A DNA stretch of 64,000 nucleotides, taken from positions 11,020-75,019 of the forward strand of contig CACKZK010000005.1 of assembly GCA_902604535.1 (NCBI GenBank), written 5' to 3'. Positions 1-64,000 of the stretch are shown here, piece after piece. Source of the stretch: an uncultured SAR86 cluster bacterium (lineage in GTDB: Bacteria; Pseudomonadota; Gammaproteobacteria; Magnimaribacterales; AG-339-G14). The position numbers and the translations under genes were made by a program. Position 1 is the stretch's first letter, and every line of letters starts with the position of its first letter. The notes beneath the pieces are model-generated. The model saw only the letters and a program-made list of their open reading frames with translations, did no database searches and was not told the origin of the DNA.

Positions 1-251
1 TGATTGTCATGCTTAATGGATAAAACATTATCTTTTGTTTCAACTTCAATATCTTTATCACCAAGACCGGCAACAGCAACTTCAATCGTGTAATCGTTAC
101 CATCCTTCCTAAGGTTATAGGGAGGATAGCTTGAAGATCTAGTATCAGGTAATTCGCTGAAAGTTCTTAGTGAATCGAAAAGGTTTTCAAAACCCAACCA
201 TCTTGATGAGAAAAAAGGATCGGAAAGATCCAATAAACTTCTATTAGTCAT
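1..251 (-). CDS. ibpA: Small heat shock protein, Hsp20/IbpA family (runs off window start; not in ORF track)
   Basis: Manual translation from ATG at 251: MTNRSLLDLSDPFFSSRWLGFENLFDSLRTFSELPDTRSSSYPPYNLRKDGNDYTIEVAVAGLGDKDIEVETKDNVLSIK. YPPYN and IEVAVAG motifs of IbpA; SD AAGGAG upstream. Confidence 0.9.
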   Translation of the reverse strand, partial: MTNRSLLDLSDPFFSSRWLGFENLFDSLRTFSELPDTRSSSYPPYNLRKDGNDYTIEVAVAGLGDKDIEVETKDNVLSIKHDN

Positions 252-339
252 AATTTACTCCTTGTATAAAGCAAGTTAAATTTAATTGGCACCTCTAAAG
301 AGCGTACCTCCAATGGATAGACTCATAAAGCAATCTATC
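252..339 (-). ncRNA. ROSE-like RNA thermometer in hsp20 5' UTR
   Basis: Three hairpins (316-339, 288-308, 252-282). The last, AAUUUAACUUGCUUUAUACAAGGAGUAAAUU, pairs UUGCU with the SD AGGA, the ROSE signature. Confidence 0.7.
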
Positions 340-348
340 TCGCTATAT

Positions 349-376
349 TTATGGTGATGAAATAGGAAATTTCAAG
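349..376 (-). promoter_or_regulatory. Sigma32 (RpoH) heat-shock promoter
   Basis: Minus strand CTTGAA-N14-CACCATAA, close to consensus CTTGAA-N13/14-CCCCATNT, upstream of hsp20. Confidence 0.75.
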
Positions 377-2810
377 AGTTGTAGGAAGTTTGATTCAGCT
401 CTTCGCGCCAATCTGGCATTATGAATTTCGACGCAGCAACTTGCATTTTTTTTGTAATTCTTGAAGCATAAATTAGTCCTTGCTCATCTTCTCTAACGAA
501 GCGTTGTTCAATAAGTTTTGATAAAAATTGCATGAAAGTCCATCTATCTGAAAATTCAGGTGCCATCCAGTCGTACTTAGCTTGAAGGTTTGTTGCTATT
601 TTTTTGCAAGATATTTCCAATTGATTCTTAGAGACATGATCGTTTTCATTTTTCCAGAGTTGCAACATAAGAATATAAAACCTATCTATTGTTGGTTGGA
701 TCATTCTTCCAAGAGACTTTGTTTCCAGATAATGAGGCGAGTCAAAAGGAGGTCTCTTGTAAAGATCTCCATCATTAGACAATAATTTTAAGGCTACTAA
801 AGAGTCTAAACGCTTATCAATTTCATGTTTTAGCTCTACGTTAGTCCATTTTAAGAATAGTTCTCCTTTTAAATATGGATAGAGCATTTCTATGATCTCT
901 ATGATTTCATCTTTCGAAACTTCTTCTCTGGCCTGGAAAATACCACAAATGAAAGATTCTAATGTCAGCAAGTGGAGAATGGTATTTCTGTAGAAACTCA
1001 TCATTGCCCCCTGCGCTTTATTTAATTTAACAAGAGATTTATCGCCGTCATCTAGCTTTGGAATTAGTTTCAACGCATTTACTTGTTCAAGTAATTTTTT
1101 ACTTGATTGAGTTGGGAGGACTGTTTTGTTGGAATATCGAGAAGAATTCATCAAAGAAATATACAGATCAATGCGATTCTCGAGTTTATCTTTTGGAAGA
1201 CTATGATTATTTGAATTTAAAAGAGCTACAGCAACCAAACTTGAGGAAGTCACTACAGTACTTTCGTTTATGTTCATCATGATTTTTTCACCAAGTTTTG
1301 GTGTCGCATTAAATAGCCAGTTTGTATCGTCTGACGATGTGCCGTTAGTTTGAGAATCCTTACTTTCCCAATCTGGATCTTGGGCATCAAGAAAATCTTT
1401 CAAATCAATAGGGTCTCCAAATTGTAGATAGGCATTACCCAAGAAACCTCTAAAATCACTGGCAACTCTGAAGATATCTGAAATTCTTTCTTTTCTTTTT
1501 TTTCCACCCATGAGCTCGGATAAATATGAATTTCCCTCCAGCACTTTCTCATAATTGATACTTACCGGAATAAATTTCACAGGTTTTTCTGTTCTGCTCT
1601 TAAAAGATCTGATCAACATGGAAAGAAGACCGGGTCTTGGAGGAAGAAGCTTGCCTGATCTGCTTCTTGTCCCCTCAGGAAAAAACTCGATTGAATTACC
1701 TCTAATTAAAAGTTTCTTTAGGTGTTCAAAAAATACAATTGAATAAAGCCTATTCTCACTAAAAGATCTTCTCATGAAGAAAGCACCGCCGTTTCTGAGG
1801 ATTCGGCCCAGAAAAGGTAAATTTAAATTAATTCCAGCTGCTATTTGAGGCAGCATTAAGTCATTTTTATAAAGGATGTAAGAAAGAGCTAGATAATCAA
1901 CATGACTTCTATGGCAGGGAGTAAAAATTAAAGAATTATCAACTGCTAGATTTTTAACTTTTTCTAACCCTATGAATTTAAGCTCTTCGTATCTGTTGTT
2001 CCAAAGCCAAGATAAAGCTGCATCGTATAAAGAACCTACCACTGTATAGGAGACGTCTGAGCAAATCTCTTCTGCATATTTTATTGCTCTTTTTTTGAGA
2101 AGCATGACTTTTCTCTTATTACTTCCTGCCTCCGATTCAATGTATTTATTAATTTCTTTTGAATTCACTAAAGTTTTTATCCAGTTTCTCCTATGAGAAA
2201 CATCCAATCCGAGAATAGCTTGCTTATTTTTTCTAAAACGACCTCTTAGTAATCTTTCTGTTTTTAGTAGAATTTTCTCTGCAGACTCTCTATCTTCGAA
2301 AATATCTTCCATCTCCAATGCATTTAAAAATCTAACTTTTACCTGTCTACCGTTGATAAGTAATCGTAGGTATCTTTTGATAATTGATGTGCCTTCCCAA
2401 GATTCAGAAAATAATTTTTTCATGAGGTTATCTTGGCTTTCGGCACCTTTTCCCCAGTAAACATCTACCGGAATTATTTTTAATTTTTTAGAAATATCCG
2501 GATATTTACTTATTTCATAAAGATCATCGGAGTGTTTTCTTTTTGATCTTGCCCAGGGGAGAAGTTGTTTAGGTTCTTTCAACTGAAAATAGTTTCTATT
2601 GATTGGAGAAATAGCACTTCTATTACTGGGTCTTATAAAGCCCATTTTTTTGCAGATTTTATCCACTGCTGCAAGGTTCGTAGAAGAGTCGTTAGATAAT
2701 GCAAAAATGAAATCACCCTTGAGTAATTCTGGAATATTGTCATTCTCAAATTCAGCTTCTGCGCGAATGAATGCCTTAAGAAATCCATTAAAGATGTTAA
2801 TATTCGCCAT
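372..2810 (-). CDS. plsB: Glycerol-3-phosphate 1-O-acyltransferase
   Basis: 812 aa; HRSHVDY (HxxxxD), GAFFMRR and FFPEGTRSRSGK acyltransferase blocks. Confidence 0.93.
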   Translation of the reverse strand: MANINIFNGFLKAFIRAEAEFENDNIPELLKGDFIFALSNDSSTNLAAVDKICKKMGFIRPSNRSAISPINRNYFQLKEPKQLLPWARSKRKHSDDLYEISKYPDISKKLKIIPVDVYWGKGAESQDNLMKKLFSESWEGTSIIKRYLRLLINGRQVKVRFLNALEMEDIFEDRESAEKILLKTERLLRGRFRKNKQAILGLDVSHRRNWIKTLVNSKEINKYIESEAGSNKRKVMLLKKRAIKYAEEICSDVSYTVVGSLYDAALSWLWNNRYEELKFIGLEKVKNLAVDNSLIFTPCHRSHVDYLALSYILYKNDLMLPQIAAGINLNLPFLGRILRNGGAFFMRRSFSENRLYSIVFFEHLKKLLIRGNSIEFFPEGTRSRSGKLLPPRPGLLSMLIRSFKSRTEKPVKFIPVSINYEKVLEGNSYLSELMGGKKRKERISDIFRVASDFRGFLGNAYLQFGDPIDLKDFLDAQDPDWESKDSQTNGTSSDDTNWLFNATPKLGEKIMMNINESTVVTSSSLVAVALLNSNNHSLPKDKLENRIDLYISLMNSSRYSNKTVLPTQSSKKLLEQVNALKLIPKLDDGDKSLVKLNKAQGAMMSFYRNTILHLLTLESFICGIFQAREEVSKDEIIEIIEMLYPYLKGELFLKWTNVELKHEIDKRLDSLVALKLLSNDGDLYKRPPFDSPHYLETKSLGRMIQPTIDRFYILMLQLWKNENDHVSKNQLEISCKKIATNLQAKYDWMAPEFSDRWTFMQFLSKLIEQRFVREDEQGLIYASRITKKMQVAASKFIMPDWREELNQTSYNS

Positions 2811-2863
2811 TAGATAGAATCCGCTAAGTAAATTTTAGATTTCGATCGAATTTTACATGATTT

Positions 2864-2949
2864 GCCGGAGTGGCGGAATTGGTAGACGCGCTCGATTCAA
2901 AATCGAGTGCCCACAAGGCGTGAGAGTTCGAGTCTCTCCTCCGGCACCA
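2864..2949 (+). tRNA. tRNA-Leu(CAA)
   Basis: Acceptor GCCGGAG/CTCCGGC, anticodon arm CTCGA-TTCAAAA-TCGAG, long variable arm, GTTCGAG T-loop, CCA end. Confidence 0.95.
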
Positions 2950-2962
2950 AAAGTGAGGAATT

Positions 2963-3283
2963 ATGAAAGAAGTAGAAATAATAACTGCCCAAACATCAGG
3001 TTTTTTTGGAACGCAACTTATAATGATTTTTGGTTTCATATTGTTGTTATACTTTTTGCTCATCAGACCCCAAAATAAAAGGCTGAAGGCTCATCAAGAA
3101 TTAGTAAATAATCTAGAAATTGGAGATGAAGTTATTACCTCTGGAGGTATTGTTTGCACTTTAGTAAAGCTGTCAGATACATACGTTATTGCCAGAACTG
3201 GAAACAATCAAGAAATAGTTATCCAACGCCAACAAATTAACAGCGTTCTTCCAAAAGGAACCGTAAAATCACTATTTGAATAA
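2963..3283 (+). CDS. yajC: Preprotein translocase subunit YajC
   Basis: YFLLIRPQ and GDEVITSGGI motifs; upstream of secD. Confidence 0.93.
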   Translation: MKEVEIITAQTSGFFGTQLIMIFGFILLLYFLLIRPQNKRLKAHQELVNNLEIGDEVITSGGIVCTLVKLSDTYVIARTGNNQEIVIQRQQINSVLPKGTVKSLFE

Positions 3284-3285
3284 AA

Positions 3286-5115
3286 TTGACTAATTTTTCT
3301 CTTTGGAAATACATCCTTGTTTTAGGAGTATTTGTATTTGGGATTGTTTATGCTTTGCCCAATCTAAGCCCTCCTGATCCGGCTGTTCAAGTTTCTCTCC
3401 AAAGTGCCGGAGACACTTTTGACAGTCGTATAGTTCAGTCAGTAAGTAAGATAGCTAAAAGAGAGGGTATTCTCAATGAAAATATTGAAGTAAATCAAAA
3501 ATCCTTACTTTTAAGAACAAACTCTTACGAAGAACAAATAAAATTGAAGGATGAGTTGCGAAAAGAACTAGGCCCAGACTATGTTGTTGCACTAAATTTA
3601 GCTTATTCAACACCTGCCTGGCTTCAAAATCTGAATGCCACTCCATTAAAACTAGGTTTAGATTTAAGAGGAGGAATCTACTTTTTATTAGAAGTAGATA
3701 CTGATTCGCTAATAGAAACAAGACTTGAAGCGAATGCAGAAGACTTTAAAAGAAGGCTTCGTGAAGAGTCTTTAAATTTTAGATCCGTTGAAAGCAACGA
3801 AGAATCAGTTACTTTTCTTTTTTCGACTGAAGAAGATAAATCAGACTCTTTAATATTTTTAAGAGGCTTCCTAACAGATTTTGAAATTGATGAGGAATCT
3901 GAATCATTCAAAATTAAATTTTCTAGAGAAGGCATTAAATCAATACAGGATTATGCAGTTCAGCAAAATTTAACTACTTTAAGGAATAGAGTTAATGAGT
4001 TGGGTGTTTCTGAACCAGTTGTTCAAAGGGAAGGGACTAAAAGAATTTCTGTTCAATTACCTGGAATACAAGATACTGCCGAAGCAAAAAAAATAATTGG
4101 TAAAACCGCCAACCTAGAATTCAGACTTGAAGCAAATAATCGTACCTTGAGGTCAAGAAAAGAGGCTTTTGATTTCAGGGGTGTTAGCGTAGACCTAGAA
4201 AAAAATATAATTATTTCAGGAGATAAGGTAGCTGATGCAAATGTTGGTTATGACGAGAGCGGATTTCCGCAAGTAAATATTACTCTTGACGGAGAGGGCG
4301 GAGCGAAAATGCATAGGTCAACAAGAAATAATGTTGGCAGAAAAATGGCTGTCCTTTTCATTGAAAGAAAGTCAGCAGCCAAAGAAGTCATTCTTCCTGA
4401 CGGAACTTTAGATTTAATCATCGAACCTGTGATTACTAAGAGAGTGATAAGTCTTGCAACAATTCAATCAGCACTGCCCAATAGATTTAGGATTACCGGG
4501 CTTGACTCACCTAATGAGGCATCTGAATTAGCATTATTATTGCGGGCAGGTGCTTTGGCAGCTCCTATGGAGTTTGTGGAAGAAAGCACAGTAGGACCAA
4601 GTCTTGGAGCTGAAAACATAAGATTAGGAGTTCAATCATTAATCTTGGGACTCTTTTTGGTTTTAATATTTATGATTATTTACTATAAGATCTTTGGACT
4701 ATTCGCCAACATAGCAGTAATTTTTAACTTGATTCTCATCACTGCAATCATGTCAATCTTATCTGCCACTTTAACGTTGCCAGGCATCGCAGGAATTGTT
4801 TTGACTGTCGGTATGGCTGTAGATGCCAATGTATTAATTTTTTCAAGAATTCGAGAAGAACTTAAAAATAATTCCAGGGCAACAGATGCGATCATTGCTG
4901 GTTATGACAGAGCTTTCGTAACTATTCTTGATGCAAATATAACGACTTTAATAGTTGCGGTTATTCTTTATGCCATTGGCTCAGGACCTATCAAAGGCTT
5001 TGCTATAACTTTAAGCATTGGAATAGTTACCTCGATGTTTACCTCAATTCTTGGTACTAGGGCTATGGTTTCATTGGTCTATCGAAACAATAAGGCAAGG
5101 AGGCTTTGGATATAA
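3286..5115 (+). CDS. secD: Protein translocase subunit SecD
   Basis: LGLDLRGG, RVNELGVSEP, GMAVDANVLI motifs. Confidence 0.96.
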   Translation: MTNFSLWKYILVLGVFVFGIVYALPNLSPPDPAVQVSLQSAGDTFDSRIVQSVSKIAKREGILNENIEVNQKSLLLRTNSYEEQIKLKDELRKELGPDYVVALNLAYSTPAWLQNLNATPLKLGLDLRGGIYFLLEVDTDSLIETRLEANAEDFKRRLREESLNFRSVESNEESVTFLFSTEEDKSDSLIFLRGFLTDFEIDEESESFKIKFSREGIKSIQDYAVQQNLTTLRNRVNELGVSEPVVQREGTKRISVQLPGIQDTAEAKKIIGKTANLEFRLEANNRTLRSRKEAFDFRGVSVDLEKNIIISGDKVADANVGYDESGFPQVNITLDGEGGAKMHRSTRNNVGRKMAVLFIERKSAAKEVILPDGTLDLIIEPVITKRVISLATIQSALPNRFRITGLDSPNEASELALLLRAGALAAPMEFVEESTVGPSLGAENIRLGVQSLILGLFLVLIFMIIYYKIFGLFANIAVIFNLILITAIMSILSATLTLPGIAGIVLTVGMAVDANVLIFSRIREELKNNSRATDAIIAGYDRAFVTILDANITTLIVAVILYAIGSGPIKGFAITLSIGIVTSMFTSILGTRAMVSLVYRNNKARRLWI

Positions 5116-6017
5116 TGAACTTTAATTTAGATTTTCTTAGATTCAGATTCATTGCTCTGATTGTGTCTGGTTCTTTGATTTTAGTGTCTCTAGCTACGAT
5201 CTCTATTCAACAACTCCAACTTGGTTTGGATTTCACGGGAGGAACTCTTGTGGAAGTTGGATTTTCTGAAACCGTTGATCCAGAGGAGATAAGAATTTAT
5301 CTTGAAGCAAAAGAGATAGATGCTTTAGTTCAGGCCTTTGGTTCTGATAAAGACTTACTTATTAAAATTCCAAGTTCAGAGAATATAGAAAATGCAAATA
5401 TAGTTATTGATTCTTTAAGACAACAATATACATTTCAATTGAGAAGATCAGGTTTTGTTGGGCCCCAAGTTGGTGGCGAGTTGAGAGACCAAGGAGGGCT
5501 GGGTCTATTAGCAGCTTTACTAGTTATGATGATTTACATCATGTTTAGGTTTCAATACAAATTTGCAATTGGAGCTGTCGTTGCTCTTTTTCATGATGTT
5601 CTAATTGTCTTGGGTATTTTCTCAATATTTAGAATGGAATTTGATCTTTCTGTCTTAGCAGCGCTTATGGCAGTCATTGGATATTCTTTGAATGATACGA
5701 TCGTAGTATCAGATAGGATCAGAGAAAATTTTAGAGCTAAGAGAAAGTTAAATAGTGAACAAGTCATCAATAGATCTCTTAACAATACGTTGGGCCGAAC
5801 TCTAATCACATCACTGACTACGTTATTAGTTTTATTTTCTCTGCTTTTCTTGGGCGGAGAGATTATCAGAAATTTTGCTATCGCTTTATCCATAGGAGTT
5901 GTTATTGGGACTTACTCATCAATTTACGTCTTAACCAATGTTTTACTCTCCATGAACATTAGTGCAGATGATCTTGCTGAAAGATCTAAAGACAGTTTTG
6001 ATGACGGAATGCCTTAG
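5115..6017 (+). CDS. secF: Protein translocase subunit SecF (ATG at 5115 preferred over 5106)
   Basis: GLDFTGG, GYSLNDTIVVSDRIREN motifs; ATG overlaps secD stop. Confidence 0.95.
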   Translation: MNFNLDFLRFRFIALIVSGSLILVSLATISIQQLQLGLDFTGGTLVEVGFSETVDPEEIRIYLEAKEIDALVQAFGSDKDLLIKIPSSENIENANIVIDSLRQQYTFQLRRSGFVGPQVGGELRDQGGLGLLAALLVMMIYIMFRFQYKFAIGAVVALFHDVLIVLGIFSIFRMEFDLSVLAALMAVIGYSLNDTIVVSDRIRENFRAKRKLNSEQVINRSLNNTLGRTLITSLTTLLVLFSLLFLGGEIIRNFAIALSIGVVIGTYSSIYVLTNVLLSMNISADDLAERSKDSFDDGMP

Positions 6018-6805
6018 GAAGTCGCATCAATAAATGCTTTAACCATTGGTGGCATACATTTAGGACTGCAAGCAATTAAATGGTGGCTATCGTAAGGATC
6101 TGGATTTCCTAAAATGTCACTGACAAGTCCTCCTGCTTCTTTAACCAATAAAATACCGGCAGCAACATCCCATTGCTTTAGACCATAGCCCCAAAAACCA
6201 TCCAAATAACCAGCTGCAACGTATGCAAGATCAAGAGCGGTGGATCCAGTTCGCCTGATAGTCAAACCGTGTGAATATAAATTTCTCATTGCCATCAATT
6301 GATCTAGTTTAGGTTCATTATCTGCATCAAAGTGAGACGATGAGGAAAGAAGTGAACCTCTTAGACCTCTGATTTTGCTTACCCTGATTCTTGTTTGATT
6401 GAGGTAAGCTCCTTTCCCTTTACTTGCAGTGAACTCATCATTTCTGGAAACGTCAACAATGATCGCATGCTCAGGTTCATTGTTGATATAACAAGCAATG
6501 GAAATAGAAAAATAAGGAAATCCATGAATAAAATTTGTCGTTCCATCAAGAGGATCTATTATCCACTTACACTCTGCTCTGGGGTTACCAATGAAACCCG
6601 ATTCCTCTCCATGAAAAGAATGATCGGGGAATGACTCTCTTATTGTATCTATGAGGATTGCTTCAACTTTTTTGTCGACTTGAGTTACGAAATCTACAGG
6701 AGCCTTCTCAGATATGGTCAGTTTTTCTCTTCTTTTGTAAAAGTAGTGAATTTCTTTTGCAGCAAGACGAGCAGCTTTAATTGCAATGTTAACTTTAGGC
6801 TCCAT
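6014..6805 (-). CDS. suhB: Inositol monophosphatase family protein SuhB
   Basis: WIIDPLDGTTNF and WDVAAG motifs; divergent from trmJ as in gammaproteobacteria. Confidence 0.92.
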   Translation of the reverse strand: MEPKVNIAIKAARLAAKEIHYFYKRREKLTISEKAPVDFVTQVDKKVEAILIDTIRESFPDHSFHGEESGFIGNPRAECKWIIDPLDGTTNFIHGFPYFSISIACYINNEPEHAIIVDVSRNDEFTASKGKGAYLNQTRIRVSKIRGLRGSLLSSSSHFDADNEPKLDQLMAMRNLYSHGLTIRRTGSTALDLAYVAAGYLDGFWGYGLKQWDVAAGILLVKEAGGLVSDILGNPDPYDSHHLIACSPKCMPPMVKAFIDATS

Positions 6806-6861
6806 GAGGGATGCTAGTGTAACAGACGATGATGAATCATAATTATAATGCTTAGATTATT

Positions 6862-7587
6862 ATGAAAATATTTCAAAATTTAAATTTTGTTCTCGTAGAA
6901 ACTTCTCATCCCGGAAATATTGGAGCTTGTGCCAGAGCAATGAACTCTATGGGCATCTTAAATTTATTATTAGTGAATCCTAAAGAATTTCCAAGTAAAG
7001 AAGCCGAAGCAAGGGCTAAATCAGGGAAGAAAGTTTTAAATAAAGCTAAAGTTCACAAAAACATAAATGAAGCGATCGGTACATCAAATTTGATTATTGG
7101 AACAAGCGCAAGATCAAGATCAATGCCGTGGCCAATGATGGAGGTAAGTAACTTAGGAAAAACTATTAATGATTCTCTAGCAAATAAAGACGAAGTATCC
7201 ATAGTCTTTGGTAACGAAGCAGTCGGCTTAGATAATGAGGATCTTGGAAAATGTGACTTTCACCTTCAGATCCCTACTTTTAAAGATAGCTCGTTAAACT
7301 TATCGCATGCAGTGCAGGTAGTTGCTTATGAAATATATAAGGAATCTTTTTCATCAGATTCAAAAGGCCAAGAAAGAGAAGTTGATTTGGCGACAAGCAT
7401 GCAAAAAGAAAAATTAATTGAGCACATTGAAAGAGTACTAGAGTTATTAGACTTTTATGATCATAAAAATCCTAAACAAGTTCCTGCTCGTTTGAGAAGA
7501 CTTACAAAGAGAATGCAGCTAGATAAACTTGAAATAGGTATCCTTAGAGGAATTTTGTCTAAGCTTGAAGATCGACTTAACAAATAA
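6862..7587 (+). CDS. trmJ: tRNA (cytidine/uridine-2'-O)-methyltransferase, SPOUT family
   Basis: HPGNIGACARAM, FGNEAVGL, SLNLSHAV motifs. Confidence 0.9.
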   Translation: MKIFQNLNFVLVETSHPGNIGACARAMNSMGILNLLLVNPKEFPSKEAEARAKSGKKVLNKAKVHKNINEAIGTSNLIIGTSARSRSMPWPMMEVSNLGKTINDSLANKDEVSIVFGNEAVGLDNEDLGKCDFHLQIPTFKDSSLNLSHAVQVVAYEIYKESFSSDSKGQEREVDLATSMQKEKLIEHIERVLELLDFYDHKNPKQVPARLRRLTKRMQLDKLEIGILRGILSKLEDRLNK

Positions 7588-7618
7588 ATAAAGCGTGCTA
7601 AAATCGCTCTCCTATGTT

Positions 7619-7693
7619 GTCCCCTTCGTCTAGTGGTTAGGACACCGGGTTTTCATCTCGGCAACAGGGGTTCGAATCCCCTAGGGGACGCCA
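7619..7693 (+). tRNA. tRNA-Glu(TTC)
   Basis: GTCCCCT/AGGGGAC acceptor, CCGGG-TTTTCAT-CTCGG anticodon arm, GGTTCGAATCC, CCA. Confidence 0.95.
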
Positions 7694-7766
7694 CCTTAAA
7701 CAATGTCCTATTATAAGGCAAAGCTTTCTTCTTTGGCTGAAATTCCCTTTGCATAAGCAATAGCGA

Positions 7767-7783
7767 TGCACTAATTTAGTTCA
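7767..7783. promoter_or_regulatory. Possible NtrC-type binding site upstream of glnK
   Basis: TGCACTAATTTAGTTCA versus consensus TGCACCA-N3-TGGTGCA. Confidence 0.4.
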
Positions 7784-7835
7784 ATCTAGTCTAATTATTT
7801 CCTTAACATTGTTAGGGCTTAGTTATTGAGCCCTT

Positions 7836-8174
7836 ATGAAGTTACTTACATTGATTGTAAAACCATCAAAAACTGAATTAGTTAAGGAAGCTTTACATTC
7901 TTCAGGTATAGGTGGTGCAACAATAATAGAAGCTTCAGGTTATGGGTCACAAAAAGGTCAGTCCGAAACCTACCGGGGTACTGAGTATCGTGCAGATACA
8001 AATCCTAAGGTAATGTTTCAGGTAGCTTGTGATGATGGTGAAACTTCATCAATCATCGAGGCTGTCAGAAATGCTGCTGGTACAGGAAAGATTGGCGACG
8101 GGAAAATTTTTATAACTGAACTTACTGATGTTGTGAGAATTAGAACAGGTGAGACAGGCTCAAAAGCTATTTAA
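7836..8174 (+). CDS. glnK: P-II nitrogen regulatory protein GlnK
   Basis: 112 aa; T-loop GSQKGQSETYRGTEY (Y51), TGKIGDGKIF, RIRTGE; directly upstream of amtB. Confidence 0.93.
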   Translation: MKLLTLIVKPSKTELVKEALHSSGIGGATIIEASGYGSQKGQSETYRGTEYRADTNPKVMFQVACDDGETSSIIEAVRNAAGTGKIGDGKIFITELTDVVRIRTGETGSKAI

Positions 8175-8189
8175 TTTTAGGAGATTTTA

Positions 8190-9425
8190 ATGGATGAAAT
8201 AAAATTTGCGGTAGATACCTTTTACGCAATTATGGCTGGTGCCTTAGTTATGTTTATGGCTGCTGGTTTCACAATGTTGGAAGCTGGATTGGTTCAAAAG
8301 AAAGACGTATCGGAAATCGTAACAAAAAATTTAGGTTTATATTCAATTGCTTGCATCATGTATCTAGCATGCGGATTTATTTTAATGTATCCCGGATCCT
8401 CACTAATCGATGGAGTTATTCCTGGTATTGGATCTTCATGGGGTCTATCAACAGCTCTTCCTATCGAAGAAATAGGAATGGAATACGGTATGGACTATTC
8501 TCAACAAGCTGACTTCTTTTTCCAAGTAGTCTTTGTTGCAACAGCTATGTCTATTGTTTCAGGAGCAGTAGCTGGAAGAATGAAACTTTTACCATTCTTC
8601 TTGTTCGCTATTATCCTTACTGGTTTCATTTACCCTATTCAAGGTTACTGGAATTGGGGCGGCGGTTTCTTAAGCTCTGGAGGTTATTCAGACTACGCAG
8701 GTTCAGGAACAGTTCACTTATGTGGAGCGGCTGCAGCTTTAGCTTTAGTCACAGTTCTCGGTCCTAGAAAAGGAAAGTACGGTATGGACGGTTCAGTCAA
8801 TGCGATGCCAGGCTCAAATATTCCGATCGCTGCATTAGGAGCATGGATACTCTGGTTAGGTTGGTTTGGATTCAACGGTGGGTCAGAATTGATCATCAGT
8901 GATGAATCAAGTGCAATCGCAGTGAGTCAAGTATTCATGAATACAAACATGTCTGCAGCAGGTGGTGTTGTTGCCGCATTACTCACAAGCCTTGTTCTAA
9001 CTGGCAAATCGGATGTCACAATGGCCATAAACGGAGCCATTGCTGGATTAGTAGCTATTACTGCAGGTCCGAGTGCACCTACAGGTGGTGAGGCAGTAAT
9101 CATCGGTGCAATCGGTGGTGTCCTAGTCTACTTCTCAATATTGTTCTTTGAGAAAACCTTAAAAATGGATGATCCAGTTGGTGCTATTTCTGCTCACGGT
9201 ACAGTAGGTATTTACGGAGTAATGGTTGTTCCATTCACTTCGGATGCTTCATTCCTATGGCAGTTTTACGGAGTTCTTGCTATCGCAGGATTCACTTATG
9301 TTGCTAGCTTAATAGTTATCTACATCATCAATATGTTCTTAGCAATAAGAGCAACTGATGAAGAACAAGCGGCAGGTCTTGATTCTACTGAAATTGGAGT
9401 AGAGGCTTACCCAGAGTTCGACTAA
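8190..9425 (+). CDS. amtB: Ammonium transporter Amt
   Basis: DYAGSGTVH, WLGWFGFNGGS, DDPVGAISAHG (twin His); multi-pass membrane protein. Confidence 0.95.
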   Translation: MDEIKFAVDTFYAIMAGALVMFMAAGFTMLEAGLVQKKDVSEIVTKNLGLYSIACIMYLACGFILMYPGSSLIDGVIPGIGSSWGLSTALPIEEIGMEYGMDYSQQADFFFQVVFVATAMSIVSGAVAGRMKLLPFFLFAIILTGFIYPIQGYWNWGGGFLSSGGYSDYAGSGTVHLCGAAAALALVTVLGPRKGKYGMDGSVNAMPGSNIPIAALGAWILWLGWFGFNGGSELIISDESSAIAVSQVFMNTNMSAAGGVVAALLTSLVLTGKSDVTMAINGAIAGLVAITAGPSAPTGGEAVIIGAIGGVLVYFSILFFEKTLKMDDPVGAISAHGTVGIYGVMVVPFTSDASFLWQFYGVLAIAGFTYVASLIVIYIINMFLAIRATDEEQAAGLDSTEIGVEAYPEFD

Positions 9426-9444
9426 GTTTATTTTTTCCTCCCGC

Positions 9445-9479
9445 AAACAGGCGAGATTTTATCTCGCCTGTTTTTTTTT
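9445..9479 (+). terminator. Rho-independent terminator after amtB
   Basis: Perfect stem AAACAGGCGAGAT/ATCTCGCCTGTTT followed by T run. Confidence 0.9.
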
Positions 9480-9494
9480 ATTTTTTTAAAAAAA

Positions 9495-9503
9495 TGGTAT
9501 AAT
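9495..9503 (+). promoter_or_regulatory. Extended -10 sigma70 promoter for the riboswitch-peptide unit
   Basis: TGGTATAAT (TGn-TATAAT) ending 7 nt before the CGTTC aptamer start. Confidence 0.7.
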
Positions 9504-9510
9504 CGTCATA

Positions 9511-9645
9511 CGTTCATTTAGTAAACTTCATTAAGTTTATTAAACGGAAGTAGGGAGATAGGAAAACCTCTTTCTTTGATCTTAAAGAAAGGTAAGCAAG
9601 TACCAAGAAATTGGGAACGAGACCGAATATCTACCGAAGGAACGC
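9511..9645 (+). ncRNA. Glutamine riboswitch-like element (glnA / Downstream-peptide class) with expanded P3
   Basis: P1 CGTTC(9511-15)/GAACG(9640-44); P2 TTTAGTAAACTT/AAGTTTATTAAA; conserved CGGAAGTAGG...CCGAAGGAACGC with AGUA/GAA loop-E; located beside glnK-amtB. Confidence 0.8.
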
Positions 9646-9706
9646 GTTGATAAGGGTGTATACCGATTGGTATATGTACGTTTGAAACGAAAACTGGAGG
9701 AACGAT

Positions 9707-9868
9707 ATGACTACTTACTATAGAGGCGTTGAAGTTTCTGCTGATGTTAAATCAAAGTCTGAAAAGGCTTCTGACTTAAACTACAGAGGAACTAAGCACA
9801 ACGCAAACGTTGTCAAAAAGTCGTCAAAAACACCTGGTATTTACCGTGGTGTCAAGACTGCTGCATAA
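9707..9868 (+). CDS. 53-aa basic peptide with three YRG repeats (DUF4278-like; not in ORF track)
   Basis: SD GGAGG at 9696-9700; MTTYYRGVEVSADVKSKSEKASDLNYRGTKHNANVVKKSSKTPGIYRGVKTAA; followed by a terminator. Confidence 0.85.
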   Translation: MTTYYRGVEVSADVKSKSEKASDLNYRGTKHNANVVKKSSKTPGIYRGVKTAA

Positions 9869-9884
9869 CTGAAAGTTATGAACT

Positions 9885-9915
9885 AAAGGGAGGTTTTTTA
9901 ACCTCCCTTTTTTTT
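9885..9915 (+). terminator. Rho-independent terminator after YRG peptide
   Basis: AAAGGGAGGTT/AACCTCCCTTT stem plus T run. Confidence 0.9.
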
Positions 9916-9945
9916 GTTGGATAAATTTAAGGTAGAATTCAAAAA

Positions 9946-10836
9946 ATGGCTGAATTAAAACATCTTCCATCAACTTCATCTGTCGATAGTATTCTAGAAG
10001 TGCTTGAAAGAGATGCAGGGGTTATCATTGATAATGTTGTTAATTTTGATTTTCTAGTTGAGCTCAATGAAGAGTTAAATCCTTTCTTGTCGAGTGACAA
10101 TCTAGGTCGTGATGAGTTCACAGGTTTTAAAACTAATAGGATAGGGGCCCTCATTGCGCGGTCAAAAAAATGCAGGGAATTAGCTTTAAACAAATTAATC
10201 AATGAAACTGCCACTCAATACCTAAAACCGTATTGTGATGGCTATCAATTACACTTTACATCTGCGGTGAGTATTGGGCCTGGTGAATCTTCACAAATAC
10301 TTCACAGGGATAGGGGAATATGGGGCGGATATTTACCCAGAAAAGTAGAGCCTCTTTTAAGCACTATATGGGCAATAAACGAATTTACAAAAGCAAATGG
10401 AGCTACACAAATAGTTCCAGGCTCTCATAAATGGGATAAAAACAGACAGCCGCTTGAAAAAGAAATTGCTTTTGCTGAAATGGATGCAGGCTCTGTATTA
10501 ATATACACAGGAACTGTGCTACATGGTGGAGGAGAAAATACTACAAAAAATATCACAAGAACCGGAGTGTTTCTCCACTATGCAGTTAATTGGATAAGGC
10601 AGCAGGAAAATCAATATCTATCTTGTCCACCAGATATAGCTAAAGATTTGAGCTCAGAATTAAAATCTTTAATAGGATATTCAAAGGGCGGTTATGTTCT
10701 AGGTTTTTATTCTGATCCTTATGATAATGAAGCAAGGTTTGAATCTGTATCTCCAGAAAATATGTTTTCCAATTCTAAAGATAGATTTTCTGAAATCCCT
10801 GATCCAAAAGATCTAGTAAATGATTCTATAAAATAA
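9946..10836 (+). CDS. Phytanoyl-CoA dioxygenase (PhyH) family Fe(II)/2OG oxygenase
   Basis: QILHRD (HxD), NGATQIVPGSHKW, LHGGG motifs. Confidence 0.85.
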   Translation: MAELKHLPSTSSVDSILEVLERDAGVIIDNVVNFDFLVELNEELNPFLSSDNLGRDEFTGFKTNRIGALIARSKKCRELALNKLINETATQYLKPYCDGYQLHFTSAVSIGPGESSQILHRDRGIWGGYLPRKVEPLLSTIWAINEFTKANGATQIVPGSHKWDKNRQPLEKEIAFAEMDAGSVLIYTGTVLHGGGENTTKNITRTGVFLHYAVNWIRQQENQYLSCPPDIAKDLSSELKSLIGYSKGGYVLGFYSDPYDNEARFESVSPENMFSNSKDRFSEIPDPKDLVNDSIK

Positions 10837-10869
10837 AATAATAGATCTATCTTTAACCCTTAAAATTTC

Positions 10870-13443
10870 ATGAAAATTCTGTTTTCTATTGCTTTTATTT
10901 TTTCTCAATTCTTATTCGCTGAGGAAGAAGTAATAGTTACAGGGTCGTATATAAATAATTCTGATTCCGATTTAAGTCCAATTGAAATTTTTTCTATAGA
11001 TGATTATCGTAAACTCAATACCATTAGCTTGGCTGAGATTTCAAGATATGTTCCTTCTGTTTCAGGATCTCATTTTCAAACTAATGCCATGGATGGTGAA
11101 GATCAAGGACTGTCATCGATCACCTTGAGGGGGCTGGGTCATGCTTCGACTCTTCTTTTAATTAATACAAAGAGACAAACCTTTTCAGGAACACCTTCAC
11201 GAGAGGGTGAGGGATACATTGATGCAAATATAATTCCTGATATTGCCGTTAAAAAAATTGAAATTTTTAAAGAGGGAGCAACTTCTTTATATGGATCTGA
11301 TGCTGTCGCTGGCGTTGTTAATGTTCTTACTTATAAAGATTTTGAAGGATTTCTTTTTAGAACTGATAACCAATTTGTTGAATCTTATTCACAAAATGAT
11401 AACAAATTAGGATTTTTGTATGGCGTTAAAGAAGATAAAAATCATCTAGTTGTAGGACTTGAAAGTTTTTTTAGATCGCCTTTGTCAGCAAAAGAAATCA
11501 ATGGAATAGCAGATCTTTCAATAAGTACCTTTGGCAAAACATTTATAACAACTGAATCTGAAGAAATTTTATCTGGTGATTACCAAGGTTCCTATGATGC
11601 CAATGAAAAGATCCCTGATCCAAACTGTGAGATTAATGGAGGATTAATTCTAGGGGGCTTTTGTAAGTTTGCCTATGGTGAGAGATTCAATATCATAAAT
11701 AAAGAAAGACATAATAAGGGATATTTAAATCTGACTTCCAATATTGAAGATTCCTATCTTGAAAGTAATGAATTAATTTTGATTTATGCCAAAGTGGATG
11801 TTTTAGATAATCCTCAATCTCCTTCTTATCCAGCACTACCTTTTATTTCAAGAAACATATTGCCGAACGAAGGAGGTAGCCCATTCAAGAATGAAATCAA
11901 ATGGAGAGGTAGACCTTTAGGAGCCAATTATCCATCGCCTAATTCAACAAAAGATATTTCTCAATATCATATAACTAATACGTTAAAGTTTTCTTTTAAA
12001 AACAGTCAATTTTTTGAATTGTCAGTTTCGCAAAGTTCTCATAATAATTTAGCTATTAGACCCGACATTATAAATTCAAGATTTTTGGATGCTCTCCAAG
12101 GAAAAGGGGGCGTAACTCAAGATAAGCTATGGAATTTATTTTCTGACACAAACTCAAGTGAGTTAGTAGAGTATATAAAAGGCAACTTAATTGCTGAAAA
12201 AGGAGGCGCTCTTTCCTCTATAGATGGAATATTTGTATCTTCTAGGGATTCTCTAGACTATTCGACAGGTTTTCAAATCGCAAAGGATGTTTTAGATATC
12301 AAGTACAATGATTTAAGTAGAATAGAAATTGATTCAAATGGCAGCATCACTAAACAGGCCGATCTATTTTTCCTGGGCGGAGGAACGGATGTTTCACAAA
12401 GTAGATCAAAAGTAGCTGCCTTTGTTGAAATCAACCAAATTTTTTCAAATAACCTAGATTTGAGATTTGCTTTAAGGTATGAAAATTTCTCAAGCCAGGA
12501 ATCTTTGGATCCAAAAATATCTATCAAATATCAACCGAGCGATGTCTTTGCTCTAAGATTTTCCTCAAGTTCTTCATTTACGATGCCCTCCATGGCTCAA
12601 ATGTATGGATCAGATATTGTTCTTGGAAGCGTCAGAGACGTTACAGGAAGTGTTTTTGTTAGACAGGGCCAAATTGGAAATCCAAATCTTAAGCCAGCAA
12701 AGTCAATAAATACCAATTTAGGATTTTTGATTTTTCCATCAAATGCTTCGTCAATCAGCTTTGATTTTTTTGATTTTCGTTACAAAGACAGAATTGAGGC
12801 AGAAAGCGCTCAGGCAATGGTATTAAACAATCCTTTTAGTCCTGGCATTTCCAGAAATTCATCTGGAGAGATTACAGGCGTTACAGCCTCATACATCAAC
12901 GAGGATAGATCTTTTATAAACGGATTAGATTTTTCAGTAAACGTAATTCACGAATTCAAAAAATTCGGAAGTTTAAACTTTAAGGTTTCATCCACGACAT
13001 TATTTTACTTCTTAACTCCTCATCCTGAAGAGAATAATAACAAGGAAGAATTGATAGATAGAGTAGGTAAATTCAATTACGATGCGCACACCCATTCTTT
13101 ACCAAAAAATAAGATTAATATTTTCTTATCTTGGAATTATAATGAATACAGTCTTGATTGGGCTTCAAGGTATGTCTCTGGATATTCAAATGAAAGAGTA
13201 ATAAGCGATTATGCAAAATCCTTAGGATACACAAATGAAGTTGATGAATTCTTAGTCCATGATATCTCTATCACTAGATCATTTTCATTAGAAACAGGGA
13301 AACTCGATTTAAAATTTGGGATCATTAACTTTTTGAATAAAACAGCGCCAAGATTATACGACGCGCCCGATTTTAGTTTTGACACCAGGTTGCATGATCC
13401 AACCGGCAGAACGTATAACTTTTCTATTCAGTATCAACTTTAG
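10870..13443 (+). CDS. TonB-dependent receptor
   Basis: Signal peptide, EEVIVTGS TonB box, plug motif EIFKEGATSLYGSDAVAGVVN, GRTYNFSIQYQL C-terminus. Confidence 0.92.
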   Translation: MKILFSIAFIFSQFLFAEEEVIVTGSYINNSDSDLSPIEIFSIDDYRKLNTISLAEISRYVPSVSGSHFQTNAMDGEDQGLSSITLRGLGHASTLLLINTKRQTFSGTPSREGEGYIDANIIPDIAVKKIEIFKEGATSLYGSDAVAGVVNVLTYKDFEGFLFRTDNQFVESYSQNDNKLGFLYGVKEDKNHLVVGLESFFRSPLSAKEINGIADLSISTFGKTFITTESEEILSGDYQGSYDANEKIPDPNCEINGGLILGGFCKFAYGERFNIINKERHNKGYLNLTSNIEDSYLESNELILIYAKVDVLDNPQSPSYPALPFISRNILPNEGGSPFKNEIKWRGRPLGANYPSPNSTKDISQYHITNTLKFSFKNSQFFELSVSQSSHNNLAIRPDIINSRFLDALQGKGGVTQDKLWNLFSDTNSSELVEYIKGNLIAEKGGALSSIDGIFVSSRDSLDYSTGFQIAKDVLDIKYNDLSRIEIDSNGSITKQADLFFLGGGTDVSQSRSKVAAFVEINQIFSNNLDLRFALRYENFSSQESLDPKISIKYQPSDVFALRFSSSSSFTMPSMAQMYGSDIVLGSVRDVTGSVFVRQGQIGNPNLKPAKSINTNLGFLIFPSNASSISFDFFDFRYKDRIEAESAQAMVLNNPFSPGISRNSSGEITGVTASYINEDRSFINGLDFSVNVIHEFKKFGSLNFKVSSTTLFYFLTPHPEENNNKEELIDRVGKFNYDAHTHSLPKNKINIFLSWNYNEYSLDWASRYVSGYSNERVISDYAKSLGYTNEVDEFLVHDISITRSFSLETGKLDLKFGIINFLNKTAPRLYDAPDFSFDTRLHDPTGRTYNFSIQYQL

Positions 13444-13849
13444 GCTCTTTCACAACCTTATTTGTCGATGCATTTTTCATTAAAATGGCAGTACCGAGAA
13501 TCCAAACAGAAAGTGCTACTTCAACAAATAATTGGGATGTAACTTCGCTTCCATGATACACGACATGATAAATATTTAATCCAAGAGCGATTGAGTAAAT
13601 AAGGCCGCAGGCTACCAACCAAGAAGCTCTGAAACTAAGAAAAGAGAACAAGCAGAAGACTGCAGTGCCGCTAAAAAGGGCAATGTAATCCCTGTAAATT
13701 GAATTTTTTCCTTGATCTGAAAGAGCATCGTAACTAATTCCGAAGCCTGCAGCAGTTCCACTCGGGTCAATAAACCATTGATAAGCAACAAGACCAAGTA
13801 AAATGCAAGGAACTAATGAGAGCAATCTAATGACAAACTTATTCTTCAT
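13424..13849 (-). CDS. Hypothetical 4-TM membrane protein
   Basis: 141 aa, four hydrophobic segments, overlaps upstream gene by 4 nt. Confidence 0.7.
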   Translation of the reverse strand: MKNKFVIRLLSLVPCILLGLVAYQWFIDPSGTAAGFGISYDALSDQGKNSIYRDYIALFSGTAVFCLFSFLSFRASWLVACGLIYSIALGLNIYHVVYHGSEVTSQLFVEVALSVWILGTAILMKNASTNKVVKEPKVDTE

Positions 13850-14292
13850 ACAAACATTCTATATCTTAAATTATAAAAAACACTACCTGCTATACCTCCT
13901 GCCATGACATGCAGAAACGTACCCAGGGAAGTTCTGTTACCTGCGATTACTTCAGTTTGATAAAGAAATTCAACAGTACTTATCAATACTAGCCACATAA
14001 TCAATGACGAAATAAAGAAATACCAAATATTGGCAGGCAAGGGGATAAATTTAATTGTGTATTTAGAGATAATTAGGCCTAAGCCGAAAGGCAGCAGAAG
14101 AATTAAAAATAAAATAATTCCGAGATTTAGAAGGTCCGCAAGTAAAACTGAAAAAACCTCGCTTAGTCCAACCGGCATCTCCATGGAACTTAGCCAAATT
14201 AGGTTTGATGTACTTGTAATTGGAACTATAAGAATCGTAAGCAAAGCTACAGATGTTAGATATATGATCAAATTTTTAAAAAAGATTTTCAC
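13846..14292 (-). CDS. Hypothetical membrane protein
   Basis: 148 aa, four hydrophobic segments. Confidence 0.7.
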   Translation of the reverse strand: MKIFFKNLIIYLTSVALLTILIVPITSTSNLIWLSSMEMPVGLSEVFSVLLADLLNLGIILFLILLLPFGLGLIISKYTIKFIPLPANIWYFFISSLIMWLVLISTVEFLYQTEVIAGNRTSLGTFLHVMAGGIAGSVFYNLRYRMFV

Positions 14293-14342
14293 TTTCAGTA
14301 AGTATTTTGTGAGAGAATCCGATTTTATATTTATTCCTCAAT

Positions 14343-15902
14343 ATGCTCAAAAAATTATTTTATTTTTTTATTCTCATAAATTCTTTTACGACATTCTCGC
14401 AGGATGAAAATTACGAAACCAAAACCCTTTTAAGCGATCTAAGTCATCCTTGGGGGATAGACTTCATTTCCGACGATGAGATTTTATTTACTGAAAAAAT
14501 TGGGAAACTCAATTATTTCAATATTTCATCCAGAGAGTTTAAAGAAATAAGTGGCTTGCCCGAAATTTATTATCGTAGCCAAGGCGGCCTATCTGATATC
14601 AAAATAAGCCCATCGTTCAAAGAAGATAACAAAATTTTTTTTTCATTCACATCTTTGAATAATAACGGAACTAATACTCTTGCTATTTCATCAGCAATTT
14701 TAAATAAAGAAAACTTTGCTCTAGAGGATGTAAACGAGATTTTTAGGGCTGTCGCCAATAGAAAAACCGGCGCCCATTACGGAGCAAAAATTTTATTTTT
14801 ACCTGATGATACTATTTTAATTTCGAGTGGAGACGGTTTCGATCATAGAGAAGATGCACAATACTTAGATAACCACTTTGGAAAACTGATTCGAATCAAT
14901 CAGGATGGTTCCATTCCTGAAGATAATCCTTTCTTTGCAAACGATGAAGCTCTTAATGAAATTTATTCATATGGTCATCGAAATCCTCAAGGTTTAATCA
15001 TTGCATCTAATGGCAACATTATCGAACACGAACACGGACCTTTTGGTGGAGATGAGATTAATGTAATTCAACCTGGAAAAAATTACGGATGGCCAGCCAT
15101 TACATATGGAAGAGATTATTCTGGTGCTGTCATTTCACCTTTTACTGAAATGGAGGGAATGGAGCAACCTATCAAATATTGGGTTCCATCGATTGCACCT
15201 TCTGGGATGATTGAATACAAAGGTGAAGCTTTTCCTCAGTGGAAAAATTCCCTCCTGATTTCAGCTTTAAAAGCAAAAAAAGTCACCCGAGTTGATTTAT
15301 CAAGAGATAACATCTTAGAGGAAGATATTTTTACAGAACTTAATTTCCGTTTTAGAAATTTGATAGAAAGTCCAAATGGAAACTTAATTCTTTTAACAGA
15401 TGGTCCTAGCGGCAAGTTAATAGAAGTTAGTCCAATAAAAAATCTTGAAGTTGTTACTCCTGATGGAATAACTTCCTTTTATTTAAAGAATCCTAAATCA
15501 ATAGTTGTTCCAAGAAAACCTTACGATGAGAATGCAGACGCTGATTTATTAATTACTCAGGCTCTTTCCAAGTTGACTTCGAAAAAGAAACTCCTTTTGA
15601 TTCTGGGGGGGAATTGGTGTCCGGACTGCAGGGTTTTAGCAGGAATGCTCAAAAATAATTCGGTTCAAGCTCTTCTAAAAGATAATTATGTAGTAGAGCA
15701 CATTGATGTAGGCCGGTTTGATAAAAACCTTCATATTCCAAAGAGGTTTGGTATTGAGAAGTTATACGGAGTTCCAACGGTGCTGATCATAGACAAGGAA
15801 GAAAACGTGATGAATACCCCATTCATTTCCGATTGGACTACGGCAAGAGCAAAAAATCCTGAAGATTTTTCTTTTTATCTATCTAAATGGCTAGAAGGAT
15901 AA
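14343..15902 (+). CDS. PQQ-dependent sugar dehydrogenase (GSDH beta-propeller) fused to C-terminal thioredoxin domain
   Basis: HPWG, QGGL, YSYGHRNPQG, EHGPFGGDEIN, NYGWP, SIAPSG; C-terminal GGNWCPDC CxxC and YGVPT. Confidence 0.85.
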   Translation: MLKKLFYFFILINSFTTFSQDENYETKTLLSDLSHPWGIDFISDDEILFTEKIGKLNYFNISSREFKEISGLPEIYYRSQGGLSDIKISPSFKEDNKIFFSFTSLNNNGTNTLAISSAILNKENFALEDVNEIFRAVANRKTGAHYGAKILFLPDDTILISSGDGFDHREDAQYLDNHFGKLIRINQDGSIPEDNPFFANDEALNEIYSYGHRNPQGLIIASNGNIIEHEHGPFGGDEINVIQPGKNYGWPAITYGRDYSGAVISPFTEMEGMEQPIKYWVPSIAPSGMIEYKGEAFPQWKNSLLISALKAKKVTRVDLSRDNILEEDIFTELNFRFRNLIESPNGNLILLTDGPSGKLIEVSPIKNLEVVTPDGITSFYLKNPKSIVVPRKPYDENADADLLITQALSKLTSKKKLLLILGGNWCPDCRVLAGMLKNNSVQALLKDNYVVEHIDVGRFDKNLHIPKRFGIEKLYGVPTVLIIDKEENVMNTPFISDWTTARAKNPEDFSFYLSKWLEG

Positions 15903-15905
15903 AAA

Positions 15906-17276
15906 TTGAAAGAACTCGATGAAAGACTTGATCATGAAGAAGCTGTAGATTCTCCTTCTAGTCCTGAGACACTTTCCGTATGGGGTTTAGCTTGGCCATC
16001 AATACTAAATAATATTCTTTTTGCTTTTGTAAGCATTGTTGCCCTTAAAGCAGTTGGGGCATTGGGCACTGAGGCAGTGGCGGCTGTAGGGACAGGACAA
16101 AGAATTTTCTTTTTTTTACAGGCAGTTCTCATGGCCACAGCAACAGGAACACATGCTTTAGTAGCTCGAGCCATCGGTGCTAATAAGCCCAACGAAGCTG
16201 CAGAGGTTACGCTTCTGTCAACAATAGTAGCTATTTTCTTTGGTGTGTCTTCAGCCTTAATTTTTTGGGTATTTGGAGAAGAAATAATAGGAGCTTTTGG
16301 TCTCGATGAGCTAAGCCGTAAATTAGCCGTAGATTACCTGCAAATCTCTTTATCTTTTGTTCCAGGATTTGCAATTATGTTTATAGTTGGCGCTTCTCTG
16401 AGAGCAGCTGGAGATGTGATAACTCCTCTCATCATAAATCTAATTGTAAATATTATTAATGTGTTTCTCTTAATAGCCCTGGTGAATGGTCAATTTGGCT
16501 TCGAGGCACTGGGCGTAATTGGAGCAGCCTATGCATGGGGTATTTCTTTTACAATAGGATCCATCTTGTCTATCGCTATTTGGATAAGCAATAAGATCGT
16601 CATTCCAATGCCCTCGATGAAGTTCTATACCTTTGAAAGACTAAAGCAGTTGATCGTTATCTCAGTACCTGCAGGCATAGAATCGGTTGTTTTTAATTTT
16701 GGTCTTCTTGCTTATTTCTGGATCATATCTATTTACGGGAACGAGCCTATTGCTGCATACAACGTAGCTATAAATATTTTAATGATTAGTTTTATGATAG
16801 GCCACGGCTTCTCAATAGCTGGAGCTACTTTAACTGGACAGTACTTAGGAGCAGAAAATCCTGTTGAAGCAAGAAGGAGCGGATGGAAATCAGCAAGGTT
16901 GACTGTCTTTTCAATGACTCTTGTTGGGATAATAATTGCTATATTTTCTAAACCTATCTCTGGTTATTTCATAGACGACCAAGAAGTTATCAGGTTGACC
17001 GTAATTTTTCTGTGGATTTTTGCACTCATCCAACCGCTTATGGGGATAGAATTTTCTTTAGGTGGAGCTTTAAGAGGCGCTGGCGATACTAAATCACCTT
17101 TAATCATCACTATGATTGGCTTGATTTGCTTCAGATTGGTATTCGCATCTTTGTTTTTAGTCCTCAATATGCCCGTTGAAGTTGTTTTTGCTTCTCTGAT
17201 AGCAGATTACTTGGCTAAAGGTATTTTATTTACATTGCGCTTTAAATCTGGCAGATGGGTGAATGCACTTAACTAG
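15906..17276 (+). CDS. MATE family efflux transporter
   Basis: About 12 TM; LAWPS, LRAAGD and LRGAGDTK repeats. Confidence 0.88.
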   Translation: MKELDERLDHEEAVDSPSSPETLSVWGLAWPSILNNILFAFVSIVALKAVGALGTEAVAAVGTGQRIFFFLQAVLMATATGTHALVARAIGANKPNEAAEVTLLSTIVAIFFGVSSALIFWVFGEEIIGAFGLDELSRKLAVDYLQISLSFVPGFAIMFIVGASLRAAGDVITPLIINLIVNIINVFLLIALVNGQFGFEALGVIGAAYAWGISFTIGSILSIAIWISNKIVIPMPSMKFYTFERLKQLIVISVPAGIESVVFNFGLLAYFWIISIYGNEPIAAYNVAINILMISFMIGHGFSIAGATLTGQYLGAENPVEARRSGWKSARLTVFSMTLVGIIIAIFSKPISGYFIDDQEVIRLTVIFLWIFALIQPLMGIEFSLGGALRGAGDTKSPLIITMIGLICFRLVFASLFLVLNMPVEVVFASLIADYLAKGILFTLRFKSGRWVNALN

Positions 17277-17353
17277 ATTTTTATAAATTATTTTGGCAAA
17301 ATCTACAAATATTAATTTATATATAAATTTTAACTTATTTAAATAGGTGAATT

Positions 17354-18061
17354 ATGGGAGAAATATTAGCTGTTGACGATTACGTAGGTATATCGTTTTG
17401 GTTAGCTGCCGCAATAATGTTAGCTTCGACTGTTTTCTTTTTTGTAGAGAGATCAGACGTGCCAGTAAAATGGAAAACATCGTTGACGGTTGCTGGTTTG
17501 GTTACGGGTGTAGCTTTTTGGCACTACCTCTATATGAGAGGTGTCTGGATTTACGCAGGTGAGACTCCAACAGTTTTCAGATACATTGACTGGTTAATTA
17601 CTGTACCGCTACAAATAATTGAATTTTATTTAATTATCGCTGCGGTTACTGCTATTAGTTCAGCTGTTTTCTGGAAACTCCTTATTGCTTCCCTAGTCAT
17701 GCTTATCGGTGGTTTCATCGGTGAAGCTGGTTTAGGCGATGTCGTAGTATGGTGGATTGTTGGAATGATTGCTTGGCTATACATCATTTATGAAATTTTT
17801 GCTGGTGAAACTGCGAAGGCTAATGCGAGTAGTGGTAATGCTGCTAGTCAACAAGCCTTTAATACAATCAAGTGGATCGTGACTATTGGGTGGGCTATCT
17901 ACCCGATTGGATATGCTTGGGGTTATTTCGGAGATGGACTAAATGAAGATGCTCTTAACATTGTTTATAACCTTGCAGATTTGATTAACAAAGCTGCCTT
18001 CGGTTTAGCAATATGGGCTGCTGCTATGAAAGATAAAGAAGCAAGCACCAGCCACGCTTAA
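17354..18061 (+). CDS. Proteorhodopsin, DTE proton pump, Q105 (blue-tuned type)
   Basis: RYIDWLITVPLQIIEF (D97, T101, Q105, E108), WHY His75, YNLADLINK retinal lysine. Confidence 0.95.
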   Translation: MGEILAVDDYVGISFWLAAAIMLASTVFFFVERSDVPVKWKTSLTVAGLVTGVAFWHYLYMRGVWIYAGETPTVFRYIDWLITVPLQIIEFYLIIAAVTAISSAVFWKLLIASLVMLIGGFIGEAGLGDVVVWWIVGMIAWLYIIYEIFAGETAKANASSGNAASQQAFNTIKWIVTIGWAIYPIGYAWGYFGDGLNEDALNIVYNLADLINKAAFGLAIWAAAMKDKEASTSHA

Positions 18062-18073
18062 CATTTGTTAGCT

Positions 18074-18105
18074 AAAAAAACCCCAGTATTGCTGGGGTTT
18101 TTTTT
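18074..18105. terminator. Bidirectional rho-independent terminator
   Basis: A7-CCCCAGT-att-GCTGGGG-T8 between convergent genes. Confidence 0.88.
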
Positions 18106-18841
18106 ATATCGTTACCTCAGAACCAGCTTCTTTAAAAGCTTTGATTCCATTATTTGAAAATAGCTCAAGATTCTCTTCACCTATCTTTAAAAAATAACTA
18201 ATTAAACCTTTTGTTTCTGAAGGATCTGAACCTTGGATCATTATATTTTTGCATTCTAGTTCTTCTAATATTTTGAGAGTAGCTTCTGAAGAATTTGATA
18301 GGGGCAACAGGCCGAGAATTTTCACTTCCTCGGTTGTTAAGATAGCACAATCGGCCTTTAGACCTTTTTGTCTGATGCGTGAAGGCTTATCAACATGACT
18401 TTCAAAATATAAAACTTTACCTCCTTGAATTATCTCGAAGCTAAAAGTCCAAAGATAATTATATGGAAAGCCAGCGTCATGCGCTCTGATCAAAAGATCG
18501 CCTATATTTTTTTCAGCCCCAGCTCTTAACGTTTCAATATTATTAAATCCAAGTTTTTTCAATTTTTTAACGGAAGGTTTGCTGGTTAAGATAAGCGTGC
18601 TTTGATCAAATCTCTTCAAACTTTCTTCATGAAAATGATCTTCAAAGGGAGCACTTATCAATATACACGCTACCTTACAGATCATTTCATCAGTGATGAG
18701 AGCGTTTTCTTCTCTGGCACGATTTATAAAGAAATTAGATTTAGGTTGCATAACCTTATCCAGCCAAGGGTCAATAATTAATGCTGTATCTTCAGACTCA
18801 ATATACCAAGACTGATAATCATCAATTTTTTTAATTTTCAT
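18104..18841 (-). CDS. MBL-fold metallo-hydrolase
   Basis: IIDPW and ISAPFEDHFH (degenerate HxHxDH). Confidence 0.65.
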   Translation of the reverse strand: MKIKKIDDYQSWYIESEDTALIIDPWLDKVMQPKSNFFINRAREENALITDEMICKVACILISAPFEDHFHEESLKRFDQSTLILTSKPSVKKLKKLGFNNIETLRAGAEKNIGDLLIRAHDAGFPYNYLWTFSFEIIQGGKVLYFESHVDKPSRIRQKGLKADCAILTTEEVKILGLLPLSNSSEATLKILEELECKNIMIQGSDPSETKGLISYFLKIGEENLELFSNNGIKAFKEAGSEVTI

Positions 18842-18888
18842 TTAATGAATTTGTATTTAGCTATCAATGATTTCAAGTGAGTTTTTGG

Positions 18889-19806
18889 TTAGCTAAATCT
18901 AGCAGAAACCATTTCTAAGAAAATTTTTGCTATTTGCGGTTTTACCCACTTTTTATTTATAGCGATCATCGCATTGAGCTTTTCCGGATAATTTCTTATC
19001 GGGATTGTTTTAAGTAGCTCTTTTGAGTTAAGTAAATCGAATTCATAAAAAATTCCTACGCCATTTCCTTTTTCTACCATTCTCAAATGTAGATTTTGAT
19101 CAGCTGAAACTAAAGAGACTTTATCAACAATATGAGAATAAGGTATGTCCTCCCCAACTTCCTTCTCATAAAAATTGTGAAACCATGCTGGAGGTAGCGT
19201 TGTATAAATATTGTGATCAAAAATCTTTTCGATTGATATTTCATTTTCATTAAAAATCTCATGATCTTCTCTGGCATAAAATTTTGGTGGATTAATTTTT
19301 ATAGGAATCACATCCAAAGTATCTAAATTTTTATTTGAGTTTAGTCGATACTCACGTTCGTCAAAACTAATTAATATATCGAATTTATTTTCTTTTAGCT
19401 GAGCAACGCCGGAATAGGTTGAGAGATAAAAGAATCTATATTTAATATCTGGATATATTCCCATCATTTCAGAAATTATGGGTTCGAGGATAGTTCCAGA
19501 GAGGTAAGGGTCCAAACCAATTTTCAATAAGCCTGCATCTGAATTATTTATCAAACTTATTTGATTAACTATCTTATCCTCAATATCAACTATTTCATCT
19601 GTAAGAGAAAGTAGCATCTGTCCGTACACGGTAGGTTTAGTTTTACCATTCTCTCTTTGAAAGAATTTGACTCCGTAATGATTTTCTAATTTTTTTATGT
19701 TTTGACTCAGTGCGGATTGAGTAAGGCCAATACTTTTGGAAGCTTTTCCAAAGGATTCATGCTTAATTAAAGCTTGTGCTGATTTGAATAATTTAATGCT
19801 ACTCAT
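18889..19806 (-). CDS. LysR family transcriptional regulator
   Basis: N-terminal HTH SFGKASKSIGLTQSALSQNIKKLE; 305 aa. Confidence 0.88.
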   Translation of the reverse strand: MSSIKLFKSAQALIKHESFGKASKSIGLTQSALSQNIKKLENHYGVKFFQRENGKTKPTVYGQMLLSLTDEIVDIEDKIVNQISLINNSDAGLLKIGLDPYLSGTILEPIISEMMGIYPDIKYRFFYLSTYSGVAQLKENKFDILISFDEREYRLNSNKNLDTLDVIPIKINPPKFYAREDHEIFNENEISIEKIFDHNIYTTLPPAWFHNFYEKEVGEDIPYSHIVDKVSLVSADQNLHLRMVEKGNGVGIFYEFDLLNSKELLKTIPIRNYPEKLNAMIAINKKWVKPQIAKIFLEMVSARFS

Positions 19807-19809
19807 CTA

Positions 19810-19828
19810 TTATTAGTAAGGTTAATAA
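19810..19828. promoter_or_regulatory. Possible LysR T-N11-A dyad (autoregulatory site)
   Basis: TTATTAGTAAGGTTAATAA immediately upstream of the LysR start; AT-rich, so weak. Confidence 0.35.
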
Positions 19829-19910
19829 TGAAAATTAGGAAATTTAATTATAAGTAAAACTACTATATTTTCAATTTAAATAACTGAAATTAAATAGTTA
19901 ATGATATAGC

Positions 19911-19939
19911 TTGAAAAGGCTGTGTTATATATGTAAATT
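19911..19939 (+). promoter_or_regulatory. Possible sigma70 promoter for tRNA-Gly
   Basis: TTGAAA-N17-TAAATT. Confidence 0.4.
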
Positions 19940-19951
19940 GAAATATCTTTC

Positions 19952-20027
19952 GCGAGTATAGCTCAGCTGGTAGAGCGCGACCTTGCCAAGGTCGAGGCCA
20001 CGGGTTCGAACCCCGTTACTCGCTCCA
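19952..20027 (+). tRNA. tRNA-Gly(GCC)
   Basis: GCGAGTA/TACTCGC acceptor, CGACC-TTGCCAA-GGTCG anticodon arm, GGTTCGAACCC, CCA; 76 nt. Confidence 0.95.
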
Positions 20028-20669
20028 TTAAAATAAATTATCAGCTATTTCGTGGTTCTTATCACGATGACCAGCTTCATCGTTTCTCACGGCCACGACA
20101 ACATCTCTGAGGGTGGCGTTATTTCCTAGTTTCCAATAATCAATCGCAATCTTAGGTGCTGCCACGTTTTCAATAGTGCCTTTATCAATTTCGTCTAGAA
20201 ATTCTGTGTAAGAAGTCACTGCTTCTTCCTCAAAATAGCCTATCATTCGATGGGCTGTTCCCCTAAAAAAAACATATAGGAAAAAGTAAAAAGTTGCGAA
20301 AACGATCTGTGCAGATAAAACAAGAAGTCTCTCAAATAGAGTAGGTTTTGAAATTTCTATAAAGGTCATGAGATGCATTCTCTCGTTCTCAGCCTCGTCT
20401 AATAGTTCCTTAATGATACCATCATCATCTTTCATGCTACGCAGACTCTTGAAATGATGGAGCATTCCAGCAACCATTCCTGGGACAGCAGCTACAGTCT
20501 CTAATACAACTGCTCTATGCCCATATCTTTTTCTAAAAAAAAGGTCCGCAGCAATTCTTAATGCTCTGGTTATTAAATATGCCGATCTGTCACTCAAACC
20601 ATATGGGTGCTTATGAGTACTTTCTTGATCGGTAAATCCAATAGTTTTCTCGAAAGGTGCGTTTTTCAT
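20028..20669 (-). CDS. aox: Alternative oxidase (ubiquinol oxidase, di-iron)
   Basis: LETVAAVPGMV, EAENERMHL, FEEEA, DEAGH di-iron motifs. Confidence 0.93.
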   Translation of the reverse strand: MKNAPFEKTIGFTDQESTHKHPYGLSDRSAYLITRALRIAADLFFRKRYGHRAVVLETVAAVPGMVAGMLHHFKSLRSMKDDDGIIKELLDEAENERMHLMTFIEISKPTLFERLLVLSAQIVFATFYFFLYVFFRGTAHRMIGYFEEEAVTSYTEFLDEIDKGTIENVAAPKIAIDYWKLGNNATLRDVVVAVRNDEAGHRDKNHEIADNLF

Positions 20670-20754
20670 GCACTCATAATATATATCTTTAGGTTATAGA
20701 TAAAATATTTATTCTATTAATTAGATATATATACCTTAAGTGAATAAGGAAGGA

Positions 20755-21876
20755 TTAGCTATCAATGTAGCTAGTCAAAATATCTTTATAAATATTTTTC
20801 AGAATTTCCAAATGATTAACATCTATATGTTCATCAATTTTATGGATTGAGGCATTGATGGGTCCTAACTCAACAACTTCAGCTCCATGCGGGTGCATGA
20901 ATCTTCCATCGGATGTGCCTCCGCCGGTGTCTTCAATAGTTTTTATACCGGTAATCTTTTTAATTGATTTTGTAACAATATTTCTTAAAAAAGGTTTGTC
21001 GGTATAGAAAGGTTTCGCATTAAGCTCCCAGTCTAATTTGTAGTTATTAATATGAAGCTCAATAACTTCAATTACCTCTACTTTAATTTCATCTGCTGTT
21101 ATTTCTGGAGAGAATCTAAAGTTAAATTCAATCTTTAAATCTCCCGGAACAACATTTTTAGCTCCTGTGCCGGCATTTATATTAGATATCTGAAAGGATG
21201 TTGGAGGAAAATTTTCATTTCCTTGATCCCACTGTTTTTCTGAAAGTTCTTTTATGATCCCGCCAGAGATCATAATAGGGTTTATGACGTCGCTAGGGTA
21301 GGCTACGTGACCTTGTTTTCCAATTATTGTTAATGATCCAGATAGAGATCCTCTCCTGCCAATTCTTACTGTATCTCCAAGTTTATTTTTTGAAGAAGGC
21401 TCACCGGCTAAACAGTAATTAATTGAATTATTAGATCGTTTTAAATCTTCTAAGACTTTTTCAATAGTACCATCTTTAGCATCTCCTTCTTCATTGGAGG
21501 TAAGTAATATGGATAATTTTTTTCTATTTTTAGTAAGATCAATATCTTTAAGGGCAAATAAAAAAGCAGAGATACTACTTTTCATATCTGCAGCACCTCT
21601 TGCAGTAATCACATTTCCTTTAACTTCTGCTGCGAATGGATCGCATGACCATGATTCAACTGGCCCAGTAGGAACTACATCAGTATGTCCAAGAAAACAA
21701 AAATTCTTACCAGAGCCAATTTCTGCATATAGGTTTTCAACGTTCAAGTAATTGATTCTTTTAGTTAAGAAACCCATATCCTTTAATTCTGGTTCAATTA
21801 AATCAAAACAACCATTATCTCTAGGAGTAATTGATTGTATTCGTAATAATTTTTGTGTAAATTCAATTAAATTCAT
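20755..21876 (-). CDS. dapE: Succinyl-diaminopimelate desuccinylase (start 21876 preferred)
   Basis: [40 protein letters not shown]. Confidence 0.93.
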
Positions 21877-21939
21877 ACAGGCACATTTTATTGTAAAAAA
21901 ATACAATCTGAAATTTTTCTATTAAAAAAAGAGGAGCAT

Positions 21940-24099
21940 ATGACTGAAAGAGTTAACGTGGGTAAATTAAGCATAAGCACTTCATTGCATGCATTATTAG
22001 AGCAAGAAATTGCTCCTGATCTAAATTTGGATACGACAAAATTTTGGCAAGATTTTGAAAGAATTGCAGAGAAATATATCCCTATTAATGAGGAGCTACT
22101 AGAAAAAAGAAAAGAACTACAAACTAAAATTGATGAATGGCATTTGGCTAATAAAGATTTTGATTTTGATGCTTATAAATCCTTTTTAAAGGAAATAGGC
22201 TATTTGGTAGATGAAGGTCCTGATTTTGAAATTTCTACGGCTAATGTAGATGCAGAAATTGCTGAAATAGCAGGTCCGCAATTAGTAGTTCCTGTTATGA
22301 ATGCACGATTTTCTTTGAATGCTGCAAATGCAAGATGGGGCAGTTTGTATGATGCCCTTTACGGAACAGACATGATTTCTGAAGATGGTGGAGCCGACAG
22401 AGGAGGTGCTTATAACCCCATCAGAGGTGATAAAGTCATCGATTTTTCAAAAAATTTTCTCAATGACTACTTGCCATTAGCTGAAGGGAAATATCAAGAT
22501 GTTGTTTCATTTCAGATATCTAATGGAAGTCTAAAAATTTCTTTATCTGATCAATCCAAAACTTCTCTAAAAAATGATTCAGCATTTGTAGGTTTTAAGG
22601 GCGATGAAACAAATCCTGAAAGTATTCTTTTGAAAAACAATGACTTACATGTAGAAATTAAAATTGATAGAAATGATTCAGTTGGTTCCACAGATCCTGC
22701 TGGAATAAAGGATGTTTTTCTAGAATCTGCGGTAACTACTATTCAAGATCTTGAAGATTCAGTAGCCGCAGTAAATGGTGACGATAAAGCCGATGCCTAT
22801 AAAAATTGGCTTGGTTTAATGAAAGGAAATCTATCAGAGACTTTTGAAAAAAGCGGCTCAACTCTTACTAGAAGTTTAAATGAAGATTTATCCTTTTTTT
22901 CTCCCGATGGAAAAACTATGCAGCTTTCGGCTAGAAGCCTAATGCTCGTTAGAAACGTTGGCCACTTGATGACTAATCCAGCGATTCTCCTTGATGGCAA
23001 AGAAATACCAGAAGGAATAATTGATGCAATGTTTACAATCGCTATAGGAAAACACGATATAGATCAAACTGGTTCTGTTCAAAATTCTAAGACTGGTAGT
23101 ATATATATCGTAAAACCAAAGATGCACGGCCCCGATGAAGTTCAATTCACATGCGATCTCTTTTCTGACGTTGAGAAAGCTCTTGGGTTAGAAAAAAATA
23201 CCGCTAAGGTAGGGATAATGGATGAAGAGAGGAGAACAACGGTTAATTTAAGAGAATGCATTAGAGTTGCAAAAGAAAGAGTTATTTTTATTAATACCGG
23301 GTTTTTAGATAGAACTGGAGATGAGATACATACAAGCATGGAAGCTGGTCCCATGATAAGAAAAGCAGAAATGAAGCAGCAACCATGGATTTTATCTTAT
23401 GAAGACTGGAATGTAGACAATGGTTTAGCATCTGGATTCAAAGGAAAAGCTCAAATCGGAAAAGGAATGTGGCCAATGCCTGACATGATGTTAGATATGT
23501 TCAATACTAAAACCATGCACCCAAAAGCAGGAGCGAATTGTGCATGGGTGCCTTCTCCCACAGCAGCTACCTTGCATGCGATGCATTATCATGAAATAAG
23601 TGTCTCCTCAGAACAATCAGATCTATTAAAAAGAAACAGGGCAAGTCTTGATGACATTTTAACGATTCCACTATTAAAGGATGCATCATTACTTTCAGCT
23701 GATGAAATTCAAGCTGAATTAGATAATAACGCTCAAGGAATTTTAGGTTATGTCGTCAGATGGATTGATCAAGGTATTGGGTGCTCTAAAGTCCCTGACA
23801 TCAATAATATAGGTCTTATGGAGGATAGAGCGACTTGCAGAATATCGAGCCAACACATGGCAAATTGGCTTCATCACGGACTATGTTCAGAAGAACAAGT
23901 TCTAGAGACTATGAAAAAAATGGCGCTAGTAGTTGATGAGCAAAATGCAGGTGACCCAGAATATGTGAACATGGCACCTAGTTTTGATGGAGTGGCATTT
24001 AAAGCCGCATGCGACCTAGTAATCAAAGGAAGAATTCAGCCCAGTGGATATACAGAACCTATTCTTCATGAAAAAAGGCAAGAGTTTTTGACTAGCTAA
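21940..24099 (+). CDS. glcB: Malate synthase G
   Basis: 719 aa; [43 protein letters not shown]. Confidence 0.96.
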
Positions 24100-25103
24100 T
24101 GAGCAATCCGCTTGATCGCCATTTGGAATGGCTGAATCAACATTCAGAAGAGATTATAGATGCTGAAAGGCCAATAATAGATCCTCATCATCATTTATGG
24201 CCTGGAGAAACCAAGTATCTATTGGAAGATCTTTGGGCTGATACTTCGTCAGGACATAATATAAAGCACACAGTATTCATTGAGTGCACTCAAGAATTTC
24301 TTACTTCTGGACCCGATCATTTAAAACCTATTGGGGAAACAATTTTTGTAAAAAAAATTGCTGATGAGGCAAAAAAAGTACCATCCAAATCACAAATATC
24401 CGGAATAGTCTCTCACGTTGATATGACTTTGGGAGAAGGTATTAATGAAGTTTTAGATTTACATTTTCTTCACGGAGAATCTTTGTTCAAAGGTATTCGT
24501 CATGCAGGCGGTTGGGATCCACATGAAAATATGCGAAATTCTCACCATAGTCCACCAAAAGATATGTACTTAAGTGATATTTTTAATCAGTCTCTGAAGA
24601 TTCTGGGCGAAAAAGGTCTAGTTTTTGAAGCGTGGCAATATCATCATCAGATTAATCAGGTTGCAGAAATTGCAGATAGAAATGAAAACCTAACAATCAT
24701 TCTCAATCATTTTAGCGGACCAATAGGAATAGGACCTTACGAGGGTAAGCAAGATGATATTTTTAAAATATGGCGTAAGGACATCAAAGAGCTTTCCAAA
24801 AGACCTAATGTTTTGGCAAAGCTTGGTGGTCTTGCTATGCCTGTAAATGGCTTTAAATTTCACGAGCAAGAAACGCCAGCAACATCGGACCAAATGATAG
24901 ATAAACAAAGACGTTACTACTTAGAGTGTTTAGAATCTTTTGAGCCTTCTAGATGTATGTTTGAAAGCAATTTCCCGGTCGACAAGCAATCTATTTCTTA
25001 TCATGTCTTATGGAATTTTTTCAAGAAAATATCAGAAAACTTTAGCGAAGATGAAAAAAGCAGCTTATTTTACGATTGCGCTAAACAGGCTTATTCAATC
25101 TGA
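24099..25103 (+). CDS. Amidohydrolase family protein
   Basis: IIDPHHHLW, RCMFESNFPVD. Confidence 0.85.
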   Translation: MSNPLDRHLEWLNQHSEEIIDAERPIIDPHHHLWPGETKYLLEDLWADTSSGHNIKHTVFIECTQEFLTSGPDHLKPIGETIFVKKIADEAKKVPSKSQISGIVSHVDMTLGEGINEVLDLHFLHGESLFKGIRHAGGWDPHENMRNSHHSPPKDMYLSDIFNQSLKILGEKGLVFEAWQYHHQINQVAEIADRNENLTIILNHFSGPIGIGPYEGKQDDIFKIWRKDIKELSKRPNVLAKLGGLAMPVNGFKFHEQETPATSDQMIDKQRRYYLECLESFEPSRCMFESNFPVDKQSISYHVLWNFFKKISENFSEDEKSSLFYDCAKQAYSI

Positions 25104-25106
25104 TTA

Positions 25107-26201
25107 TTACTGATTAAAGCCTTGTAATTCTGCAGCTTCTTCTCGAACAAGTTCTGGACCGCCAAGAATTTGTCTGTTCACTCCAATTCTTTTAAACCAA
25201 TAATGCAAACCTAAGAGATCAGTAAATCCCATGCCTCCATGAACCTCTGTTGATTTTTTTGAAACCATTTTTGCTACCTCGGCTATATGAGATTTGGCCT
25301 GACAAGCCTGCAAGCGAGCCTCATCTGGATCATGATCAAAAGAATGAGCTGCTTGCCAAAGCATTGCGTAACAAGGTTCTAAATCTGCTGCCATCTCTGC
25401 ACACATATGTTTTACAGCTTGAAATGATCCTATTACACGATTGAATTGTTTTCTTTCTTTTGCATAAGAAACCGCTTTCTCAATCATTGTTTCAGAGGCT
25501 CCAAGTGAGTCTGCTGATAGTATTATTCTGCCTGCATCTATTACCTTTTGAATCACAATAGGATTGTTTATAGTTTCTTGTAGAACCTCAGCATTTACAT
25601 TTTTAAGATTAAGCTCTAAATATAATCTGGTTTTATCAACGGTGGTCAGTTGAATTATTTCAAGTCCTTCCTCATTTTTATCAACGATAAACATGGTTCC
25701 ACCTTTATCCGATAGGATAAAGAAATCTGCTCCGTCTCCATCTATTACAAAAAGCGCTTTACCTGATGCTTTATCTTTATTCAATTCTATGCCCGAATCT
25801 TCTCTTGCCGCGACGTATTCACTTAGTCCAACACCAAATTTAATTTCATTTGAAGCAACTTTTGATAGGTATTTATCTTTTTGAGCATCACTTCCACCTA
25901 AATTAAGGGCAATAGGAGCCATAACGTAAGATCCTGCAAAAGATATAGGTCCTACTCCAGTCCCCAGTCCTTGTGCTATTGATACTGCAGACAATAGATC
26001 TCCACCCAAGCCACCATAATTTTCAGGAACCAATAAACTGCTTAACCCAAGATTCATTAAGCCTGACTTGATATCATCATGAAGTTTACTGTCATCGCCA
26101 TTGGCTATTTTTCGAATTTCATCTACAGATACGTTATCTAACAGAAATTTCTTTACATAATCTTGGAACTGAGTTTGTTCTTCAGATAGTCCGAAATACA
26201 T
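25107..26201 (-). CDS. Acyl-CoA dehydrogenase (short partner subunit)
   Basis: RKQFNRVIGSFQAVKH, VHGGMGFT. Confidence 0.88.
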   Translation of the reverse strand: MYFGLSEEQTQFQDYVKKFLLDNVSVDEIRKIANGDDSKLHDDIKSGLMNLGLSSLLVPENYGGLGGDLLSAVSIAQGLGTGVGPISFAGSYVMAPIALNLGGSDAQKDKYLSKVASNEIKFGVGLSEYVAAREDSGIELNKDKASGKALFVIDGDGADFFILSDKGGTMFIVDKNEEGLEIIQLTTVDKTRLYLELNLKNVNAEVLQETINNPIVIQKVIDAGRIILSADSLGASETMIEKAVSYAKERKQFNRVIGSFQAVKHMCAEMAADLEPCYAMLWQAAHSFDHDPDEARLQACQAKSHIAEVAKMVSKKSTEVHGGMGFTDLLGLHYWFKRIGVNRQILGGPELVREEAAELQGFNQ

Positions 26202-27397
26202 TATGAAGCCTCTTGCACTTTTGGTTCTTTGGGCATTCCTAGGCCTCTTTCAGAAATAATATTTTTTTGTATTTGGTTTGTACCTCCTCCAATTATAAGA
26301 CCAAGGAAATACATGTAAGTAAATTGAAATGATCCATTTTCTTTCAATCTCGGCGTTTCCTCATACAAGGTTCCAATTTCACCAAGCACATCAATTGCAA
26401 GACCTTCTAATTCATGTCTGAGCTCTGTACCAACTAATTTTTGTATCATTCCTCCTAATTTTACATTTTGACTAGGATTAATTTTTGAGGAGAGTAGTCT
26501 TAAGGAGTGAGCCTGACTAGCCATAACTTTACCTTGAACTTGCATCAGACGATCTCTATATGAAGGAATATCTATCAATCTTCTTCCATCAATAGTCTCT
26601 TCTTTCATCATGTTGATCAGGGTATTCAATCTATTCATTGTTGCATTAGGATCGGCTAAAGATCCTCGTTCATGCCCTAAAACAGAATTTGCAACTGACC
26701 AACCGTCTCCTCTCTTACCTACGATATTCTCTTCGGGGACTGTAACGTCAGTGAAGAAAACTTCATTGAATCCAGCATCAAGGGTCATATCTACTAATGG
26801 CCTGATCTCAATTCCAGGAGTATCCATGGGAATTAATATAAAGCTTATGCCTGAATGCTTTGGAGCCTGAGGTTCAGTTCTAACTAAGCAAAACATCATT
26901 TGTGAGTATTGTGCCGTGCTAGTCCAAATTTTTTGTCCATTTATTACCCAATTTCCGTCTTTAAGTTCACCTTTGGTTTGCAAGCTAGCTAAGTCTGAAC
27001 CAGCGTTAGGTTCAGAATATCCCTGACACCAAATCATCTCCCCATGCAAGGTAGGTTGAATATACTGTTGTTTCTGCTCTTCGGTACCCCATTCTAAAAG
27101 GGTAGGAACTAACATATCTATTCCTTGACCACCCATACCGCCTGGAATCTTTGCTTTTGAAAATTCAGTTGCAATAATTCTGCTTTTAATTATGTCCGTT
27201 TCGCCTCCAAAGCCTCCGTATTCTTCTGGGATAGCTCTAGCAATAAAGCCTTTATCTATTAGTACTTTTTGCCAATCGGATCTTGAGATACTTTTTTTAC
27301 CGGATGAGCTATCGAAAGAAATACCTTTGTATTCCTTACAAAAATTTATAACTTCATCTCTAAAATCATCATATTCTGGTCCATATTCAAGATTCAT
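26201..27397 (-). CDS. Acyl-CoA dehydrogenase
   Basis: WCQGYSEPNAGSDLASL, NGQKIWTS, FNEVFF, GGTNQIQKNII. Confidence 0.9.
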   Translation of the reverse strand: MNLEYGPEYDDFRDEVINFCKEYKGISFDSSSGKKSISRSDWQKVLIDKGFIARAIPEEYGGFGGETDIIKSRIIATEFSKAKIPGGMGGQGIDMLVPTLLEWGTEEQKQQYIQPTLHGEMIWCQGYSEPNAGSDLASLQTKGELKDGNWVINGQKIWTSTAQYSQMMFCLVRTEPQAPKHSGISFILIPMDTPGIEIRPLVDMTLDAGFNEVFFTDVTVPEENIVGKRGDGWSVANSVLGHERGSLADPNATMNRLNTLINMMKEETIDGRRLIDIPSYRDRLMQVQGKVMASQAHSLRLLSSKINPSQNVKLGGMIQKLVGTELRHELEGLAIDVLGEIGTLYEETPRLKENGSFQFTYMYFLGLIIGGGTNQIQKNIISERGLGMPKEPKVQEAS

Positions 27398-27487
27398 ATA
27401 AAACTCCTTTTTCTATTATTAATATTCTAATTAGATTTAACCTTTATTTGTATTATTTTTGCTTTATATTATGCGACTGCAAGAGCA

Positions 27488-28345
27488 ATGAAAGATATTA
27501 CGTATATATTAAGAATTAAATGCCCCGATGCTTATGGCATTGTTGCTAAAGTTTCATCATCTCTGAATGATATGAGTATCTTTATTATGGACTCCTCTTT
27601 TTTTAGTGATCCAGATACAAAAAATTACTTTATGAGATTAAAAATTTTCTCGAGTGAAGGGGAAATTAAATCCTCAGTTTTTTCAGATGCTTTTAACAAC
27701 GCATGCAGTGATCTGAGAATGGAGTGGACTTTGGAAAAAGAATCAAAATCGCCAAATACTTTAATTTTTGTATCTAAATACGGCCATTGCTTACAAGATT
27801 TACTTTATAAGAACAGCATTAATTCATTGAGAATGAATTTGTGTGGGATTGTTTCTAATCATGAAGATATGAAATCCATAGCAAGCAATTACTCAGTTCC
27901 TTTTTTTTTCATTCCAAATAATTCACAAATTAGAAAAGAGGCTGAAGCTCAAATTGAGGAGTTAATTCGAAGTAAGAAAATTGATCTAATGATTTTGGCT
28001 AGATATATGCAGATTTTTTCTGCTAATTTCTGCTCTAAGCATTCAGGTAAAGTAATTAATATTCATCACTCTTTTTTACCAAGCTTTAAAGGTGCAAAAC
28101 CCTACAAACAAGCCTATGAAAAGGGAGTAAAAATAATGGGCGCAACTGCACATTACATTACGGAAGAACTAGATGCTGGCCCAATTATTGAACAAACTGT
28201 CGAGAGAGTAGATCATTCCCAACATCCAGATGAACTTGAACTTATAGGTCAGGACATTGAGTCCATAACTCTAACAAGAGCTGTGAAAAAGCATTTGGAA
28301 GGAAAGGTTTTTATAAACGGTAAAAAAACTGTTGTCTTTGATTAA
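27488..28345 (+). CDS. purU: Formyltetrahydrofolate deformylase
   Basis: N-terminal ACT domain, LARYMQI, INIHHSFLPSFKGAKPY. Confidence 0.93.
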   Translation: MKDITYILRIKCPDAYGIVAKVSSSLNDMSIFIMDSSFFSDPDTKNYFMRLKIFSSEGEIKSSVFSDAFNNACSDLRMEWTLEKESKSPNTLIFVSKYGHCLQDLLYKNSINSLRMNLCGIVSNHEDMKSIASNYSVPFFFIPNNSQIRKEAEAQIEELIRSKKIDLMILARYMQIFSANFCSKHSGKVINIHHSFLPSFKGAKPYKQAYEKGVKIMGATAHYITEELDAGPIIEQTVERVDHSQHPDELELIGQDIESITLTRAVKKHLEGKVFINGKKTVVFD

Positions 28346-29502
28346 TTTAAAGCTCTATCTAAATCGTTTATTAGATCATCTGCTGATTCAATCCCAACTG
28401 ATAATCTAACCAGTCCATCGGTGATACCTATCTGATCTCTTACTTCTTTTGATATCGATGCATGGGTCATCAGAGCAGGGTGTTCAATTAAACTCTCAAC
28501 TCCGCCGAGGCTTTCAGCAAGGGTAAAAAGAGATGTCTTTTCTAAGAAGTTTTTTGAAGCTATCAATCCATCTTTAATCTCTGCAGAAATCATGCCCCCG
28601 AAAAAATCCATCTGTTTTTTTGCAACTGAATGCTGAGGATGACTCTCTAATCCAGGGTAAATAACTTTCGAAATTTTAGGATGGGAATCTAGAAATTCTG
28701 CAATTTTTTTAGCATTTTCAGAATGTCTTTCCATTCTAAGGGCAAGAGTTTTAAGACTTCTTAAAGCTAAGTAACTATCAAAAGGACTGCTTATAGGACC
28801 TAAGGAGTTATGAATATTTGAAATTCTTTTGGAATTATCTGTATCAGCATCTTTCATCACCAAAACACCCATAATCACATCTGAATGGCCGCATAAGTAT
28901 TTTGTTGCCGAGTGGATAACATAATCGAAACCTTTTGTGAGAGGTCTTTGTATGTAGGGTGAGCAAAAAGTATTATCAGCGACAGTTATGATATTTTTAG
29001 AACTTGCCAAATCTGCTAGCTTTTCAAGATCTATTACTTTTAGAAGAGGATTAGTAGGAGTCTCTGCAAAAAGCATTTTTGTATTAGGCTTAATCGACGC
29101 TTCTATATTTTCATCCTTCGACATATCAACATAAGAAATTTCGATACCCTGAGAAATACTTTTAATTTCATTGAAGAGTCTTACCGTTCCACCGTAAAGA
29201 TCATCCATTGCAATGATATGATCACCGGGTTGTAATAATTCCACACAGGCTGAAATTGCAGCAACACCAGAAGAGAAGGCATGGGCCTTTTCTCCTTCTT
29301 CTAAGCTGGCAACACAAACCTCGAAAGCATGACGAGTTGGATTGGATGTTCGAGAGTAATCATATCCTTTATGTTCTCCTGGACTCTCCTGAGCATAAGT
29401 AGAGGTGGTATAAATCGGAGGTATCACTGCTCCTGTTACAGGATCAGGATCCTGTCCAACATGAATGGCTTTTGTCTCAAAATCTAAATCTTTATTTTTC
29501 AT
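28342..29502 (-). CDS. Cystathionine gamma-lyase/synthase (PLP)
   Basis: YSRTSNPTR, ETPTNP, HSATKYLCGHSDV, LAESLGGVESL. Confidence 0.9.
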   Translation of the reverse strand: MKNKDLDFETKAIHVGQDPDPVTGAVIPPIYTTSTYAQESPGEHKGYDYSRTSNPTRHAFEVCVASLEEGEKAHAFSSGVAAISACVELLQPGDHIIAMDDLYGGTVRLFNEIKSISQGIEISYVDMSKDENIEASIKPNTKMLFAETPTNPLLKVIDLEKLADLASSKNIITVADNTFCSPYIQRPLTKGFDYVIHSATKYLCGHSDVIMGVLVMKDADTDNSKRISNIHNSLGPISSPFDSYLALRSLKTLALRMERHSENAKKIAEFLDSHPKISKVIYPGLESHPQHSVAKKQMDFFGGMISAEIKDGLIASKNFLEKTSLFTLAESLGGVESLIEHPALMTHASISKEVRDQIGITDGLVRLSVGIESADDLINDLDRALN

Positions 29503-30467
29503 TATAAATTCTCATTCAACCAAACTTCATTAAAAGCTTTAGATAAATATTTATTTCCAGTGTCGCAAATCAAAGAAACTACAGTTTTATGACTTTTCTG
29601 TCTTTTGCAATAATCTACAGCAGCTTTTACTAAAGTCCCGCAAGAGGAGCCGGCTAGTATACCTTCCTTTTTTAATAGGAGATTAACCATTTCAAACGCA
29701 TCCTTATCTGAAACATAAATTCCTTCATCAATGACACTTAAATCTAGGTTATCTGGAATGTAATCCTCGCCTATTCCTTCTACAAGCCATTGTCCTCCAG
29801 TATATTCAAAAGCTCCTTCATTTACAGCATCTGCAACTACTGAACCTTCAGGATCAGCAACAATAATTTCAATCTCCGGATTTTGACTTTTTAAAAATCT
29901 TCCAATTCCACTGATAGTTCCTCCTGTTCCAACACCAGCAACAAATGCATCTATTTTATGATCTGTTTGATCCCATATTTCAGGACCAGTTGTGGTTTCG
30001 TGAACATATGGATTTGCAGGATTGGAAAATTGATTTGCAAAAAAAGAATTTGGAGTATCTTCAACTAATTTAGCTGCAACTTCAGTGTAATATTCTGGAT
30101 CTCCTTTTTGAACATCTGAGCGAGTTAGAATGATCTCAATTCCCATTGCTCTCAAATGGGCTAATTTTTCTTCACTCATTTTATCTGGAATAACTAAAAT
30201 CAATTTATATCCTTTAAGAATAGCAGGAAGTGCTAATCCCAAACCCGTATTCCCCGCGGTGCATTCAATAATCGTTCCACCAGGTTTTAAGAGACCATTT
30301 TCTTCAGCAGAGTTTATTATGCTTTTACCAACTCTATCCTTTATTGATCCTCCAGGATTAAGGTTCTCTAACTTTAACAACAAGTCACATTTGCCAGTAT
30401 CAATGTTGTTTACCTTTACCATAGGAGTGTTTCCTATGCTTTCTAAAATGTCATTGTGCAGATTCAT
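29502..30467 (-). CDS. Cystathionine beta-synthase / cysteine synthase family (no C-terminal CBS domains)
   Basis: NPGGSIKDR, TAGNTG, PDKMSEEK, GVGTGGT, VEGIGED. Confidence 0.85.
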   Translation of the reverse strand: MNLHNDILESIGNTPMVKVNNIDTGKCDLLLKLENLNPGGSIKDRVGKSIINSAEENGLLKPGGTIIECTAGNTGLGLALPAILKGYKLILVIPDKMSEEKLAHLRAMGIEIILTRSDVQKGDPEYYTEVAAKLVEDTPNSFFANQFSNPANPYVHETTTGPEIWDQTDHKIDAFVAGVGTGGTISGIGRFLKSQNPEIEIIVADPEGSVVADAVNEGAFEYTGGQWLVEGIGEDYIPDNLDLSVIDEGIYVSDKDAFEMVNLLLKKEGILAGSSCGTLVKAAVDYCKRQKSHKTVVSLICDTGNKYLSKAFNEVWLNENL

Positions 30468-30588
30468 CTTCCTTGATAGTTTTTTTTCTATTGTATTTAC
30501 TTTTATCTTTAAAAACCTTTGGTTTATTAAATTTATGGAGATTTTTTGCTACTGGATTTTTCTTAGACTTTTTGATTTCTTTAGGCAC
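30451..30588 (-). CDS. 45-aa Lys-rich small protein (not in ORF track), possibly ArfA-like
   Basis: GTG start 4 nt after upstream stop; (M)PKEIKKSKKNPVAKNLHKFNKPKVFKDKSKYNRKKTIKEDESAQ; fills the gap and overlaps the next start. Confidence 0.65.
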   Translation of the reverse strand: MPKEIKKSKKNPVAKNLHKFNKPKVFKDKSKYNRKKTIKEDESAQ

Positions 30589-30592
30589 TACT

Positions 30593-31933
30593 TTAAGAAA
30601 GACGTTTATAAGCTTCTTCTTTTAGAAGCCAAATTCTATCTTGACCCCAAACATAAAAAGGATTTGCGTCATCATCATCGGTTAATTTATAACTAGGCAC
30701 TCCCCAACAGTTACCTGAATACATATCACTCAGATTATCTGATAAAACTTTTTTCCATTCTTCTGAATCCAAATGAGATTCCAGCTCATCCCAATTAATG
30801 TCTAATTTATCAACTATAACTTTCAATTTATCTATCTCACCTATATTTATTCCTTGATTAAAGGAAGCATCCATCAACAAAGCTATATATTCAAAACCTT
30901 TGCCTAAAGAATCGATAATTGGGAAAAGAGAATAAGCTCTTCTGGCTGGCTGACCTAGAGGCGAATATATTTTATCAATTTCTTGCGAATATCTTCTGCC
31001 TTCTCTGGCTGCATCGGAAATTATGTATTTAGCTTTATATAAAGGTATTTTCATTTCTCTCATCAGCATGGGAAGAACAGGGCGCGTAATGAGATTCAAA
31101 TTATATTTAGATGCAAATTCTCTTGTTCTATCGATGCTCACGAATGTATAAGGACTATTCAGTGATGGAAAAAAATGTAAATTAAGCTTTTTTTCAGAAG
31201 AAAAACCTTCAGGAGCTTTGAATGCAGGAGAAATAATATAATCGTTAAAATTTTCTTTGTTTAATTTAAGTTCGGTAAGCCTATCCTCTAAGTGATTAAG
31301 CCTATCGAGTCCCCAATAATTTTCTCCCTCATAATGAAACGCAGATCCAAAATAATATCCTGCCTTATCTCTCAACTTATTTCCTTCATTAAGGACTTTT
31401 TGAATCTCTGTGTCCGCTAATTCATTTTTTGAAATATCTCCAGATAATTCACTTTTATTTCCCCAAATCACTTCAGCAAGTTCTAATGCATCGTGGATGA
31501 ATTGTTCTTTATTGGTACTAATTAGCAAGGAATTCGCTTTTTTTACTAAAGCATTATTTGGGTATGTATCTTTCGAATAATGAACGTTGTAGTAAGGCCC
31601 AATTCTTTTAGCATCGTTCAAACAATGAATGTCGTACATGCTTGGCTCATGAACAGTCTCTGAGACGTCATCGCCTACTAACACCGGGGTAAATTCAACA
31701 TTAAATCTTTTAGAAATTTCTCCTGCATACGATGCAGTTAAGTATGAATAGGGATCATCTACTTTATGAAAGTATAGAACTTGATGTGGACGATTTTCTT
31801 CAATTCTTTTTTCTTCGGCATTTTTTCTTTGATCGAGAAAAGCTTGCTCATCAGCAAACCCCATCATATTACGGTTGCGAACTGGAGCAGCTATGGTCGA
31901 CTTATTAAAAAGATGCAAAAGGGTTTTTAACAT
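30593..31933 (-). CDS. Tandem DsbA-like / 2-hydroxychromene-2-carboxylate isomerase (kappa-GST) domain protein
   Basis: Two repeats: FHKVDDPYSY..YWGLDRL and FPSLNSPYTF..WGVPS..WGQDR. Confidence 0.75.
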   Translation of the reverse strand: MLKTLLHLFNKSTIAAPVRNRNMMGFADEQAFLDQRKNAEEKRIEENRPHQVLYFHKVDDPYSYLTASYAGEISKRFNVEFTPVLVGDDVSETVHEPSMYDIHCLNDAKRIGPYYNVHYSKDTYPNNALVKKANSLLISTNKEQFIHDALELAEVIWGNKSELSGDISKNELADTEIQKVLNEGNKLRDKAGYYFGSAFHYEGENYWGLDRLNHLEDRLTELKLNKENFNDYIISPAFKAPEGFSSEKKLNLHFFPSLNSPYTFVSIDRTREFASKYNLNLITRPVLPMLMREMKIPLYKAKYIISDAAREGRRYSQEIDKIYSPLGQPARRAYSLFPIIDSLGKGFEYIALLMDASFNQGINIGEIDKLKVIVDKLDINWDELESHLDSEEWKKVLSDNLSDMYSGNCWGVPSYKLTDDDDANPFYVWGQDRIWLLKEEAYKRLS

Positions 31934-33699
31934 TAAAACCTTACATTTCCTGACTGGATGCCTTTGTATAATTCCTCGTTAATCTCTTCGTACTTGTCAC
32001 CGTTTAAAAAATACACTGGATCTTGAGATTTTGTGGGATCAAAACCTAATTTTTTTAAGTCTTCCTTTTGATGCTTAAAAGTACCTGTTGTTTGCATTTC
32101 TTTTGTTAAACGCAAAAAGTAAGGTTTTTGAAAACCGTTAAGATTCTTTTCAACATGGTCTGCAAAAGAATTTAAGCTAAAGCTATTGCTGACATTCATT
32201 TGAGCCATTCCAGCTCGTCCCTCGGTATTATCAACCTGGACTCCATAAACATTCGCATCTAGAACACCTTCAGCTTTGTTGACTATTGCTGCAACTTCCA
32301 TTGTAGATACGTTCTCTCCTTTCCATCTAAAGGTATCACCAACTCTATCCGCAAAAGATAACCAATTATTTTCATGAAGAGTTAATAGATCTCCACTATT
32401 AAAATACCTATCACCATCTTTAAAGCAATCTGTAAGAATTTTCTTTTGAGAAGCTTGTGAATCTAGGTAGCCATCAAAAGAAGCTAATTTAGAAATTTCA
32501 CTTATGTAAAGGCCAGTTTCTCCTATGTTAACCTTCTCACAGAGACCATCTGTATTTCTTATTATTTCTCCGCTTTCTAGATCACATTTTACGATCTTAT
32601 CAGCTGATCTGTGTCTGCCGATCATACCTGGTCTACCAGCTCTATTAATGAATCCAGTTACTCCTTCAGTAGCACCGTAGATTTCTCTGATTTCAGGGAT
32701 CTGAAATCTTTCTTGGAATTTTTCCCAGATATCAGGTCTTAACCCATTTCCTGAAATCCTTCTTATTTTATGGCCTTTTTCTTCTGGTACTTCTTTAGAG
32801 TTCAAAAGGTATCTGCAAAGCTCACCCACATAAGGAAAAATCGTTGCTTCATATTTCTGGATATCCGACCAAAAATCTGAGGCAGAAAACTTTTCCTTGA
32901 TGACAATAGCATTCCCGGCTCTTAATGAAGCTGCCCAACAATATAGAAGACCTGTAGCGTGATAGAGTGGCAAGGTATTATAGAGAATATCGCTTTGCTT
33001 GAAGTTAAAACCTAAAAATTGACCAAAATAAGTCATTCGAACAGCTCTTTCATTAGTTATTAGAGCAGCTTTGGGTAAGCCAGTTGTACCGGATGTATAC
33101 ATATACATGCAAGCTTCTTTGAAAGAGGTAGTTACTTCATCACAAGGAATAGAATCTTCTTCTAAGTTAGTAAAATTTTGAATGTCAGACGGAACCTTCT
33201 CTTGATCATCTATACCAACGACAATTAAATTTTGCCTTTCTTCATCGGTGAGCGAAGAATTAAATTTCTCAAGATGAGATGCACCTATGAATATAGCTTT
33301 TGCATTTGCAACATTCAAAACATGTTTTAAACCTTCACCCTTTACCGTAGTGTTGAGCAAAGCTGCAATTGTCCCTGATTTAACAGCAGCTAAGATTAAT
33401 AAAAGATATTCAATTCGGTTATCCATCAAAAGAGCAAAAGAATCTCCTTTGTTCAAGCCTAAAGACCTTATTACCCCAGAATAACAATCAATTTTGTCTG
33501 AAGCTTGTTTCCAAGTGAGAACTTCATCTTTGAAAAGGAAAGCTTTCTCATTTGGATATTTCTTAATATTCCATTTAACGAATGTATAAAGATTGAGAGG
33601 AGATTTTTCACCCCAATAAAGAATGAAACGCGGAAGGGCAGTTACGTAGTAATAAATATCTTCAAATATTCCATGAAATTTCCAATATAAATTCTCCAT
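31933..33699 (-). CDS. Long-chain acyl-CoA synthetase (FATP-like)
   Basis: YTSGTTGLPK, YGATEG, DRVGDTFRWKGENVST. Confidence 0.9.
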   Translation of the reverse strand: MENLYWKFHGIFEDIYYYVTALPRFILYWGEKSPLNLYTFVKWNIKKYPNEKAFLFKDEVLTWKQASDKIDCYSGVIRSLGLNKGDSFALLMDNRIEYLLLILAAVKSGTIAALLNTTVKGEGLKHVLNVANAKAIFIGASHLEKFNSSLTDEERQNLIVVGIDDQEKVPSDIQNFTNLEEDSIPCDEVTTSFKEACMYMYTSGTTGLPKAALITNERAVRMTYFGQFLGFNFKQSDILYNTLPLYHATGLLYCWAASLRAGNAIVIKEKFSASDFWSDIQKYEATIFPYVGELCRYLLNSKEVPEEKGHKIRRISGNGLRPDIWEKFQERFQIPEIREIYGATEGVTGFINRAGRPGMIGRHRSADKIVKCDLESGEIIRNTDGLCEKVNIGETGLYISEISKLASFDGYLDSQASQKKILTDCFKDGDRYFNSGDLLTLHENNWLSFADRVGDTFRWKGENVSTMEVAAIVNKAEGVLDANVYGVQVDNTEGRAGMAQMNVSNSFSLNSFADHVEKNLNGFQKPYFLRLTKEMQTTGTFKHQKEDLKKLGFDPTKSQDPVYFLNGDKYEEINEELYKGIQSGNVRF

Positions 33700-33716
33700 T
33701 TTCTCCCCCTTAACTA

Positions 33717-35807
33717 TTAATTCAACCCGCGTTTTCTAAGCAAGGAATTCACGTTTGGTTCCTCACCTCTGAATTTTTCATATTGATTCATTAAATCCAC
33801 TGAGTTACCTGAACTATAAACAAAATCTTCCAGTTTTTCAGCATATTCCCTGTCATACAAACCTTCCTTATCAAAGATTTCAAAAGCATGTGAATCAAGA
33901 ACCTCGGACCACATGTAACTGTAGTATCCAGCAGCATAACCTCCAGCAAAAATATGACCAAAATAGGTACTTCCGTATCTGCTATCTATTTCAACTGGCT
34001 TGCCTATTTCTTTGAAAAGAGTTTGTTCAAATTTTTCTGTGTTCTCAACGGGTGATTCTATTGTATGCCACGCAAGATCCAGCATTGAAGCTATCATGTA
34101 TTCAGTGGTAGCAAATCCTTGATTAAAAGTTCCAGCAGCTGACATTTTTTCTAATAATTCTTTTGGAATAGGTTTGCCGGTTTCAAAATGTTTTGCAAAC
34201 TCTGCTAAAAAATCAGAATGTCTTATCCAGTTTTCCATAAGTTGAGATGGAAACTCGACATAATCTCTAGTCACACTTGTTCCGGATAAGTAAGGGTAAT
34301 CCACATCTGAAAGGAGACCATGCAAAGCATGACCAAATTCGTGAAAAAGAGTTTCAGCATGCTCAAATGTCAAAAAAGCTTTTTCACCGTCATTTGGTTT
34401 CGCAAAATTACAGACATTCAATACTATAGGCCTTACTCTTCCATCGAAATTACTTTGATCCCTAAAAGTATTCATCCAAGCTCCGCCTTGCTTAGATGGT
34501 CTGGCAAAATAATCTGTTAGAAAAACCCCTAGATGTTCATCATTTTTATCAAGTACTTCAAAGGTATCCACATCTGGGTGATATTTAGGAATATCATTTT
34601 TCTGAACAAACTTTATACCAAAGAGTCTGTTAGCGAGCTCAAAGGCAGAATCTCTAATTGAATCCATCTCAAGATAAGGTTGAACTTCTGCTGAATCAAA
34701 GTCATATTTTCTTTTTCTAACTTTTTCAGAATAGTACATCCAATCCCATGCTCGAAGAGCAAAATTATTACCTTCCTCTTGAATAAGTTCTTGCATATCA
34801 TTGATCTCTTGTTGAGCCATCGCTTTGGCAGGCTCCCAAACTTGATTAAGAAGAGCATTTACTCCGTTTGAAGATTTTGCCATGGTTTTCTGCAACGAAA
34901 GTTCCGCGTGATTTGTAAAACCCATCAGTTGAGCTTTCTCTAACCTTAAATTAGCCATTCTTCGGACTATGTCCTCATTATTAAACTCATTAGAATTTTT
35001 TCCTCTGTTTGTGTACATTTTATAAAGCTGCTCACGTAAATCTCTATTTGAAGAGCTTGTTAAGAAGGGATACATGCTAATTCTTGTTGGATTAAAAACC
35101 CACCCGGATGAATAACCTTTATTTTCAGCTAGACGTTTTGCTTGATCTTTGATTTCATCTGTTAAACCGCTAAGTTCCTTTTCATCGCTTACCAATAATT
35201 CAGAATTATTGGTATCTTTTAAAACATTCTGATCAAACTTTATAGAGAGCTCAGTTAGTTTTTTATTTATTTCAATAAACCTTTCTTTACTTTCTTGGGA
35301 TAGGTTTGCACCATTCATTTCAAAGCTTCTTATCATCTCATCAGTTAATCTTTGTTGCTCCGAGTTTAAGGAAGAGTATTCATTTTCTTTGATAGATTTA
35401 AGTCTTTGAAATATTTCTTGATTAAGAAATAGAGAATCTCTGTGAGCAGAAAGTTTTGGGCCAATCTTTTCAGATAATTTATCTAAGTCATCGTTAGTAT
35501 CGGTCGACAATAAATTATAAAAAACAATCGTTACTTTAGTTAACAACTTTCCCGATCTTTCAAGTTCAGCAATCGTATTTTCAAACGATGGCTTTTCATC
35601 GCTATTAGAAATTTTTTTTATTTCCTTATTATGAGCTTTAATACCTTCATCAAAAGCTGGCAAATAATGGTCTATTTTTATTGCTTTGAAATTAGGTACT
35701 TGGAACTCATTTTTATAATCTTCATAGAATGGATTCAACATCTCACTTTCCTCCGTACAACTTAAAATTAGAAATGAAATAAGAAATATGTAACTTATTT
35801 TAAACAC
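33717..35807 (-). CDS. dcp: M3 family peptidase (peptidyl-dipeptidase Dcp-like), lipoprotein
   Basis: FHEFGHALH, DYVEFPSQ, GYYSYMW; LILSC lipobox. Confidence 0.88.
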   Translation of the reverse strand: MFKISYIFLISFLILSCTEESEMLNPFYEDYKNEFQVPNFKAIKIDHYLPAFDEGIKAHNKEIKKISNSDEKPSFENTIAELERSGKLLTKVTIVFYNLLSTDTNDDLDKLSEKIGPKLSAHRDSLFLNQEIFQRLKSIKENEYSSLNSEQQRLTDEMIRSFEMNGANLSQESKERFIEINKKLTELSIKFDQNVLKDTNNSELLVSDEKELSGLTDEIKDQAKRLAENKGYSSGWVFNPTRISMYPFLTSSSNRDLREQLYKMYTNRGKNSNEFNNEDIVRRMANLRLEKAQLMGFTNHAELSLQKTMAKSSNGVNALLNQVWEPAKAMAQQEINDMQELIQEEGNNFALRAWDWMYYSEKVRKRKYDFDSAEVQPYLEMDSIRDSAFELANRLFGIKFVQKNDIPKYHPDVDTFEVLDKNDEHLGVFLTDYFARPSKQGGAWMNTFRDQSNFDGRVRPIVLNVCNFAKPNDGEKAFLTFEHAETLFHEFGHALHGLLSDVDYPYLSGTSVTRDYVEFPSQLMENWIRHSDFLAEFAKHFETGKPIPKELLEKMSAAGTFNQGFATTEYMIASMLDLAWHTIESPVENTEKFEQTLFKEIGKPVEIDSRYGSTYFGHIFAGGYAAGYYSYMWSEVLDSHAFEIFDKEGLYDREYAEKLEDFVYSSGNSVDLMNQYEKFRGEEPNVNSLLRKRGLN

Positions 35808-35812
35808 AATAT

Positions 35813-36268
35813 TTATTTTTTAAATATCGCTTTAACCTTATTGGATATAAACTTTTTTTCGTCTGAATTCTTTAACGATGCTTTTGCATAGTAAGTCATA
35901 TGATTATTTTCAGATGGAAAAGATGTATCCGAAAAATAAACTAAACATCCATCAGGATTTGGTGGGCAATCAAATGTTTTCCATTTTTCAGCTTCGCCTT
36001 GATCGCCTTTTGATCGATAAATATCAACAAAAATAGTTACATCTTCCGAAAGATTCACCTCTGAAGAATTACTCACGGATAGTTGCAGTCGAGGTGTTTT
36101 AGAAAGTGAATACTCATTCAGTTGCAGAAAGACATCATTTTCTGATTCTTGAATCAATAAATTGAGGTCCAAATTATATTTTTCATCAAATATTCCAATC
36201 TGACTAAAGACTAAAGTCATAACAACCAAAGCTAACGCTAGATAAGGAGCTTTTTTCTCAAAATTCAT
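35813..36268 (-). CDS. Hypothetical protein with N-terminal membrane anchor
   Basis: 151 aa, coupled to neighbours; CPPNPDGC motif. Confidence 0.6.
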   Translation of the reverse strand: MNFEKKAPYLALALVVMTLVFSQIGIFDEKYNLDLNLLIQESENDVFLQLNEYSLSKTPRLQLSVSNSSEVNLSEDVTIFVDIYRSKGDQGEAEKWKTFDCPPNPDGCLVYFSDTSFPSENNHMTYYAKASLKNSDEKKFISNKVKAIFKK

Positions 36269-36987
36269 TTCTTCAATTTATCCCACACTGCAAATGGAGT
36301 ATATATCAATGCAAAGATTAAAAATGCAAGAAGAACAAAAATTGGTATTTGAGCTGGTGGATCTGGAAGAAAATCAGCAATTGAAGCTGCATCAGGCCTT
36401 GCCATGAGGTACCAATAATTTGCAGGCTCACCCTCAGCTAGATAATTTATAAAACTATTTATAGAGTAAACAACTGGGGATAAGAAAACAGTAATGAAAA
36501 AGATTTTTATGAAGGTTTTAAAGTAAGGTCTCACCTTGTATACAATTAAAGAAAAGAATATTCCTAACCACATTAATCCGTGACCAAAGAAAAAAAGAAT
36601 GAAATTTGGATCAGGAAAGGTAAATCTTATATCTGGTTGTGTATTGGCAATCAATCCGCCTGCGATGCCCCAAAAAAATGATATTTCAAAAAAAATCTTT
36701 TTTCTAGAAAGTAAAAAAATGGCAGCACAAATTGCTGATAAGTGACAAAAATGAAGAGGTAATATTTTTAGTATCGAGAAATAATCTGGATAAAGTGCGG
36801 GATAATATATTGGTTTAGAAAATTCATTTAGCAGAATCAATAATGCTAATGAGGTAGAAATTACATTTTGAGTTTTTTCTTTCAAGGTTAGAACAAAATA
36901 GGGAATAATGATTATCGAAGTAAATATCAAACCCAGAGCTATCAAGTGATCAGATCCAAATATTATGAAAGGCTCATTTGTAAACAT
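36265..36987 (-). CDS. Integral membrane protein, YwaF/TIGR02206-like
   Basis: LPLHFC, FFWG, QPD, FFFGH, ANYWYL motifs. Confidence 0.75.
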   Translation of the reverse strand: MFTNEPFIIFGSDHLIALGLIFTSIIIIPYFVLTLKEKTQNVISTSLALLILLNEFSKPIYYPALYPDYFSILKILPLHFCHLSAICAAIFLLSRKKIFFEISFFWGIAGGLIANTQPDIRFTFPDPNFILFFFGHGLMWLGIFFSLIVYKVRPYFKTFIKIFFITVFLSPVVYSINSFINYLAEGEPANYWYLMARPDAASIADFLPDPPAQIPIFVLLAFLIFALIYTPFAVWDKLKK

Positions 36988-37348
36988 GTTTAAATCTTAT
37001 TTCAAAGGCAGATATTTATTCTATATCTTTTTATCTTTTTTACTTATTTCTTGTTCTGAAAACAAGATTGAAAACAAAATAAGTTGGCAAGGCAATTCTT
37101 TTTATGTCAGCAGAGAAAACGATGAATATAAAATTGATTATTCTGTAACTACAAATAAAACTTCTGCAGAAATTGGAACAGAGTTGAATATCTTTTCCTT
37201 TCCTGAAGGAAAAATTATTGATAGTTTTTTTATTGAATTAATTGAAAAGGAAGTAAGAGTTGATGGAGTTGAGTTTTGTAGGATCTGGGGGAATTCAGAG
37301 AAAACTAAATCTATGAACTACATTGTCGTTAATGACTGTCTTTATTAG
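36986..37348 (+). CDS. Hypothetical lipoprotein
   Basis: Hydrophobic stretch plus LLISC lipobox; start uncertain (36965 or 36986). Confidence 0.55.
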   Translation: MFKSYFKGRYLFYIFLSFLLISCSENKIENKISWQGNSFYVSRENDEYKIDYSVTTNKTSAEIGTELNIFSFPEGKIIDSFFIELIEKEVRVDGVEFCRIWGNSEKTKSMNYIVVNDCLY

Positions 37349-38126
37349 GATCCGCTGATTCCATAAAGTCAGCAAACTGCGTTTGCAATCTTTGCATACC
37401 GGAAATCCATCTATCTCGATCATTCCCTTTTCTAGCCACATACTCAAGAACCTCTTTATGTGGGGCTGCTAAAAATCTTTCATTAATTATCGCATCCAAA
37501 ACTTCAGCAGCACATTCTTCAGGTTCAATCATCCCGTCAACTCCTGCAACACCAGGTCCATTAGCAGTCATAGCTGTTCTTACCGCTTGAGGACATAAAC
37601 AGGTAACGCCAATTCCATTTGAACCGTATGTAATTTTGAGCCACTCAGCAAAAGAAACGGCAGCTGCTTTTGTAACGGAATAGGGTGCAGCCCCGATTTG
37701 AGTTAAAAGACCTGCTGCAGATGCAGTATTCATGAAATAACCAGATTCCCGTTTAAGCATGTTTGGCAAACAATACTTTGCAGCATGAATATGTGACATA
37801 ACATTTATGTCCCAGATAGTTTGCCAACCCTGAGAAGTGGTATCGAGGAGGCCAAACTCTCCTCCAATACCTGCATTTGAACAAAATATATCTATGTCAT
37901 TCTCTTTATTAACTTTCTCAATGAGATCTTTTATTTCTGATTCATTTGAAACGTCTGTTCTTATTGCAATACCTTCCATTAAATCAGCTGTTTCTGTTAG
38001 ACCATCTTCATTCAGATCTGCAATATAGACTTTATCTGCTTTAGCGTTTCTAAAAGCTTGAGCGAGAGCTCTTCCTATTCCGCTGGCAGCCCCTGTGACA
38101 ACAACAACTTTATTTTCAATATCCAT
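37329..38126 (-). CDS. SDR family oxidoreductase
   Basis: TGAASGIG, NAG, YSVTK. Confidence 0.9.
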   Translation of the reverse strand: MDIENKVVVVTGAASGIGRALAQAFRNAKADKVYIADLNEDGLTETADLMEGIAIRTDVSNESEIKDLIEKVNKENDIDIFCSNAGIGGEFGLLDTTSQGWQTIWDINVMSHIHAAKYCLPNMLKRESGYFMNTASAAGLLTQIGAAPYSVTKAAAVSFAEWLKITYGSNGIGVTCLCPQAVRTAMTANGPGVAGVDGMIEPEECAAEVLDAIINERFLAAPHKEVLEYVARKGNDRDRWISGMQRLQTQFADFMESADPNKDSH

Positions 38127-38127
38127 T

Positions 38128-39843
38128 TTAATTTCCTATGCTGCTTACTGCTTCTTCCCTTAGTTGTTTTTTTGCAATTTTTCCAGAAGCAATTCTTGGG
38201 AGTTTTTCTGTTTGAAATTGCATAAATTCTGGAATTTTAAACTTAGCTAATTTAGAAGCTAAGAAACCTGACAATTCAACCTCGTCAATCATTTGATCTT
38301 CTCTGCACGATACAACGGTGGCAAGCTTTTCGCCTAGTCTCGCATCCGGAATCCCAAAGACAGATGCTTCGAGAACAGATGGGTGTTCGGTTATGGCTGC
38401 TTCAACTTCAAGGCAGGCAATATTTTCTCCACCTCTGATAACAATATCCTTCTTTCGATCTTTTATGTACAGAAAACCATCACTATCAAGTAGACCTAAA
38501 TCTCCTGACTTAAACCAACCTTCATCGTCTAAAACCTCATCCGTAGCATCCTGATTTTTCCAATAACTTTTGAAGTTACATGCTCCTCGAATGCAAACTT
38601 CTCCAATTTCATCTGTCTTGAGGTCATTTCCATCATCATCAATAATTTTAAGATCTATTAATTTTGGAATAGCAAAGCCTGTGCTTGAGGGTTTCTCCGA
38701 ATATAAATCCCCGGCGTTATTAGCTGCTAATGCATTTGTTTCTGTAAGACCATAACCTATTCCCGGAGAAGTATCTTTAAAGTTTTCTCTCATTTCTTTT
38801 ACTTGTTCGGGAGGTCGGGCAGCTCCGCCACCGTTTAAACCTTTTAAAGACGATATGTCTCTTGGATTCTTTTTTTGAGCCTCGACTAGCTCATATGACA
38901 TGGTTGGGACTCCAGTAAAATCTGAAATTTTTTCTCTTTCTATTAAATCTAGTGCTACTTCAGGATCCCATTTATGCATTAGGACTGTCTTTCTTCCTAC
39001 AGGGATTGATAACAAAAATATGGCATGACAACCAGTTACATGGAACAACGGAACGCTAACAAGCACAGCAGTTTGGTTTTGCTCATTCAAGATTTCAGGG
39101 TTTTCTTCATCTGTGGTTTCTTTTAATAAAGTTTGAAGGGCTATCCAATAAAATGGCGCGAACATCACACCTCTGTGAGAAGACACAACACCTTTTGGAT
39201 GACCAGTACTACCAGAAGTGTACATAATTGATGCATCATCATCTGGATCTACATCAATTTGTTTATCAAGAGTGTTATTTTGATTTTCAATAACTTTATA
39301 AAAGTCTATTTCAGAATGATCTGGATTTTCAGATCTTACTGCAATTCTTTTAATATCAGGACATTTGTCTCCAAGTCTTTCTAAGCGTTCTTGATCAGCA
39401 ATAAAGACCTTTGATTCACTATTATTTAATCCATATTCAAGTTCATCGCCTTGCCACCATGAATTTAAGGGAACGGCAACTGCACCAATAGATGTTACTG
39501 CCATGTAAGTGAACATCCATTCCGGATAATTACGCATTGAAAAAGCAACCTTATCTCCTTTTTCAATACCATAGATATTCTGAAGAGAGTTAGCTAGTTG
39601 ATAACACCTTGAAAGAGTTTCACTGTAAGAAATTTGTTGATCTTCAAAAACAATATGAGTCCACTCGCCATGAATTAAACCAAGTTGATAATATCCAAGT
39701 AAATTTTCTGGAGATTCTGAAAAAACGTAATATTCATTCCCTCTTATTGCCTCTTTATGAACTGAGAGGAGTCCTTCAGAAGAAATCTTTTCAAACGTCT
39801 CTAATCTTTTTTGAGGATCAATTAGATCCAACTGACCAGCCAT
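38128..39843 (-). CDS. Fatty acid--CoA ligase (AMP-binding)
   Basis: YTSGSTGHPKG, GYGLTET, SGD, RGGENI. Confidence 0.9.
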   Translation of the reverse strand: MAGQLDLIDPQKRLETFEKISSEGLLSVHKEAIRGNEYYVFSESPENLLGYYQLGLIHGEWTHIVFEDQQISYSETLSRCYQLANSLQNIYGIEKGDKVAFSMRNYPEWMFTYMAVTSIGAVAVPLNSWWQGDELEYGLNNSESKVFIADQERLERLGDKCPDIKRIAVRSENPDHSEIDFYKVIENQNNTLDKQIDVDPDDDASIMYTSGSTGHPKGVVSSHRGVMFAPFYWIALQTLLKETTDEENPEILNEQNQTAVLVSVPLFHVTGCHAIFLLSIPVGRKTVLMHKWDPEVALDLIEREKISDFTGVPTMSYELVEAQKKNPRDISSLKGLNGGGAARPPEQVKEMRENFKDTSPGIGYGLTETNALAANNAGDLYSEKPSSTGFAIPKLIDLKIIDDDGNDLKTDEIGEVCIRGACNFKSYWKNQDATDEVLDDEGWFKSGDLGLLDSDGFLYIKDRKKDIVIRGGENIACLEVEAAITEHPSVLEASVFGIPDARLGEKLATVVSCREDQMIDEVELSGFLASKLAKFKIPEFMQFQTEKLPRIASGKIAKKQLREEAVSSIGN

Positions 39844-39846
39844 AAT

Positions 39847-40647
39847 TTATTTACCTGTGAAATTCGCTGGTCTTTTTTCTATAAAATGTTTGACTCCTTC
39901 TTTGAAATCATCAGACCCGAAGCTTTCAACCATCTTTTTAAATGCTTTTTGAATATGGTCATCAAATGATTCTTCCAGAGACGCATACATTTGCTCTTTC
40001 ATAATTTTCACAGATCTTGGAGAAACATTCTTTGCTAGATCTTCTGCGTAAGCAATAACTTCATCCATAAATGAATCAGCTGGAATAGCTTTATTTACGA
40101 GACCGATTCTTTCAGCTTCTTTCCCATCAAACTTTCGTGCAGAGAAAAGAAGATCATTAGCATGAGATAAACCAATTATCCTACTCAGCATCCAGCCAAC
40201 GCCCCATTCAGCAATCAAACCTCTCTTAGAGAAAGCTGTTGAAAATACTGCAGTCTCGGATGCAAATCTGATATCACAGTAAAGAGATAGGATAAAACCA
40301 ACCCCTGCAGCAGGACCATTGATAGCTGCTATAACCGGTTTATCTAAATTACGCACATAACTGAATCCTTTCCAAGGCTCATCATCTTTAGATTGTTCAG
40401 AGGTATCTGACTTTCCTTCAGAGGTACTAGCAAGACCGTCCATGTCAGCACCTGCAGTAAATCCTCTCCCTTCCCCGGTAAGAACGATTACTTTAATGGA
40501 ATCATCCGCACATGCCTGATCTAAGATCTCCTTGAGTCTTGCACTGAGAGCAGGAGTGATTGCATTTAATCTTTCCGGTCTATTTAATTTAACCAGTCCA
40601 ACACCATTTTTTAAATCTTCATATAAAACTAAATCTTTATTACTCAT
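39847..40647 (-). CDS. Enoyl-CoA hydratase/isomerase
   Basis: LNRPERLNA, AGAD, KPVIAAING. Confidence 0.9.
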   Translation of the reverse strand: MSNKDLVLYEDLKNGVGLVKLNRPERLNAITPALSARLKEILDQACADDSIKVIVLTGEGRGFTAGADMDGLASTSEGKSDTSEQSKDDEPWKGFSYVRNLDKPVIAAINGPAAGVGFILSLYCDIRFASETAVFSTAFSKRGLIAEWGVGWMLSRIIGLSHANDLLFSARKFDGKEAERIGLVNKAIPADSFMDEVIAYAEDLAKNVSPRSVKIMKEQMYASLEESFDDHIQKAFKKMVESFGSDDFKEGVKHFIEKRPANFTGK

Positions 40648-40649
40648 AA

Positions 40650-41423
40650 CTATACTGTTGTGCCTCCATCGACGACAATTGTGTGACCATTTACATAACT
40701 ACCTGCTGCAGATGCAAGAAATACAGCAGCTCCTCCAAGCTCATCAGGCTCACCAATTCTATTTTGTGGTGTGCCGGTTAAAGCTGATTTTAAAATTTCA
40801 GGGTTTTCCCACAAAGCTCTTGCAAAATCAGTTTTGATTAAACCAGGAGCAATGCAATTTGTTCTGACATTGAATTTACCAAATTCAGATGCATAATTTT
40901 TAACAAGCATAATGTCTGCAGCTTTGGAGACATTGTAAGCTCCTATCACCTGACTTGCTCTCATGCCTCCTATAGAAGAAACAATAATAATATTTCCATC
41001 TTCTCTCTCTACCATCTCAGGAATCACCATTTGACATAAATTATGATTACTTTTGATGTTGTTATTCATTATTTTTTCAAATGCTTCATCGGGGATATCT
41101 TTAATAGAACCAAAGAAAGGATTGGTTGCTGCATTACACACCAAAATATCAATCTGCCCTAATTGAATTCTGGTTTCTTCTATTAACATCTCTAGAGCTG
41201 CTTTATCAGAAATGTTGCAAGGAATGACAATTGCTTTTCCAGGACCATCTTTACAAGCCTCATTAATTTCATCAGCGGTTTCTTGACACACATCAGCTTT
41301 TCTACTGGAAACTACTACTTCGGCTCCGTGAAGTGCCATAGCTTTAGCAATGGATTTGCCGATACCTTTTGAAGAGCCTGTGATAATGGCTTTTTTACCT
41401 GTTAAATCAAATAACTTGCTCAT
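40650..41423 (-). CDS. SDR family oxidoreductase (DHRS4-like)
   Basis: TGSSKGIG, NAATNP, YNVSK, PGLIKTDF. Confidence 0.9.
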   Translation of the reverse strand: MSKLFDLTGKKAIITGSSKGIGKSIAKAMALHGAEVVVSSRKADVCQETADEINEACKDGPGKAIVIPCNISDKAALEMLIEETRIQLGQIDILVCNAATNPFFGSIKDIPDEAFEKIMNNNIKSNHNLCQMVIPEMVEREDGNIIIVSSIGGMRASQVIGAYNVSKAADIMLVKNYASEFGKFNVRTNCIAPGLIKTDFARALWENPEILKSALTGTPQNRIGEPDELGGAAVFLASAAGSYVNGHTIVVDGGTTV

Positions 41424-42215
41424 TTACTTACCTTTCCAGTTAGGAAGTCTTTTTTCTGAAAATGCTACAGGGCCTTCAATAAAATCTTCACTACCAAACA
41501 ATTCTTTGACAGCAGAATAGTGGGTTTGCATGGATTTTTCTAGATCGGGTTCGTTGAAATTTTCATATGCAACTTGTTTTGTCGCCCTAATTGACATTGG
41601 TGAACATTCTTCAATTTGTTTTGCCCAAGCCTTTGCTGCGCTTAATAAATTTTCTGGTTCCACAACTTCATTTACAAAGCCTAAGCTTTTGCCTTCTTCA
41701 GCAGATACGTGTCTACCAGTTAGCATCATGCCCAATGCATTTTTCATTCCGATTTGTCTTGGAAGTCTTTGCATGCCTCCAGCAAGTGCTGCCAAACCAA
41801 CTTTAGGTTCAGGTAAAGCAAATTTTGCATTAGTAGATGCGACAATCAAATCACAAGCTAATGCTATTTCAAATCCGCCACCCATCGATACCCCATTCAC
41901 AGCAGCGATCAAAGGCTTAGTTAGGTTGAATCTAGAAGTTAAACCAGCAAAACCTGAAGAAGCCATATTAATATCCATCTTGCCTCCAGCTTCAGCTTGA
42001 AACTTAAGATCGTTTCCTGCAGAAAAAGCACGATCACCTTCACCAGTTATAATACCAACCCAAAGATTTTCGTCTTTATCAAACTCATTCCAAACTTCAT
42101 CAAATTCTGCATGAGCGGGGGGATGCAAAGCATTCATCCTTTCAGGTCTATTTATCGTGACAGTCAAAATATGACCATCTATATCGGTTTTTAAAAATTC
42201 ATAATCTGTTTTCAT
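41424..42215 (-). CDS. Enoyl-CoA hydratase (crotonase)
   Basis: AFSAGNDLK, GGGFE, LPEPKVG. Confidence 0.9.
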   Translation of the reverse strand: MKTDYEFLKTDIDGHILTVTINRPERMNALHPPAHAEFDEVWNEFDKDENLWVGIITGEGDRAFSAGNDLKFQAEAGGKMDINMASSGFAGLTSRFNLTKPLIAAVNGVSMGGGFEIALACDLIVASTNAKFALPEPKVGLAALAGGMQRLPRQIGMKNALGMMLTGRHVSAEEGKSLGFVNEVVEPENLLSAAKAWAKQIEECSPMSIRATKQVAYENFNEPDLEKSMQTHYSAVKELFGSEDFIEGPVAFSEKRLPNWKGK

Positions 42216-42351
42216 AAAATCTCCCTACTTTTAATCTATGAATTATATTAAGGAATAGTTTTAAATGAGTAAAGGCGTTCAAAAAAATTCTAAAAATAAA
42301 TTGAGGTTAAATATTGGCATGTTAAATTTATGTTTCTAAAAAGGAAATATT

Positions 42352-43119
42352 ATGGATATTAAAAATAAAGTAGCCCTTATAACGGGAGGGGCATCAGGCC
42401 TAGGATTTGCATCGGCTCAAAAGCTAATTGCTGCGGGTGCAAAAATAATGGTTATGGATCTTAACGAAGATAATGCAAAGAAAGCATGCTCAGAATTAGA
42501 TGGTGAAACTGATTATGCTGTTGCTAATGTAGCTGAAGAAGCCAGCGTTCAAGAAGCTATCAACAAAACAATAGAGAAGTTTGGAAAAATAGATATTGTT
42601 TTGAATTGTGCAGGTATTGGAAGCGCCAGTAAAACAGTTGGAAAGGATGGAGCACATCCTTTGGATTATTTTAAAATAGTCTTGGATGTGAATCTTGTGG
42701 GTACTTTTAATGTATTGAGGCTTGCTGCAGTTGAGATGGGCAAAAATGAACCAGAAAAAGATAATGAGTGTGGTGTAATAATTAATACAGCATCTGTTGC
42801 AGCTTACGATGGACAGATTGGACAGGCAGCATACAGTGCCAGTAAAGCTGGAGTGGTAGGGATGACTCTCCCCATCGCTCGTGATTTAGGAAGAATGGGT
42901 ATAAGGATTAATACAATTGCGCCGGGTATTTTTGATACACCTATGATGGCTATGGCTTCCGATGAAGTGAGAAAACCTTTAATCGAAATGACTCAATTTC
43001 CAAAAAGATTAGGAAATCCTGATGAGTACGCATTATTAGCCATGCAGATAATTGAAAATCCTTACCTTAACGGAGAAACAATCAGACTTGATGGCGGCAT
43101 AAGGATGCAACCAAAGTAA
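42352..43119 (+). CDS. 3-hydroxyacyl-CoA dehydrogenase type II (HSD17B10-like SDR)
   Basis: TGGASGLG, GQIGQAAYSASK, LNGETIRLDG. Confidence 0.9.
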   Translation: MDIKNKVALITGGASGLGFASAQKLIAAGAKIMVMDLNEDNAKKACSELDGETDYAVANVAEEASVQEAINKTIEKFGKIDIVLNCAGIGSASKTVGKDGAHPLDYFKIVLDVNLVGTFNVLRLAAVEMGKNEPEKDNECGVIINTASVAAYDGQIGQAAYSASKAGVVGMTLPIARDLGRMGIRINTIAPGIFDTPMMAMASDEVRKPLIEMTQFPKRLGNPDEYALLAMQIIENPYLNGETIRLDGGIRMQPK

Positions 43120-43143
43120 GAAAAATTTTCGAAGGAGCAGAAA

Positions 43144-43995
43144 ATGAAGTTAGTAAATTTTTTATCTAAGGGTGAAAAAAATATAGGAGCATTGCTGGGC
43201 GATGGTGTTTGTTCATTCAAATCAATCTCAGATAAATACTCAATGTCCATGGTTGAGTTTATTCAGCAGATAGATGATCTTTCAACAGAAGTATCAGATT
43301 TTATTAATTCCAGTCCAGAAGTAATCCCTTTGTCTGAAATTGAGTTTCTTCCTGTAATAGATCGACCTGGAAAAGTCTTGGCAGTAGGATTGAACTACAA
43401 AGATCACGCAAAGGAGACAGGCATGGATGTCCCCGAAGTTCCAATGATATTCACAAAGCAATCTACTTCTGTTCTGGGCCATTATGGTGAAATTCACAAA
43501 CCAAAAGTTTCTGATGCGGTTGATTACGAGGGAGAAATGGCCTTCGTGATTGGTAAAAAATGCAGACACGTAAGCAAAGAGGATGCTCTTGATGTTATCG
43601 CTGGCGTAACGATTTGTAACGATGTTAGTGTCAGAGATTGGCAAATTGCATCACCAACTTTTACCATGGGCAAAAGTTTTGATACCCATTGCCCGATTGG
43701 ACCTTACATTACAACTATGGATGAAATATCCGATATCCATAATTTGAAAATCAAAACATTCGTAAACGATGAACTTAGGCAAGATTCATGTACCGATCAA
43801 TTAATTTTTGACTGTTTTGATTTAATTGAGCACATCACTAAGGCTTTCACTCTGGAACCTGGAGACATAATAGCTACAGGAACTTCCAGTGGGGTTGGTG
43901 TAATTTTAGGAAAGTATTTAGTTCCTGACGACATCGTGAGAATTGAACTTGAACAAGTAGGAACTCTTGAGAATAAAGTAATCCTCGAACCTTAA
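43144..43995 (+). CDS. Fumarylacetoacetate hydrolase family protein
   Basis: VGLNY, DYEGE, NDVSVRDWQ, GKSFDT, GDIIATGT. Confidence 0.9.
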   Translation: MKLVNFLSKGEKNIGALLGDGVCSFKSISDKYSMSMVEFIQQIDDLSTEVSDFINSSPEVIPLSEIEFLPVIDRPGKVLAVGLNYKDHAKETGMDVPEVPMIFTKQSTSVLGHYGEIHKPKVSDAVDYEGEMAFVIGKKCRHVSKEDALDVIAGVTICNDVSVRDWQIASPTFTMGKSFDTHCPIGPYITTMDEISDIHNLKIKTFVNDELRQDSCTDQLIFDCFDLIEHITKAFTLEPGDIIATGTSSGVGVILGKYLVPDDIVRIELEQVGTLENKVILEP

Positions 43996-43996
43996 T

Positions 43997-44476
43997 TTGA
44001 AATTATATCTTTTGCGGCATGCCAAATCTTCCTGGGATGATCTCTATATTGATGATTTTAAAAGACCCTTATCTGAAAGAGGTTTAAAAAACTCTGAAAT
44101 GCTGAATGCATTTTTAAAATCTAAAAAAGTTTCTTTTGATAAAGTTTATTCAAGTTCTTCTGTTAGGACTGAAATCACTTGTTCGGTGGTCTTAGAAGGC
44201 ATTTTTGAATTCGACAAGGTAAGTTTTCTGGACGATTTTTATCATGCATCAGCTGAATATCTAAAAAATTTTCTTCTAGATAAAACACTTCAAGAATCAG
44301 TATTAATTGTTGGACATAATCCTGGGCTAAGCGATCTCGTGAGTTACTTTTCAAAAAGAGACATTTATTTGAGAACTTGTGATCTTGTTTGCCTTGAATC
44401 AAAACAAAGTGATTCAACATTGGTATTCAATTTACATTGGTTTTGGAATCCAAAGAAAGGGTTTATTGAAAATTAA
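43997..44476 (+). CDS. sixA: Histidine phosphatase, SixA-like
   Basis: LLRHAKS, RPLSERG, VGHNP. Confidence 0.82.
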   Translation: MKLYLLRHAKSSWDDLYIDDFKRPLSERGLKNSEMLNAFLKSKKVSFDKVYSSSSVRTEITCSVVLEGIFEFDKVSFLDDFYHASAEYLKNFLLDKTLQESVLIVGHNPGLSDLVSYFSKRDIYLRTCDLVCLESKQSDSTLVFNLHWFWNPKKGFIEN

Positions 44477-45068
44477 AATCTTTGTATTCTGCTGAAGCAA
44501 TCTGCCTCGTGTTGTCAGCATCTGTAATGACTCCCCAACCCCAAATTTTTTTAATATCAATGTTGAGATATTTTTTAAAGTCTTCAATAAGATTAATTTT
44601 CTCTTCTTTCCATATATCGACTCCATCTTGGCTATCTCTAAGCGCTATGTTGATTTGTTTTGAGTTCCATGGATTTACCCAGACCGTTCCTTTCTCAACT
44701 GAGTCTGTCCAAACATAATTAAGACATCTTTTCTGTGTAGGGAGTATTCCGTCTGATTTACAAAAAATGATTCTAGCTGCAAAGTCGTGACTTCTTCTCA
44801 AGCGTTCATTGGCTTCGAGAGGAATTAGGATCTTCCAGCGCCATGAGGCCGTATTTTTTCTTACTACATTAAAGGTATCAGTTGTTACAAATACACTGTT
44901 ACCTGAATTAGTATAACTCCGCACATGGTTGTCGCTGATTACTTCATATTCAGTAGTTCCTCCAATGATGCTTCTGGAATAAAAATCATTGAAATCAGGG
45001 TAGGTCATTGCAAACGGTGCAATCAGAAAAGAAAAAACCAAAAATAATTTACGCAGAAATGTGACCAT
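44463..45068 (-). CDS. Secreted protein, DUF3047-like
   Basis: SWRWKI, DFAARI, LNYVW, TDADNT motifs recalled for DUF3047. Confidence 0.7.
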   Translation of the reverse strand: MVTFLRKLFLVFSFLIAPFAMTYPDFNDFYSRSIIGGTTEYEVISDNHVRSYTNSGNSVFVTTDTFNVVRKNTASWRWKILIPLEANERLRRSHDFAARIIFCKSDGILPTQKRCLNYVWTDSVEKGTVWVNPWNSKQINIALRDSQDGVDIWKEEKINLIEDFKKYLNIDIKKIWGWGVITDADNTRQIASAEYKDFNFQ

Positions 45069-45159
45069 GATGTGATAAATATATAGCTTTATTGTGATAA
45101 TTGAATAATTCTATTGAATAAGAAAATTTTGGCTAGTATTCTACTGATCCATAACCAAC

Positions 45160-45957
45160 ATGGAACCAACCGTAAAACATTTTAAATCTATCTTTTTATC
45201 GGATATTCATTTAGGTACTAAAGGCTGCCAATCTGAAAGACTTTTAGACTTTCTCTATAAACACTCCTGCGACAAACTTTACCTTGTGGGTGACATCATT
45301 GATGGCTGGAAGTTAGAGCAAAGAATTTACTGGCCCCAAGAACACACCAACGTCATAAGAAAGTTTTTATCGTTTGCAAAAAACGGAACAGAAGTCTTTT
45401 ACGTCACTGGCAATCATGATGAATTTCTACGATCTTTTAGTCCTTTGAATTTAGGTAACATAAAAATGGTCGATAAGGTAGAACACATCACAAATAACGG
45501 AAGAAAAATTTTGGTTGTGCATGGAGATGAGTTTGATTTAGTGACACGGCACAGTAAATGGGTATCTGTTTTTGGCAGTTGGGTTTATGAATTTTTAATA
45601 TCTATGAATACCGTTATTAATTTTGTCAGACGGATTTTTGGTGTAAAAAATTATTGGTCTTTTTCAGCCTATATTAAGTATAAAGTTAAAAACGCAGTCA
45701 ATTTCATCAGCAAATACGAGACAACGCTTGTCAACGTCTGTAAGAAAAAATCATACGATGGAGTCATTTGCGGTCACATTCATCATGCAGCAATAGAAGA
45801 TTACGAGGGGATTACCTATCACAACTGTGGTGATTGGGTTGAATCTTGCACTGCATTAGTTGAAGACCATAACGGGAAGATCTCACTAGTTGATTACTCC
45901 AAAGAAAATCTCACCATAAACTTAAAAAGAATACTTACTGCTGAAAAAGCAGCATGA
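45160..45957 (+). CDS. plcP: Metallophosphoesterase, PlcP-type phospholipase C (LpxH family)
   Basis: SDIHLG, GDIIDGW, GNHDE, HGDEFD, CGHIH, NCGDWVES; coupled to a GT4 gene next to phoBR. Confidence 0.8.
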   Translation: MEPTVKHFKSIFLSDIHLGTKGCQSERLLDFLYKHSCDKLYLVGDIIDGWKLEQRIYWPQEHTNVIRKFLSFAKNGTEVFYVTGNHDEFLRSFSPLNLGNIKMVDKVEHITNNGRKILVVHGDEFDLVTRHSKWVSVFGSWVYEFLISMNTVINFVRRIFGVKNYWSFSAYIKYKVKNAVNFISKYETTLVNVCKKKSYDGVICGHIHHAAIEDYEGITYHNCGDWVESCTALVEDHNGKISLVDYSKENLTINLKRILTAEKAA

Positions 45958-46934
45958 AAATCCTCATAGCCACTGATGCTTGGACCCCCCAAGTTAATGG
46001 CGTTGTGACAACTCTTAAGTCGTTGGTTGCTAATCTTTCGGAGGACCATGAAGTAAAAATAATTGAACCTAGTCAATTCAAGTCATTCCCTATTCCTGTT
46101 TACCCTGAGATAAGAGCATCCCTTGATGTATTTAACGCTAAATCAATTTTGAAATCTTTTAAACCTGATGCAATTCATATATCCACAGAAGGACCTATCG
46201 GTATTTATTTAAGAAATTATTTGGTTAGAAAAAAAATACCTTTCACAACTGCTGTGCATACAAAATTTCCTGATTATCTTAAAGACTTAATGGGACTACC
46301 AATTTCCATTACTAATGAATTTCTTAAATGGTTTCACTCTGGAGCTCATAAAACTCTCGTCAATACTCCATCTCATAAAAAAGAGTTAGAACAAATTGGG
46401 CTTAAAAATTTGAAATTATGGAAAAGAGCTGTCGATCAAAATGTGTTTATGCCAATACTAGGTAATAATGAAAAATCTTATTATTTGTACGTGGGCAGAG
46501 TTTCGAAGGAAAAAAATTTAGAAGCTTTTTTTGACCTGGATCTTGAATTTCCAAAGTATGTCGTAGGTGAGGGTCCGCAATTTAAAGAATATAAAAAAAA
46601 ATATCCTTCGATTAATTTTTTGGGTTACAAATACGGAAAAGAGTTAGCTGAAATTTACAGCAAGGCGAGGGTGATGATATTTCCTTCATTAACTGATACT
46701 TTTGGATTGGTAATGTTAGAAGCTAATGCATGCGGCACACCAGTTGCTGGTTATCCTGTAACTGGCCCAATTGATGTTATCTCTCAAGGTAAAAATGGTT
46801 TTTATGCTGAGGATTTAAAAGCAGCAGTTGATAAAGCCGAAAAAATAAACCCTGAAGATTGTGTTGCCTATGCAAATCAATTTACTTGGGATCAGGTTAC
46901 GAAAGATTTTATAAATACTTTGATTAGAATATGA
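45954..46934 (+). CDS. GT4 glycosyltransferase, Agt-like glycolipid synthase
   Basis: TDAWTPQVNGVV, HISTEGPIG, VGRVSKEKN, FPSLTDTFGLVMLEANACGTPV. Confidence 0.82.
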   Translation: MKILIATDAWTPQVNGVVTTLKSLVANLSEDHEVKIIEPSQFKSFPIPVYPEIRASLDVFNAKSILKSFKPDAIHISTEGPIGIYLRNYLVRKKIPFTTAVHTKFPDYLKDLMGLPISITNEFLKWFHSGAHKTLVNTPSHKKELEQIGLKNLKLWKRAVDQNVFMPILGNNEKSYYLYVGRVSKEKNLEAFFDLDLEFPKYVVGEGPQFKEYKKKYPSINFLGYKYGKELAEIYSKARVMIFPSLTDTFGLVMLEANACGTPVAGYPVTGPIDVISQGKNGFYAEDLKAAVDKAEKINPEDCVAYANQFTWDQVTKDFINTLIRI

Positions 46935-46980
46935 AATTTTTTTTATTCAATAACTCTTTAAAAAATAGCATAATTCAATT

Positions 46981-47670
46981 ATGAGTAAACGCGTACTGCT
47001 CGTCGAAGACGAACCAGATTTAAATGAAACAATTTCATTTAATTTAGATTCGGAAGGTTATGAAGTCACTTCGACCTTCAATGGTAAAGATGCCCTGAAT
47101 GCCATAGAAAAGAAAAAACCTGATTTGATATTGCTTGATTTAATGTTGCCGGACATGTCAGGTCTAGAAATATGTAGGGAATTGAGGTCTTCCAAAAAAA
47201 CAAAAAAAATACCTATCATGATGGTTACCGCCAAAGGTGAAGAAGTCGACCGTATAGTTGGCTTTGAGCTTGGGGCAGATGACTATATTGTTAAACCCTT
47301 CAGTATAAGAGAGTTCATGTTGAGAGTCTCAGCAATGCTTAAAAGAACAGATAATAAGTCAGATGCTGATGAAGATTTGATAACTTTTGATTCTCTGGAA
47401 ATTGATCTTGCAGCCCACAGAGTCAAACTTGATGAAAAAGAAATTTCATTAACAGCCAAGGAGTTTGCTTTACTTCAGTATTTAACCGAAAGGATGGGTA
47501 GAGTGCAGACTCGAGATGCACTTTTGGATGAAGTTTGGGGATATAACTCTGAAGTAACTACTAGAACTGTCGATACTCACGTGAAAAGACTTAGATCAAA
47601 ATTAAAACATGTTGGCAGCAACATCGAGACTGTAAGGGGCGTTGGGTATCGCTTTAACTCTCCATCTTAA
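46981..47670 (+). CDS. phoB: OmpR-family response regulator PhoB/PhoP
   Basis: LLDLMLP, GADDYIVKPF, RTVDTHVKRLRSKL; phosphate gene context. Confidence 0.8.
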   Translation: MSKRVLLVEDEPDLNETISFNLDSEGYEVTSTFNGKDALNAIEKKKPDLILLDLMLPDMSGLEICRELRSSKKTKKIPIMMVTAKGEEVDRIVGFELGADDYIVKPFSIREFMLRVSAMLKRTDNKSDADEDLITFDSLEIDLAAHRVKLDEKEISLTAKEFALLQYLTERMGRVQTRDALLDEVWGYNSEVTTRTVDTHVKRLRSKLKHVGSNIETVRGVGYRFNSPS

Positions 47671-47684
47671 TATGACTTTCCTTC

Positions 47685-49454
47685 ATGTCCGTAAGAGCTA
47701 AAATTTTTCTCATCACTTTTAGTTTGCTGGCCTTAGCGACCGGGGGAGGAGGACTCTTTATTCAATATCAGTTAACCGGATATCTGAATGATGATGTCAA
47801 TTCAAATCTTGAAAATCATGCAAAAATTGCCCAAAAACTCTTTATCGATGCCGGATTGAACGTTACTAACGCTGATATTTTAGCTGATGATTTGGGAGAG
47901 GCTTCTGGCCTCAGAGTTACCATTATTTCTGAGGATGGAACTGTATACGGCGACTCTGACGTTTTGAAACTTGATCTTGATGCAGTTGAAAACCATTCGA
48001 ATAGACCTGAGATCGTGTTGGCAAAGAATAATGAAGCTGGACTATCGCAAAGATTTTCAAATACTCTTAATACCGATATGAGGTATTTAGCAGTAAGAAT
48101 TCCATTCAATGGAGAAAACGGTTTTGTGAGAATTGCTTCTCCATTGTCAGAAATTAATAGGGCTCTAGCTCAAGTACGGTACATAGTTTTACTGGCTGTT
48201 CTCGTTGGATTTATTTTTGCAATTTTTGTCAGTTACTTTTCCTCAAATATCATTCTTGGTTATCTGAAAGAATTTATTAGCGACGCTGAAGATTCAATTA
48301 ACGATGACTCAGGAAATCTCCGTTCTATTGATGGGCATGTAAGTGAACCTTACACTGTTGAGTCTGCCCAACAGGACTTAAAAAAAGACCTTCAAATTCT
48401 CGCTAAACAACGAAAACAATTTAGTTCCGTATTAGAAAAAATGGGTCAAGGGGTTTTACTTCTCAATAAGTCGAATGAAGTTTTGTTTTATAACAGAACA
48501 ATAAAAGATGATTTCTGGCCAGAGCTAGAGGTCGGCACTAAATTCTTTAACAATATCAGTTACCCGGCGCTTAAAAAGTTTTTAAAGAAAGCCTGGGAAA
48601 AAAATGAATTAGCAATAGAAATCAACGGCCCTAAATCAATCAACTCATCCTATTTAATATCTGCCAGAAGAGATAAAACTAAAGATGAAATGCTGGTTGT
48701 GTTTAACGATATCTCTAAGCTTCGACAGCTAGAAAAAATGAAAGAAGACTTCATAGGAAATGTATCCCATGAATTAAGGACTCCAATATCCGTTATAAGA
48801 GCAAATGCTGAAACTTTAATACACGGTAAATTCATTGATGATCCAAATGCAATTGGTTTCACTGAAGCAATTTTGACTCAATCGGAAAACATGACTGAGA
48901 CCGTATCTGAACTTTTGAAACTCAGCTCGATTGAAGCAGGAGAATATGACTTGAATATGGAAAATCATAGATTGAGTAATTTGATTAACCAAACAGTAAA
49001 AGCTCATCAGGACCAAGCCAGACTAAGAAATATTTCCTTAAACGTACAATTAGAAGAAGATATTGATATTGTTGTTGATGCCTCTGCATTTTCAATTATT
49101 TTTAGTAACTTCGTTACCAATGCTCTTAAACACTCACCATCAAATTCTGAAATTCTTATAAAAAATGATCTAGAAGACGACTTTTTGACTACTTTAAGCG
49201 TGATAGATCATGGGAAAGGCATTCCAAAAAAATACAGAGACAGAGTCTTTGAGAGATTTTTTAGAGTTGACAAGGGAAGGGCAAAGCATTCTGGAGGAAC
49301 AGGGCTTGGTCTAGCTATCTCAAAGCATTTAGCCAGATTAATGGGTTATGAAGTTGGCATGAAACCTAATAAACCTAACGGAAGTAGATTTTGGATTTCC
49401 GTAAATTATGCTTCTTTAGAGGAAGAAAAATCGTTAACTCCTGAATTAGCGTAA
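47685..49454 (+). CDS. phoR: Sensor histidine kinase PhoR (2 TM plus extracytoplasmic domain, PAS, HisKA, HATPase)
   Basis: ENHSNRPEI, NVSHELRTP, FERFFRVDK, GGTGLGLAI. Confidence 0.8.
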   Translation: MSVRAKIFLITFSLLALATGGGGLFIQYQLTGYLNDDVNSNLENHAKIAQKLFIDAGLNVTNADILADDLGEASGLRVTIISEDGTVYGDSDVLKLDLDAVENHSNRPEIVLAKNNEAGLSQRFSNTLNTDMRYLAVRIPFNGENGFVRIASPLSEINRALAQVRYIVLLAVLVGFIFAIFVSYFSSNIILGYLKEFISDAEDSINDDSGNLRSIDGHVSEPYTVESAQQDLKKDLQILAKQRKQFSSVLEKMGQGVLLLNKSNEVLFYNRTIKDDFWPELEVGTKFFNNISYPALKKFLKKAWEKNELAIEINGPKSINSSYLISARRDKTKDEMLVVFNDISKLRQLEKMKEDFIGNVSHELRTPISVIRANAETLIHGKFIDDPNAIGFTEAILTQSENMTETVSELLKLSSIEAGEYDLNMENHRLSNLINQTVKAHQDQARLRNISLNVQLEEDIDIVVDASAFSIIFSNFVTNALKHSPSNSEILIKNDLEDDFLTTLSVIDHGKGIPKKYRDRVFERFFRVDKGRAKHSGGTGLGLAISKHLARLMGYEVGMKPNKPNGSRFWISVNYASLEEEKSLTPELA

Positions 49455-50326
49455 TTTTCATTGATATATCTCTGAATAAGAGCGTCACAGATGCTCCACG
49501 GTGCAGCTCTGAGGCTAGCCTTGTCCAAAATATCCATAATCCTTAAGAAAATTTTTCCAGCTGATTCAATTATGTCTGCTCTATCCGATGAAAAGTTATA
49601 GTTCTCAATCTTTTCTTTTTTGCTTAATTTAACCAATGAAAGCAAACATGCATTCAATGATTTCCTAGATACTGAATTATTTATATCGTCATTAATAATG
49701 GAAATTAGGGATCTCACGTTACCCCCAACGCCAACAATATTCCTGATGTTGCCAAGAGAGGCTAAAAAAGCCTCTAGATCCTGCCACTCAGATAAATGAT
49801 CTTTTTCTAAATAAATTCTGACAGCCCCTAGGTTAAGTGACTTGAACATAACTTTTGAAGATTTTTTATAGAATAACTCCGTGCTGCCTCCTCCCACATC
49901 AACAAATAAATAACTACCATCCGTTGGGAATGAATTGGATAAATCATTTAAAAGTTGGGCTTCTTGATCGCCCGAAAGAAGATGAATGTTTAGGTTTAGT
50001 TTGGCATTGAGATACTGACAAACTTCACTCCCATTTGATGCTGATCGCATTGCAGAGGTAGCAAAACCTCCAATTAAGTTAATTTTCTTTGAATCCAAGT
50101 TAGAGACTAATTCATCCAAAGATTCAGTTAATTTATTAATGGTTTTTTTTCTAATTTTTCCCTTTCTGAAGGCATCGGTGCCTAATCGGATAGGAATTCT
50201 TTTGTAAGTCTCTAATTCTTTTGAATAACTTTGATTATCACCAGCAATGATTCTAAATTGCTTATACTTGATTGCATTTGAACCTATATCTATGCATCCA
50301 ATTTGATCTATTTTTTTAGGTTTCAT
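49406..50326 (-). CDS. ppx: Exopolyphosphatase Ppx/GppA (short form)
   Basis: IDIGSN, ATSAMR, GDQEA, DVGGGSTE; 306 aa. Confidence 0.85.
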   Translation of the reverse strand: MKPKKIDQIGCIDIGSNAIKYKQFRIIAGDNQSYSKELETYKRIPIRLGTDAFRKGKIRKKTINKLTESLDELVSNLDSKKINLIGGFATSAMRSASNGSEVCQYLNAKLNLNIHLLSGDQEAQLLNDLSNSFPTDGSYLFVDVGGGSTELFYKKSSKVMFKSLNLGAVRIYLEKDHLSEWQDLEAFLASLGNIRNIVGVGGNVRSLISIINDDINNSVSRKSLNACLLSLVKLSKKEKIENYNFSSDRADIIESAGKIFLRIMDILDKASLRAAPWSICDALIQRYINENYANSGVNDFSSSKEA

Positions 50327-51149
50327 CAGCGAATGAATTCAAAACCTTAAATTGATCGTAGGATAAGTTTTCAAAAAGCACACCATTGATTTTAAGATTA
50401 TAGATATTCATTCCCTTAGACCAGGCCTTTGGTTTTGGTATATTTTTTTCTGGGTAATCAAACTTTTCCAGGATATATCTAAGAGAGTTTAGTGCTGCAA
50501 CCATTTTCGTATTAGCGTTAATGATCACCCAAGGCGACTCTTCATGAGATGTGCTTGAAAACATTTGATCTTTGTAAAAAGTGAAAGCATCCCATCTGTC
50601 AGCAACCTTCAGATCATTCTCACTGAATTTCCAAAAAACCAGAGGGCTATTTCTTCTTTTTTCAAACCTTTTCTTTTGTATATTTTTTTCAACCGAAAGA
50701 TATATCTTCACAATTTCTGTTCCTTTGTCTAAAAGATCCTTCTCCCATGGAATTACTTTTTTCATAAAATTCTTATACTGTCTTTGTGAGCAGTAATTCA
50801 TGGTTATCTCTGTGAGAGCTCTCGTGTACCAAGATCTATCAAAAAAAACTATTTCACCGGTTTCAGGCATATGTTTCTCATATCTTGGGAACCAATGGGT
50901 TGATTCCCATTTCGTAGGTATGCCTAGTTTTACAAGCTTTACGTGTTCTGGAATCAGATACTTGCTTAAAACAGAGATGCTTCCAGTTTTACCTGCCGTA
51001 TCTCTTCCTTCAAAGACTATTGCTATTTTCTTTTTTTCTTCAATAATCCATTTTTGTAACTTGAGAAACTCTGCTTGCAGTCTCCTCAATTCTCTTCGGT
51101 AAAGATCTGGATTGATTTGAGAATATTCTGCAATATCGTATTCAAACAT
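50316..51149 (-). CDS. ppk2: Polyphosphate kinase 2
   Basis: FEGRDTAGK Walker A, FDRSWY. Confidence 0.92.
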   Translation of the reverse strand: MFEYDIAEYSQINPDLYRRELRRLQAEFLKLQKWIIEEKKKIAIVFEGRDTAGKTGSISVLSKYLIPEHVKLVKLGIPTKWESTHWFPRYEKHMPETGEIVFFDRSWYTRALTEITMNYCSQRQYKNFMKKVIPWEKDLLDKGTEIVKIYLSVEKNIQKKRFEKRRNSPLVFWKFSENDLKVADRWDAFTFYKDQMFSSTSHEESPWVIINANTKMVAALNSLRYILEKFDYPEKNIPKPKAWSKGMNIYNLKINGVLFENLSYDQFKVLNSFADET

Positions 51150-51263
51150 TTTTCTATTTTTGAACTATTTAAAGAAGATTGTGTGAAATTTTATTAAATC
51201 ATCTTAAAAAGTTTAACTAAAGTCTTTATTTCGTATATTGTGTTTGCTTAATTCATAAATTCA

Positions 51264-52514
51264 ATGGCATTCGTTGGAATAGAAACAGAAATTATTATCT
51301 TGGCCTGTGTTTTTGGCTTCATTATGGCATGGGGAATTGGAGCGAATGACGTTGCAAATGCTTTTGGCACATCGGTTGGATCAGGAGCCATTTCTTTAAA
51401 AACCGCACTGTTGATTGCATGCATTTTTGAATTTGCAGGCGCTTTTCTAGCTGGCGGAGAAGTCACCGATACCATAAGAAAAGGAATTATTGACTCTGAT
51501 CAATTTACCAGTAATTCAGATGTTTTAGTTTTTGGAATGATGTCCGCACTTTTATCGGCGGGAATTTGGTTATTCGTAGCATCGGCATTAGGTTGGCCGG
51601 TATCAACCACTCACTCAATCATTGGAGCCATTATTGGATTCACCATTGTTGGCCTTTCATTTGATGCAGTTAACTGGCAAAGAGTTTCAGAAATTGGCAC
51701 TACCTGGATTTTATCTCCTGTTTTCTCAGCGTTGGTTGCTTTTGTTTTATTCAAAAGTATAAGGTTTCTTATTCTTGACAGCAGAGACCCCTTTTCGAAC
51801 ACCATGAAATTTAGTCCTATTTATCTATTTTTTATGGGCTTTGTAATTGCAATGCTCACATTCACAAAAGGATTAAAGCACGTTGGTTTAGATTTTACTT
51901 TTTATGAAGCCATTATTTACTCAAGTTTGGTCGGTCTTGTAATTGTTTTTGCCGGTATTTTACTTTTAAGATCAAATAAGCCGGGTAAAGATGAAAACAT
52001 GAGCATCGAATCTTTTTTTGGCATGCTGGTAATTTTTACTGCTTGTTCTATCGCATTTGCGCACGGTTCTAACGATGTTGCGAACGCCGTTGGCCCTTTG
52101 GCTGCTGTTATAAATACTGTTTCCTATAACAGCTCGGTTGATTCCCAAACAGCGGTCACCACAGGAGTATTGTTACTTGGGTCTGTTGGGATAGTGATAG
52201 GCTTAATTACTTTTGGTTACAGAGTGATTGGAACGGTAGGCAAAGGAATAACAAAAATTACGCCCTCATCAGCTTTTGCTGCAAATTTAGCAACGGCTTT
52301 TGTTGTAATTTTAAGTTCAGGCTACGGTTTTCCAGTTTCGACAACACATACATTGATCGGAGCTGTCATAGGAGTGGGTTTAGTTAATTCATCGAAAAGT
52401 TTATCTTGGGGAAAAGTTGGTCAAATTTTTTCAGGTTGGATCATTACTATACCCATTGGAGCAATTCTCTCCATACTCATTTTTTTAGTCTTTAAAGCTA
52501 TTTATTCTTTTTAG
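51264..52514 (+). CDS. pit: Inorganic phosphate transporter, PiT family
   Basis: GANDVANA, PVSTTH (twice), HGSNDVANA. Confidence 0.93.
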   Translation: MAFVGIETEIIILACVFGFIMAWGIGANDVANAFGTSVGSGAISLKTALLIACIFEFAGAFLAGGEVTDTIRKGIIDSDQFTSNSDVLVFGMMSALLSAGIWLFVASALGWPVSTTHSIIGAIIGFTIVGLSFDAVNWQRVSEIGTTWILSPVFSALVAFVLFKSIRFLILDSRDPFSNTMKFSPIYLFFMGFVIAMLTFTKGLKHVGLDFTFYEAIIYSSLVGLVIVFAGILLLRSNKPGKDENMSIESFFGMLVIFTACSIAFAHGSNDVANAVGPLAAVINTVSYNSSVDSQTAVTTGVLLLGSVGIVIGLITFGYRVIGTVGKGITKITPSSAFAANLATAFVVILSSGYGFPVSTTHTLIGAVIGVGLVNSSKSLSWGKVGQIFSGWIITIPIGAILSILIFLVFKAIYSF

Positions 52515-53242
52515 CCCAAAGGACTTATTCCTAGAGCGCCAATAGCCATAATTGTGGCAAATGGTACTTTTTTTTCTTTATTCAGAAGAATAAATCTTAA
52601 ACCAAATATCAAGAGGCCTAAGACGGAAGATAAGAAAAGAATTAAAGAAAACGAAAAAGGCTCAAAAAATAAACCTAAGCAAAATATGACAAATACATCG
52701 CCTAACCCAAATGTTTCCTCTTTTTTGATGTGATCTAAGATTAACTTCATACCGAAGATAATGCCTGTTATTACAGAAGCGAAAATGACATTGATAAGAT
52801 ACCCATGCATAACTACGAATGAACAACTAACAAACAGTAGAAATAATAAATAGATTTTTGGTACCAAAAAATATTCAAAATCATACAAAGCTATAGCAAA
52901 AATAAAAGAAAAGAAAAGAACATTAAAAGCTAAATCAAATGTATTAAAACAATTAAAGCTTAAAAAAAGAAACACAAACCCAAAAATAATTTCTGCAGTT
53001 AAGTTTTGCGCTTCGATCTTCTTGTCACAGAATCTGCATCTGCCTTTTAAGTATAAAAAACTGAGAATAGGAATTAGATCAATAACGGAGAGTTGATGTC
53101 CGCACTTATCGCAATTTGATCTAAGAGACCGAACATTAAGCTGACTCTCAGTTAAAGAATCTTGACTAGCCATCCTAGAGTTTAAGGATTGAAAAAAACT
53201 CCCAAGAATAGAGCCGAAATAAAAAAATAAAATTAGATTCAT
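52511..53242 (-). CDS. gspO: Prepilin peptidase (GspO/PilD, peptidase A24)
   Basis: CxxC pairs (CDKC, CRFC), LIPILSF, GLGD, VPF. Confidence 0.85.
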   Translation of the reverse strand: MNLILFFYFGSILGSFFQSLNSRMASQDSLTESQLNVRSLRSNCDKCGHQLSVIDLIPILSFLYLKGRCRFCDKKIEAQNLTAEIIFGFVFLFLSFNCFNTFDLAFNVLFFSFIFAIALYDFEYFLVPKIYLLFLLFVSCSFVVMHGYLINVIFASVITGIIFGMKLILDHIKKEETFGLGDVFVIFCLGLFFEPFSFSLILFLSSVLGLLIFGLRFILLNKEKKVPFATIMAIGALGISPLG

Positions 53243-53299
53243 GTACTGTATGAGTTTATTTTCATCTATTTAGCATTTAAAAGGTCAAAATTTCCATAC

Positions 53300-53317
53300 C
53301 TGACACATTCTTGTAAC
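53300..53317 (+). promoter_or_regulatory. Putative Pho box
   Basis: CTGACAC-ATTC-TTGTAAC versus CTGTCAT-N4-CTGTCAY, 62 nt upstream of the lipoprotein start. Confidence 0.6.
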
Positions 53318-53379
53318 CCCAAACACCATCTTTTATCTTTTTTGCCATATGCATTTTTTATAATTTTTTTATTTTTATT

Positions 53380-54807
53380 ATGAATTTAAAATCACTTTCT
53401 AAAAACTTATTTAATTTATCAATTATCGGTCTAGTTTTAAGTTGCAGCAATGGAGATAATGATGAATCCCCAAATCCACTGACTGCTAGCCAAAGCACAT
53501 CTGATTCTAGTTCTTGTCCGAATATTTCTAATTCAGATGGGCAAATAGTTTTATCTGGAGAAGACAGTAACAATGAATTAACTTGTATCTATTCCGGTAC
53601 TTATAACGATAGCTTCACTATGCAAAATAATGCCACTCATATTTTGAGCGGTCCCGTAAAAATTGGTGATGATACATCAACTCCTATTCTGACTATTCAA
53701 GAAGGCACCACTATAAGAGGAGAATCTGGAAAAGATTCTTTAAATATTCTTCGAGGCGCAAAAATTGTAGCAAGAGGTTCGAAGACTAAACCTATTATCA
53801 TGACTTCTGCTTCAGATGATGGAACTTTAGCTGCTGATGCTCAGGCTCAATGGGGTGGTTTGCAGATAATGGGTAAAGCGACTCAAAACTGTACCGATGC
53901 AGAAAAAAATTCAGAAGGTATCTGTGAGAGGTCCGTAGAAGGATTTGATGCCGGAGATGTTAAGTACGGTGGTGACGATGATAATGATGACTCTGGCGCA
54001 TTATCTTTCGTGGTAATTAAATATGCAGGATATGCATTCACATCTGAAAACGAACTAAATGGCTTGGCTCTGTATACGGTAGGAGATGGGACAGAAATAA
54101 ATCATATCAGGGTCCACAACAGTAAAGACGATGGAATAGAAATTTTTGGTGGAACAGTTAATCTTAAATATATTTATTTAACAGGTGTTCAGGATGATTC
54201 TTTTGATTACACAAATGGATGGAGAGGAAAGGCGCAGTGGATCATAATAGATCAAAATACCCCAGACCCTGTTACAGCATCAAACAATAGGCCTGATAAT
54301 GCAATGGAATTTGATAACAACGGCAAGGCAAATGATGCTTCTCCTAGATCTAATCCAATAATTTCCAACTTTTTAATTATAGGGAATACCGAAAAACACG
54401 GAGAATTAATTCACTTAAGAGCTGGAACTCAAGCAACACTTTTAAACGGGATAATTATCGATGAATCTAATCAAGGTCCATGCATAGAAATTGATGATTC
54501 ATCTACCTTTGCATCCGCTGGATCGATTAATTCGTCAACTCTTTCTGCGAAATCTATTCTTATGGATTGCGGAGATAAAAAATTTAGCGGTGAAGACGGA
54601 TCAGATTTATTTAGCACAAGTGCTTGGGCTTCAGAGCAAGGAGTAGTTGAAAGCAAAAATACCCTAAATGGTTATAAAAATGGAGCTAATGAAGCTTCAA
54701 TGGAAGTTAATACAAATCTTTTAGATTCTTTCTTTGGTGTTCCATCAGAAATTGGAGCAGTTCCAAGCGACGGAACTGATTGGACTGAGGGATGGTCAGA
54801 TATTTAA
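53380..54807 (+). CDS. Acidic beta-helix-like surface lipoprotein (ElpS-like candidate)
   Basis: LVLSC lipobox, Ser-rich linker, WGGL, YGG, ELNGL, DDGIEIFGG, DDSFD motifs, WTEGW C-terminus. Confidence 0.7.
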   Translation: MNLKSLSKNLFNLSIIGLVLSCSNGDNDESPNPLTASQSTSDSSSCPNISNSDGQIVLSGEDSNNELTCIYSGTYNDSFTMQNNATHILSGPVKIGDDTSTPILTIQEGTTIRGESGKDSLNILRGAKIVARGSKTKPIIMTSASDDGTLAADAQAQWGGLQIMGKATQNCTDAEKNSEGICERSVEGFDAGDVKYGGDDDNDDSGALSFVVIKYAGYAFTSENELNGLALYTVGDGTEINHIRVHNSKDDGIEIFGGTVNLKYIYLTGVQDDSFDYTNGWRGKAQWIIIDQNTPDPVTASNNRPDNAMEFDNNGKANDASPRSNPIISNFLIIGNTEKHGELIHLRAGTQATLLNGIIIDESNQGPCIEIDDSSTFASAGSINSSTLSAKSILMDCGDKKFSGEDGSDLFSTSAWASEQGVVESKNTLNGYKNGANEASMEVNTNLLDSFFGVPSEIGAVPSDGTDWTEGWSDI

Positions 54808-54817
54808 TTTAACTTTT

Positions 54818-57319
54818 ATGAAAAAAGTATCAATAATATTTATTTCAGTTTTCATTTCATCTTTTATCTCTTCTCAGGGAAATAGTGATTTAGAGGAATT
54901 AGTAGTATCAGGAATCTTCATTCCAGATGAAAAAAGATCGACATCAGAAATTTCAAACCTAATAAGCTCCTCAGAAATGTCAGAAGCCGGAGATAGCAAT
55001 ATAGCGGATGCATTAAAGAGAGTTACTGGACTTAGTCTTGTTAAAGGAAAATATGTTTACGTGAGAGGATTAGGAGATAGATATTCATCTGCACTTTTAG
55101 ACGGTTCATCGATCGCTTCTCCTGAACCTCTCAGTAGGGTAGTTCCTTTAGATCTTTTTCCAACAAACGTTCTAGAAAGTGTATTGGTACAAAAAACATA
55201 TTCACCTGAGTTCCCTGGAAATTTTGGAGGAGGAATTGTAAATCTCAGAACCATTGCCGTACCAGAAGAGGAATTTTTAGATTTTTCCTTTTCCTTAGGT
55301 GGAGATAATCTAACCACCAGTAAAAGTTTCCTCTCCTCACCTAGTTATGATTCTGATGTCTATGGATTCGGTTCGACAGAGAGGGCATTACCAAAAGAAT
55401 ATCTTTCTGCTGTATCTGCTGGAAAAATTATTCGAAGAAACAATAGCTTTTTTTCCGGCGGATTAAATCCATCAGAACTCCAGATGATTGGTTCGGAATT
55501 GGCTTCTAATATGCCTAAAAAATTAAAATTATCCTCTTTGGATCCTAATATATCTTTATCGCTTTCTACTGGAAATTCGTTTGAGATAAATGATTCTGAT
55601 ATGGGAATTATTTTTGCACTGAACTATTCGAATGAATGGGATTCTCAAGAAAAGAAAAGAAATTCGAATTCTTGGCAACCAGAGGCTTCAAATCCTGATG
55701 ACATTCTTGTTGTTGTCGATAAAGAGGAATTTACTAACTCTACTAATACAATCAATCTATCCTCTATTTTTGGTTTAGGCTTTGAGATAGACGATGATCA
55801 TACAATTAAATTAACCAGTTTTTTAACTAGAAAATCTTCAGATACAGTCTCATTTATTTACAGCGATCTAGCATTATCTAATTTCCCAATGGAAAGAACT
55901 TATGTTGAATGGGTTGAAAGACAAGTCTGGACAAATCAAGCTTCTGGAGAACATTTTTGGGGAGATTTGCAATTGAATTGGAGAACATCATATGCTGAAA
56001 GTACTAGAGAATCTCCAAATAATTTAGATACTCAATACGAAGTGTATGAGGACGGTACAAGATATTTTGGAAATAGGAACGATAAATTCAGATTGAAATT
56101 TTTTGATTTACAGGATTCTGTAGTTGATCTTGGTGCAGATTTTAAATATTTCATTGTTGCTGGCGATGTTTCAATGGATTTCAAAATTGGTGCTTCATAT
56201 TATTTTAAAGATAGAGATAATCAGATTTCAAATTTTGAATTTGATCCTTCTCCAACAGCAACGATTGATTTTAATGAATCTTTTTTAACTCTTCCTTTGA
56301 ATCAATTATTTGCAGATGAAAATATCAGCCCAGATGCTTGGGAGATAAACGAGATTGCTGGGGCTGCAGATTACTACGGAGCCGACTCTGAAATTTTTGC
56401 CTTTTATAGTGGCATTGATGGTCAATTTACAGATTCTCTTAGAATATCTTTTGGTTTTAGATACGAAGATTCAGACATCAACGTAAAAAACTTCAATAAA
56501 TACTCAAAAATTCAAAATGATAGAAGCGATCTTGCGCTTCAAAAAGTTTTGCCTTCTGTGACTCTTACTCAAACGTTAGATAACAATATGCAAATCCGTT
56601 TTGCTTTAAGCGAGACAGTTGTTAGGCCTAATTTTAGAGAATTAGCTCAGTCTGTTTTCTTCAATCCAGCTACTAATAGATCTTTCGTGGGAAACCCCGA
56701 CTTAAAAATTACCGAAATTACCAATTTAGATTTTAGATACGAATGGTATTTCGGCAACGGCGGACAATATTTTTCTGCAGGATTATTTGCTAAGGATTTA
56801 AAAAATCCTATTGAACAGGGAATTCAACCGGGAACTTTCTACAGAGAGTTTCTTAATGTTGATGAAGGGCAAATGCTTGGAACGGAATTTGAAGTTTATT
56901 ATGATTTTTTTCCTTATTTCATTAGAAGTAATTTAACTTTCATGAATTCTGAGGTAGATACGACATCACAATTTGTTCAAGCAAAACGAAGCTTGCAAGG
57001 ACAATCAGATTTTCTGGGTAATTTTACTTTTGGCTACGAAACGGGCGATCATAAAGTGGTACTTGCCTATAACTATACGGGAGAGAGAATTTCTGAATTA
57101 GCTCCGATCAAAGGTGCCCCGGCTTATTATGAACAGGGTGCCGGCATATTAGATCTCAATTACACAGCCTTCATTAGCTCCGGTGACAACGATTTAGAAA
57201 TTGGCTTTAGTATTGGTAATCTGACTGGAGAGAACTATCAAGTGTATCAACTGGATGAATTGGTTGAAGTATATGATTATCCAATTACTTATTCTTTCTC
57301 AATTAAAGCTGTTTTTTAA
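54818..57319 (+). CDS. TonB-dependent receptor (start 54818 preferred)
   Basis: Signal peptide, EELVVSG, ALKRVTGLS, YVRGLGDRY, PLDLFP, C-terminal F. Confidence 0.9.
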   Translation: MKKVSIIFISVFISSFISSQGNSDLEELVVSGIFIPDEKRSTSEISNLISSSEMSEAGDSNIADALKRVTGLSLVKGKYVYVRGLGDRYSSALLDGSSIASPEPLSRVVPLDLFPTNVLESVLVQKTYSPEFPGNFGGGIVNLRTIAVPEEEFLDFSFSLGGDNLTTSKSFLSSPSYDSDVYGFGSTERALPKEYLSAVSAGKIIRRNNSFFSGGLNPSELQMIGSELASNMPKKLKLSSLDPNISLSLSTGNSFEINDSDMGIIFALNYSNEWDSQEKKRNSNSWQPEASNPDDILVVVDKEEFTNSTNTINLSSIFGLGFEIDDDHTIKLTSFLTRKSSDTVSFIYSDLALSNFPMERTYVEWVERQVWTNQASGEHFWGDLQLNWRTSYAESTRESPNNLDTQYEVYEDGTRYFGNRNDKFRLKFFDLQDSVVDLGADFKYFIVAGDVSMDFKIGASYYFKDRDNQISNFEFDPSPTATIDFNESFLTLPLNQLFADENISPDAWEINEIAGAADYYGADSEIFAFYSGIDGQFTDSLRISFGFRYEDSDINVKNFNKYSKIQNDRSDLALQKVLPSVTLTQTLDNNMQIRFALSETVVRPNFRELAQSVFFNPATNRSFVGNPDLKITEITNLDFRYEWYFGNGGQYFSAGLFAKDLKNPIEQGIQPGTFYREFLNVDEGQMLGTEFEVYYDFFPYFIRSNLTFMNSEVDTTSQFVQAKRSLQGQSDFLGNFTFGYETGDHKVVLAYNYTGERISELAPIKGAPAYYEQGAGILDLNYTAFISSGDNDLEIGFSIGNLTGENYQVYQLDELVEVYDYPITYSFSIKAVF

Positions 57320-57359
57320 AAATTTCTTAGTTTTGAGGTAAAGATATATAATCAAACCT

Positions 57360-58178
57360 ATGATTTTTGGCATTAAGCTCGATTTTCAGAGCTATTTCAA
57401 TTACGCAACGGAATTTGCTCTTAAATTCCGTCTAGTTTTTGCTTCTATTTTTGCCATTTTTATCTCTGTTCAACTTTATTCTTCTGTAAACAGCATATTG
57501 TTTCCAGACATAGATTTTAAAGCTTCTACTGTCGTAAATACTTCTCAACAATACGTTGCGCTAAATTCGGACCCTTTTTCTTCAGCTAAGGCCAGCGCTA
57601 TCAATCAATCCATAGCCAATTCTTCTGAAATTAATAAAAAAGGCCCTGAAACTGACCTGAATATAAAATTGTATGGAATTGTAAAATCTAAAGAAGAAAA
57701 TGTTGCCATCATTGGTCTTCCAAATGAAAAACAGAGGAGCTATAAAATTGGAGATAAAATTTCAGGTAATCTTGTTGTGGAGTCAATAGATGACGCGTTT
57801 GTTAATCTGAGAAGAAACGGGAAACTTGAAAGCTTATCTTTTGCCGAAGTTATTAAAAATAAAGGTTTTAAACAATCCATAGATCCATCCACAGTGGCAT
57901 CAAAAGATTGGTTAGAAAATCTTGAAATCAAAGAGCTTATTTCATTCAATCCCGTCATTAGAGATGGGGAAGTTTTAGGAATAAGAGTAAATCCGGTGAA
58001 ATCTTCACCATTTTTTCAAGATGATAATTTAGAACCTGGAGACATCCTTACATCCTTCAACGGTCAAAAGGTAACGACACTTGATCTAGAACGAGAACTT
58101 AACCAAAAAGTTAGAAATATAGAGGTTGGTGTTATCAGAGACGGTAGCCCAATTACCCTTACAATTAACCTAAATTAA
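57360..58178 (+). CDS. gspC: Type II secretion protein C
   Basis: N-terminal TM, HR domain (LYGI..AII), C-terminal PDZ; upstream of gspD. Confidence 0.8.
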   Translation: MIFGIKLDFQSYFNYATEFALKFRLVFASIFAIFISVQLYSSVNSILFPDIDFKASTVVNTSQQYVALNSDPFSSAKASAINQSIANSSEINKKGPETDLNIKLYGIVKSKEENVAIIGLPNEKQRSYKIGDKISGNLVVESIDDAFVNLRRNGKLESLSFAEVIKNKGFKQSIDPSTVASKDWLENLEIKELISFNPVIRDGEVLGIRVNPVKSSPFFQDDNLEPGDILTSFNGQKVTTLDLERELNQKVRNIEVGVIRDGSPITLTINLN

Positions 58179-58181
58179 AAT

Positions 58182-60086
58182 ATGATTTTTACGAGAGGGA
58201 TATTACTCCTTGCGCTCGCCTGTGCATCTTTGTCATTGGCGTCTGCAAAAATAAATTTACGTGATGCCGATATCAAGGTTTTCATATCAGATATGGCCGG
58301 CGTGACCAATAAAACCTTTGTAGTCGATCCCCGGGTAAAAGGCTCGGTAACGGTCGCATCTGAGATTGATTTAAGCATTGATGAGGCTTACGAAGTATTT
58401 AAATCTGTCATGGCTGCCCACGCTTATTCTGTTGTTGATTATGGGAATCTTGCCAAAATAGTTCCTGAAGTCGTTGGTAGAACCGAATTTCAAGCTAACT
58501 ATTCTGAAAATAGTTTGTCCGATGGATTGGCCATCAATGTTTTTAGACCAAAAAATATTTCTGCAAAACCTTTAGTGGCTCTATTGAAACCCATTACCAA
58601 CAGATCAGGTCACCTTGAAGCCTTTGTTGATGCAAATGCAGTTTTAATTGCAGACAAGGCATCGAACATTACAAAAATCATGAACATTGCAAACGAGCTA
58701 GATCGACTTGACCAAGATTTAGTTGAATTAATCTCTCTCAAAAACTCTTCTTCTAAGGAAATGGCTAAGATTCTCAATGATCTGCATTTGAAGAGTGCAT
58801 CTAACCGAACAACTGCACAATTTAATGCTTTTGGAATTGACCGCATTAATGCCGTCTTGTTGGTTGGAAATCAAGAAGTTACAACAAAAATGAAATCTAT
58901 AGCATTTGATTTAGATAACGAAGTCAGCGAGTCCAAAAGTTTAAAAGTTAGATATTTAAAGTATGCATCTGCAGAAGAGATTAAGGATATTTTGACTAAT
59001 GTTGCAGAAAATATAGATAAGAGTCCTCAAGGGAGTTCTGGTGGTAAAATTAAGACATCTATATCAGCTCATAAAGAGACAAACTCTTTAATCATTAATG
59101 CTGATCCAGATATCCTTGGCCAATTAGAAGATGTTATAGACAAAATAGATATCAGAAGAGCTCAGGTCTTAGTCGAAGCAATTATCGTAGAAATCTCGGA
59201 ACAACTTACAAAAGATCTTGGAGTACAGATTCTTTTTCAAGGCGATGGCGTGGAACAACCAGCATTCGGTACAAGGTTTGGAAGTCCGAATCCTGATTTA
59301 AGCGCTTTTGCTGCTTCTAGCTCAAGTCTCTTGGCAGAAGAGGGCTTAGCAGGAACAGTTAAATCCGTTGCAGCATCCTCATTGCTGGGAATTGAAGGTA
59401 TAGCGGTTGGGATTGGAAAAATTGTTGCTGGTCAAAGTAGCTTTGCATCTATTTTGAATGCTATTGCAAAAGACTCAGATTCCAACGTCCTATCTACACC
59501 TTCAATCTTAACCATGGATAATGAAACTTCTTCTATTTTAGTAGGACAAGAAATTCCTATCACCACCGGAGAATCTCTAGGTGCAAACAATGCCAACCCA
59601 TTCAGAACTATTAATCGTCAAGAAATAGGAATTAAACTTTTAGTAACTCCGCAAATCAATGACGGTGACTCCATTAGACTTGATATCGAACAAGAAGTTT
59701 CCAGCTTATTCGGACCGATAACAGAAAGTGCGTCGGAGATAATTACAAACAAAAGAGAGATTCAAACTAAAGTGATGGTTGAGGATAGACAAACCGTTGT
59801 GCTTGGGGGTTTGATTGATGAAGATATTCAAGAGGTTGAAAGAAAGGTCCCTGGACTAGGAGACATCCCAGTATTTGGAAACCTTTTTAAATCAACATCA
59901 AAATCTAAGGTGAAAAGAAATCTTGTTGTGTTCCTTAAACCAACGATTATTAAAAATGCTGCTGATATGCAAACTATCAGTACTGAAAAGTACAACTTTT
60001 TGAAAGCAGAACAATTGCTATTAGAGAAAAGAGGTAAACCAGTAGTTGATCTGAGCCTCATCGAGACGTTTTTAGACGATCAGTAG
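58182..60086 (+). CDS. gspD: Type II secretion secretin D
   Basis: VDPRVKG, QVLVEAIIVE, LSTPS, VPGLGDIP. Confidence 0.95.
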   Translation: MIFTRGILLLALACASLSLASAKINLRDADIKVFISDMAGVTNKTFVVDPRVKGSVTVASEIDLSIDEAYEVFKSVMAAHAYSVVDYGNLAKIVPEVVGRTEFQANYSENSLSDGLAINVFRPKNISAKPLVALLKPITNRSGHLEAFVDANAVLIADKASNITKIMNIANELDRLDQDLVELISLKNSSSKEMAKILNDLHLKSASNRTTAQFNAFGIDRINAVLLVGNQEVTTKMKSIAFDLDNEVSESKSLKVRYLKYASAEEIKDILTNVAENIDKSPQGSSGGKIKTSISAHKETNSLIINADPDILGQLEDVIDKIDIRRAQVLVEAIIVEISEQLTKDLGVQILFQGDGVEQPAFGTRFGSPNPDLSAFAASSSSLLAEEGLAGTVKSVAASSLLGIEGIAVGIGKIVAGQSSFASILNAIAKDSDSNVLSTPSILTMDNETSSILVGQEIPITTGESLGANNANPFRTINRQEIGIKLLVTPQINDGDSIRLDIEQEVSSLFGPITESASEIITNKREIQTKVMVEDRQTVVLGGLIDEDIQEVERKVPGLGDIPVFGNLFKSTSKSKVKRNLVVFLKPTIIKNAADMQTISTEKYNFLKAEQLLLEKRGKPVVDLSLIETFLDDQ

Positions 60087-60089
60087 ATT

Positions 60090-61472
60090 ATGGAGAATAA
60101 AAATATACAAGACTTCCAACTGAGCTATAAATTTGCTCGTGAAAATGGAATCTTTATTTCAGGTATAAATGAAAACAACTTGGAAGTGTTGACTTCCGAG
60201 GACGTTAAATTAAATAAATTATCTCAATTAGAAGCTAAATTTAAGAAGCCACTAGTAATTAAATCAATATCCGGAGCTGATTTTTTCAAACACATTTCAT
60301 CTTTTTACTCAGAAAATACAGATAAATCAGAGGATATTGTTGATGGTCTTGGAGATCAGATTAATTTGGAACAATTAGCCTCCGATTTACCAAAAACAGA
60401 AGATCTGCTAGATGACTCAACCGAAGCTCCCGTAATCAGACTAATTAATGCCGTTTTATCGGAAGCAATTAAATCGAATGCTTCTGATATACACATAGAG
60501 CCTTATGAAAAAAATCTTTCTATAAGGTTTAGGGTAGACGGTATATTGAAAGAAATACTTTCTCCTAGCAGCAGAATAGCTTCTCTTTTAAATGCCAGAA
60601 TTAAAGTCATGGCTAACCTTGATATTGCAGAAAAACGAGTTCCTCAAGATGGCAGAATCTCATTAAAACTTGGAGAAAAATGGGTAGATTTAAGAGTATC
60701 GACTTTACCCTCTAATTACGGCGAGAGAATCGTTCTCAGACTTCTGGATAAATCTGAAGCAAAATTTAATTTAGATGATCTCGGCATGCCTTCTGGGCAA
60801 AAAGAAGTATTCACCAAGTCCCTCGCTCAAAATAACGGAATCATATTAGTAACAGGGCCAACCGGTTCCGGTAAAACTACAACTTTGTATGCCGGTTTAA
60901 ATCTATTGAATGATCAAAGTAGAAATATATTAACGGTTGAAGATCCGATCGAATATGCCGTAGACGGTATTGGACAAACACAAGTTAATAATAAAGTCGG
61001 AATGACTTTTGCGGCTGGACTGCGAGCAATTTTAAGACAGGACCCAGACGTGGTGATGGTAGGTGAAATAAGAGATAAAGAAACTGCAGAGATTGCAATT
61101 CAGGCATCTCTAACTGGCCACTTAGTTTTATCGACGATACACACCAATGATACCTTGGGGGCTATTACTAGACTGATAGACATGGGCGTTGAACCTTATT
61201 TATTAGCTTCATCGTTAAGAACAATAATTTCACAACGACTGGTAAGAAAACTCTCATCAGACGGAGAAACTTTTTCAGGAAGACAAGGTATTTTTGAAAT
61301 TTTAGATATCGATCAAAACGTCAAAGAACTGATTAACGATGACTTTTCTGAAAAGAAAGTCAGAGATATTATTGATCCGCAGCATGATTTTCTTGAAGAA
61401 TCAGGTCAAAAACTTATTCTGGAGGGTGTCACGACCCTTGAAGAAGTTAGAAGAGTTCTTATGGAGGCCTGA
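60090..61472 (+). CDS. gspE: Type II secretion ATPase E
   Basis: ASDIHIEP, GPTGSGKTT, LRQDPD, TGHLVLST. Confidence 0.95.
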   Translation: MENKNIQDFQLSYKFARENGIFISGINENNLEVLTSEDVKLNKLSQLEAKFKKPLVIKSISGADFFKHISSFYSENTDKSEDIVDGLGDQINLEQLASDLPKTEDLLDDSTEAPVIRLINAVLSEAIKSNASDIHIEPYEKNLSIRFRVDGILKEILSPSSRIASLLNARIKVMANLDIAEKRVPQDGRISLKLGEKWVDLRVSTLPSNYGERIVLRLLDKSEAKFNLDDLGMPSGQKEVFTKSLAQNNGIILVTGPTGSGKTTTLYAGLNLLNDQSRNILTVEDPIEYAVDGIGQTQVNNKVGMTFAAGLRAILRQDPDVVMVGEIRDKETAEIAIQASLTGHLVLSTIHTNDTLGAITRLIDMGVEPYLLASSLRTIISQRLVRKLSSDGETFSGRQGIFEILDIDQNVKELINDDFSEKKVRDIIDPQHDFLEESGQKLILEGVTTLEEVRRVLMEA

Positions 61473-62681
61473 TGCCTGCGTTTAATTACGAAGCATTATC
61501 ATCAGACGGAAAAAAAATAAAAGGCAGCTTAATAGCTGATGATATTAATTTAGCGTCTCAAGAACTAAAAAATAGGAGCCTAATTCCTATAGACGTAAAA
61601 GAAAGAAAAGCTACAGTATCCTTTTTTTAGTTTTCTATCACATAAGATTAAATCGAACGATTTAGCATTAATAACTCGTCAAATGTCCACTCTTATAAAC
61701 GCGGGTATACCTATAGATAGGTCATTAGATTCCGTTGCCGAACAGCTTTCGGATAAATCTAGTGCTAATAAACTTAAAGAAATATCCATGCGGGTAAAAG
61801 AGGGATTCAAGTTTTCTGAAGCATTGAAAGAGTTCCCCGAGTCTTTTGATAGTTTATATGTGTCACTGATTGAAGCAGGGGAATCTTCTGGGGAATTAGG
61901 AAACGTTATGGAAGAAACAGCTGACTACCTGGAAAAAAGAGCAACTCTTAATCAGGAGATTCTCGGAGCAACAATATATCCAATGGTTCTATTTGCAACC
62001 TCCTTAGTGATAATAAGTTTGCTGCTAATCTTTGTTGTCCCTAATGTTGTCTCTCAATTCGCTAACTCGAATCAGCAACTACCTTTTTTAACAATAGCGA
62101 TGTTAGGAATTTCAAACTTTTTTACAAGCATCTGGTTTGGATTGCTTGTCATTTTTTTAACCTTAATAACTTATACTGGAATCAGGTTCATTGGCATTGA
62201 TAGATTTTTTCTTTTTGTTGATAAATTCTTATTAAAACTTCCGATAATTAATAAATTTATCATTGATTCAAACTTATCAAGATTCACTAATTCTCTATCG
62301 ATTCTCAGATCTAGCAATGTCCCCATAATTAGATCATTGGATATTTCTGCTAATACTGTAAGTAATAGAATTTTAAGAAATGACATTAATTTTGCATCTG
62401 TGGAAGTCTCTGAAGGAAATTCTCTTGCAAGATCATTAAGTAAATCAAGATACATACCTTCATTAATCATTGAAATGATATCAAGCGGTGAAGCAAGTGG
62501 AGAGTTAGAAAATATGCTGATTAAGGTTTCAAAATATTTGCAGGATAGATTTAATCATTCCACTAAGATAACTTTAAATCTTTTGGAACCGGCGGTAATT
62601 ATTTTTATGGGTGGATTTGTATCTTTGATTGTTTTGGCAATTCTTTTACCGTTGATTCAGTTAAATACATTTAGCCTATAA
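61472..62681 (+). pseudogene. gspF: Type II secretion protein F, split by +1 frameshift in T7 run (61622-61628)
   Basis: ATG 61472 gives MPAFNYEALSSDGKKIKG..VSFF then TAG; removing one T joins it to the 61683-62681 frame (AGESSG, GEASGEL, LLEP). May be a sequencing error. Confidence 0.8.
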
Positions 62682-62694
62682 CGAGGAGTAAAAT

Positions 62695-63126
62695 ATGATG
62701 ATGAAAAAAATAAAATTAAAAGGCTTTACACTCATTGAAATATTGGTTGTCTTGATGATTTTAGGTTTATTGACTGCTGTAATTGCTATCAATGTTTTAC
62801 CGAGTCAAGAGAGGGCAAGAGAAGATAAAGCAAAAGCTGACATTAGACTTCTGGAACAAGCGCTTGAACTATATCGTCTGGATATGATTTCTTACCCAAA
62901 TTCCAGAGAAGGTCTTCAAGCTCTTGTGACAGTGCCTGAAAATCATAGATTTAAGGAAAGATATAGGTCAGGAGGGTACGTAAGGAGACTTGAACAAGAT
63001 CCCTGGGGAAACGATTATAAATATAGAAGACCCGGAAGATTTGGAACTTTTGATTTATATTCTCTAGGTGCAGACGGAGAAGAGGGTGGAGAAGGATCGG
63101 ACAAAGATATTGGAAACTGGGAATAA
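62695..63126 (+). CDS. gspG: Major pseudopilin GspG
   Basis: GFTLIEILVV, YRLD, DPWG, SLGADG, DIGNW. Confidence 0.95.
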   Translation: MMMKKIKLKGFTLIEILVVLMILGLLTAVIAINVLPSQERAREDKAKADIRLLEQALELYRLDMISYPNSREGLQALVTVPENHRFKERYRSGGYVRRLEQDPWGNDYKYRRPGRFGTFDLYSLGADGEEGGEGSDKDIGNWE

Positions 63127-63490
63127 AACATTACCTGGCTTCACAATAATAGAAATCTTAGTGGCTTTCTTTATTCTTGCTATTGCTGCGCTGGCTTTCT
63201 CTTCACTTATCACTGATTCTTCAAGATCCATTAGCTTAATCGAAGAAAGATTCTTAGCGAATAATATTGCTGAAAACTTAGCTCTAAAAAACTTAGTCAA
63301 GGATGATTATCTTACTTCTTCGCAATATGATGAAGGAGAAGAAACATTTTTAGGTATGCCGTTCATTTGGGAAAGGGAGTTAGCAACTTCAATTGAGAGA
63401 AATAGAATTGAAATTGAAATAAAAGTTTTTTCTGAAAATGGTGATTTAGTAGGGAAATCAAAAGTTTTTAAAGAGGTTTTGGCCCAATGA
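63110..63490 (+). CDS. gspI: Minor pseudopilin GspI (TTG 63110 preferred)
   Basis: GFTIIEILVA prepilin motif, size and position. Confidence 0.8.
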   Translation: METGNKTLPGFTIIEILVAFFILAIAALAFSSLITDSSRSISLIEERFLANNIAENLALKNLVKDDYLTSSQYDEGEETFLGMPFIWERELATSIERNRIEIEIKVFSENGDLVGKSKVFKEVLAQ

Positions 63491-64000
63491 AAGGCTTATC
63501 CTTAGTCGAAATGCTCATTGCAATATCTTTATTCGCTCTCTTGGCATTATTAGGTTCATCCTTATTGAATACATCCGTTTCTTCTAATCTTTCCATTCAA
63601 GAAAAAAATGATAGGTTGGATAAATTAGTACTTTTAAATAAATATTTAAGACAAGATTTTACGCAATCCGTAAATACAATTCCAAGAGATGAAATGGGCG
63701 CTTATGAATTATCAACTATGGAGTTAAATTCGTCGGATTCTGACGAAATTTTACTAAGGTTAATAAAGCTTTCAGACACAGATGGGCTCGAAGATACCGG
63801 CGCCCTTAGAAAAATAATTTATAAATTAGATAACGGTGAATTGATCAGAGAATCCTACAGGTACATAGATAATGAGGAACCTTTTCAAACTGAAACCTTG
63901 CTCGATGAAGTAGATTATGTGGATCTTGAAATATTTTTTGAAAATGTCTCCTATGAAGCATGGCCTGTTTCGGAAGAAATATTTTTTGATAGTAGTCTTC
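63487..64000 (+). CDS. gspJ: Minor pseudopilin GspJ (partial; not in ORF track)
   Basis: MKGLSLVEMLIAISLFALLALLG prepilin motif, LRQDFTQ; ATG overlaps gspI stop. Confidence 0.82.
   Translation, partial: MKGLSLVEMLIAISLFALLALLGSSLLNTSVSSNLSIQEKNDRLDKLVLLNKYLRQDFTQSVNTIPRDEMGAYELSTMELNSSDSDEILLRLIKLSDTDGLEDTGALRKIIYKLDNGELIRESYRYIDNEEPFQTETLLDEVDYVDLEIFFENVSYEAWPVSEEIFFDSSL

What the first reader, a model, noticed from the sequence alone, without database searches (positions are those of the whole stretch)
9495..9915. Hidden glutamine-riboswitch / small-peptide unit beside glnK-amtB in a heterotrophic gammaproteobacterium
Seen: between two strong terminators sit TGnTATAAT, an RNA with CGUUCA-[P2]-CGGAAGUAGG-[P3]-CCGAAGGAACGC, a GGAGG SD and an unannotated 53-aa ORF. 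Established: this is the core pattern of glnA/Downstream-peptide glutamine riboswitches, characterised in cyanobacteria where they control gifB (GS inactivating factor IF17) and DUF4278 peptides. Inference: this non-cyanobacterial cell senses glutamine with RNA and makes a peptide that throttles ammonium uptake or assimilation, possibly replacing the GlnD/GlnE/NtrBC cascade. Best candidate for an undescribed system in the window.
Basis: partly seen in the sequence, partly recalled or inferred. Interest (0 to 1): 0.92.

Follow-up and report, generated by a model that had tools for sequence, protein, structure and literature searches.

The report
Glutamine riboswitch variant before YRG peptide
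A real glutamine-sensing RNA switch, carrying an extra conserved three-armed domain, sits in front of a tiny conserved peptide gene in a small-genome marine gammaproteobacterium, and the same cassette also occurs in uncultured T4-like ocean phages.

Summary
Rfam's glutamine riboswitch model (RF01739) hits window 9509-9648 above its cut-off (37.6 vs 35 bits). It has a 79-nt insert in the P2 loop. An extended -10 promoter and two terminators frame the unit. The 53-aa ORF (9707-9868) is a DUF4278-type peptide with three invariant YRG motifs.

The insert is a conserved three-way junction. On 74 distinct leaders, 96.6% of cells pair and 21 of 41 pairs show double changes. It is present once per genome in 44 of 151 genomes of the order. 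Every insert-bearing aptamer with enough downstream sequence precedes a YRG peptide: 45/45, 69/69 and 24/24. Some of these contigs are T4-like phages.

The host has rhodopsin and no photosystem genes. GlnD and GlnE were not found, and sigma-54 only as one partial match (1 of 5 genomes). A GlnII-type GS and an NtrB-like/short NtrC-like pair are present, so "replaces NtrBC" fails.

Most likely mechanism: a translational ON switch, in which glutamine melts a short helix (P5) next to the ribosome site. This is inferred. The peptide's target is unknown.

Verdict: a new structural and taxonomic variant of a known riboswitch class.

The parts
9445..9483 (+). Intrinsic terminator of the glnK-amtB unit (13-bp stem, loop, U tract)
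   Evidence: Terminator scan; sequence.
9495..9503 (+). Extended -10 promoter TGGTATAAT. The transcript is predicted to start about 9510, right at P1.
   Evidence: Sequence. Relatives have TAATAT/TATAAT 7-10 nt before the aptamer and TTGC/TTGA at -35. The start site is inferred, not mapped.
9509..9648 (+). Glutamine riboswitch aptamer (RF01739 type 1). P1 is 9511-9515 with 9640-9644. The P1a hairpin is 9517-9544. The core ACGGAAGUAGG is 9544-9554. P2 is 9553-9554 with 9634-9635.
   Evidence: cmscan gives 37.6 bits against a gathering score of 35. The core is invariant in 74 of 74 leaders. P1a has 6 of 7 pairs with double changes.
9555..9633 (+). 79-nt insert in P2, a three-way junction. P2a is 9556-9560 with 9628-9632. 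Hairpin Pa is 9569-9592. Hairpin Pb is 9603-9614 with a GAAA loop. The junction strands GGAAAACC, GGUAAGCAAGUA and GGGAACGAGACCGAA are near-invariant.
   Evidence: Model R1, built from the insert alone, finds it once per genome in 44 of 151 genomes. Pa has 6 of 9 pairs with double changes. P2/P2a exists in at least 6 compensating versions. No other Rfam family matches it.
9645..9689 (+). Expression platform. Helix P5 pairs 9645-9648 (CGUU, starting at the C right after P1) with 9686-9689 (AACG). It encloses hairpin P4 (9658-9675).
   Evidence: P4 has 5 of 7 pairs with double changes. P5 has 2 of 4 pairs with compensatory changes (GC to UA and UA to AU) in 3 metagenome leaders of one lineage.
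9696..9709 (+). Shine-Dalgarno GGAGG (9696-9700), 6-nt spacer, start codon ATG (9707-9709)
   Evidence: Sequence. CUGGAG is invariant in 74 of 74 leaders.
9707..9868 (+). 53-aa basic peptide (pI about 10, 5.8 kDa) with three YRG motifs, of DUF4278 type
   Evidence: Pfam E 8.3e-5. 41 of 41 relatives hit DUF4278 at E<=0.01. M1 and 3x YRG are invariant. The YRG motifs are kept through 4, 5 and 8 different codon strings, and differences fall on codon positions as 231/168/481.
9885..9917 (+). Intrinsic terminator of the riboswitch-peptide unit
   Evidence: Terminator scan.
7836..9425 (+). Neighbouring glnK (7836-8174, T-loop ..SETYRGTEY..) and amtB (8190-9425). This is context, a separate transcription unit.
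   Evidence: Pfam and NCBIfam; translation.

Best explanation
The stretch 9495-9917 is a self-contained transcription unit with its own promoter and terminator.

Its leader is a type-1 glutamine riboswitch. The short P2 hairpin of the known class is replaced by a long P2 stem that carries a conserved three-way junction. The unit encodes a 53-aa, basic, largely disordered peptide with three YRG motifs, of DUF4278 type.

Most likely mechanism (inferred): control acts on translation initiation and is an ON switch.
- Without glutamine, the C that directly follows P1 and the next nucleotides (CGUU, 9645-9648) pair with AACG (9686-9689), 6 nt upstream of the Shine-Dalgarno. This forms helix P5 and locks the P4/P5 domain against the ribosome landing site.
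- With glutamine bound, that C is drawn into the aptamer core. This is the 'linchpin' pair described for the class.
- P5 then melts and the ribosome site opens.

The peptide is therefore made when glutamine is high and acts as a small protein-binding regulator of nitrogen assimilation. Its target is not known. Candidates are the GlnII glutamine synthetase, and the receptors of the PII T-loop such as AmtB or the NtrB-like kinase.

The three-way junction is most likely a peripheral domain that stabilises or tunes the aptamer. It is not required for the basic switch: natural relatives with a plain P2 hairpin, or with tandem compact aptamers, carry the same platform and peptide.
For: Shown:
- The Rfam hit is over its cut-off.
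- The structure is supported on 74 distinct leaders: 96.6% of cells paired, and 21 of 41 pairs with double changes against 14.5 +/- 1.3 in shuffles (0 of 500 reach it). Slid controls give 3-7. The same holds on the 40 genome-derived leaders.
- The C after P1 is invariant in 74 of 74 leaders. P5 has compensatory changes.
- There is no terminator between aptamer and ORF.
- The ORF is under protein-level selection and is DUF4278 in 41 of 41 cases.
- The AF2 model is low-confidence and mostly coil (pLDDT 63.9).
- Insert-bearing aptamers always precede a YRG ORF: 45 of 45 genome loci, 69 of 69 metagenome loci and 24 of 24 viral loci that have at least 330 nt downstream.
- Relatives keep the same platform and peptide without the junction: G018 has a plain P2 hairpin and G059 has tandem compact aptamers.
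- Contigs from four seawater RNA libraries cover the whole unit, for example 9309-9993 in X4 and 9249-9766 in X1. DNA carry-over is not excluded.

By analogy:
- In Synechocystis gifB and a Prochlorococcus DUF4278 gene, glutamine raises expression. The nucleotides right after P1 are proposed to pair with the RBS and to be released on binding (PMC6212724, passages).
- Other platforms in this dataset place a pyrimidine stretch right after P1 that is complementary to a purine-rich RBS-like stretch. Examples are the same-genus gltB leaders and the phage type with GAC/GUC P2.

Regulatory logic:
- GlnD and GlnE were not found in 5 of 5 genomes. Sigma-54 appeared only as a partial match in 1 of 5.
- Family f4 puts the riboswitch directly on its GS genes. 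It has neither the peptide (0 of 30) nor PII (0 of 30).
Against: - No ligand binding or expression was measured.
- P5 does not cover the Shine-Dalgarno itself. Its covariation comes from one lineage (3 sequences).
- ViennaRNA folding with P1 forced versus free gave no consistent change in SD or AUG accessibility over 40 leaders. Thermodynamics therefore does not decide ON versus OFF.
- The window peptide's DUF4278 score is below Pfam's gathering cut-off (23.3 against 25.3).
- In IF17 the DUF4278 part is reported to be dispensable for GS inactivation. IF-type GS control was reported as ruled out in marine picocyanobacteria (PMC6316151, passages).
- The only GS found here is GlnII, a different class from the cyanobacterial target.
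- An NtrB-like/NtrC-like pair is present, so the riboswitch is not the sole nitrogen regulator.
- The extreme conservation of the junction strands suggests a more specific role for the insert than mere stabilisation.
Confidence: 0.6

Rival explanations
1. The peptide is a decoy of the PII T-loop. The GlnK T-loop tip is Y46-R47-G48, and Arg47 plugs the AmtB pore. A single chain with three YRG motifs about 20 residues apart could plug the three pores of an AmtB trimer, or occupy other T-loop receptors such as the NtrB-like kinase. Made only at high glutamine, it would supply the glutamine input that GlnD gives in enterobacteria.
For: - The window GlnK T-loop reads SET-YRG-TEY. YRG is invariant in 283 of 283 motifs from 97 distinct peptides.
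- hhalign places peptide motif 2 on GlnK residues 38-56, with 37% identity over 19 columns.
- T-loop tips insert into the AmtB pore exits and Arg47 blocks conduction (PMC4274968, passage).
- The unit lies within about 3.5 kb of an amt gene in 4 genera (g1, g3, g4, g9), in four different arrangements.
- The peptide was found only in families that have PII; f4 has neither.
- GlnD was not found.
Against: - The likeness is essentially a tripeptide. hhalign probability is 2.4%.
- The positions after YRG differ: K at +4 in 175 of 283 motifs, where the T-loop has E.
- GlnK R47A still binds AmtB, and GlnK-AmtB control works without any modification system. A GlnD substitute is therefore not needed.
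- The unit is not near amt in g2, g10, g14 or g16.
- The synteny in family f1 is one ancestral neighbourhood with local inversions.
- No structure or binding test was possible.
Confidence: 0.1
2. The peptide is an IF17/IF7-like inactivating factor that binds and inhibits glutamine synthetase, here GlnII. This would close a glutamine-to-GS negative feedback loop, as in cyanobacteria.
For: - DUF4278 is the N-terminal part of IF17, and riboswitch-DUF4278 units are regarded as IF17-like (PMC6212724, passages).
- The peptide is basic (pI about 10) and predicted disordered.
- The distribution is complementary. Family f4 has riboswitches directly on its GlnII and GSI genes and no peptide (0 of 30). 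Family f1 has the peptide (33 of 40) and no Rfam hit in 4 glnII loci.
Against: - The GS-binding part of IF17 is its C-terminal region. It is absent here, because the Pfam match fills residues 1-50 of 53.
- The DUF4278 part is reported dispensable for GS inactivation, and IF control is reported as ruled out in picocyanobacteria.
- GlnII is a different GS class.
- The complementary distribution rests on one phylogenetic contrast.
Confidence: 0.2
3. The three-way junction is a second sensor or a protein-binding site, possibly for the basic peptide itself as autoregulation. The leader would then integrate two inputs rather than only glutamine.
For: - The junction strands are near-invariant across four families, phage contigs and metagenomes, while the helices vary freely.
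- The insert holds second copies of the core blocks AAGUA, GGAACG and CCGAA. RNAalifold pairs the 5' P1 strand with the insert's GAACG.
- The insert is tied exclusively to YRG-peptide genes.
Against: - No Rfam family matches it.
- Natural variants without the junction keep the same platform and peptide.
- GNRA loops on Pb in several lineages fit a plain docking or stabilising role.
- There is no evidence for any ligand.
Confidence: 0.15
4. The switch is an OFF switch, so glutamine lowers peptide synthesis. Alternatively, control works by swapping the 3' strand of P2a between its 5' partner and the start-codon region.
For: - In the two commonest P2a types, the stretch before AUG mimics the 5' strand of P2a: AGAUA with GAUAUG, and AAAAC with AAACC/GAACC.
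- RNAalifold predicts AUAUC:GAUAU.
Against: - The duplex is only -3.4 kcal/mol. In type B the native pairing (-1.2) is no better than the cross pairings.
- Types with GCAAAAC/GUUUGC or GCAAAC/GUUUGAUC stems show no such mimicry.
- All tested DUF4278 leaders in cyanobacteria are ON switches.
Confidence: 0.12

Closest known systems
Type-1 glutamine riboswitch (glnA RNA, Rfam RF01739), as in the Synechocystis gifB leader
   Same: Same conserved core, P1/P1a/P2 layout and C after P1. Same kind of downstream gene (DUF4278). Probably the same translational ON logic.
   Different: P2 carries a conserved 79-nt three-way junction instead of a roughly 6-nt loop. The platform is a P4/P5 domain, not a simple anti-SD. 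The host is a rhodopsin-bearing gammaproteobacterium with a genome of about 1.1 Mb, or a T4-like phage, not a cyanobacterium. Standard Rfam scans with strict filters miss it: genus g3 scored 0 of 7 with RF01739 but 11 of 13 with the insert model.
Type-2 glutamine riboswitch (Downstream-peptide, RF01704) with DUF4278 peptides of Prochlorococcus (Yfr6/PMM1846)
   Same: A glutamine-sensing leader in front of a short DUF4278-only peptide in a streamlined marine genome.
   Different: A different aptamer architecture; RF01704 does not match here. A different phylum.
IF17 (GifB) and IF7 (GifA), GS inactivating factors of cyanobacteria
   Same: Small, basic proteins made under nitrogen excess. IF17 shares the DUF4278 region, and gifB is riboswitch-controlled.
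   Different: The peptide lacks the C-terminal GS-binding part. The only GS found in this genome is GlnII. No evidence of GS binding.
Glutamine riboswitches reported in marine myophages (Melnitz, pelagimyophages; PMC9004378)
   Same: Phage-borne RF01739-type elements in phages of streamlined heterotrophs.
   Different: Those are described next to tmRNA and other genes. Here, uncultured T4-like contigs carry the junction-bearing variant in front of a YRG peptide. No GenBank phage record matched by blastn.

Membership tests
Glutamine riboswitch type 1 (RF01739) | Covariance-model score at or above Rfam's gathering score | tested here: met
   37.6 bits against 35. With the stricter filters of whole-genome scans the same site scores only 18.4 bits as a local match.
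Glutamine riboswitch type 1 (RF01739) | Conserved core nucleotides CGUUCA / ACGGAAGUAgG / CcGAAGGAACGC | tested here: met
   All upper-case consensus positions of these blocks match. They are invariant in 74 of 74 leaders.
Glutamine riboswitch type 1 (RF01739) | P1, P1a and P2 helices supported by covariation | tested here: met
   P1a has 6 of 7 pairs with double changes. P2/P2a exists in at least 6 compensating versions. P1 never varies, so it is uninformative.
Glutamine riboswitch type 1 (RF01739) | Short P2 hairpin (model loop of 6 nt) | tested here: not met
   A 79-nt insertion forms a three-way junction. This is why I call it a variant.
Glutamine riboswitch type 1 (RF01739) | Selective binding of L-glutamine | not testable with these tools
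   Needs in-line probing or ITC.
Glutamine riboswitch type 2 (RF01704) | Match to the Downstream-peptide model | tested here: not met
   No hit at E<=10 in 9300-10100.
DUF4278 (PF14105) | HMM match over the whole domain | tested here: inconclusive
   Window peptide: E 8.3e-5, 23.3 bits against a cut-off of 25.3, residues 1-50 on profile positions 1-56 of 57. 41 of 41 relatives match at E<=0.01, best 5.9e-6. The nearest Atlas clusters are DUF4278, at scores 0.88-0.89, which is a lead only.
IF17/GifB GS inactivating factor | C-terminal IF7-like region that binds GS | tested here: not met
   The peptide is 53 aa and DUF4278 fills residues 1-50. That this region is the GS-binding part is taken from passages of PMC6212724 and PMC6316151.
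IF17/GifB GS inactivating factor | Inhibits glutamine synthetase | not testable with these tools
   Needs an enzyme assay. The only GS found is GlnII-type.

The most novel reading that the evidence does not exclude
The three-YRG peptide is a single-chain mimic of the three T-loops of a PII trimer. The junction-bearing glutamine riboswitch makes it only when glutamine is high. It would plug AmtB or occupy other T-loop receptors. That would give GlnD-less marine bacteria, and the T4-like phages that carry the same cassette, an RNA-based glutamine input into the PII network. If so, the long-unknown function of DUF4278-only peptides in picocyanobacteria would be PII mimicry as well.
Probability: 0.08. 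Interest if true: 0.9.

Novelty: new variant of a known kind. Interest (0 to 1): 0.66.

Why it matters
Glutamine riboswitches have been described as confined to cyanobacterial genomes. The metagenomic copies upstream of glnA, gltB, amt and PII genes were of unknown origin (PMC6212724; PMC2864571).

Here a whole order of small-genome marine gammaproteobacteria, probably SAR86, carries them:
- 38 of 61 genomes with the Rfam model.
- 44 of 151 with the hidden junction variant.
- 0 of 149 genomes from other families of the class.

They sit on GS, GOGAT, an outer-membrane protein, an ATP-grasp enzyme and small peptides.

This gives a taxon and a regulon to an old orphan observation. It adds a structurally new, experimentally tractable aptamer variant, with natural forms that have and lack the domain.

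It also shows that a riboswitch-peptide cassette is shared between abundant ocean heterotrophs and uncultured T4-like phages. That points to a conserved host target in nitrogen control.

Tried and rejected
1. Strand-swap model (P2a 3' strand against the start region). It looked attractive from two P2a types. However, the duplexes are weak and natives are not better than crosses. Two further stem types show no mimicry. I kept it only as a low-odds rival.

2. Thermodynamic test of ON against OFF, with P1 forced or free, over 40 leaders. There was no consistent change in SD or AUG accessibility. Uninformative.

3. Complex prediction with two copies of GlnII plus the peptide. No verdict, score 0.00. 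This is evidence neither for nor against binding.

4. AF2 model of the peptide. pLDDT 63.9 and pTM 0.19, so it was too poor for a fold search. None was run.

5. Profile search of the peptide against PDB sequences. Only a chance hit at E 0.92.

6. Second weak RF01739 hit in the same genome (G000:C3:21320-21374, 19.1 bits). It lacks ACGGAAGUA, so it is not a riboswitch.

7. The gltB N-terminus was not found in the window's assembly, which is 77% complete. I could therefore not check the gltB riboswitch seen in 11 of 15 same-genus genomes in this genome.

8. The exact-pattern scan of genome contigs returned only 1 record. At least 12 genomes held through the genome search have the same 21-mer, so that collection or scan is incomplete. 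I used it only for the record title.

9. blastn of the window unit and of a phage copy against 50,697 GenBank phage records found no match.

10. Upstream leader-peptide reading of the platform (the TTG frame seen). Rejected, because frame and length are not conserved while hairpin P4 covaries.

11. RNA-library contigs. They cover the unit but also bridge the amtB terminator, and DNA carry-over cannot be excluded. No start, end or expression level can be read from them.

12. SAR86 identity is an inference. It rests on genome size, rhodopsin, TonB receptors, seawater RNA libraries, and the 2025 paper's mention of RF01739 in SAR86. No tool named the order.

Not seen:
- Ames & Breaker 2011 (PMC3127080) is not held.
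- Supplements are closed. Table S2 of PMC6212724 and Table S5 of PMC12379486 may list such loci or long-P2 variants.
Full report
WHAT IS THERE

Between the amtB terminator (9445-9473 plus U tract) and a second terminator (9885-9910) lies a complete small transcription unit.
- An extended -10 promoter, TGGTATAAT, sits at 9495-9503.
- About 7 nt later starts an RNA that Rfam's glutamine riboswitch model (RF01739) matches from 9509 to 9648. The score is 37.6 bits against a gathering score of 35.
- No other of the 4227 Rfam families comes near its threshold in 9300-10100. That includes the Downstream-peptide/glutamine-II model.
- The alignment shows every conserved block of the class. It also shows 79 nt where the model has a 6-nt P2 loop.
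- GGAGG (9696-9700) and ATG (9707) open a 53-codon ORF.
- Its product hits Pfam DUF4278 over residues 1-50. E is 8.3e-5 and the score 23.3 bits, just under the cut-off of 25.3.
- Upstream are a P-II protein and a 'marine subtype' ammonium transporter.

THE ORGANISM

- The window is contig 5 of a 1.05-Mb assembly that is 77% complete.
- Photosynthetic reaction-centre genes were not found in it or in four relatives that are 94-97% complete (0 of 5).
- A rhodopsin is present in 5 of 5. In this genome it lies inside the window, at about 17387-18028.
- A contig of a same-family genome is titled 'MAG: Gammaproteobacteria bacterium'.
- Genomes of the order are 0.7-1.8 Mb.
- I read this as SAR86 or something very like it. 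That name is an inference, not a tool result.

DISTRIBUTION OF THE RIBOSWITCH

- RF01739 hits 38 of 61 relatives across all four families of the order, often in tandem.
- In a one-genome-per-family sample of the class, it hits only the genome of this same order: 1 of 151, which is 0 of 149 for other families.
- Downstream genes include:
  - a GOGAT large subunit in the window's own genus;
  - GlnII and GSI in family f4, the latter behind tandem aptamers;
  - a Gcw_chp outer-membrane protein;
  - a circularly permuted ATP-grasp protein;
  - several unrelated small ORFs.
- This fits the gene list that Weinberg et al. 2010 gave for metagenomic glnA RNAs (PMC2864571, section read).
- It also addresses the open remark of Klaehn et al. 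2018. They reported the riboswitch as exclusive to cyanobacterial genomes, and said the organisms behind the metagenomic glnA-linked copies were unknown (PMC6212724, passages).
- One 2025 paper mentions RF01739 inside deletions of SAR86 MAGs without further analysis (PMC12379486, passages).
- A 2022 paper reports glutamine riboswitches in Melnitz-like and SAR11 myophages (PMC9004378, passages).

THE INSERT IS A CONSERVED DOMAIN

I built a covariance model from the insert alone (R1).
- It finds exactly one copy in 44 of 151 genomes of the order: f1 32/40, f2 10/40, f3 1/40, f4 0/30.
- This includes genus g3, where the Rfam model under strict filters found nothing (0 of 7).

On 40 distinct genome-derived leaders, my structure has 97.8% of cells paired. 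Seventeen pairs show double changes, against 11.0 +/- 1.4 in shuffles and 1-7 in slid controls.

Adding metagenome copies gives 74 distinct leaders:
- 96.6% of cells are paired.
- 21 of 41 pairs show double changes, against 14.5 +/- 1.3 in shuffles (0 of 500 shuffles reach it).
- Slid controls give 3-7.

The anatomy is as follows.
- P2 continues into a stem, P2a.
- P2a ends in a three-way junction with two hairpins, Pa and Pb.
- Pb often has a GNRA loop.
- The junction strands GGAAAACC, GG(Y)AAGCAAGUA and GGGAACGAGACCGAA are practically invariant, while the helices change freely.
- The P2/P2a stem exists in at least six compensating versions, from 3 to 8 bp.
- The insert contains second copies of three core blocks (AAGUA, GGAACG, CCGAA).
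- RNAalifold even prefers pairing the 5' P1 strand with the insert's GAACG.
- Whether this reflects a duplication origin or a competing fold is open.

Two natural relatives show that the junction is an accessory. G018 has a plain extended P2 hairpin, and G059 has two compact aptamers in tandem. Both keep the same platform and the same peptide.

EXCLUSIVE LINK TO THE PEPTIDE

- All 45 genome loci with the insert precede a 52-55-aa ORF with three YRG motifs.
- A gapped exact pattern from the insert found 80 metagenome contigs, which is the cap, and 30 IMG/VR contigs.
- Of those with at least 330 nt downstream, 69 of 69 and 24 of 24 are followed by a small ORF with two or three YRG motifs.

The ORF is real coding sequence.
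- M1 and the three YRG are invariant.
- The motifs are written with 4, 5 and 8 different codon strings, including AGA against CGT/CGC.
- Differences fall on codon positions 1/2/3 as 231/168/481.

Further properties:
- All 41 aligned peptides hit DUF4278 at E<=0.01.
- The family has 359 clusters in the 5.8-billion-protein set, almost all unnamed marine metagenome entries.
- The peptide is basic (pI about 10) and is predicted with low confidence as mostly coil.

PHAGES

None of the 30 IMG/VR contigs carries any of nine cellular neighbour genes, while 38 of the 80 metagenome loci do.

From four of the longer contigs I scanned ten long ORFs against PHROGs.
- Eight hit phage families: a T4-type DNA polymerase, ribonucleotide reductase subunits, an SbcC-like nuclease subunit, helicases, a major head protein and a portal protein.
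- Two had no hit.

The polymerase is only about 43% identical to the nearest GenBank phages, which are T4-like cyanophages. The riboswitch unit itself has no blastn match in 50,697 phage records.

So uncultured T4-like myophages of unknown host carry the same junction-bearing riboswitch with a YRG peptide. Some use the same P4/P5 platform. Others use a simple platform in which a pyrimidine run right after P1 faces the Shine-Dalgarno.

HOW THE SWITCH MOST LIKELY WORKS

There is no terminator between aptamer and ORF, so control is most likely at translation.

The platform is conserved: CGUUGAGAAGGGUGU, then hairpin P4, then AUGUACGAAAUCGAAACGAAAACUGGAGG.

Covariation supports two helices.
- P4 has 5 of 7 pairs with double changes.
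- P5 is a short helix pairing CGUU (9645-9648) with AACG (9686-9689). GC-to-UA and UA-to-AU exchanges occur in one metagenome lineage.

The first nucleotide of P5 is the invariant C that follows P1.

For the class, Klaehn et al. summarise the structural work as follows.
- Ligand binding creates a long-range G-C pair with exactly this C and melts a short helix attached to P1.
- In gifB, that C and its neighbours are proposed to pair with the RBS.

By analogy I propose that glutamine melts P5 and frees the region from -21 onward for the 30S subunit, giving an ON switch. Both tested DUF4278 leaders in cyanobacteria are ON switches.

This step is inferred.
- Simple folding energetics did not discriminate between the states.
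- P5 does not cover the SD itself.
- An alternative strand-swap idea has mixed support.

Contigs from four seawater RNA libraries span the unit. This is compatible with transcription but does not prove it.

WHAT THE PEPTIDE MAY DO

Nitrogen-regulatory background:
- In the window's genome and four near-complete relatives, GlnD and GlnE were not found (0 of 5 each).
- Sigma-54 appears only as a partial match in one genome.
- The only GS is a 326-aa GlnII type.
- No Rfam element lies in the four glnII loci I scanned.
- glnII is followed by an NtrB-like kinase, then by a response regulator with REC and Fis-HTH domains but no AAA+ module.

A sigma-54-independent NtrBC-like pair remains. The literature also notes that GlnK-AmtB control works without any modification enzyme (PMC4274968).

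Distribution across the order:
- Family f4 has no PII (0 of 30), no YRG peptide (0 of 30), and riboswitches directly on its GS genes.
- Families with the peptide all have PII.
- This is one phylogenetic contrast, so it cannot decide between a GS-directed and a PII/AmtB-directed role.

Synteny:
- The unit is next to amtB in genera g1 and g4.
- It is 2-3.5 kb from glnK-amtB in g3 and g9.
- It sits between rnc-era and recO in g2, and elsewhere in g10, g14 and g16.

Family link:
- The tie to IF17 is weaker than it looks. The GS-binding part of IF17 is its C-terminal region.
- The DUF4278 part is reported to be dispensable for inactivation.

T-loop resemblance:
- The invariant tripeptide equals Y46-R47-G48 at the tip of the PII T-loop. 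The window's GlnK reads SETYRGTEY.
- Arg47 is the residue that plugs AmtB.
- A chain with three such motifs could mimic a PII trimer.
- The likeness does not extend beyond the tripeptide.
- I rate this bold reading at under 10%.

VERDICT

The finding is real and more interesting than a routine annotation. It is not a new kind of system.

It is a known riboswitch class with a known class of downstream peptide. What is new:
- the bacterial order;
- the conserved structural domain;
- the platform;
- the shared presence in uncultured T4-like phages.

I give 0.66.

Limits:
- Ames & Breaker 2011 and all supplements could not be read, so an earlier mention of long-P2 variants cannot be excluded.

Noticed in passing
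L187-L216 (IMG/VR contigs), e.g. L202, L205, L211, L216: Uncultured T4-like myophage contigs carry the same junction-bearing glutamine riboswitch in front of a 2- or 3-YRG peptide. They encode DNA polymerase, RNR, a major head protein and a portal protein. Their polymerase is only about 43% identical to the nearest GenBank phages. The host is unknown.
   Followed up: partly
L003-L030, L092-L095 (relatives of the order): There is an order-wide glutamine-riboswitch regulon. Compact or tandem aptamers stand before gltB (the window's genus), GlnII, GSI, a Gcw_chp outer-membrane protein, a circularly permuted ATP-grasp protein, and three unrelated 45-54-aa ORFs with no Pfam family.
   Followed up: partly
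Family f4 of the order (genus g7): This family, with genomes of 0.6-1.2 Mb, shows no P-II gene in 0 of 30 genomes, although 23 of 30 have an ammonium transporter. It has 2-5 glutamine riboswitches per genome. Nitrogen control there may be largely RNA-based.
   Followed up: no
G000 contig 7, loci L091 and L102: glnII is followed by an NtrB-like kinase and a 256-aa response regulator with REC and Fis-HTH domains but no AAA+ domain. This fits with sigma-54 not being found in 4 of the 5 genomes searched, with one partial match.
   Followed up: partly
L009, L014, L020, L023, L024 (same genus, gltB leaders): Right after P1, the stretch CAUCUUUC is complementary to GGAAGGAUG a few nt downstream. That AUG opens a 3-codon mini-ORF that ends 7 nt before the gltB start. 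This could be translational coupling.
   Followed up: no
window 17387-18028: A rhodopsin gene (PF01036, 160 bits) lies about 8 kb downstream of the riboswitch unit.
   Followed up: no
window 2864-2946, 7619-7690, 19952-20024: Three tRNA genes. The one at 7619-7690 sits between the SpoU methylase gene and glnK.
   Followed up: no
window 9946-13443: Downstream of the unit are a PhyH-family dioxygenase and a TonB-dependent receptor. In genus g4 the receptor and amtB flank the unit with the unit alone inverted.
   Followed up: partly
Whole-genome Rfam scans with strict filters miss the junction variant: 0 of 7 in genus g3, and no hit in the window's own genome. Routine annotation therefore under-counts glutamine riboswitches in this order.
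   Followed up: yes
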